A stretch of 63,668 nt of DNA, counting the filler, from Octopus bimaculoides (taxonomy: Eukaryota): assembly GCF_001194135.2 (NCBI RefSeq). It is 7 parts of 6 records of this genome, joined end to end, with 100 filler letters (N's around TTAATTAATTAA, not from the genome) between each part and the next. Parts side by side here need not be neighbours in the genome. Positions count along the whole stretch, not along the records: positions 12,899 to 29,943 come from NC_068989.1; 6 more parts are not named here. One strand, 5' to 3'. The notes beneath the pieces are model-generated. The model did not search any database, had not been told where the DNA came from, and saw only the letters and a program-made list of their open reading frames with translations. Positions 1-63,668 of the stretch are shown here, piece by piece. Position 1 is the first letter of the stretch; the number at the start of each line of letters is the position of its first letter. The position numbers were made by a program, and so were the translations under genes.

Positions 1-35
<35 letters not shown>

Positions 36-687
36 ATATACGTCAGTCTGTCTGTCTATATATATGTGAGTGTGTGTGTATACATATATATGTATTCATA
101 TATTTCTGAGTTTCAGAGAGAGAGAAGAGAGAGAAAAGGACAGAGAGAAAGATGGGGGTATATTCGGTTTAATACATCACTACATTCCCCATATACAAAT
201 TTATGGTCATGTTGCCAAATGCAAGTAAAAATTTATTATTAAGATTTTCAAGTCACCAAACTAGATTGGATCTTTTGTTTTCCGTTCATGCCATTTTTTT
301 TTTTATCTTTTCATTTTCCTTTTTTTTTATTTTTAGCAATACCGTCTTTTTATTTATTTCTTTCCTTCTTTCTTTCTTTTTTTTTATATTGAACTATTTC
401 AGTTTTCTAAACTAAAATTGCTGATATTAAAAGAAAGACCTTGTCAGAATATCAAAGAAACATAGTGAATAAAACTTGTCAAGCGTTTCTGCCAGCATAG
501 GATACGCATATTGGAAGGAAACGAATATAATATGTTCAACTGCTTGTTCTTCGATTTTGCTTTTTATTTTGTTTTTCCTTCGTTTTTGTTTTTGTTTTTG
601 TAGCTTGTTTGCTTTTTCTTGTTCCAATTTCTCTTACTATTCCTCTTCTTCTGCTTCATGTTCTTTTTTTGTTTTCTTATTCTTTTA

Positions 688-944
688 TTCTTTTACTTCT
701 TTTCAGTCATTTGACTGCGGCCATGCTGGAGCACCGCCTTGAAGGACTTTCAGTTGAACAAATCGACCCCAGGACTTATTTTTTTAAAGCCTAGTACTTA
801 TTCTATCGATCTCTTTTGCAGAATCGCTATGATACGGGGACGTAAACACAGCAACACCGGTTGTCAAACCGTGATGAAGGGGGACACACAGGCACAAAGA
901 CGCGCACATCCATCCATCCATCCATCCATCCATCCATACATACA

Positions 945-976
<32 letters not shown>

Positions 977-1133
977 CACACACGATGGGCTTCTTTCAGT
1001 TTCCGTCTCCTAAATCCGCTCACAAGGTCCGAGGCTATAGTAGAAGGCACTTGCCCAAAGTTCCACGCAGTGGGATTGAACCTGGAACCATGTGGTTGGG
1101 AAGGAAGCTTCTTTCCACACAGCCACACCTGCC
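688..1133 (-). mobile_element. Octopus tRNA-derived SINE, family A (ggcgcaggagtggctgtgtggtaag head)
   Basis: Homologous to copies at 1160-1620(-), 1678-1991(+), 4960-5390(+), 11420-11600(-), 16355-16520(+), 18160-18640(-), 23735-23930(+), 27797-28207(-), 35030-35300(+), 36775-37182(+), 40146-40585(-), 47865-48260(+), 48600-48840(-) and 63535-63600(+). It has an internal microsatellite and a gtaaaaga-type tail. Confidence 0.85.
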
Positions 1134-1378
1134 CATACATTTTTGTTCGTGTTCTTCTTTCTTGCTTTTTTCTCGTTTCACTCACTGGAGTGCGGCCCTA
1201 CTAGAGCAAAGCCTTCACGGGGTTAGTCGAATAAATCGATCCTAGTACTTTCTTTTTGCTTCGTCAACGATAAATCTGCATCTTTTTCTGTCGGATCTCT
1301 TTTGACGATCTGCTAACTTACGGAGACGTAAACAAACGCCATCAGTTGCCAAACAGATGAGGGGAATAAACACAAACA

Positions 1379-1441
<63 letters not shown>

Positions 1442-1677
1442 GTATATACGACGGACTTCCAAACAGTAGTCGGTCTACCAAGTTCACTCGTAAGTCATGA
1501 GTCGGCCGGAACAATAATAGAAGATACTTGCCCATGGTGGCACGCACTGGGACTGAACAGAGGCGTAGCCAAGTTCCAAAGTTAATGAGAGCGAGCACAT
1601 GAAGGAAAACGACGCCGTAACACATACCAAACAATAAACTCATTTCTTTTATATTACGCAAAATATTTCATTAGTTA

Positions 1678-1991
1678 GGCGCGGAGTGGCTGTGTGGTAA
1701 GTAGCTTGCTTACCAACCACATGGTTCTCGGTTCAGTCCCACTGTGTGGCACCTTGTGCAAGTGTCTTCTACTATAGCCTCGGGCCGACCAAAGCCTTGT
1801 GAGTGGATTTGGTAGACGGAAACTGAAAGAAGCCTGTCGTATATACGTATATATATATATATGTGTGTGTGTGTTTGTGTGTGTGTGTTTGTCCCCCCAC
1901 CATCACTTGACAACCGATGCTGGTGTGTTTACGTCCCCGTAACTTAGCGATTCGGCAAAAAAGACACCGATAGAATAAGTACTAGGCTTAC
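1678..1991 (+). mobile_element. SINE family A copy (young, runs into gap)
   Basis: Head ggcgcggagtggctgtgtggtaagtagcttgcttaccaaccacatggttc, box-B-like ggttcagtccc, internal (TA)/(TG)n. Confidence 0.85.
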
Positions 1992-2703
1992 NNNNNNNNN
2001 NNNNNNNNNNNNNNNNNNNNNNNNNNNNNNNNNNNNNNNNNNNNNNNNNNNNNNNNNNNNNNNNNNNNNNNNNNNNNNNNNNNNNNNNNNNNNNNNNNNN
2101 NNNNNNNNNNNNNNNNNNNNNNNNNNNNNNNNNNNNNNNNNNNNNNNNNNNNNNNNNNNNNNNNNNNNNNNNNNNNNNNNNNNNNNNNNNNNNNNNNNNN
2201 NNNNNNNNNNNNNNNNNNNNNNNNNNNNNNNNNNNNNNNNNNNNNNNNNNNNNNNNNNNNNNNNNNNNNNNNNNNNNNNNNNNNNNNNNNNNNNNNNNNN
2301 NNNNNNNNNNNNNNNNNNNNNNNNNNNNNNNNNNNNNNNNNNNNNNNNNNNNNNNNNNNNNNNNNNNNNNNNNNNNNNNNNNNNNNNNNNNNNNNNNNNN
2401 NNNNNNNNNNNNNNNNNNNNNNNNNNNNNNNNNNNNNNNNNNNNNNNNNNNNNNNNNNNNNNNNNNNNNNNNNNNNNNNNNNNNNNNNNNNNNNNNNNNN
2501 NNNNNNNNNNNNNNNNNNNNNNNNNNNNNNNNNNNNNNNNNNNNNNNNNNNNNNNNNNNNNNNNNNNNNNNNNNNNNNNNNNNNNNNNNNNNNNNNNNNN
2601 NNNNNNNNNNNNNNNNNNNNNNNNNNNNNNNNNNNNNNNNNNNNNNNNNNNNNNNNNNNNNNNNNNNNNNNNNNNNNNNNNNNNNNNNNNNNNNNNNNNN
2701 NNN

Positions 2704-3025
2704 CCCAGACCGGGCGTTGTGAGTGTATATTGAGCGAAAACACCTAAAGTTCCACAAGGCTCCGGCAGGGGATGGTGGCGAACCCTGCTGTACTCTTTCA
2801 CCACAACTATCTCTCACTCTTTCTTCCTGTTTCTGTTGTACCTGTATTTCAAACGGTCAGCCTTGTCATACTCTGTGTCACGCTGAATATTCCCGAGAAC
2901 TACGTTAATGGTACACGTGTCTGTGGTGTGCTCAGCCACTTGCACGTTAATTTCACGAGCAGGCTGTTCCGCTGATCGGATCAACTGGAACCCACGTCGT
3001 CGTAACCGACGGAGTGCCAGCCAAC
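2704..3025 (-). mobile_element. SINE-like family D (gttggcactccgtc end)
   Basis: Its reverse-complement end matches gttggcactccgtcactt at 63651-63668. A decayed copy lies near 29690-29800. Confidence 0.7.
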
Positions 3026-3521
3026 AACCACCTATGGTCATTCATTAGCGAATGAGGTCCTCTATAATATACGTAATTGTATTCTACATTCATTATTTTC
3101 ATGCTTCAGTAACCATGTCATTATGTAGGAAACTTACAACTACTGATATGGGTGTGACGTGAAAAAGATGAAACTCCACGAGAATCGTCCAGTGTCGAGA
3201 GGTTATGACGTCAAGTGAACTAAAGAGTTTTTTTTTTTTAATTGTTGAAAAGGCGCCAATTTTGAAAAATGTGCTCGTGAATAGCGGTCAGTCCCCTTGC
3301 ACCCTTATTAACTACACCACTGGGACTGAACCCGAGACCACATGGTTCAGAAACTCTAGTCATTACATATCACTTATAAAAACGTAATAACTCTAGATAT
3401 TTTAACCTTACTTAATTATCGTATAACACACCCCGAAATTAGACGAATTAAAACGTGCAATATCAGACCCTTATACAAAGACATTAGTACCAATATACCT
3501 ACCTACATACACATATACATG

Positions 3522-3554
<33 letters not shown>

Positions 3555-3608
3555 CTATACATACATATGTACATACAGGCATACACACATATATACGTAC
3601 CTGCGTAC

Positions 3609-3657
<49 letters not shown>

Positions 3658-3824
3658 CACACACATACACGTGCATACATCATTACATACATATATACAT
3701 ACATACATACATGTGCATACATAGATACATACATATATACATATATACATGTGCATACATAGATACAGGTGCATACATAGATATGTACATACATAAAAAC
3801 ATACATACGTACATACACACACAT

Positions 3825-4010
3825 ACATGTTCTGTTGTGGAAATCAACTGTCCCCTGGGCACCAATGTGGTTAGAAAAATACCAAAGAAAGAGGACATCT
3901 ATGGACCATTGATAAGGAGCTTGAAAAATCCTGTACCCAAGATGCACTTTCGGCTTCATATCTATTATTATTGGAGCAACAGGACGTATACCAACCCGTC
4001 TGGAGTAAAG
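3825..4010 (+). mobile_element. RLE-type non-LTR retrotransposon endonuclease fragment
   Basis: With one frameshift it reads CSVVEINCPLGTNVVRKIPKKEDIYGPLIRSL/LYPRCTFGFISIIIGATGRIP, typical of the C-terminal part of the PD-(D/E)XK RLE domain (E.SCP...K..KY..L...PIIIGALG). Confidence 0.7.
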
Positions 4011-4204
4011 TAAAGGCTAAAGAGTGAACACAAATCTTTAATTCATACGCTACAAATGATCACGGTATATGAGATTATAAAAATCTGTAAGACCTTCTTA
4101 AAATTTAAAGTATGATAGTTAAAACAATATGCTTTCTTTCACAACCTTTCTACCAGGTAGGTGGACAGTCAATATTTACTCTAAATTTAAAAGAGAAAGA
4201 GAAC

Positions 4205-4259
<55 letters not shown>

Positions 4260-4911
4260 NNNNNNNNNNNNNNNNNNNNNNNNNNNNNNNNNNNNNNNNN
4301 NNNNNNNNNNNNNNNNNNNNNNNNNNNNNNNNNNNNNNNNNNNNNNNNNNNNNNNNNNNNNNNNNNNNNNNNNNNNNNNNNNNNNNNNNNNNNNNNNNNN
4401 NNNNNNNNNNNNNNNNNNNNNNNNNNNNNNNNNNNNNNNNNNNNNNNNNNNNNNNNNNNNNNNNNNNNNNNNNNNNNNNNNNNNNNNNNNNNNNNNNNNN
4501 NNNNNNNNNNNNNNNNNNNNNNNNNNNNNNNNNNNNNNNNNNNNNNNNNNNNNNNNNNNNNNNNNNNNNNNNNNNNNNNNNNNNNNNNNNNNNNNNNNNN
4601 NNNNNNNNNNNNNNNNNNNNNNNNNNNNNNNNNNNNNNNNNNNNNNNNNNNNNNNNNNNNNNNNNNNNNNNNNNNNNNNNNNNNNNNNNNNNNNNNNNNN
4701 NNNNNNNNNNNNNNNNNNNNNNNNNNNNNNNNNNNNNNNNNNNNNNNNNNNNNNNNNNNNNNNNNNNNNNNNNNNNNNNNNNNNNNNNNNNNNNNNNNNN
4801 NNNNNNNNNNNNNNNNNNNNNNNNNNNNNNNNNNNNNNNNNNNNNNNNNNNNNNNNNNNNNNNNNNNNNNNNNNNNNNNNNNNNNNNNNNNNNNNNNNNN
4901 NNNNNNNNNNN

Positions 4912-4964
<53 letters not shown>

Positions 4965-5799
4965 GAGTGTGTGTGTGGGTGTTTTTTGTGTCTGTATCTG
5001 TGTTTGTCCCCACCACTACTTGACACCCGGTGTTCGTGTGTTTCCGTCCCCGTAAATTAGCGCTTCAACAAAGGAGACCGATAGAAAAAATACCAGGCTT
5101 TACAAAAATAATAAGTACGGGGTCGATTCGTTCGACTAAAATTCTTCAAAGCGTTGCCCCAGCATGTACCCCACAGACACAACTTGACAGCCGGTGCTGG
5201 TTTATTTACGTAACTTAACGGTGCGGCAAAAGACACTGATATCATAAGGACTAGATTTTTTTTAAAGAGTTCCCCCCCCCCCAGTTATTACTGGGGTCGA
5301 TATGCTCGACAAAACGCTTCGGATGTCCCAACATGGCTTGTAGTCCATTGACTGAAACAAGGAAAGGGTAAGATAAGAAAAATATTTTATCGGGTTCATG
5401 GTTAAGGATTAAACTTACAGACACTCATACTTCCAGTTCTTTATTCAAAGTGACCGATAAGATATATTTTATCGGACGCACGGTTATGGGTTAAAATAGG
5501 TTAAACTTATTTGTGCATACACAAACACCTCACACCACACCACACAACATCACACTAAACCACACATACACACTCACAAAGTATATGCACAATATTATGC
5601 ACTTTATACTTCTATATTTATTTATTTATTTGTATTTTGCTATTCTTGTAATTGCGTGATAAAGTACATATATTTATACTACTTTTAGGTTTCTCCATTT
5701 TATGTAAGACATTTCGTTATACATATGTGCATGTATTTCTATATATATACGTGTATGTGTGTGTGTATAAACATGTATGTATGTATGTATGTATGTAAA

Positions 5800-6035
5800 A
5801 ACAAATAGTAAATGAGTATATGCATATATACGTACAGGTATGTGCATACCGACATCCACCTGTATGTATAGGTGCATATCTGGGTACAGGACATTGCAAA
5901 CAAAACGTAGACGAGAAAACACACAAGCCACATAGAGAACATTCTACTTCATCAGCTACCCCCGTTTTAACACCGGCGTTTCGAAGAGCTGGACAGGACG
6001 CATCGTTAAAACGGCTCTTCCTATGGACCGCAAAT
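5800..6035 (-). mobile_element. PLE-terminus-like repeat, homolog of 48976-49210(+)
   Basis: Both copies share the order GAAGAG..CTCTTC-GAAACG..-CTGATGAAG..atgtggc..gtcctgtacc(c)agatatgca. Confidence 0.5.
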
Positions 6036-6079
6036 NNNNNNNNNNNNNNNNNNNNNNNNNNNNNNNNNNNNNNNNNNNN

Positions 6080-6091
6080 TTAATTAATTAA
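6080..6091. other. Assembly spacer TTAATTAATTAA inside a 44N+12+44N gap
   Basis: The identical arrangement occurs at 12843, 29988, 48920, 57533 and 62184. The 12-mer has stops in all six frames. Confidence 0.95.
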
Positions 6092-6135
6092 NNNNNNNNN
6101 NNNNNNNNNNNNNNNNNNNNNNNNNNNNNNNNNNN

Positions 6136-6630
6136 GCCAGTTATATTTCAATTGTTTACCTTCTGCCAGTTATATTTCAACTGTTTACCTTCTGCCAGTT
6201 ATATTTCAACTGTTTACGTTCTGCCAGTTATATTACAACTGTTTACCTTCTGCCAGTTATATTTCAACTGTTTACATTCTGCCAGTTATATTTCAATTGT
6301 TTACCGTCTGCCAGTTATATTTCAACTGTTTACCTTCTGCCAGTTATATTCCAACTGTTTACCTTCTGCCAGTTATATTCCAACTGTTGACCTTCTGCCA
6401 GTTATATTTCAACTGCTTACCTTCTGCCAGTTATATTTCAACTGTTTACCTTCTGCTAGTTATATTTCAACTGTTTACCCTCTGCCAGTTATATTTCAAC
6501 TGTTTACCTTCTGCCAGTTATATTTCAACTGTTTACCGTCTGCCTTTTATATCTCAACTGTTTGCCCTCTGCCTTTTATAATTCAACTGTTTACCGTCTG
6601 CCAGTTATATTTGAACAGTTTACCGTCTGC
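6136..6630. repeat. 29-bp minisatellite, about 17 copies
   Basis: Unit gccagttatatttcaactgtttaccttct (starts at 6136, 6165, ...). It degenerates toward the 3' end and its 5' end is lost in a gap. It explains the C/Q/L/Y-rich ORFs at 6152-6649. Confidence 0.95.
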
Positions 6631-7539
6631 TAGTTCGCTATTTAAATAAGTTAAAGTAAATATAGGCATTCATGTCTCTGGTACATTTACAAACTATTCT
6701 AACATTTAGCAATTAATTTCTAATATGAGTTGCAAATTTTGGCAGCAAGTGGAGGGGGAGGGCTATCTCGATTACATCGACCCTAGTACTTAACTGGTAC
6801 TTGTGTGAAGTATACTGACAGTTCGAAAACGAAAGCAGTGAACTTAAGCTTTTATTTGCTTACAACTCGATCAGCGCTTCAAAACAATACCACACTAACT
6901 TACACTTATTCAGTAAGATACAAATGTACACTATTAATATCCAGCACAAATCCACATCCTCAAACAAAAGAACATACGACATATTTAAACAAATGTACCA
7001 ATATATTCACCTGATTAATATTGAATTCACTCCTTTTTACCATTTAATATTCTTATAGCACTTTATTATAATTTAAATGCACGAAGTCAGATGACGGGTT
7101 CAAATCCTATGGATATTTTAGGTAATCAAACGGCTGCATCTGAGAACTATACAATACATCAGAATACCTTTCTATAATCTACATAATTACATAAAATCAT
7201 CCACCCCAAAACATTGAAAGGTAATTTGAACTCAGAACGTAAAGATGGACGAAAGGTTTCTAAGCTTTTCCCCGGCGTGCTAGCGATTCTGCCAGATCAC
7301 CACGTTAATTAGTATTAATATTAATATTAGGTGAACTGAGCCGCTGATATTCAAATACTTTTGGCCGTTCTGCCATCAGCTATTGAAAGGCCATTCATCG
7401 AGAGGTTTCAGATACACACCTCGCCTAGTATGAACTGTTCTTATGTCGAATGTCTAACAAAAACCAATTTCCGATAATAGCAACGAGTATGTGTTTAAAT
7501 ACTACCCTACCGTTGACCTAAACAAACGTCTATGCGCGC

Positions 7540-7591
<52 letters not shown>

Positions 7592-8084
7592 TAACAGATA
7601 AAATGTGAGAAATGCGGTGATCGCTACAACCGCTACACAATCCGGAAACTCCATATCCGGATTCAGAAACGCTCACATAGTGCTTTTCCGGTTAAGAAAC
7701 AAATGTCACGTCACGCAATAACGAAGTAGGAATATCCATTTCAGCTGCAGACCGGAATATTAGTAACTTATGAGTTAAGAAGACTATTCTCATCAAATAG
7801 CATAAAACAATTGTTGAACAACAGAACCGAAATGAATGGCACCAACTAGCGCTTCTAACTATGTTGCTTTATCTCTCTTTCTCTCTCTAACTCTNNNNNN
7901 NNNNNNNNNNNNNNNNNNNNNNNNNNNNNNNNNNNNNNNNNNNNNNNNNNNNNNNNNNNNNNNNNNNNNNNNNNNNNNNNNNNNNNNNNNNNNNNNNNNN
8001 NNNNNNNNNNNNNNNNNNNNNNNNNNNNNNNNNNNNNNNNNNNNNNNNNNNNNNNNNNNNNNNNNNNNNNNNNNNNNNNNNNNN

Positions 8085-8120
<36 letters not shown>

Positions 8121-8843
8121 CTACTCACTTTTTCACTTTTCTAATTAATATCTCACTAACATTCACTACCCCACAACATATTTTACTACACCCTTTGTAC
8201 AACCAACCTTATATAAAAGAAGAATATTCTCACGATGCATCAACTACTGAGCCTGGTTTTCTTTTGAATATTCACTATCTGGATATTTTTATTTTTTTTG
8301 AAATATGAATGGAAAGTTTGAAAGAAACACTTAACCTTATGTTCTCTCGATTAAAAAGCTTTGTGAACGAAAAGTGTGAAACCGGCTACGCTTTTGATAT
8401 CATTTCTGGTTCTCATCGTAATATTATTATAAACATCATAAACTCCATACAATCGAAGTCATAAAATTGCGTTGCTTTTTGGCCAATGTTCCAAAATAAT
8501 ACTTTTAAGTTACACTTTTAATCAATACTCCTAATTAATATTTTTAAAACAATGAGTGTGCATTTGCATGCTCCTGTATACATGCGTATATATTCACACA
8601 CACACACATATATACACTGAATTGCATATTCGTTTATACATATATACATACATGTATACATATGCTCGCATGCCGACACGCACGCACGCTCACAAACATA
8701 CACACAAACACAAACACACACAAACACACACAAACACAAACACACACAAACACACACACACATGCATTAAAATATATCAATAAATCCTATTATTTAAAGA
8801 CTTCAAAAACCAACGATTTTGATTATTTTCTTTTCTATTGTAG

Positions 8844-9010
8844 ATAATACACCACCATACAGGAAGGAGAGCATGAAATCAAATGTGTGGTGTGACCTTT
8901 ATTTGAGCGAAAAATTGAGAGTTTTGACTCAAAGCGTCAATAGTTTGAACAAAAGAAATGAACTGTCAACGCATTGTAAGCATGCGTTCAATTTCGTGTT
9001 GCTTCAGAGA
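8844..9010 (+). mobile_element. Penelope-like element GIY-YIG endonuclease C-terminal fragment
   Basis: KSNVWCDLYLSEKLRVLTQSVNSLNKRNELSTHCKHAFNF resembles the PLE C-terminal pattern CxLCLxEK...LNKRNEL...CRH. Confidence 0.65.
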
Positions 9011-9229
9011 AAGAAAGAAGAAAAAACGCACTCTGAGTACTGGAAATCGGAGTTTCAGTCATGATGTATTAAAAAAAAACAATATAATGATGATGATGGT
9101 GGATGTGGCAGTAGTTGTAGTGGTGAGTCGATAGGGAAAGTGTAGTGTTTTGTTTTAAATGACTAAATTTTTTATATCGCCTATCAATTAACGCATGCGC
9201 ATAAGTGTTATTATTTATCGTTGCTCGCT

Positions 9230-9737
9230 GGAAAATTGATATTTGTTTATAAAATATAGATGACAGACGATATAAGCTAACAGAGGAATGTCTGAGACGT
9301 AAAGATAAACAGAGGGTCGAATCATCAGAACAATCAGAGGAGCATCGGCGAGTACAAGGGAAAATATGAATCAAAGATTATAGAGTGAGTAATTACAACA
9401 GGTAAGGGGACGAATTTAAGATATAAAATTAAAATGAGAGAGAATGTTTAAAAAGTTGTAAATACATGGTTGAAAATGACTACAAAAGCATCGTGAATAT
9501 TTTGGATAATCATTGCGAAGCTATTAGATTCATTAATGAACCTCTGAACTGCTTAGAGAATGAGAAAGTCATGTTCTTTTAGTTATAATACTATCCAGAA
9601 GAATTGAAAGATGTTTTCAATGAACGTAATGTAGAATATACAATTTATAAGGAACACTAATTTTTATGACTCTATGTAAAGTTACAACCATTTAAAATAC
9701 TTCAAATCTACCGTAGAATTTCCACGGGTCCTGCTAG
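9230..9737 (+). mobile_element. Helitron remnant with 3' terminus
   Basis: Subterminal hairpin CCGTAG-AATTT-CCACGG (9711-9727) followed by terminal CTAG|T (9734-9738). An upstream R/E/Q-rich degenerate reading resembles Helitron N-terminal repeats. The 5' end is not defined. Confidence 0.55.
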
Positions 9738-10072
9738 TTATTTTCTTTTCTTTCTCAGAGATCTCCGTCTTACATGCTCTGGTTGATTCTGTAAGAACGG
9801 ACAGCAACTTGTTGTCAGAGGTTTCACAGGGGCTCTTTCTGCAAAATATAAGCTTTGCTACCTAGATGTTAACTTATCGTGGAAGGCACTTAACATCGAA
9901 ACACTCATCTCAAAATCCAAGCTGTCCTTAATGCCAATTCCAATTTATCGGACATATTTCTCGAACCTGGTTGTAAGCGCTCCGAATGCCCCTACACTTA
10001 CTGGAATAATAGTTACTCTCTTCATTGCCTACATTCTTGCAATTTCGTCTTTTAGTAGTCCGTATTTGTCCT

Positions 10073-10130
10073 TTTACTTCTTCTTCTTCTTCTTCTTCTT
10101 TTTCTTCTTCTTCTTCTTCTTCTTCTTCTT

Positions 10131-10193
<63 letters not shown>

Positions 10194-10203
10194 GTTGTTG
10201 TTG

Positions 10204-10255
<52 letters not shown>

Positions 10256-10262
10256 CATTATT
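10073..10262. repeat. Compound (TTC)n(TTA)n(TTG)n(TTA)n microsatellite
   Basis: Directly visible. Confidence 0.97.
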
Positions 10263-10267
10263 AAGAT

Positions 10268-10480
10268 CGCGGCGAGGTGACTGTATCGCTAGCGCGCTAG
10301 ACGAAATGCCTAGCGGTATTTAGCCAAGTTCTGAGTTCAAATTCCGCCGAGGTCAACTTTACCTTTCATCCTTTCATCCTTTCTGGGTCGATAGATTAAG
10401 TACCAGCTGAACACTGGGGTCGATGTGATCGATATATCGCCTCCCCCAAATAGCTGCCCTTGTGACAAAATTTGAAGCCA
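10268..10480 (+). mobile_element. tRNA-derived SINE family B (ggcggcgagctggcagaatcgttag head)
   Basis: The shared core gttctgagttcaaattccgccgaggtcgactttgcctttcatcctttcggggtcgat also occurs at 10582-10770, 14413-14780, 45920-46120, 54595-54800(+) and 23990-24125(-). It usually ends in (ATT)n. Confidence 0.8.
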
Positions 10481-10483
10481 TTA

Positions 10484-10551
<68 letters not shown>

Positions 10552-11607
10552 ATTATTATTATTATTATCATTATTATTATTAAGGTGAGCTGGGAGAATC
10601 GTTACCACACTGGGTAAAATGCTTAGCTGCATTTCGTCCGTTTGTACGTTCATTCTCAGTTCATTGTTTCGGGGTCGATAAAACAAGAACGAGATGAGCA
10701 CTGGAGTCGATGTAATCGACGTATCCCTTCCCGCCACATTGCTGGCCTTGTGGCAAAATTTGGAACACTTATTATTATTGTTGTTATTGGTAGTAGTAGT
10801 AGTAGTAGTAGTAGTATATGTCACGTGTAGCACATTCCTGGATTTAATTCGGTCTGAAGATGCACTTTTACTTGATAGATCAAAGTAAATGAATGGTTTA
10901 ATTAAATCGAAGTGAATACATAGGTGTTTGATTTATTTAGAATTTTCGTCTTGTAGTTGAGCAAAAGATAATTTCCTTTTTGCTTACCTGTTGAGATTAC
11001 TTTCGTTTGGAGAAAGAAATATTTTAATTTCATTTGGTCAATTGAGAATTCAGTGCTACTGATAGTTCCAAATTTATCATCAAAACACATTTCATACAGA
11101 GATTCCACATCTTATGGTTAATATGGAGAGGTGAAATTAATTTGCTCGTTCCCTTGTAGATTATTTTGCTTTCGCTATTGATACAGGTGAAAGTAAACCA
11201 TCTGAAGACGGATGGAGAGATCACCAGACTGTAGGCTTTTTAATTCAATAATGAATCACTACATCACCTTTTTTTATCAAAACACGTGACATCACATAAT
11301 AGTGTTGGCAGGTCATTGATGTTACCACGTGTCTTCGCTTATCAACACGGACAGAATTACACGAAATTCCACAGCATAAAAGCTGCTATGAACTCTCACA
11401 CACCTTATCTTATCCTTATTTCAATCATTTCACTATGGCCATGCTAGAGCACCGCTTTGAGGAGTTTTAATCAAACAAATCAACCACAGTATTTATTTCT
11501 CTTAAAGTCTGATGCCTAGTTTATTGGTATATAAAGGGGAATATAAATAAAACAACACCGGTTGTCGAACAGTGGCAGTGGCAACCACAAAATGATGAAC
11601 ACACACA

Positions 11608-11648
<41 letters not shown>

Positions 11649-11926
11649 ATACATTCATACACACATGTTTATATGAATGCTTGTATGTATCTCTGTGTCT
11701 GCTGCCATTCACCCCCGGTGAAATACTGAGTGCGAGAAAGAAGCAAAAAGAATTTAGCACAGAACTACGCTGGAACTGCATCAGCCGACGACGAGAAGAA
11801 ATGGGAGCTTTAAACAGGGTAGGGGGGATTTGAAAGGGGGAGCAGGAATGAATGCTGCAAAGGGATTCTATGCAATGGCATAACGACAACAGAAAAAGAA
11901 CATAGATAGATAGATACATACATACA

Positions 11927-11962
<36 letters not shown>

Positions 11963-11973
11963 TNNNNNNNNNN

Positions 11974-12032
<59 letters not shown>

Positions 12033-12198
12033 TTGATTGATTGATTAATTGATCGATTCATAGATTGATATATAAATAGACAGGCAAACACATAGAGTGG
12101 TGCAAAGAAAGAATGACATATTAATAGACAGACATACATACATGCCTACAGACATACAGACAGGCAGGACAAACAGATATAGAGAAAAGCAAATAGAC

Positions 12199-12249
<51 letters not shown>

Positions 12250-13019
12250 AAATATTTATAGACTTAAGTGCTAATACTGTCAGTTACCACGAGTGTATAC
12301 AGTAAATATACACAATCTTGCGAGCATATTGTAGAGTTGTTCTGGTTATATTCGTTGCAACTTTCACTGTTGGGTATTAATCTACAGAAATGAACAAAAT
12401 TATGATGAAATAAAAAAAGACAATGCTGATATATATATATATATATATAATTATGTGTATTTCTTCTATCTTAATGAATAACAATTCTTCTGATAGAATA
12501 AATGGGTTAATAGAAACCAATGTAGCAAAGAACACAAAATAAGTGTGGTTTAGTTCCTGTTTTTAAGGCAGGAACTCCTTGAAATTTTGGGTATTTGAGT
12601 ATATTTAAGAATTTAAGGAATGGAGAAAACGCATGTTATAATTGCATACTTTATTCCTACATATGGTTCAAAGGATTACAACCTGTGTGATCCATACGGA
12701 TCTCTGATATTAAAATTGTAACCTTCTCATCAGGGAAAGCATGGGAATCATCTTAAACGTAAGACATTATGACCGATTATGAAAACAATAGATGGATANN
12801 NNNNNNNNNNNNNNNNNNNNNNNNNNNNNNNNNNNNNNNNNNTTAATTAATTAANNNNNNNNNNNNNNNNNNNNNNNNNNNNNNNNNNNNNNNNNNNNGA
12901 TAATGGTGCTTACAGACCAAAGGGCTTGGTAAAAATTATTAATTATTAATTTATTAATAAATTGATAATTCTTTACCCTTTTAATTGTAATATATATATA
13001 TATACATAGTCTCACCATT

Positions 13020-13200
13020 CCATAGCGAAACTGAGAGTCGTTTGTTAATGCCTGGAACCAGCAAGAGGAGTGGATTGGGCTCTTGTGGATGTATATTGTT
13101 TCCTCGTTAAGATTCTTGTACGGGTAATATTGCCCGTATACAGGTTTGAGGTTACATCCAAGAAATCGACCGTAGTCAGGTTGGTGGTAACCGTTATATA
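13020..13200 (-). mobile_element. Penelope-like element reverse transcriptase fragment (thumb region)
   Basis: The minus strand reads ITVTTNLTTVDFLDVTSNLYTG, then after a frameshift QYYPYKNLNEETIYIHKS. This matches the PLE RT pattern NL..VDFLDVT.NL.TG.Y.PY.KPN....YIH..SNHP. Confidence 0.75.
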
Positions 13201-13548
13201 TGTATGCATGTGTATGTGTGTGTGTACACACGCACACACACACATACAACATTTTACAACCAATAAAATGCACTCATACACCTGCTATATATGCACACAC
13301 ATACACACACTTACGCATACACACATATGCACACACTCCCTAGCCTTGCTTCTGTCAGCTTCCCAGATAGCCAGACGCCACCAACTTCTTGTCCAGCAGC
13401 TCTGGTGCCGCTGAAACGCAAATTTTACCTCTAACTACACCGTGTGACCTGCCTTGACCACTTTTCCAGTAGCCATCTTGGACTTTCTGTTTTCTTCCAT
13501 TGTAAAACTAGTCGCATAGAGCTCTTCTAAATAATAACAATAACAATG

Positions 13549-13607
<59 letters not shown>

Positions 13608-14796
13608 TATAATAATAACAATAAAAATAATAATAATCATGGTGATGATGATGATGAGTAGGAGGAGGAGGAGGAGGAGGAGATTAAGCTGATTTTTTTT
13701 AATATTAAGAGATAGATACCTGTTTTATGACTGGTTTTAATAATATAAAATGAACATCTGTACTAAACATCTCTTACTTATGAAAAGTTTTAAATATTGA
13801 ATTATGTGAATTAAAGATGAAAATTTTTCGTTCAAGTTAATTGCCAGTCAATTAAATGAGCAATATTATTAATTATGCTACGATCGTAGAATCGGTATTG
13901 CTGTAGTCAAAGTAGTTTCTAGCATGTAATTATTTTCTTTTGCGTCATAAATTTTAAATATCAGTGTCATTTCCTTCGCTTACATTTTTCCAGGAATAAT
14001 AAAAACGATCGTAACCATCCCAAATTTGTGGTCGGAAGCAAAAGTTAGACATCAGTATTGATTATACTATTGCTATAAATCTTCTCGCAACGAAAGGTTA
14101 ACAATATAAACTGAATGAGATCTCAACAGTGCAGTAAATATATCGAACCCGTTTTCCCACAAGCTGCTAAAGTTGAATAGGTAATCCACGCGTTATTTCT
14201 TGCCTCTCAGAAATTTAAGTTCAAATACCACCACCCCTGTAAATATTCCGTATTCCACCGTGTGGGTTGTGACCATGCTCCCTAGTCCTATAACACCGAG
14301 TTCTATGTGAATCTTGACAGGTGTTGGAATAAAATTCAAATATAAGTTATATGAGTAGTCATATAATTCCGTTCACATCCAGAATTCTTTTGGGGATATT
14401 CAAATGGGCTAAGACGGCGAGCTGGCAGAATCGTTAGCATGCCGAGCGAAATACTGAGCAGCATTTCGTCGGCCGTTACGTTCTGAGTTCAAATTCCACC
14501 GACGTCGACTTTCGGGGTCGATAAATTAAGTACCAGTTACTCACCGGAGTCGATGTAATCGACTTGATTCCTTTGTTTGTCCTTATTTGTTCTCTCTATG
14601 TCTAGCCACTTGTGGGCAATAAAAAAATAAGAATCCTTAGCTCGCCAAGCGAAATGCTCTGTCTTTACATTCGAAGTTCAAAATCCTCTGAGTCCGACTT
14701 TGCTCTTCAGCCTTACGGGGTCAGTAGAATAAGTTCCAGGTGTCGCTAAAATAAGTTCCAGGGGTCAAAATAATCGACTTAACCCATCTTACTGAC

Positions 14797-15560
14797 TTAG
14801 CCACCCTCAAATTCCACCACAGCCCCAAGACGGTTCTGGAACGTGGCTCATGTGTTCCTCATCGCGTTCCTGAGATCTTCAAACATTTCATTGAAGTTGA
14901 CAACCAGTTCGGACTTGGTACTGCAAGCAGAGCAGTTGTTGTTGTCTTTCTCAACTGTGCCCTACTCACAGTAACCTATGGGAATACAATCGGAAGAATT
15001 AGGAGACAAGATAATTGCGCTGATGAAGCCGTAGCAATTCTCCGAGAACCACTTCTGTTTCTTCCTGGATGTATGGCATGGAACTGTGCGGTGTTGTCAC
15101 ACATATGATCTTCCAGCAGTAACCCTCTCCAGCCAGTGCTTGACTACAGTCTTTAGCAGCATCATATAGCCGTCCGAATTGGTCCTAAGTCCTTGTTCAA
15201 AGATGCTGGAATGAATTCCAGTGTTCGGATGCAGTCAGAACGCCTGTTGTTTCCTTTCCTGTGGGCCACGGCTTCGTAATCTCATAATTACAGTTGCCTA
15301 TGTTTTATCTTACATCCTATACAACGTTCACAGAGCATTGACCTGCAGTCATGATGTCGGCATTTTGAAACGCGGTGCGAATCCTCATGATACAAGTGAT
15401 TGTTTTCCAATATTCAAATGGATTCCACCTGATTTTTTTCTCAACTACAACTTTAATCTTTACGCAAACCAACACTGATGAATCTTCTCTACTACATAAA
15501 GTTCCTCCAGAAAAAAAGGGGACATAAAATATCGTCAAATTTAGCCACAACACTCTTTAT
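14797..15560 (-). mobile_element. Internally deleted maT/DD37D-type Tc1/mariner relic
   Basis: The minus strand gives N-terminal EYWKTITCIMRIRTAFQNADIMTAGQCS...EAVAHRKGNNRRSDCIRTLEF joined directly to C-terminal IFEQGLRTNSDGYMMLLKTVVKHWLERVTAGRSYV*Q...PCHTSRKKQKWFSENCY...PNSSDC...FQNRLGAVVEFEGG*. A TIR-like caaatttagccacaacac lies at ~15536-15555. Stops and frameshifts are present. Confidence 0.8.
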
Positions 15561-16198
15561 GTCAGTAACTTTGTGTAACTGGTGTAAATCAGTATCATAT
15601 TTAAAGAGAGGCTTTAAAGAAATATAATACTGCTGCAAAATCGGAATATGTATTCAGGTTCTATATTCAGAAATGCATTCAAAATCTCAGAATAATATTC
15701 TCAATGCATATTTTCTTTTATCAAAGCTCTTTGGGGTGTGAAATCATATCCCATAAAGTATGAATTCACATTATATAACTTCATGATTGATCAGAATATA
15801 TATTCTTCCTCTAAAAAATATGTGACAGTTAATGAATAAAAGAAATTCTATGCTGTAAATATGTTTCTCCTTTAGTTCTTTAATATAATTTGTGGACAAT
15901 AGCTTCGACAATTACGAGTTTCCAACAGACTAATCACAGGTTGTCTGTATTTTACAAAGAAACAAAAGGATTTTGCAGATTCCTGCAACATCTTTGGTTG
16001 CACAAATATAACAACGAATAAAAGCCATATTTTTCACAGACGTTCACACGTCTGCCGATAAACGTTGATGAAAAATACGTAAGCACAAGCACATACACAC
16101 ATACCTGCGCGCACACGCACGCACACACACACATACACTCACTTTCAAATGCAGACAACCCACAAATATATACATATATATAATCCAAGGTATACCAC

Positions 16199-16251
<53 letters not shown>

Positions 16252-16664
16252 ATGTGTATATTCCATTGGTTATATGTATATGTATATGTATGTATACACA
16301 CACACATTAATATATATATGATACAGGTAAACATTTTACAGATACTATATATAGTCGCTGCGTGGGTGTGTGGTAAGAAGCTTGTTTCCCAACTACATGG
16401 TTCCGGGTTCGGTTCCATTGCATAGCACCTTGGATAAGTATCTTCTACTATATTCTCGGGTCGACCAAAGCCTTGCTATAGGATCTGGTCAACGGAAACT
16501 TACAGAAGCCCGTGGTATATANNNNNNNNNNNNNNNNNNNNNNNNNNNNNNNNNNNNNNNNNNNNNNNNNNNNNNNNNNNNNNNNNNNNNNNNNNNNNNN
16601 NNNNNNNNNNNNNNNNNNNNNNNNNNNNNNNNNNNNNNNNNNNNNNNNNNNNNNNNNNNNNNNN

Positions 16665-16699
<35 letters not shown>

Positions 16700-17081
16700 T
16701 CAAATGATCGAGGTGAAGGAGGAAGAAAGTGAGTTTCAAGCAATCCATATGAAGCAATAATGGTTTATCAGGAACAATAATGGTTTATTGGGGCAGAAAT
16801 GCTGTGGATTTTTTCTGTATGGAATGTAAATTTCATTTAATCAAGATACCATTTTCCCTGAAGAGAAGGCTGCGATTCACGCCTCGCTTGTATACTTAAC
16901 ACTCCTGCGGTCCCGCTCGCTATGAAACTAATGTAGCCTGGATTTTATCTATTCCGTTTGTTAAATCTTGGATATATATTCATAAACAAAAGTACAAAAT
17001 AGTACCAGCAATGCTAGAAACTCATAATAAAAATTGTTGAGAGCGTGCGCTTGACGAGACGAGTTATGCTTAACCCTAGAC

Positions 17082-17155
17082 ACAGTAAGGTTCACTGACG
17101 AGAACTGAGATGCAATGCATAAGTGTTCGAAATCACGTGATGTGATCATATCTGC
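17082..17155 (+). ncRNA. Type I hammerhead ribozyme motif, copy 1 (intact core, non-permissive AUG at the cleavage triplet)
   Basis: GTTCA (stem I 5') - CTGACGA (17095-17101) - stem II GAAC/GTTC (17102-17105/17125-17128) - GAAA (17129-17132) - palindromic helix III ATCACGTGAT (17132-17141) - G17 - TGATC (stem I 3'), plus distal CAG/CTG pairing. Confidence 0.8.
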
Positions 17156-17438
17156 TACCTCACTTGAATGCTTATCTCACTACGGTAAGGAGTTTCGCTT
17201 CGCGTCTTCCGTCAACTTACGATAGTGCTTTTGGTGGATAATTGGATCGTTTTTGATTCTTGTTTTTAGCAATACTGGTACTATTTTGTACCGTTGTTTA
17301 TAGATTTGCCTTTAGGTTTTAATTGCTAATGGGCCACCTACATTATTTATAGTATACATTTCCATTGTTTTGACACAGCGCACGCTTTCTGCGGTTTTTC
17401 TGATGAGTTGACGAGGCGAGTTATGTTTAACCCTAGGC

Positions 17439-17512
17439 GCAGTAAGATCCAGTGACGAGAACTAAAATGCATTGTATCAGAGTTCGAAATCACGTGATAT
17501 GGGTAAATCTGC
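17439..17512 (+). ncRNA. Type I hammerhead ribozyme motif, copy 2 (AUA cleavage site, C3-to-G core change)
   Basis: ATCCA - GTGACGA (17452-17458) - stem II GAACT/AGTTC (17459-17463/17481-17485) - GAAA (17486-17489) - ATCACGTGAT (17489-17498) - A17 (17499) - TGGGT, plus distal GCAG/CTGC pairing. Confidence 0.8.
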
Positions 17513-18381
17513 TACCTCAATTGGGTGCTTGCCTCATTACGGTAAGGAGCTTTCTCGCTTCTTCTCTTTCATCAACAAGACAGTGTTTTTTTTTGTGGCT
17601 AATTGAGTCGTTTTTTACTCTTGTTTCTAGCAATACTGGTACCATTTTGTACCCTTGTTTATAAACTTTCCTTCAGGACTATGAAATTCCATTCAATGAA
17701 ATATATTTGTTATACCGACGTTTATAGAAGGAGACACAGATGCAAGATGGGAACGAACCCAGGAACAAGTAGCTGAAAGGATAACTTTGTTAACCATAGA
17801 GATATACCAGCATCTTATGCATATGGATAGATATATCAAGAATCTATTAAGATGCAGTAAATTGAATTGATGACAATGGATTTTATCAAGACCAGATGCG
17901 TCTTATTACAGCCACTTTAGGAAACTAGAATAATTATCTCTGTGAAATTGGAGTGTCTTTGTGGAAATCAATATTTCCACTTTGTCTTGATGTCAACGAC
18001 AAACAAGGCCTTACCACTGGATGTTTTTGTTCAGCTTCGATTACCTATCCATCTATCTGCCTATCTTTCTTACCGAAACGCTATCTGTCTATCAAGGAAT
18101 GCATACAGAGAATAACAATATGTATTGTGTCTTGCATCTTTTACTTGCTTCAGGCATTGGATTGCGGTTATGCTTGGGTCACGCTTTCAAGAGCTTCAGT
18201 CGAACGAATTACTCCCACCACTTTGTTAATGTCTGGAGTTTATTCTACCGGTCTCTTGTCTCTTTGCGGAACTGTTGAGTTAGGAAGACGTAAAGAAAGC
18301 AAAACCGGGGAACAGGCACAAACACAGACGCACACGCACTCGCTCACGCGCACACACATACATGCATGTTTGTGTATGTAC

Positions 18382-18431
<50 letters not shown>

Positions 18432-18683
18432 ATGTATGTATGTATATGCATGCATATGTACAACACACACACATACACGACAGACTTCTTTCAGTTTCCG
18501 TCTACCAAATCCACTCAAAAGACATTGGTTGGCTCAAGGCTGTACAAGATGACATCTGCTTGATGTATCACAAAGTGGGAATGAACCCGAAACTCTGTGG
18601 TGGAGAAGCAATCTCCTGACTACACAGCCATGCCTGTGCCTGTATATGTATGTATGTGTGTGTGTGTGTATGTGCGTGTGTAT

Positions 18684-18887
<204 letters not shown>

Positions 18888-20103
18888 ATATGTATATCTA
18901 CATACATATCTAATTCTGATCAAGTTAATTCTGAACGAGTAAAGCTAACAGCAAAGACATTCAAACTATTACTATCACATGTTTAAGTTTATATAAGTGG
19001 GTCACATTTTTTAATACGTCCCTTTTTACTTTTGTTTTCTTTGAGGTGTAGTTTGAAACCTGAAGAAGACTTAGCCGCTATTTCTAGCAACCCGATGGTT
19101 GTGTAGAGAATGCCATCAGTATTCTAATGTCCTGGTTACTAGTTTCGTGTCTGTTTCAAAGCTATTCGCTCCAAGACACCTGACCTCTCATAAAGATATG
19201 TGCGAAGACTAACATTAACATTTACAATTGAATTTTCAACTCACTCGCTCACAGACCAAGTTTAATTAAGAAGACTTATTGGACTGCCACTAGGTTGATA
19301 TTACTGCAATTTGCCAAGTTTAACGCCACTGTACAAGATGCATCAGCTAAATATAGCCAATGCTATAGATGTTAATTGATTTACTGGTTTTTCGGACAGA
19401 CATTTCTGGTTCTTTCTTCATCTCTACAACTATTTCAGCACTATAAGTTTAGCAATAATTTTACTGCAGACATTTCGCTTCGTTTTACTATTGACTCTTA
19501 CTTCTATCTATGATTATTATTGAGTTATTTGTTATTTTTGCTGTTATTGATTTCTTATCAGTTTTGAACGATAAAAAAGTCATAAAACAACATATTGGTC
19601 TCTTTTGATTAAGCACCAGAAAGATCTCTCTGTGTGGGCTGAGGGATGTGGAAGAAGAATCCGAAGTGATGTTGGTTCTTTCGTGTCTTTCGTAATGATA
19701 TTAACAATTAACTGTGTAGGGGAAGTAACTCAAACCACTCTGAAGGACCGTACTTCAAACCTTTCTAGTCAGAAGCCTGTAGCGTATTCTGAGTCATTTG
19801 TACCCCATTATGTGATTTATCACCAGACTAAAGTGTTACTCGTCATATGACGGATAACTTTGGAAGTATTGTTTTGGCACCATGGGTAACATCAAGAGAT
19901 ATGGCAATAATTATAGTTTCGCTTTATTAAATATCTTGTTCATAAGGCAAAATATTGAAATGAATACTAATTTTCCCAAGAACATGACCTTAAAATTAAT
20001 CATAGTAAATAAAAGTAATACCCAACAGTTATTTTTAAAAATTGAAAAAAAAATAAACAAAATTCTCATGGTTAGTTTTATACCCTTTTTTTTTTTTTGA
20101 ACG

Positions 20104-20244
20104 CTGCAAAAACATCACAAGAACTGCTACTCACAATTTGATGTTCCTGTTCGTCGGAGAGATGTGATCAAGATTCTTGATCGCAACTGTCCAACCAACG
20201 GGAGCGTGAAACTCTGAGTTGCAGCTTCTGTGATGTTTTTGCAG
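20104..20244. repeat. Imperfect ~140-bp fold-back repeat (MITE-like family); one arm recurs at ~60430-60505
   Basis: The left arm ctgcaaaaacatcacaagaactgctactca pairs with the right arm tgagttgcagcttctgtgatgtttttgcag. The centre is tgtgatcaag-att-cttgatcgca. Confidence 0.75.
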
Positions 20245-20609
20245 TTTTAATAGTACTCGACATTTGAGCACTATTTTTCCCACCCTGCTTTGCATTTATG
20301 TGCATACTCGTGTATACACACACACACACACANNNNNNNNNNNNNNNNNNNNNNNNNNNNNNNNNNNNNNNNNNNNNNNNNNNNNNNNNNNNNNNNNNNN
20401 NNNNNNNNNNNNNNNNNNNNNNNNNNNNNNNNNNNNNNNNNNNNNNNNNNNNNNNNNNNNNNNNNNNNNNNNNNNNNNNNNNNNNNNNNNNNNNNNNNNN
20501 NNNNNNNNNNNNNNNNNNNNNNNNNNNNNNNNNNNNNNNNNNNNNACATACATACATACATACATAGAGAGAGAAAGTGATAGAGAGAGAGAGAAAGAAA
20601 GAGAGAGAG

Positions 20610-20640
<31 letters not shown>

Positions 20641-21567
20641 TGAAATCATTTTCATTAAGCTGTCATGATCCTCTTTATGCACATCGAGAACTAATTGTGT
20701 TCCTAATATTATATAAACTTTATTATTTTCAATTTGTCAATAAAGACTACGGCTACAGACTAATCCACCTCAAAGCATCTGCTAGTCCAGAGCAACACAC
20801 GTATGCAGCACATTAAAACATGCATGAGGTATCAGATGTATGCATTATATCTACATATGTGTCAATAACCTTGAGGTCATGTCGAATTTGAAGTTAACGA
20901 AATGATTGAAAAGTGATTTGCGATATCACCTTTTATGGTGGTGTTAGACCGAGTGGTGTTTTAGCACTTTCCTCACAAGGTGTAGAGAACTCCACCTCAC
21001 AGATTTCCATGCATTTCTGTCTCGGATTGTTGTCTCCAACGCCTTGCTAGAGCCGAGTCGGTAGTAGAAAAACTCTTCCCCAGTATTTCCATTGAGTGCG
21101 ATTGCACCAAAAACCACATAAGAGAAAAGAGATATTTTTGACTTCACAATCATAATAGCGAATCTGGGACACTTCTACTGTAGGTCTTTTTACAACATAT
21201 AGACAGTAGTCTGTCTTTTTGTCGTCACTTAAGAAAATCTTTCTTTTTAAATAACTGCTCGTTTAGAACAAGTATTCTAATGACAATGTTTTAAATGAGA
21301 CGTTGTTAGTGCAAAATAAAAATCATTGAACGTTGAATACTAAATAGATAGCTTTTTATTCTCGTCTCATCTACTTTTGTTTGCTTTTTTTACTTTTCCT
21401 TCTGCTTGTTATTTCACTCTCTCTAACCCTCACCGTTGTGTCTCTTTCCAAATCTATTTAATTAATACCTTATTATACTGTTATGAAATTTTAAATACAA
21501 GTCAATTTGTTATTGGGTACGACACCGAAAAATAGTATATACATATATACACACCCACCAGTGTGTT

Positions 21568-21615
<48 letters not shown>

Positions 21616-22032
21616 AAGTAATTAGCGAATATTTCATAGACCAATATTTGTTTCCTGATTTCCTGATTAGCCATGCGTAGCCTTGGCTTGAACAATAATT
21701 ATTTGTATGCTTTTAAGTATGTTTTTTTTTTATATATTTTGTTGTTGTTGTGTGTGTATATTGTCTGTTATTTTGGTTGTTTGTTTTGACCTTTAGTCTT
21801 TGTTTTCGGTATGTATTTCTTACTTTTAATTTAAAGTCTTGTAGAACAGATCAGAAAACACGATGTAAATAAATTTGCTGTTTCATTGAACAAGATAAAC
21901 TCCCTCTCTCACTTTCTATCTCTGTCTCACGTCTCTCTTTCCCTCTCACGCACACATTTACATTTAAATAATAAACAGTCATCCTAATTGAACTACTATT
22001 CGTTTCTTTATTGCTATTATTATTATTATTAT

Positions 22033-22099
<67 letters not shown>

Positions 22100-23289
22100 T
22101 TGATGGGGAATAATTTAGATACCAGGTACAACTAAGCATCTAATTTAGAGTCACTGTAATCAAATGATTATACTGCAAGTTTTATCTCCCTGTGGGCAGA
22201 AACATTTTTGTCTGAACTGGTTATAGTCGTCTGGCCCATTACCAAGAATAACTATTTATGTCTAAATAACCATTGTTGGCTTATAGATACTTATACAGTA
22301 TACAATCTCAGCCAAAAAGGTGACATGATCAGAAAAGTATTAGTGAGGAAAACGGTTATTCTTAAAAGGGAAAGTGAAAATAATTGCAACAGTGTAAACA
22401 GGAGGCACTTTAATCATATTTGATCTATAGTAAGACGAAAATTAGTTTTATTCCTTTGTTTATTGGGTAAGGAGGAATATGGGGTACAGTTTAAACTGGA
22501 GAGATATGTTAGGAGAGATAGATGTTATGATAAAAGGGAGAGTAAAATATCTCAGTGTAATATTTTACAATAGAGAGAATTCAATCATATTGGATGTTAG
22601 TATGATAATATACCACTGTATATCTTTTGTGTAAGGTATCTCATACCATCTGTTGAAGTTACTTAAATGTTCCAAGGAAATAATTAGTTACAAGAAAATA
22701 GTATATATGAGAAAATACTACCCTTTCGACCAACATAGAGTAAGGTTATCAGCCAGAAATTTTCGTGATGTAATTAATTATTATATTATATTATATTATA
22801 TTGTAATACAACGTATTGTTATTGGTGTATGCAAATGCTGGAAGGTATAATTCAGAGTAATATTAAAGCTAAACAAACCAGAAAAATCATTTACACATTG
22901 TTATACACATATATTAAATAAAAGTAACGAAGTTAATACGAACATATTTGAATCTATAATATAGTTATGTACTCACGAGATATATAATCTTTAATATTTT
23001 AGCACCACGCTAATAGCTTAGGAGTGAAATTTAGGATTTCTGGGGAAACCCAGAAATCCTAAATTTTTCCCAGCTGGTTTGCACACTATAGCAGCACCAT
23101 TGTTATGTTATTATTATTCTGTGTAACAGCCTTTCTTTTTTTATTTCAGATTCTTCAGTTTTGGGGTGAACAATGCTAATAGCTTTTGAACGAAAATAGC
23201 CCATCTGTACATTTTTCTCTCCAGAAAATGAAGGGTAATAGTACATATTAAGAATATATTGAGTATATATTTAATAGAAAACCATAAAA

Positions 23290-23560
23290 ATATTATAACA
23301 TTTATTGACATAATGAATTATTTCTCCACATGAGCGCCATTTCTACAGATAACTTTGAAAACCCTATTAGTCATGGAATCTGTCAATGTCTTAATAGCAG
23401 CAGGTTGGACTGCCTCTGCTGCAGATATGATAGGCGCCCATCGATGTAAATTGGCGTTCATTGGCATAAACGTCTTGTTTAATGATAGACCAAAGATTTT
23501 CAATAGGTCTGAGATCCGGAGATGCTGGCAGCAACACTATTAGCTTTTCACCCTAGTAAT
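23290..23560 (-). mobile_element. Tc1 transposase C-terminal relic
   Basis: The minus strand reads PASPDLRPIENLWSIIKQDVYANERQFTS, then after a frameshift WAPIISAAEAVQPAAIKTLTDSMTNRVFKVICRNGAHVEK*. Confidence 0.8.
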
Positions 23561-24829
23561 CTTTAGGTGGTGCTTACATATGTAGATGTGTGTGCATGCG
23601 TGCGTGCGTACGCGCGTGCGTGTGTGTGTGTGTGTATGTGTGTGTGTGTGTGTGTGTTTCTGTCTGTCTGTCTCTGTGCGCGTTCGTGTGAGTGTGAGTG
23701 TCTGCGTGTGTGTCTTTGTGCTTGTGAATGTTCTCCTTCAACCACATGACAACAACTATTGGTTTGCTGGTTCCCGTTACTTAGAAATTTCGTGAAAAGA
23801 GACCGAAAGTATGAGCACCAAACATATTACAACATAAGTACTGGGGTCGGTTTGCTTGACTAGACCCCCAACAAGGCAGTGCACCAGAGTGGCCGTAGTC
23901 CAATGACTGGCACAAGTAGAAAATAAAGGGCAGATATACAAAATTCACTACGATGCGTTTGGTAATTTAAGTGCAAGTCCTACAATTTCGAGGGGAGGCG
24001 ATCAGTCTATTATGTGAACCCTAGTGCTAAATGGGAACTTTATTTTATCGACCCCAAAAAGATAAAAGACAAAGATAATCTAGGTGGGAGTTCAATACAG
24101 CAAGGCATTTTTCCGACGCTCTAACGATTCTCCTACCAATATCAAAGAGATACACGTGTTGCAGACAATATATAATCAAGATTAAATGTTTTATCCTGCT
24201 CTGTTCAGCATTTATGTTAACTTTAATTATGTCTTCCAGTCTTTCCATTAATTCAACAATGATAGTACATTATATTGCAATATAATACAATATAATATGA
24301 TTGAATTATATTATGAGCAATTATAAGTATTAATCTAAAATACATAAATCAAAAATACGTAGTGTTTTGGCTGGAATATTTTCTCACAAACTTATTATTT
24401 TCTAGCAATATATATGTAGGTTAAAGTCTATTGCTTCAATTTTTCAATTTGGCATATATATATATATATATATATATACAGCAAAGTAGCTGGTTAGAAA
24501 ATGTCTATAACAGATGGAAGTAGTAACTACACTGAGAAGTAATGTTTATCGCTACTTCAATATGGCTGCAGTGTCGGAGCCGACGTTACTACCGACTGCA
24601 ATCCCACGAGGACGCCTCTTCCAGCCGGTTATCGATTCAATTTTCACCCTATATATATATATATATATATATTGCAAGCAGGGGAGCGAACCCCTACTAT
24701 CTTCTAGTGACGATGACGGGTCGACCAGAACCTCCGGTTTCGAGCTATATTTGTGCTCACCCTCAGTGGTGGACACCAGTTTGCTAGAGAACTCAAACTC
24801 AGCTGAAGTAATAGAACCGCGAACATAAC

Positions 24830-25440
24830 GAAACATTTTGTTCGGTATCTGTACGCATTTTCTTCAGTAGCTGCCCACAGTTTGTCGGCCATCGCCGGTT
24901 TTGTGTCTGCATAAAAAATACCTTGTGGTGTGAGGTCTGTTGAACACAAAGAGTATTCTGCACAACCACTTTGTCCTATTCGTCTATTTGGTAAAATCTC
25001 ATCACGGTAGGCTTTTACATTGCTATGGTGTCAGTGTGAGAGTAGTCTTAAGTCTTGCTAGAAATAATACGCAGTATCTTCAAAGCCGTCGTAGATGTTT
25101 GGTATGATTGATTGTCTCAGCAAAATGCAAGCATCTTTTAAAGCGGTGACAGTCGCAGGATCGTGAAAAAACATCCATTTAATGTTTTTGATCATACTGT
25201 AATTTCCGGTAGATTAAAATGATATTTCTCTGTAATATAACAACAGTTCTGCAGTCCCTTTTACTGTGGCCGTAAACTGAGGTATTTAATTAAAATGTTG
25301 CCTAATCGCTCCAAACAAGGTTTTTTTGAAAGTGTGCATCATCTACACAACATGCCAACTACGCTCGCAAAAATCCACTTTACCTAGATCATCTTCAGTG
25401 AGATTATGAACTATTCTTGGAATATCATTTTTCCAACGAC
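24830..25440 (-). mobile_element. Decayed Tc1/mariner (maT-related) transposase relic
   Basis: Minus-strand pieces LRQSIIPNIYDGFEDTAYYF*QD and HHSNVKAYRDEILPNRRIGQSGCAEYSLCSTDLTPQGIF match the FQQDGAPPH...WIGR.G..EYPPRSPDLTPLDF pattern. Confidence 0.7.
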
Positions 25441-26324
25441 AACGCTTCAAAATGCAAGAGATGCTCAATATTCGCTCGTAACTCTTACATACCTACAAAT
25501 ATTCAATTCGTTATCTTTATAAAAAGTACATGCATATTTGTGTAGTTAACTTCGCAGCCACGAGGTTTCAGGTTTAGTCCCACAATGCAGCGGCAGAGGC
25601 AAGTATCTTCTACTATAATCACAGGACTAAGTATGTTTACTTAGTGAATTTGGGAAATGGAAACTGTGTGGCAACTCTTCATATATTCTACTAACTGTAA
25701 GCACCATTTTACTTCTTTTTCCTTGTAACATTTCTTGTTTTGCCAACATACTTTCCTCCACTTATCCCCAAATCCTACTCCTTTAACTTAATACTTATCT
25801 CTCTCTGCCTCTTTGACAGTTCAGTTGACGTTCTAAATTGATTTACTGTCTACCTAAGATTAATTTGACCACCCGTGACGTTTGCTTTCGCTACATTGAT
25901 TCCAAATTTATTTTCTCCCCTTTTCTCTTTCTTCCATTCTTCCCATAAAAGTGTTGAGTTTTACTCGGCACTTGATATTCAAGAGAGAACCTAGAGACAA
26001 GTATTTGTTAGAATATGCTGAAACGACAAATTGAATACATCAGTCACTGTTAAATAGATCATATTTTGTGAGAAGACTTTTAGTACTAACGTATAAATAC
26101 GTGAAGCCATATTTTCGCTTTTTGTTTACGTGTATGTTTACAACTGGTAGTAGTGTTTACGAATCATGAACGGGAGCCTATTAAGAGCATTAATTGCATC
26201 GTATTACATGTAATCCTTCATCAGTAAGCTAACATGTTATCTAGACACATTATTGTTAGCTAGCTAGCTACTTAGAGAAACAGACAGACAGGCAGACAGA
26301 CAGACAGTAGACAGACAGACAGAC

Positions 26325-26372
<48 letters not shown>

Positions 26373-27254
26373 TCACATTCTGTGATGACAGAATTTGTTT
26401 ATTAAAATTTCCCTTCTTATACTTAATGTTTCTCCTTTCAAATTCTTGAAATTTATGGGGTTTAACTTTTTTTTTAATCTTAGATTTATGCTTTTTTTCG
26501 AGTATTTAGAATAGAATTTCATTATTCTTGAAAAGTAAATGCCGAAATAACACAAACATTCCTGAAAGAAAAAAATGAAAACAAAGCATATAGAACTACT
26601 TAAATAAAAACTATATACTTGAGAATTATCTTATCCCCGAGCAAACATAAATCTCTGTAAACAGAATAAGAAATGTTCTACGATGTATCAAGTTAAATAC
26701 TTTGTCAGTCATTGCAAAATATAGAAACATTTCTAAATTAATACTTGCTTGTCAAAAATGCAATATTCAAACAAAAATAAGTTAGTAGTAATGTAATATT
26801 CACAAGCTTTCCGTACTTGTTTGTCATTAACGGATTAATTAAATAGCTCGAGAAAAGATACTGATGTATCTATTTTAAGTAATTTGCATGTTCGATTTTA
26901 TGAATAGATTTCTATGTGTTGTATGATCTTGCGTAAATTTTCATTCGCTGTGTGTTCCGCGTTTACTGAGTAAGCTATCAGTCTTGGTCTATGATTAATT
27001 AAATGTCCTTGCTGGTGTACGCCACGCATGGCGAGGCGACAAGAAAGATAGACGAGGTAAACGAGAATTTCGAGTAGGTTGACTGGGAGCCCGAATAAAT
27101 TTGTTAGCCGTAGACATATATACAGGCAGAGAGAAGGACATTATGTATGTGTGTGTGTGTGTATGTCTGTATTTTAAAATGATCTTTGGGAAATTTCTTG
27201 ATATAGTCACATTATTCAAAAACAGATTTACTTCAAGGATCTAGAACAGTTTTA

Positions 27255-27467
27255 CAGGGTGTCCACAAAGTCTGGGTACATGGGGATTAACGCATACTTT
27301 AAGAAATTATTATTTTTTATATTTAATTGTTTATGTTATGATTTTATTTTCTCCATGTACTCACATGGGGGATTAACATATACTTTAAGAAATTATTTCT
27401 TACATTTAATTGTTTATGTTATTATGATTTTATTTACACAATGTACCTAGACTTTGTGGACACCCTG
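27255..27467. mobile_element. Intact 213-bp Tc1/mariner-type MITE
   Basis: Near-perfect ~26-bp TIRs CAGGGTGTCCACAAAGTCTGGGTACA / TGTACCTAGACTTTGTGGACACCCTG, a TA on both sides (27253-54, 27468-69), and an interior made of two ~85-bp direct repeats. Confidence 0.92.
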
Positions 27468-27796
27468 TATATATTGCGAAAAGCTGAGGGATAAGAGGAA
27501 ACGGCGTTGAAGCTTTGAAGAAGCTTCTACCGTTCAATATCCCAGGTAAGCCTATAGGATGGCAAGAAACTCAAATGAGGGCATCACTACCAAACTCTCT
27601 CATTCATCAAAAAGCCACCCACATAAGAATGATCATTAAAAAGTGTTACTCTGCTTTTATTTTAATCTATTTTCAATACACAACAGTCTGCAGTTACTAT
27701 AAGAGAGATCGGGTTTAGTTTAGAATAAGATTAAAATTTTGAATTTGCAAATTAGGAATTATAAAGAAAATGATGAAGACAATTCACGTATTTAGT

Positions 27797-28207
27797 TACT
27801 CTTTTACTCTTTCACTTGTTCCAGTCAATTGACTGCGGCAAGGCTGGAGCAGCGCCTTTAGTCGAGCAAATCGACCCCAGGACTTATTCTTTGTAAGCCT
27901 AGTACTTATTTTATCTACCACTTTTGCCGAACCGCTAGGTTACAGGGACGTAAACACGCCAGCATCGGTTGTCAAGCGATGCTGGGAGGACAAACACAGA
28001 CACACAAACATATATACACACATACATATATATACATATATATACATATATACGACGGACTGTTTTCAGTTTCCGACTACCAAATCCACTCACAAGGCTT
28101 TGGTCGGCCCGAGGCTATAGTAGAAGACACTTGCCCAGGGTTCCACGCAGTGGGACTGAACCCAGAACCATGTGGTTTGTAAGCAAGCTACTGACCACAC
28201 AGCCATG
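27797..28207 (-). mobile_element. SINE family A, near full-length
   Basis: Reverse-complement homolog of 36775-37182. Confidence 0.85.
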
Positions 28208-28647
28208 TTACTAAAATTTCTAGTGGAATTAATTGTATACAGTGTCATTTCAGTCTTTTTAGAAATGGACAGGAAGATGTAACCCGTGACTTAGTAATTA
28301 AACGTTTTATGGAATGAGAAATTTCCTTAAAGATAGAAATAATAAGAGTGTCAAGGAAATTCATGTAAGGTGGGTTTTTTTCCCCTTCCGTACATTCAGA
28401 GTTGGCACTTAGAGCAATAGACAGAAAAGTGGTAAAGTTTTTTTTAATATTTACAAACACAAACACATATGCATGTATGCATGCATGTATGTATGTATAT
28501 ATGTGTGTGAGTGTGTGTGCGTGTGTGAGAATGTGTGTGTATGTTCGTGTGTGTAGAAATGTGTATCTATATATATATATGTATGTATGTATATATATAA
28601 ACATCTGCATACATATATACATGTACACAATATGTGTGGGTGTATAC

Positions 28648-28683
<36 letters not shown>

Positions 28684-28684
28684 G

Positions 28685-28785
<101 letters not shown>

Positions 28786-29588
28786 GCACGCATGTATGTT
28801 TATATATATGCACACATATGTATGTATGTGGATATATATATATACAACGGTTTTTGTCTATGTATATATAGTATATCGGTAAAATTAAAGCTAGTTAGAT
28901 GAACTAAACGAATTACTACTTACTTTATATACAGGTTCAACAGAAAATCTTCAAATTTTCCAAGGAATTAAAATGAAACGAAATGAAATAAGATAAAATA
29001 CAGTAGAATATTTACGTTATTACGTTTAAGACATTTTTGTTTAGTGTCTGAGTACGTCTCTGACTCTGATCAACCGCACCACTGTCATCATCACCATTGT
29101 GGCTATGCTTGAGGCAGAGGATTGAGAGAATTAATAGTACCAGACGTGGTCGACTCTTCTACCTCCTTCAGCTTCACAAAGTCAATACAGTAAACTATCA
29201 GACGTCGTCATCAGCAGCATCAGTAACATCCCCACCATTACAGCTAATACAATAATCACGATCATCTCTATCGTCATCGTTACCATAACTTTACTTTCTA
29301 ATCTTGTTCTGATTTTTGCTAACATCTCTTTAGAACAACTATTCTCTTAGCCGATGGTGAAACCTAACAACAGTATTATTGTTAACTTATTCTGTATAAA
29401 ATATTAGTCAACGGTTGGAAGATGTCTACAGGTAATATACAGTCTAATCTGTTGAAGAGACAAGAAGTCACGACTTATTTGCATTTACGTCTTTGGGCAT
29501 AAAACTAGCGATAGTGATCTTTAGTTTTAATAAAATATTACATGCAGAAAATCTCTCTACACTGCAATACTAAGCAGATAGCTATTTC

Positions 29589-29667
<79 letters not shown>

Positions 29668-30670
29668 TGATTGATAAAACTAGCTGCTCGTGAATTAAGA
29701 TCTAAGTCTCTGAGTATTCCGGAGACACGTATACTAATAGTGACAGAGTTATAGCTTTCAAACGAGAAGTACCACGCCTTTGCCAATCCAGTGTCACTCA
29801 GGTGGTATGACACGGAACCAAAAACTTGTTGAAGACACAGTTCAGCACTTTTGCATATGACACACAAACCACACACCCATCACACATACACAACCATACA
29901 CACACACGCATATGTATGTATATATATATATATATATATATATNNNNNNNNNNNNNNNNNNNNNNNNNNNNNNNNNNNNNNNNNNNNTTAATTAATTAAN
30001 NNNNNNNNNNNNNNNNNNNNNNNNNNNNNNNNNNNNNNNNNNNTTTTGTGCAGGTGGCACATGAAATGCACCATTTTGAGCGTGGCCGTTGCCAGTACTG
30101 CCTGACTGGCCTTCGTGCGGGTGACACGTAAAAGCACCCACTACACTCTCTGAGTGGTTGGCATTAGGAAGGGCATCCAGCTGTAGAAACTCTGCCAAAT
30201 TAGATTGGAGCCTGGTGTTGCCATCCGGTTTCACCAGTCCTCAGTCAAATCGTCCAACCCATGCTAGCATGGAAAGCGGACGTTAAACGACGACGACGAC
30301 GACGACCCTACCCCAACAAACCAAAACCACTTCTCTCTTTCACATTTCCCCTTTCCCATGCTTATCCCTCGCTCCCCAATTCTGTCCTCACAACCCTGCC
30401 CACTCTATCATTGCTGTCCTCTTCTCCCCCACTTCCCCTATATACTCACATTTCACTAGTCACTGCATTCCTCACCCCCACACTTTTTGCATTTATGCGA
30501 GTCCCCTAATCTCTACTCACTCACCCTTGGCAATACTCAACCATCCCCGTTTATATTCTGATCCCCATACCTTGAGGGCATAACTTGGCTCTTCATCACC
30601 ATCTCTCTCTTACTCTCTCTTGCACTCTCACCCTCTCACTCTCTTCCCCTCTCTCTAATTCTTGATCAAT

Positions 30671-30705
<35 letters not shown>

Positions 30706-33700
30706 CTTCTGACGGAGTAACTATTTATCTCCTCCACAACAACACATGTGTTTCTGTCCTCATTCTTGATTTCTCTCTCTCTCTCTGACTGGATAACCAC
30801 ATATCTCCTCTATAGTAACAAACCTATTTCTATCTCTCTTTCACACTGTAACTGCTCATCACCTGGCACAAGGCTACCTCCTCCCATGCCCACCTCTCAA
30901 AGTTACTTAGTGACCCTACCAGTGCTGGTGTATCCATTCCACACTGTAAAGTGGTTGGTGTTAGGAAGGGTCCCACTTATGGCCAATGGCTGAACCAAAT
31001 GACACAAAAAAAAAAAAAAAAGAAATTATGGTGGTAGCCCATCTGGGGTAAAATGCTGGTGATGAGGACGGCTGCTGATTATATATCTTCTTTCACGCTT
31101 AAGTACACATGTATATATTCTCACCCACTTCCTGTACACATAGACACACTAACATGCACATCCATACAGGTACATGCAAGGACTTATTTGGTGATGGTTG
31201 GGGTATTTATATCCTAGTCTGGTGGTGGTGTCCTATCTATAGGTCACGGCTTTTTCTCTGATGTGTATATAGCATCTCTGTTATTGTAATACATACATGC
31301 AGGGGTGTGTGTGTGTGTGTATGTATATTATCTTTATGTGTGTGTAAATTAAGTTATATATTAACACATGTTTGTGTCTTTGTCTCAGTTCTGAGATTTA
31401 CACAGATGCCAGACACAGCTTTTCTGGAAGATTCCTTGACATTGTCCTGTGTTAAAGATTAAATGAAGCCAAGTTGGAACCGATAGGCTTCTATTCTTCA
31501 CTATTAAACATTATTCTGAAATTATTTTATTTCCTCGAATGAATTCATATGTTTAATGGTATATCATTTTTACCATGTATGACATCAACTCTACTATATC
31601 ATCTATTGAATAACTCCACTGTAATAACAATAAATATATTATATTTAACAATGTTAATATTGGCTGCACTGATAGTTCAGTCAGTTAGGTCAGGAGATTC
31701 TAACTGTAAATTACTTCAGAGCACCCCCCCCCCCAAAAAAAAAATATATTTCTATGTTGAACTGAAAGATTCATGGGTTTTGTTAAATGTTTTGTAATAT
31801 TTTTCTCTTTCATAAAAAACATATTTAGAGATGATGATTGAGATACAAATGCACCCCACTACTCTTGTCTCATTCACATATTCTGCATTGTTATTAAGAA
31901 TACCATCATCTAAACATCTATTTTATAATTCAGTGTTCAAGTTTTCTATTTATAATGTTTAGCAGACTGTATTCTACTATTCTCTGATATCTCTGTGTAT
32001 TTGTGTTTGTATATGTGTGTCTATTTTTATACATTTTTAAATGTCACATCTCTTTTCCAATAATATGTTAAAAAAAAAAACAGTAAAAAAATCCTGTTGT
32101 ATTAAATCTTACTTTGAACCATTCTTTTGGTGGAGATAAATGTTTGGGTAATCATATTTTCAGTATTTACCAGAATTTTTGTTGCTTACTTTGAGAAATT
32201 CTTTTGATGCCTAACATTTTATTTGAGTGCATCAATTCTTTGATGCCACACAATATTTTATTGCTAAGTATATTCCATTGATGTTTTACTGTTTGCATCA
32301 GTGTACATATATTACAATAATACAGAAAAAAAAATACTAAACAAATGAAGGAATGAAATAGATATTAAAACATTAAATATTAATGTTAGGATCTTTTAAG
32401 AATGGGTTGTGAATATGTGTAAGGACTTGAATATCTTTATGGATACATGTAAATGTGTGTGTGTGTGTGTGTGTGTGTGTATAGATTTACAAAATGGTTG
32501 AATAGATGAGGTATTGGGTCATGCTTTTGATGTGGAGACAAAGAAGAGGGAGGACCCTGATGAACCATTTCCTGGTTTGTTAACTCAGAGAAGATATATT
32601 TAGTCACAGATAATTTAGCCATGATAAAATTAGTCGTAAATTAGGTTATCACTTTAATGGATTGCTAAGTTTTAATAGCGTAATTTGTGACTGCTTTATA
32701 TATCAACTGAATTGCCTATGCAACTGATTAGGGAAGAAAACGGTATATGTCTTTTCAGAGGAGCGTTTAACAAATTGTGAAGTGACTCGTCAGAAGATCC
32801 TCTCATTTTTTTTTTACGACTTATTCCTCTGAAGGAAAATTTTTTTCTTTCATCATCATCATCATCATCATACTAAAGTATTATAATTTTAAATGTACTT
32901 ACAAAAGAAATTAAAAAAAAATTCAATCGTGTTTTATGTATTACAACGACATTTGTCTATTTATGTATATTTATGTATTTTGGAATTTTTATTTCCATTT
33001 TATAAAGAATATATTTATATAAGATTTGAATGTGTATTTTAATTATGTTCTTTTAAACTCCACGTGTATTGCCNNNNNNNNNNNNNNNNNNNNNNNNNNN
33101 NNNNNNNNNNNNNNNNNNNNNNNNNNNNNNNNNNNNNNNNNNNNNNNNNNNNNNNNNNNNNNNNNNNNNNNNNNNNNNNNNNNNNNNNNNNNNNNNNNNN
33201 NNNNNNNNNNNNNNNNNNNNNNNNNNNNNNNNNNNNNNNNNNNNNNNNNNNNNNNNNNNNNNNNNNNNNNNNNNNNNNNNNNNNNNNNNNNNNNNNNNNN
33301 NNNNNNNNNNNNNNNNNNNNNNNNNNNNNNNNNNNNNNNNNNNNNNNNNNNNNNNNNNNNNNNNNNNNNNNNNNNNNNNNNNNNNNNNNNNNNNNNNNNN
33401 NNNNNNNNNNNNNNNNNNNNNNNNNNNNNNNNNNCTAATGTCTGCTTTCCATGCTGGTATGGGTTGGACAGTTTGAGTGTGGGCTGGTGAGCCAGAAGGT
33501 ATCATCAGGCTCAATCTGATCTGGCAAAGTTTCTACAGCTGGATGCCCTTCCTAGCGCCAACCACTCCTAGAGTGTAGTGGGTGCTTTGTGCCACCGGCA
33601 CAAAGGCCAGTCAGACGGTACTGGCAACGACCACGCTCAAAAGGTGTTTTTACATGCTACCTGCATGGGACCCAATCTGGCGGTACTGGCAACGATCACA

Positions 33701-33984
33701 CGCTTGATTGTTATTTTTCACATGCCACTGGCACATGTGCCAGTCAGGCAATGCTGGCAGCAATCACACTCGAATGGTGCTTTTTACATGCCACCGGTGC
33801 AGGAGCCAATCCGTGGCCCTGGCAATGATCATGCTTGGATGCACTTTTAACATTCCACTGGCACGAGCGCCAGTCAGGCAGTACTGTCATCGGCCACGTC
33901 AGCGATTTTGATTTGATTTGATTTCACTTGCCTCAGTATTTCTTTGCAAGCAAAGTTTATTGTCCAATGAATGAGGGGTATTCA

Positions 33985-34325
33985 TAAGTGAAGGTGCATG
34001 ACTCAGTGGTTAGAGCGTCGAACTTACGATTGTGAGGTTGTGAGTTCGAATCCTGGACTGGGCTGCGTGTTGTGTTCTGGAGCAAGACACTTTATTTCAT
34101 GTTGCTCCAGTTCACTCAGCTGTAGAAATGAGTTGCGATATTACTGGTGCCAAGCTGTATCGGCCTTTGCCTTTCCCTTGGATAATATAAGTGGTGTGGA
34201 GAGGGGAGGCTGGTGTGCAAGGGTGACTGCTGGCCTTTCACAAACAACCTTGCCCGGACTTGTGCCTGGGAGGGTAACTTTCTAAGTGCAATCCCATGGT
34301 CATCCATGACTGAAGGGGGTCTCCT
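33985..34325 (+). mobile_element. tRNA-headed SINE with a conserved central domain
   Basis: Box-A-like gactcagtggttagagc and box-B-like gagttcgaatcc, then gcaagacactttatttcatgttgctccagttcactcagctgtagaaatgag, resembling shared metazoan SINE central domains (family not assigned). Confidence 0.7.
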
Positions 34326-34399
34326 CCTCCTCCTCTATTCATAAATAGGCTGAAGGTTTCCTTAAGAGATGCATGCATCTCTCCTGACTCATGGGGGGG

Positions 34400-34900
34400 G
34401 GGGCACAGCTTTTGACCATAGCAGGTGGAGAAGGATTGTGCATGAAGGGATAGCTACTTTTGAGAAATCTTGAGTTGCGCATGAGAAAGTAAGGAGGGAT
34501 GTCAGGAAGGGCGTTGCTGATGCACTTCCAGATGGTAAGGGTTTTCCTTTGACGCTGACATGCAGAGTCCTTGCAAGACCCTGCCTCAGTAAAGCTGGAC
34601 TCAAGAGTCATCTTCGTAGTCATAAAGCGAGGCAACCAGTGGATGGTGGTGCTACACACCATACTAATCATATCTGTTATATATGTAGAAGGGAGTGTAA
34701 TTCGGTAGGAGGACTTAAACGACATGCAAAGGTACATGAAGCCCAATTGCAACTACAGTTGGCTATTGCTAGTAAAGGTTTTAGATGCCAATTCCGTACA
34801 AGCCATTGTAGATCTTTAGTTGGGCTAAAAAGTCACATTCGATCACAGCACCGATAACAGTTAAGCCTCGTGCAATGGCCATACTCGATAACGAGGGAGC
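34400..34900 (+). mobile_element. RTE-clade LINE 3' end with three C2H2 zinc fingers
   Basis: AFDHSRWRRIVHEGIATFEKS* (post-RT motif) followed by CRVLARPCLSKAGLKSHLRSH, CYICRRECNSVGGLKRHAKVH and CQFRTSHCRSLVGLKSHIRSQH*, a short 3' UTR and a (TG)/(TA) tail. Confidence 0.78.
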
Positions 34901-34914
34901 AGTGTGTGTGTATG

Positions 34915-34957
<43 letters not shown>

Positions 34958-35353
34958 GAGAATATACAAAAAATAACAACAGACGAGGACAGGTGGTGTA
35001 AATAACAAAAGTATATATTAGTATGACTAGCTGGAAAGTCAATTTCTTCACCACACAGTCATGTGGTTTGGGATTCACTCCCACTGTGCTGCATCTTTGG
35101 TAAGTGTGTCTTTCTATTGCCCTGGGCCAACCAAAGCCTTGTGAGTGGATTTGGCAGATAGAAAATGAGAAAAGTCTGTCAGGTGTATATGTGTGTATGT
35201 ATGCATGTATATATATATGTGTGTCCTTGTCTTGGCATCATATGATGGTTGTAAATAAGCATTCCCATCATATAAGTGTCATTGATTGGCAGTTTTCTGG
35301 TCATGGAAGAAATATTAACTTGATTGTACACTGCTACACACACACACACACAA

Positions 35354-35384
<31 letters not shown>

Positions 35385-35469
35385 CATACTATTGCATTCC
35401 TCGGTCTGTGTATATTTACTCTTATAAGAATACACACACTCCTGAAGATTTTACTTGTTTTGCAATAAT

Positions 35470-35895
35470 CATCATCATCATCATCATCGTTTAACGTCCG
35501 CTTTCCATGCTAGCATGGGTTGGACGATTTGACTGAGGACTGGTGAAACCGGATGGCAACACCAGGCTCCAGTCTGATTTGGCAGAGTTTCTACAGCTGG
35601 ATGCCCTTCCTAACGCCAACCACTCAGAGAGTGTAGTGGGTGCTTTTACGTGTCACCCGCACGAAAACGGCCACGCTCGAAATGGTGTCTTTTATGTGCC
35701 ACCCGCACAAGCCAGTCCAGGGGCACTGGCAACGATCTCGCTCGAAAATCCTACAGGAGCCAGTCAGGCGGTACTGGCAACGGCCACGCTCAAAATGGTG
35801 CATCTCATGTGCCACCTGCACAAGAACCAGTCCAGGGGCACTGGCAACGATCTTACTTGGCTTGCCGGGTCTTCTCACGCACAGCCCATTTCCAA
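35470..35895 (+). mobile_element. Octopus SINE-like family C ((CAT)n-cgtttaacgtccgctttccatgctagcatggg end) with internal ~45-50-bp tandem units
   Basis: Homologs at 30044-30300(-), 33436-33910(+), 36420-36490(-), 42890-43050(-), 43130-43290(+), 44050-44350(-), 46625-46900(+) and 47240-47400(+). The unit ggtactggcaacg..cacgctc is repeated. Confidence 0.8.
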
Positions 35896-36459
35896 AGGTC
35901 TCTACTATAATATGTAATAACATAAAGGTGTTCCAACTGTGACTCTCCAGCCAGTATATATTGTTTCATATACATACAAGTTATATAAAAATTTTGTCTT
36001 TCATTTTAGTTAATGATTTTAACATTATATGAAATGCTATATATTGCATAATCAAGTTTGTTTTAATCAAAAAAAAAAATTGCCAGATTCTTTAAAAAAT
36101 GTGTAACAGAAAAGTTTGAAATGATTGAAAATTTGTTTGTTAAAGCATTTGTTTTGTGGCAAAACAATGTAGAATTGAGTCTGTGATTTGGAAGTTGGAA
36201 TTGATTTTTCTGGAAGAAACATCAAATGATTATCTGTTGACTTTATTTAACAGACACACTTTAATGCCAATATTGGTAAAGTTCAAAGGTCACTTTTAAC
36301 AAAATTTAAACAAATAGTTATATAATTATTTATTTGATAGCTTTCAGAAAAGAAACTTAGAAAAGGAGATACATGTCTGTGCCATGACATAAATAAAATC
36401 AAAACAATTAAATATACATTGCGTCCAACCCATGCTAGCATGGAAGGCGGACGTTAAAC

Positions 36460-36493
<34 letters not shown>

Positions 36494-36559
36494 CCAGGTA
36501 TAACGAGGTTCTTTTATTTTGTTGAATTGTGAAATATTTTGATATTCCTGTATTTTCAG

Positions 36560-36694
36560 ACCTGTCACATCTTCAGTATTTGCCGGTGTTGATAAAGTAG
36601 TTTCTGGAAGTGATGACCGAACTGTGAAAGTTTGGGATTTGAAGAATATGAGTTCTCCAATTGTTACTATTCGAACTGACTCTGCTGTGAACCG
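36560..36694 (+). CDS. WDR37: WD repeat-containing protein 37, internal exon (phase 2 to phase 2)
   Basis: Acceptor tattttcag|A and donor CG|gtaaat. Translation [44 protein letters not shown](R) closely matches the C-terminal WD40 repeats of vertebrate WDR37 as I recall them ([44 protein letters not shown]). Not in the ORF track. Confidence 0.93.
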
Positions 36695-36774
36695 GTAAAT
36701 TTTATTCTTTGAAAAATAATGATCATTTTTGATTATCGTGTTTATAATAATTATCATTATGTTGGCTCAGTAGC

Positions 36775-36925
36775 TAAGTAGCTTGCTTACCAACCACATG
36801 GTTCCGGGTTCAGTCCCACTGTGTGGGGCACCTTGGGCAAGTGTCTTCTACTATAGCCTCAGGCCGACCAAAGCCTTGTGAGTGGATTTGGTAGACGGAA
36901 ACTGAAAGAAGCCCGTCGTATATAT

Positions 36926-36957
<32 letters not shown>

Positions 36958-37182
36958 TTGTATATGTTTGCGTGTCTGTGTTTGTCCCCCCAACATCGCT
37001 TGACAACTGATGCTGGTGTGTTTACGTCCTCGTAACTTAGCGATTTGGCAAAAAGACACCGATAGAATAAGTACTAGGCTTACAAAGAATAAGTCCTGGG
37101 GTCGATTTTCTCGACTAAAGGCAGTGCTCCAGCATGGCCACAGTCAAATGACTGAAACAAGTAAAAGAGTAAAAGAGTTAAA
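36775..37182 (+). mobile_element. SINE family A, near full-length, in WDR37 intron
   Basis: Same head, body and gtaaaaga tail as the other copies. Confidence 0.88.
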
Positions 37183-37501
37183 AGACACATCAGAACATAT
37201 ACACATGTGTTTTGTTTTGGCCAAAGACTAGTGACCTTCACTCTTGTAGTCCTTCCTAATTTGGTGTAGTCAGTGTAATTCATGGTCAACTTGAACTTCT
37301 GGTTCTTGTTTGTTGGGAAAATGTGGATCAAACGAGGTATCAGAATTGTCATCGATGGCGAGGAAAGATTCACTGAAATGTTTCAAGTTTGTGCAAGAAG
37401 GGGTTCTTTGAGTAGGCTTTGACTGTTATTCCAGAGCAACAGAACTCTTGTAATAGCAGCAGAAAAGACAAGATATATCTTTGAATGGAGTCTTAAATGC
37501 T

Positions 37502-37610
37502 GCTATGTGCATGTATCTGAGCTATGTGCATGTATCTGAGCTATGTGCATGNNNNNNNNNNAGCTATGTGCATGTATCTGAGCTATGTGCATGTATCTGA
37601 GCTATGTGCA
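37502..37610. repeat. 19-bp minisatellite, at least 5 copies, with a 10-N gap
   Basis: Unit gctatgtgcatgtatctga at 37502, 37521, 37540, ... Confidence 0.9.
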
Positions 37611-37619
37611 TAGTATCTT

Positions 37620-38560
37620 CTTGTGGGTTGCACTTGTATGACTGTTCAGACCGAATTACTTCTTGGTTGTAAGAAGGAAGATGGTAATTCTGGTTATGCT
37701 ATAGATGTGTGATTGACAAGTGATTGATGGACAGCTTGACTAAAGCATATGGGAGAAGATCAGTGAAGCTGGGGAAAGACTGTTTAGTTAAGTGGGTATA
37801 AGATCCACCAACTGTAAATAGCAGAAACCAGTGTGGTAGCAAATGGAAAGAGAGAATGAAGTAGCAACATGTCTGTGAGTTACAAGTTGGGGGTGTGTTG
37901 GTAACTTCATGCCAAACTGTTTAGTAGTCTTTTTTTAGATGGAGTTTAGAATATCTATAGTGAGAGAAGTACTCCTTTGTGGTCTCACTGTAATTTTGTA
38001 TTTATCTGTAATTATTGTTGAAAGCTGAAATATTTTCTGGTGTTGAAGAGGAAGGTCAATCTCTGTGATAAAGTCTGAGCTATATTAAAGATGTCAGGTC
38101 ATGGGAAAGATCATCAATTATGTTAAGGCCAAGCATTTGTAGCAACTTTGAAGTTTTTAATTGTGTACTATTCATCTGTAGAGATGGTTGTTGTGGTACA
38201 ATATTTCGCTGGTATGTGTAAAGGATTGTGCCTTTGTGTTGTTGAAGGAACAAGATTGGAATAATCCATTGAAAAACCTTTCTGAATTATAGGACATACT
38301 GTAGCGTGTTTCTAAAGATCTGGGTAGATTGCTGGGGGTGGGAGTGACAAGTATAGGGATAATTCTGGAGTATAAGGTCAAGGTTAGTGTCCTTGTTGGA
38401 TTTAAATGACTGAAGTCCTACTTACAGAGCCATCAGGGTTGAATTGAATGAAGTTTCTGATACTTTAGTAGACATACTTTTGGCAAAAAACCTAAAGGAT
38501 CATCTGCTATTTGAAAGGTGGGGGAATTTCCAGATTATGTAATGTATGGAGGAATCATTG
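37620..38560 (-). mobile_element. Decayed CR1/L2-superfamily LINE RT 3' region
   Basis: Minus-strand pieces SFNNTKAQ, LGLNIIDDLS, IFNIAQTLSQRLTFLFNTRKYFSFQQ and THRHVATSFSLSICYHTG...LVDLIP match post-RT motifs of CR1/L2-like elements. There are many stops and frameshifts. Confidence 0.7.
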
Positions 38561-39041
38561 ACAGTTATTGTGCTGGGTAAAAGGTATCTTAACTGTATGA
38601 ATGAGCGTTGAAGTGGTGAGCTGTGATAAGGCAGCTGAGTTGAGGAGGTACCAAAGGATCCAGGATATGGAGAGGAGTTTCATCGGTTGTGGATGTGCAA
38701 CTGGTAGTTGAGATAAGGCTATGGTCAAATGAGCTGACAGATGGTAGAGGTTGCGTTTGGAGTGAGATGAAGGGTGCTTGAAGTGTTTGTATAACAGAGA
38801 TATGTGTAGAGCATGAAACTAATTGATGTAGCAGGATGAGGACTGTAAAAGACGAAGGGGAAAGGTGAACTTCCTGCTGTGCATCTTTGGTTTCAATATT
38901 AGGGTTGATTGTTAGGGTTAGGGTTCCATGCCAGCATGGAAGGCGGACGTTGAATGATGATAATGATGATGTTGTTGGAAATAGCTTGGAACTTGTTATT
39001 GACAATTTTTGAATTGTTCTTTCTTTGTTTTGTATGTCTAG

Positions 39042-63668: not shown

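What the first reader, a model, noticed from the sequence alone, without database searches (positions are those of the whole stretch)
17051..17680. Tandem 357-bp monomers each carrying a type I hammerhead ribozyme: a candidate cephalopod retrozyme / circRNA-producing unit
Seen in sequence: two diverged direct repeats. In both, CUGACGA/GUGACGA - stem II (GAAC(U)/(A)GUUC) - GAAA - palindromic helix III AUCACGUGAU - stem I is kept, while the stem II loop and stem I sequences differ (GUUCA/UGAUC vs AUCCA/UGGGU, distal CAG/CUG vs GCAG/CUGC). Established: tandem monomers of a few hundred nt, delimited by type I hammerheads with a weak palindromic helix III, are the architecture of metazoan non-LTR retrozymes and PLE pseudo-LTRs, whose transcripts self-cleave to monomers that can circularise. 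Inference: this is such an element in an octopus. No RT ORF is adjacent, so it would be non-autonomous. I cannot tell whether the family is already described.
Basis: partly seen in the sequence, partly recalled or inferred. Interest (0 to 1): 0.9.

Follow-up and report, generated by a model that had tools for sequence, protein, structure and literature searches.

The report
Decayed hammerhead-ribozyme retroelement insertion
This is a 751-bp insertion made of two direct copies and one inverted stub of a ~268-nt non-coding repeat carrying a hammerhead-ribozyme-like motif, arranged as Penelope-like retroelements insert; the kind is already known in animals, and both ribozyme copies here carry a disabling point change.

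Summary
The direct repeat is real: 17051-17316 and 17408-17677 are 79-80% identical. Only about 268 nt is shared. The 91 nt between the copies (17317-17407) recurs nowhere, so this is not two full 357-bp monomers.

Each copy holds a type I hammerhead-like three-way junction. The helices hold in both copies, with two compensatory pairs in helix I and a conserved 10-nt palindromic helix III.

Neither core is intact. Copy 1 has G at the cleavage-site position 17 (17142). Copy 2 has G at position 3 (17452), a change published as abolishing cleavage. Rfam's hammerhead models do not score either copy.

- an inverted, 5'-truncated copy directly upstream (16961-17033);
- a 33-nt extension beyond it (16928-16960);
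- an 8-bp direct repeat, CTATGAAA, flanking the whole 16928-17678 block.

Partial tandem, inverted stub, one-sided tail and target-site duplication together form the published insertion signature of Penelope-like elements. No RT or endonuclease remnant lies in the 17-kb piece.

Verdict: a fossil, non-autonomous, hammerhead-bearing retroelement of the retrozyme/Penelope pseudo-LTR kind. The family could not be retrieved, so copy number, consensus, activity and host remain untested.

The parts
16920..16927 (.). Left copy of the candidate 8-bp target-site duplication, CTATGAAA
   Evidence: The same octamer begins at 17679, right where copy 2 homology ends. The chance of such a match is 0.006-0.009.
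16928..16960 (-). 33-nt extension beyond the 3' end of the inverted copy; candidate Penelope-type 'tail'
   Evidence: It lies between the left duplication and the end of T-block homology. Its length fits the 30-40 bp one-sided tail of Penelope-like elements (PMC8557442, PMC11167929). Its similarity to the start of 17317-17407 is weak (p about 0.1).
16961..17033 (-). Inverted, 5'-truncated copy of the last ~70 nt of the repeat, lying head-to-head with copy 1
   Evidence: The match to 17623-17665 is 86% complementary over 43 nt. The match to 17262-17322 is 75% over 61 nt (blastn E about 1e-9). A gapped alignment extends it to 17033. It keeps the GGTAC-N6-GTAC(C/T) hairpin at 16991-17006.
17034..17050 (.). 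Junction between the inverted and direct copies, of unresolved origin
   Evidence: The sequence is TTGTTGAGAGCGTGCGC. Region 17019-17051 is a 79% inverted match to 17377-17409, but part of that rests on the near-palindrome AGCG(CA/TG)CGCT, and blastn gives only E=0.03-0.2.
17051..17316 (+). Direct copy 1 of the ~268-nt repeat
   Evidence: Searches show 80% identity to copy 2. GC is 40%.
17082..17155 (+). Hammerhead-like motif of copy 1
   Evidence: - Helix I 5' strand is 17082-85 plus 17090-94.
- CUGACGA is 17095-17101.
- Helix II is 17102-17128.
- GAA is 17129-31.
- Helix III is 17132-17141.
- Position 17 is G at 17142, which is not an allowed base.
- Helix I 3' strand is 17143-47 plus 17152-55.
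Of 21 pairs, 18 are standard.
17277..17292 (+). Conserved 3' hairpin, GGUAC-N6-GUACC; also at 17638-17653 and, inverted, at 16991-17006
   Evidence: This is the best-conserved block shared by all three copies (family I2). A role in RT recognition is inference only.
17317..17407 (+). 91-nt segment X between the two direct copies, found only here
   Evidence: It has no significant similarity to the sequence after copy 2 or after the inverted copy. It holds an orphan CUGAUGA box at 17400-17406, which gives only a spurious descriptor hit.
17408..17678 (+). Direct copy 2 of the repeat, ending at the right duplication
17439..17512 (+). Hammerhead-like motif of copy 2
   Evidence: The core box reads GUGACGA at 17452-17458, so position 3 is G rather than C. 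Position 17 is A at 17499, so cleavage would fall at 17499|17500. All 21 pairs are standard.
17679..17686 (.). Right copy of the candidate target-site duplication, CTATGAAA

Best explanation
The block 16928-17678 is one old insertion of a short, non-coding, hammerhead-bearing retroelement. The element belongs to the animal non-LTR retrozyme / Penelope pseudo-LTR kind and was put in place by Penelope-like (RT + GIY-YIG) machinery supplied in trans.

Layout: 8-bp target duplication, inverted 5'-truncated copy with a 33-nt tail, direct copy 1, 91-nt segment, direct copy 2, 8-bp target duplication.

In a working family member the mechanism would run as follows.
1. A multimeric transcript folds a type I hammerhead in each unit: helix I of 5 bp plus an internal loop and 3-4 bp, a bipartite helix II, and a helix III too weak to fold alone.
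2. Two units pair through the palindrome AUCACGUGAU.
3. Cleavage occurs 3' of position 17 and releases unit-length RNA.
4. A host ligase can circularise that RNA, and a Penelope RT can copy it back into DNA.

What the sequence shows: the repeat layout, the motif, the pairings, the two compensatory pairs and the flanking duplication. What is inferred from the published families: transcription, cleavage, circularisation and mobilisation.

At this locus both ribozymes are predicted to be dead (G17 in copy 1, C3G in copy 2), so it is a fossil.
For: Repeat and ribozyme motif:
- The direct repeat has blastn E about 1e-66.
- Both copies match the hammerhead descriptor with one core mismatch, and the mismatch is at a different position in each. 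Taking the canonical base at each core position from whichever copy has it gives a perfect core, although with only two copies the ancestral states are not resolved. A perfect motif occurred 0 times in 200 shuffles of the piece.
- 92.9% of pair cells are standard, against 24-55% when the partners are slid.
- Helix I has two compensatory pairs (G-C/A-U and U-A/C-G). P(>=2) is about 0.04 under simulated neutral change.
- The G10.1-C11.1 pair is present.
- The 10-nt palindromic helix III is identical in both copies. It is unstable as a hairpin and -14.9 kcal/mol as a duplex. This is the published trait of metazoan type I hammerheads that act as dimers (PMC4209133, PMC7229834).

Insertion architecture:
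- An inverted 5'-truncated copy abuts the 5' end.
- A 33-nt extension is present at one end only.
- An 8-bp flanking duplication has p about 0.006-0.009.
- Together these form the Penelope-like insertion signature described in PMC8557442 (section 6) and explained in PMC11167929.

Context:
- There is no coding capacity. The longest stop-free stretch is 125 aa, and Pfam gives 0 families.
- GC is 39-40% and the spacing is 357 nt, inside the published ranges (PMC7229834).
Against: - Neither copy has an intact core.
- The core boxes (19 of 21 identical) are not clearly better conserved than the repeat as a whole (79%).
- Rfam hammerhead models give nothing at E<=10.
- With one mismatch allowed, about 10% of shuffled 17-kb pieces give a hit.
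- The helices were defined on these same two sequences, which biases the pair counts.
- The predicted minimum-energy fold pairs part of the core box with the helix III strand, and the hammerhead fold is 4-6 kcal/mol above it.
- The 357-nt unit is not unusually structured (z=+0.7).
- The two direct copies differ by about 20% and by compensatory pairs. That is awkward for a single insertion unless the template was a heterogeneous multimer.
- No relative was found outside the locus, so 'family' rests on three copies at one site.
Confidence: 0.6

Rival explanations
1. The block is an internally deleted autonomous Penelope-like element: two pseudo-LTRs of about 268 nt, each with its hammerhead, around a 91-nt remnant of the internal region. 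It is not a member of a dedicated short retrozyme family that makes circRNA.
For: The layout 'repeat - 91 unique nt - repeat' is exactly pLTR-internal-pLTR. The inverted stub, tail and flanking duplication are Penelope features (PMC8557442). The 2026 preprint 10.64898/2026.07.22.740005 places retrozymes next to pLTRs in phylogenies, so the two are hard to separate from one locus.
Against: The 91 nt and the rest of the piece show no RT or GIY-YIG similarity. Canonical metazoan Penelope hammerheads are usually minimal, with almost no helix III and an extra base before 10.1 (PMC4209133). This motif has a 3-bp helix III with a palindromic tetraloop and no extra base, which is more like the canonical retrozyme type.
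Confidence: 0.2
2. The hammerhead resemblance is chance. The ~268-nt repeat is an ordinary interspersed element, such as a SINE whose GTTCGAAATC is a pol III B box. Three copies landed close together, and no ribozyme ever existed.
For: With one core mismatch allowed, the descriptor hits about 10% of shuffled pieces. Rfam gives no hammerhead hit. GTTCGAAATC fits the B-box consensus GGTTCGANNCC at most positions (read from the sequence). The unit is SINE-sized. SINEs make up 11.6% of an octopus genome (PMC13282606), if that is the host.
Against: ARAGORN and Rfam find no tRNA-like head. There is no A box at the expected place and no A-rich or microsatellite tail. The real tRNA-SINE-like repeats in this piece look quite different. 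Three copies lie within 720 bp and none elsewhere in 17 kb, and they are bracketed by one 8-bp duplication. Two compensatory pairs and a conserved 10-nt palindrome sit exactly where helices I and III belong.
Confidence: 0.12
3. The block is a purely local rearrangement, a 357-bp tandem duplication plus a small inverted duplication. There is no mobile family, and the hammerhead-like motif is either incidental or inherited from a single older element.
For: No copy exists outside this locus in the 17-kb piece or in any collection searched.
Against: The collections searched hold essentially no animal genomes, so absence there says little. A tandem duplication would make copy 2 continue into a second copy of the 91-nt segment, and it does not. 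The 8-bp duplication flanks the whole block. The compensatory differences point to source copies that diverged under structural constraint.
Confidence: 0.06

Closest known systems
Metazoan non-LTR retrozymes (Cervera & de la Pena 2020, PMC7229834), in particular the Mytilus galloprovincialis repeats of ~350-390 bp
   Same: It shares a type I hammerhead inside short, AT-rich, non-coding direct repeats of a few hundred nt. The 357-nt spacing falls in the mussel range. [quoted passage not shown] There is no LTR, PBS or PPT, and the flanking duplication is longer than 4 bp.
   Different: Only 1.75 units are present, and 91 nt of the unit is unconfirmed as part of the element. Both cores are mutated. 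Helix II is long and bipartite (4-5 bp, internal loop, 4 bp, triloop) instead of 4 bp plus a small loop. The unit RNA is not predicted to be highly self-paired. Expression and circularity are untested.
Pseudo-LTRs of Penelope-like elements and their insertion architecture (PMC8557442, PMC4209133, PMC11167929)
   Same: It shares the partial tandem, an inverted 5'-truncated copy at the 5' end, a 30-40-nt tail at one end only, a target-site duplication, and a hammerhead motif within the repeated part.
   Different: There is no RT/GIY-YIG ORF anywhere in 17 kb. The hammerhead is of the canonical rather than the 'minimal' Penelope type. Homology of the tail to the sequence after the 3' end of copy 1 is weak.
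Schistosome Sm-alpha / Sj-alpha SINE-like elements and newt satellite 2 hammerheads (from my own knowledge of Ferbeyre 1998, Laha 2000, Epstein & Gall 1987, Forster 1988; not re-read here)
   Same: These are ~330-nt repeats, both dispersed and tandem, that carry a type I hammerhead. Its weak helix III favours cleavage as a double hammerhead in multimeric transcripts.
   Different: There is no sequence similarity that Rfam's hammerhead model, built on such sequences, could detect. Pol III A and B boxes are not demonstrated here; there is only a B-box-like string that overlaps helix II and GAAA.

Membership tests
Hammerhead ribozyme, type I | Intact catalytic core: C3 U4 G5 A6 N7 G8 A9, G12 A13 A14, A15.1-U16.1, H17 | tested here: not met
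   Copy 1 has G17 at 17142, and copy 2 has G3 at 17452. C3G abolishes cleavage (PMC11167929). Each copy fails at a different position, so taking the canonical base from either copy gives a complete core, but the ancestral state cannot be resolved from two copies. These copies are therefore filed as hammerhead-derived relics, not as active ribozymes.
Hammerhead ribozyme, type I | Three helices around the core, with helix I open-ended and a G10.1-C11.1 pair | tested here: met
   There are 21 pairs in helices I, II and III. 18 of 21 (copy 1) and 21 of 21 (copy 2) are standard, G10.1-C11.1 is present, and slid controls give 24-55% paired.
Hammerhead ribozyme, type I | Covariation supporting the helices | tested here: inconclusive
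   Helix I has two compensatory pairs, with P about 0.04 under neutral simulation. Only two sequences are available, and the structure was derived from them.
Hammerhead ribozyme, type I | Match to the curated covariance models (Rfam Hammerhead_1 and its clan) | tested here: not met
   There is no hammerhead hit at E<=10 on the piece, on 901 nt, or on 101-nt windows around each motif.
Hammerhead ribozyme, type I | Site-specific self-cleavage | not testable with these tools
   This needs in vitro transcription of the copies and of a family consensus.
Metazoan non-LTR retrozyme | Type I hammerhead in tandem repeats with 150-450-bp monomers, from dimers to multimers | tested here: inconclusive
   There are two direct copies with 357-361 spacing, but only ~268 nt is shared and the 91-nt spacer is unique. 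TRF calls no array.
Metazoan non-LTR retrozyme | Low GC (<45-50%), no LTR/PBS/PPT, no coding capacity | tested here: met
   GC is 39-40%, although the background is 35% so this discriminates little. There are no ORFs and no Pfam hits.
Metazoan non-LTR retrozyme | Target-site duplication, when present, longer than 4 bp | tested here: met
   CTATGAAA lies at 16920-27 and 17679-86, with p about 0.006-0.009.
Metazoan non-LTR retrozyme | Unit RNA predicted to be stable and highly self-paired | tested here: not met
   The circular fold of 17143-17499 is -73.5 kcal/mol, against -77.0 +/- 5.1 for shuffles (z=+0.7). This copy is decayed and includes the doubtful 91 nt.
Metazoan non-LTR retrozyme | Multi-copy family in the genome, with abundant linear and circular transcripts | not testable with these tools
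   No animal genome or RNA-seq was available. Pattern scans of the metagenome, viral and prokaryote collections gave only chance hits.
Penelope-like element insertion | Partial tandem forming pseudo-LTRs, plus an adjacent inverted 5'-truncated copy | tested here: met
   compared with PMC8557442 section 6.
Penelope-like element insertion | 30-40-bp tail at one end only | tested here: inconclusive
   A 33-nt extension (16928-16960) lies between the T-block homology and the duplication, and none is present at the copy 2 end. Its similarity to the sequence after copy 1's 3' end is not significant.
Penelope-like element insertion | ORF with a telomerase-like RT and a GIY-YIG endonuclease | tested here: not met
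   Pfam gives 0 families on all stop-free segments of >=40 aa in the 17-kb piece. If Penelope-related, the element is non-autonomous.
tRNA-derived SINE | tRNA-like head with A and B boxes, and a LINE-type or simple-repeat 3' tail | tested here: not met
   ARAGORN finds 0 tRNAs and Rfam gives no tRNA hit. Only a B-box-like string is present, and there is no tail. The SINE-like repeats elsewhere in the piece are unrelated.

The most novel reading that the evidence does not exclude
This is a decayed copy of a still-active retrozyme family that has not been described. The family would yield abundant ~360-nt circRNAs.
Probability: 0.12. Interest if true: 0.5.

Novelty: new member of a known kind. 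Interest (0 to 1): 0.3.

Why it matters
Hammerhead-bearing short retroelements are already documented in many animal phyla, including a bivalve mollusc, so another one does not change the picture. Two points give it modest value.

First, no paper in the searchable library links hammerhead ribozymes or retrozymes to cephalopods. If the host is confirmed, this is a first pointer to such a family there. Cephalopods are of interest for RNA biology.

Second, this one locus combines a retrozyme-type hammerhead repeat with the full Penelope insertion signature: inverted stub, one-sided tail and flanking duplication. That is direct structural support for the recent proposal that retrozymes are mobilised by, and derive from, Penelope-like elements.

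Tried and rejected
- **Rfam scans.** I ran four scans at E<=10 on the whole piece, on 901 nt and on two 101-nt windows. None gave a hammerhead, another ribozyme or a tRNA. The many sub-threshold miRNA hits (mir-297, mir-3149, mir-466) are microsatellite artefacts.
- **Pattern scans for relatives.** The ribozyme pattern found nothing in the metagenome contigs. The 17-mer hit one viral contig (L001) that has no CUGANGA upstream. The 3'-block pattern hit one metagenome contig (L002) and nothing in the prokaryote genomes. Neither hit extends beyond the pattern, so both are chance.
- **Fishing for other copies through spurious ORFs.** The word-index protein search found nothing. The exhaustive HMMER search found only P0001 (E=8.6e-4). 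That protein is a translated 156-nt satellite from assembly GCA_028583405.1 with no DNA similarity to this element, so it was rejected.
- **Looking up the neighbouring 199-aa ORF to identify the source contig.** It is not on record.
- **Alternative helix III register in copy 1.** AUCAC/GUGAU with loop GUGAU would cleave after C17147. It gives an allowed cleavage triplet but destroys helix I, and copy 2 lacks it, so it was rejected.
- **The orphan CUGAUGA at 17400.** It forms no credible hammerhead.
- **A second 91-nt segment after copy 2 or after the inverted copy.** There is no significant similarity.
- **The 33-nt inverted match 17019-17051 / 17377-17409.** It is partly explained by a near-palindrome and by continuation of the inverted copy, and I left it unresolved.
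Full report
**Observation**

The sequence at 17051-17680 holds two direct copies of one element, at 17051-17316 and 17408-17677. Start-to-start spacing is 357-361 nt and identity is 79-80% (repeat finder; MAFFT; blastn E about 1e-66). Similarity stops sharply at 17316 and at 17677. The 91 nt between the copies (17317-17407) has no significant similarity to what follows copy 2 or to what follows the inverted copy described below. The shared unit is therefore about 268 nt, and the array is 1.75 units, not two 357-bp monomers. Tandem Repeats Finder does not report it. No other copy lies in the 17-kb piece.

**The ribozyme motif**

Both copies contain, in register, the elements of a type I hammerhead. 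In copy 1:
- The helix I 5' strand is 17082-85 and 17090-94.
- CUGACGA is 17095-17101.
- Helix II is 17102-17128. It has GAAC(U)/(A)GUUC with G10.1-C11.1, then an internal loop and a distal AUGC/GCAU hairpin.
- GAA is 17129-31.
- Helix III is A17132-U17141, that is AUC-ACGU-GAU.
- Position 17 is 17142.
- The helix I 3' strand is 17143-47 and 17152-55.

Copy 2 is the same shifted by 357 nt.

Of 21 proposed pairs, 18 are standard in copy 1 and all 21 in copy 2. Overall 92.9% of pair cells are standard, against 24-55% when partners are slid by 1-3 columns. Helix I carries two compensatory double changes (G-C to A-U, U-A to C-G). The four one-sided changes all keep or restore pairing in copy 2. 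In a simulation that scatters the 15 observed differences at random, two or more compensated pairs occur about 4% of the time.

The helix III sequence AUCACGUGAU is a perfect 10-nt palindrome and is identical in both copies. Alone it does not fold (dG 0). As a self-duplex it gives -14.9 kcal/mol. That is the published hallmark of metazoan type I hammerheads that cleave as dimers in multimeric transcripts (PMC4209133; PMC7229834).

**Weaknesses of the motif**

- Neither core is intact. Copy 1 has G at position 17, where only A, C or U is allowed. Copy 2 reads GUGACGA, that is C3 to G, a change shown to abolish cleavage unless G8 is also changed (PMC11167929).
- My descriptor finds no perfect hammerhead in the piece. 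With one core mismatch allowed it finds the two copies plus one spurious site at 17400. Dinucleotide shuffles give 0.12 such hits per piece, and 10% of shuffles have at least one. None of 200 shuffles gave a perfect motif.
- The two defects are at different positions, so a perfect common ancestor is possible but cannot be proved from two copies.
- The core boxes (19 of 21 identical) are not clearly better conserved than the whole repeat (79%).
- Rfam 15 reports no hammerhead at E<=10, even on 101-nt windows. The 15-19-nt extension of helix II and the core changes probably explain this, but it remains a failed test.
- The predicted minimum-energy fold keeps helices I and II but pairs part of the core box with the helix III strand. 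The hammerhead fold lies 4-6 kcal/mol above it.

**Surroundings**

Directly upstream, on the opposite strand, lies a third partial copy. Region 16961-17033 matches the last ~70 nt of the unit: 86% over 43 nt to copy 2 and 75% over 61 nt to copy 1. It includes a small hairpin, GGUAC-N6-GUAC(C/U), that all three copies keep. This copy is 5'-truncated and lies head-to-head with copy 1.

The octamer CTATGAAA occurs at 16920-16927. It occurs again at 17679-17686, beginning exactly where copy 2 homology ends. The chance of such a match is 0.006-0.009. This bounds one 751-bp insertion, 16928-17678. It also leaves a 33-nt extension (16928-16960) beyond the 3' end of the inverted copy that the copy 2 end lacks.

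Four features together are the published signature of Penelope-like element insertions (PMC8557442, section 6):
- a partial tandem;
- an inverted 5'-truncated copy at the 5' end;
- a 30-40-nt tail at one end only;
- a target duplication.

In vitro work explains this signature. The Penelope enzyme nicks and extends both DNA strands, and it starts reverse transcription at two internal sites 30-40 nt apart (PMC11167929).

**Coding capacity**

No stop-free stretch in the piece exceeds 125 aa. All 144 non-repetitive segments of 40 aa or more gave no Pfam family at E<=0.1.

**Rival readings**

A tRNA-derived SINE was considered, because GTTCGAAATC (helix II 3' strand plus GAAA) resembles a pol III B box and the unit is SINE-sized. 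ARAGORN and Rfam find no tRNA-like head, and there is no A box or simple-repeat tail. The SINE-like repeats that do occur in this piece are unrelated. Three independent insertions within 720 bp, bracketed by one duplication, are unlikely.

A purely local duplication does not explain the missing second spacer, the flanking duplication or the compensatory differences.

An internally deleted autonomous Penelope element (pLTR - 91 nt - pLTR) cannot be separated from a dedicated retrozyme family on one locus. The 2026 preprint 10.64898/2026.07.22.740005 argues that the two are one lineage anyway.

**An unresolved tension**

A single insertion should give identical copies. These differ by about 20% and by compensated pairs. 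Either the template was a heterogeneous multimeric transcript, as reported for mussel retrozyme RNAs (PMC7229834), or the compensations are the 4% neutral outcome.

**Comparison with known families**

The spacing (357 nt), GC content (39-40%, against 35% for the piece), non-coding nature, helix III type and duplication longer than 4 bp all fit metazoan non-LTR retrozymes, notably the 350-390-bp mussel repeats (PMC7229834). The fit fails on predicted self-pairing: the circular fold of 17143-17499 has z=+0.7. Copy number and expression could not be tested.

**Search for relatives**

Pattern scans of the metagenome, viral and prokaryote collections returned only chance matches. Attempts to reach other copies through spurious ORFs found nothing related. 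The only hint is a dispersed SINE-like repeat in the piece that I recall from octopus sequence, which is a lead and not a test. Octopus genomes do hold active Penelope families (PMC13282606). No paper in the library links hammerheads or retrozymes to cephalopods.

**Verdict**

This is a genuine, old, Penelope-type insertion of a short hammerhead-bearing non-autonomous retroelement. It is a new member of a known kind, and at this locus it is almost certainly catalytically dead. I put about 0.8 on the motif descending from a real hammerhead (0.6 for the best explanation plus 0.2 for the deleted-Penelope rival). Interest is modest.

Noticed in passing
window 16363-16521 (-), 18454-18632 (+), 28028-28207 (+): Three copies, 76-78% identical, of a ~160-180-nt dispersed repeat, each abutting a TG/TA/TATG microsatellite. 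Read on the opposite strand it starts with a tRNA-like stretch (GGCTGTGTGGTAAG...GGTTCCGGGTTCAGTCCC), so it looks like a tRNA-derived SINE, although ARAGORN and Rfam do not call it. It is unrelated to the hammerhead element.
   Followed up: partly
window 23321-23552 (-): Two adjacent reading-frame fragments look by eye like the C-terminal end of a Tc1/mariner transposase broken by a frameshift (...LPASPDLRPIENLWSIIKQDVY... and ...IKTLTDSMTNRVFKVICRNGAHVEK). Pfam gave no hit at E<=0.1.
   Followed up: partly
window 18682-18886, 28564-28782, 13530-13637, 22033-22099, 29589-29676: Long microsatellites are present: (ATAG)51, (TA)110, (AAT)36, (TAG)22 and (GATA)22. They and the TG/CA tracts produce dozens of sub-threshold Rfam 'miRNA' matches (mir-297, mir-3149, mir-466), which are artefacts.
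   Followed up: yes
window about 16520-16660 and about 20330-20540: Runs of N (assembly gaps) sit inside or next to TG/AC microsatellites. They appear as X runs in the ORF translations.
   Followed up: no
window 20104-20244 and 27253-27469: Two self-complementary (foldback) stretches of 141 nt at 78% and 217 nt at 68%. The second also contains an 86-nt unit repeated twice (27278-27446). They may be MITE-like or hairpin repeats.
   Followed up: no
window 17400-17406 and 17051-17057 / 17408-17414: An intact CUGAUGA box lies just upstream of copy 2, and each copy begins with TGACGAG, the same heptamer as in its hammerhead core box. This may be a trace of an old internal duplication of the ribozyme's 5' half. 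No second hammerhead can be folded from it.
   Followed up: partly
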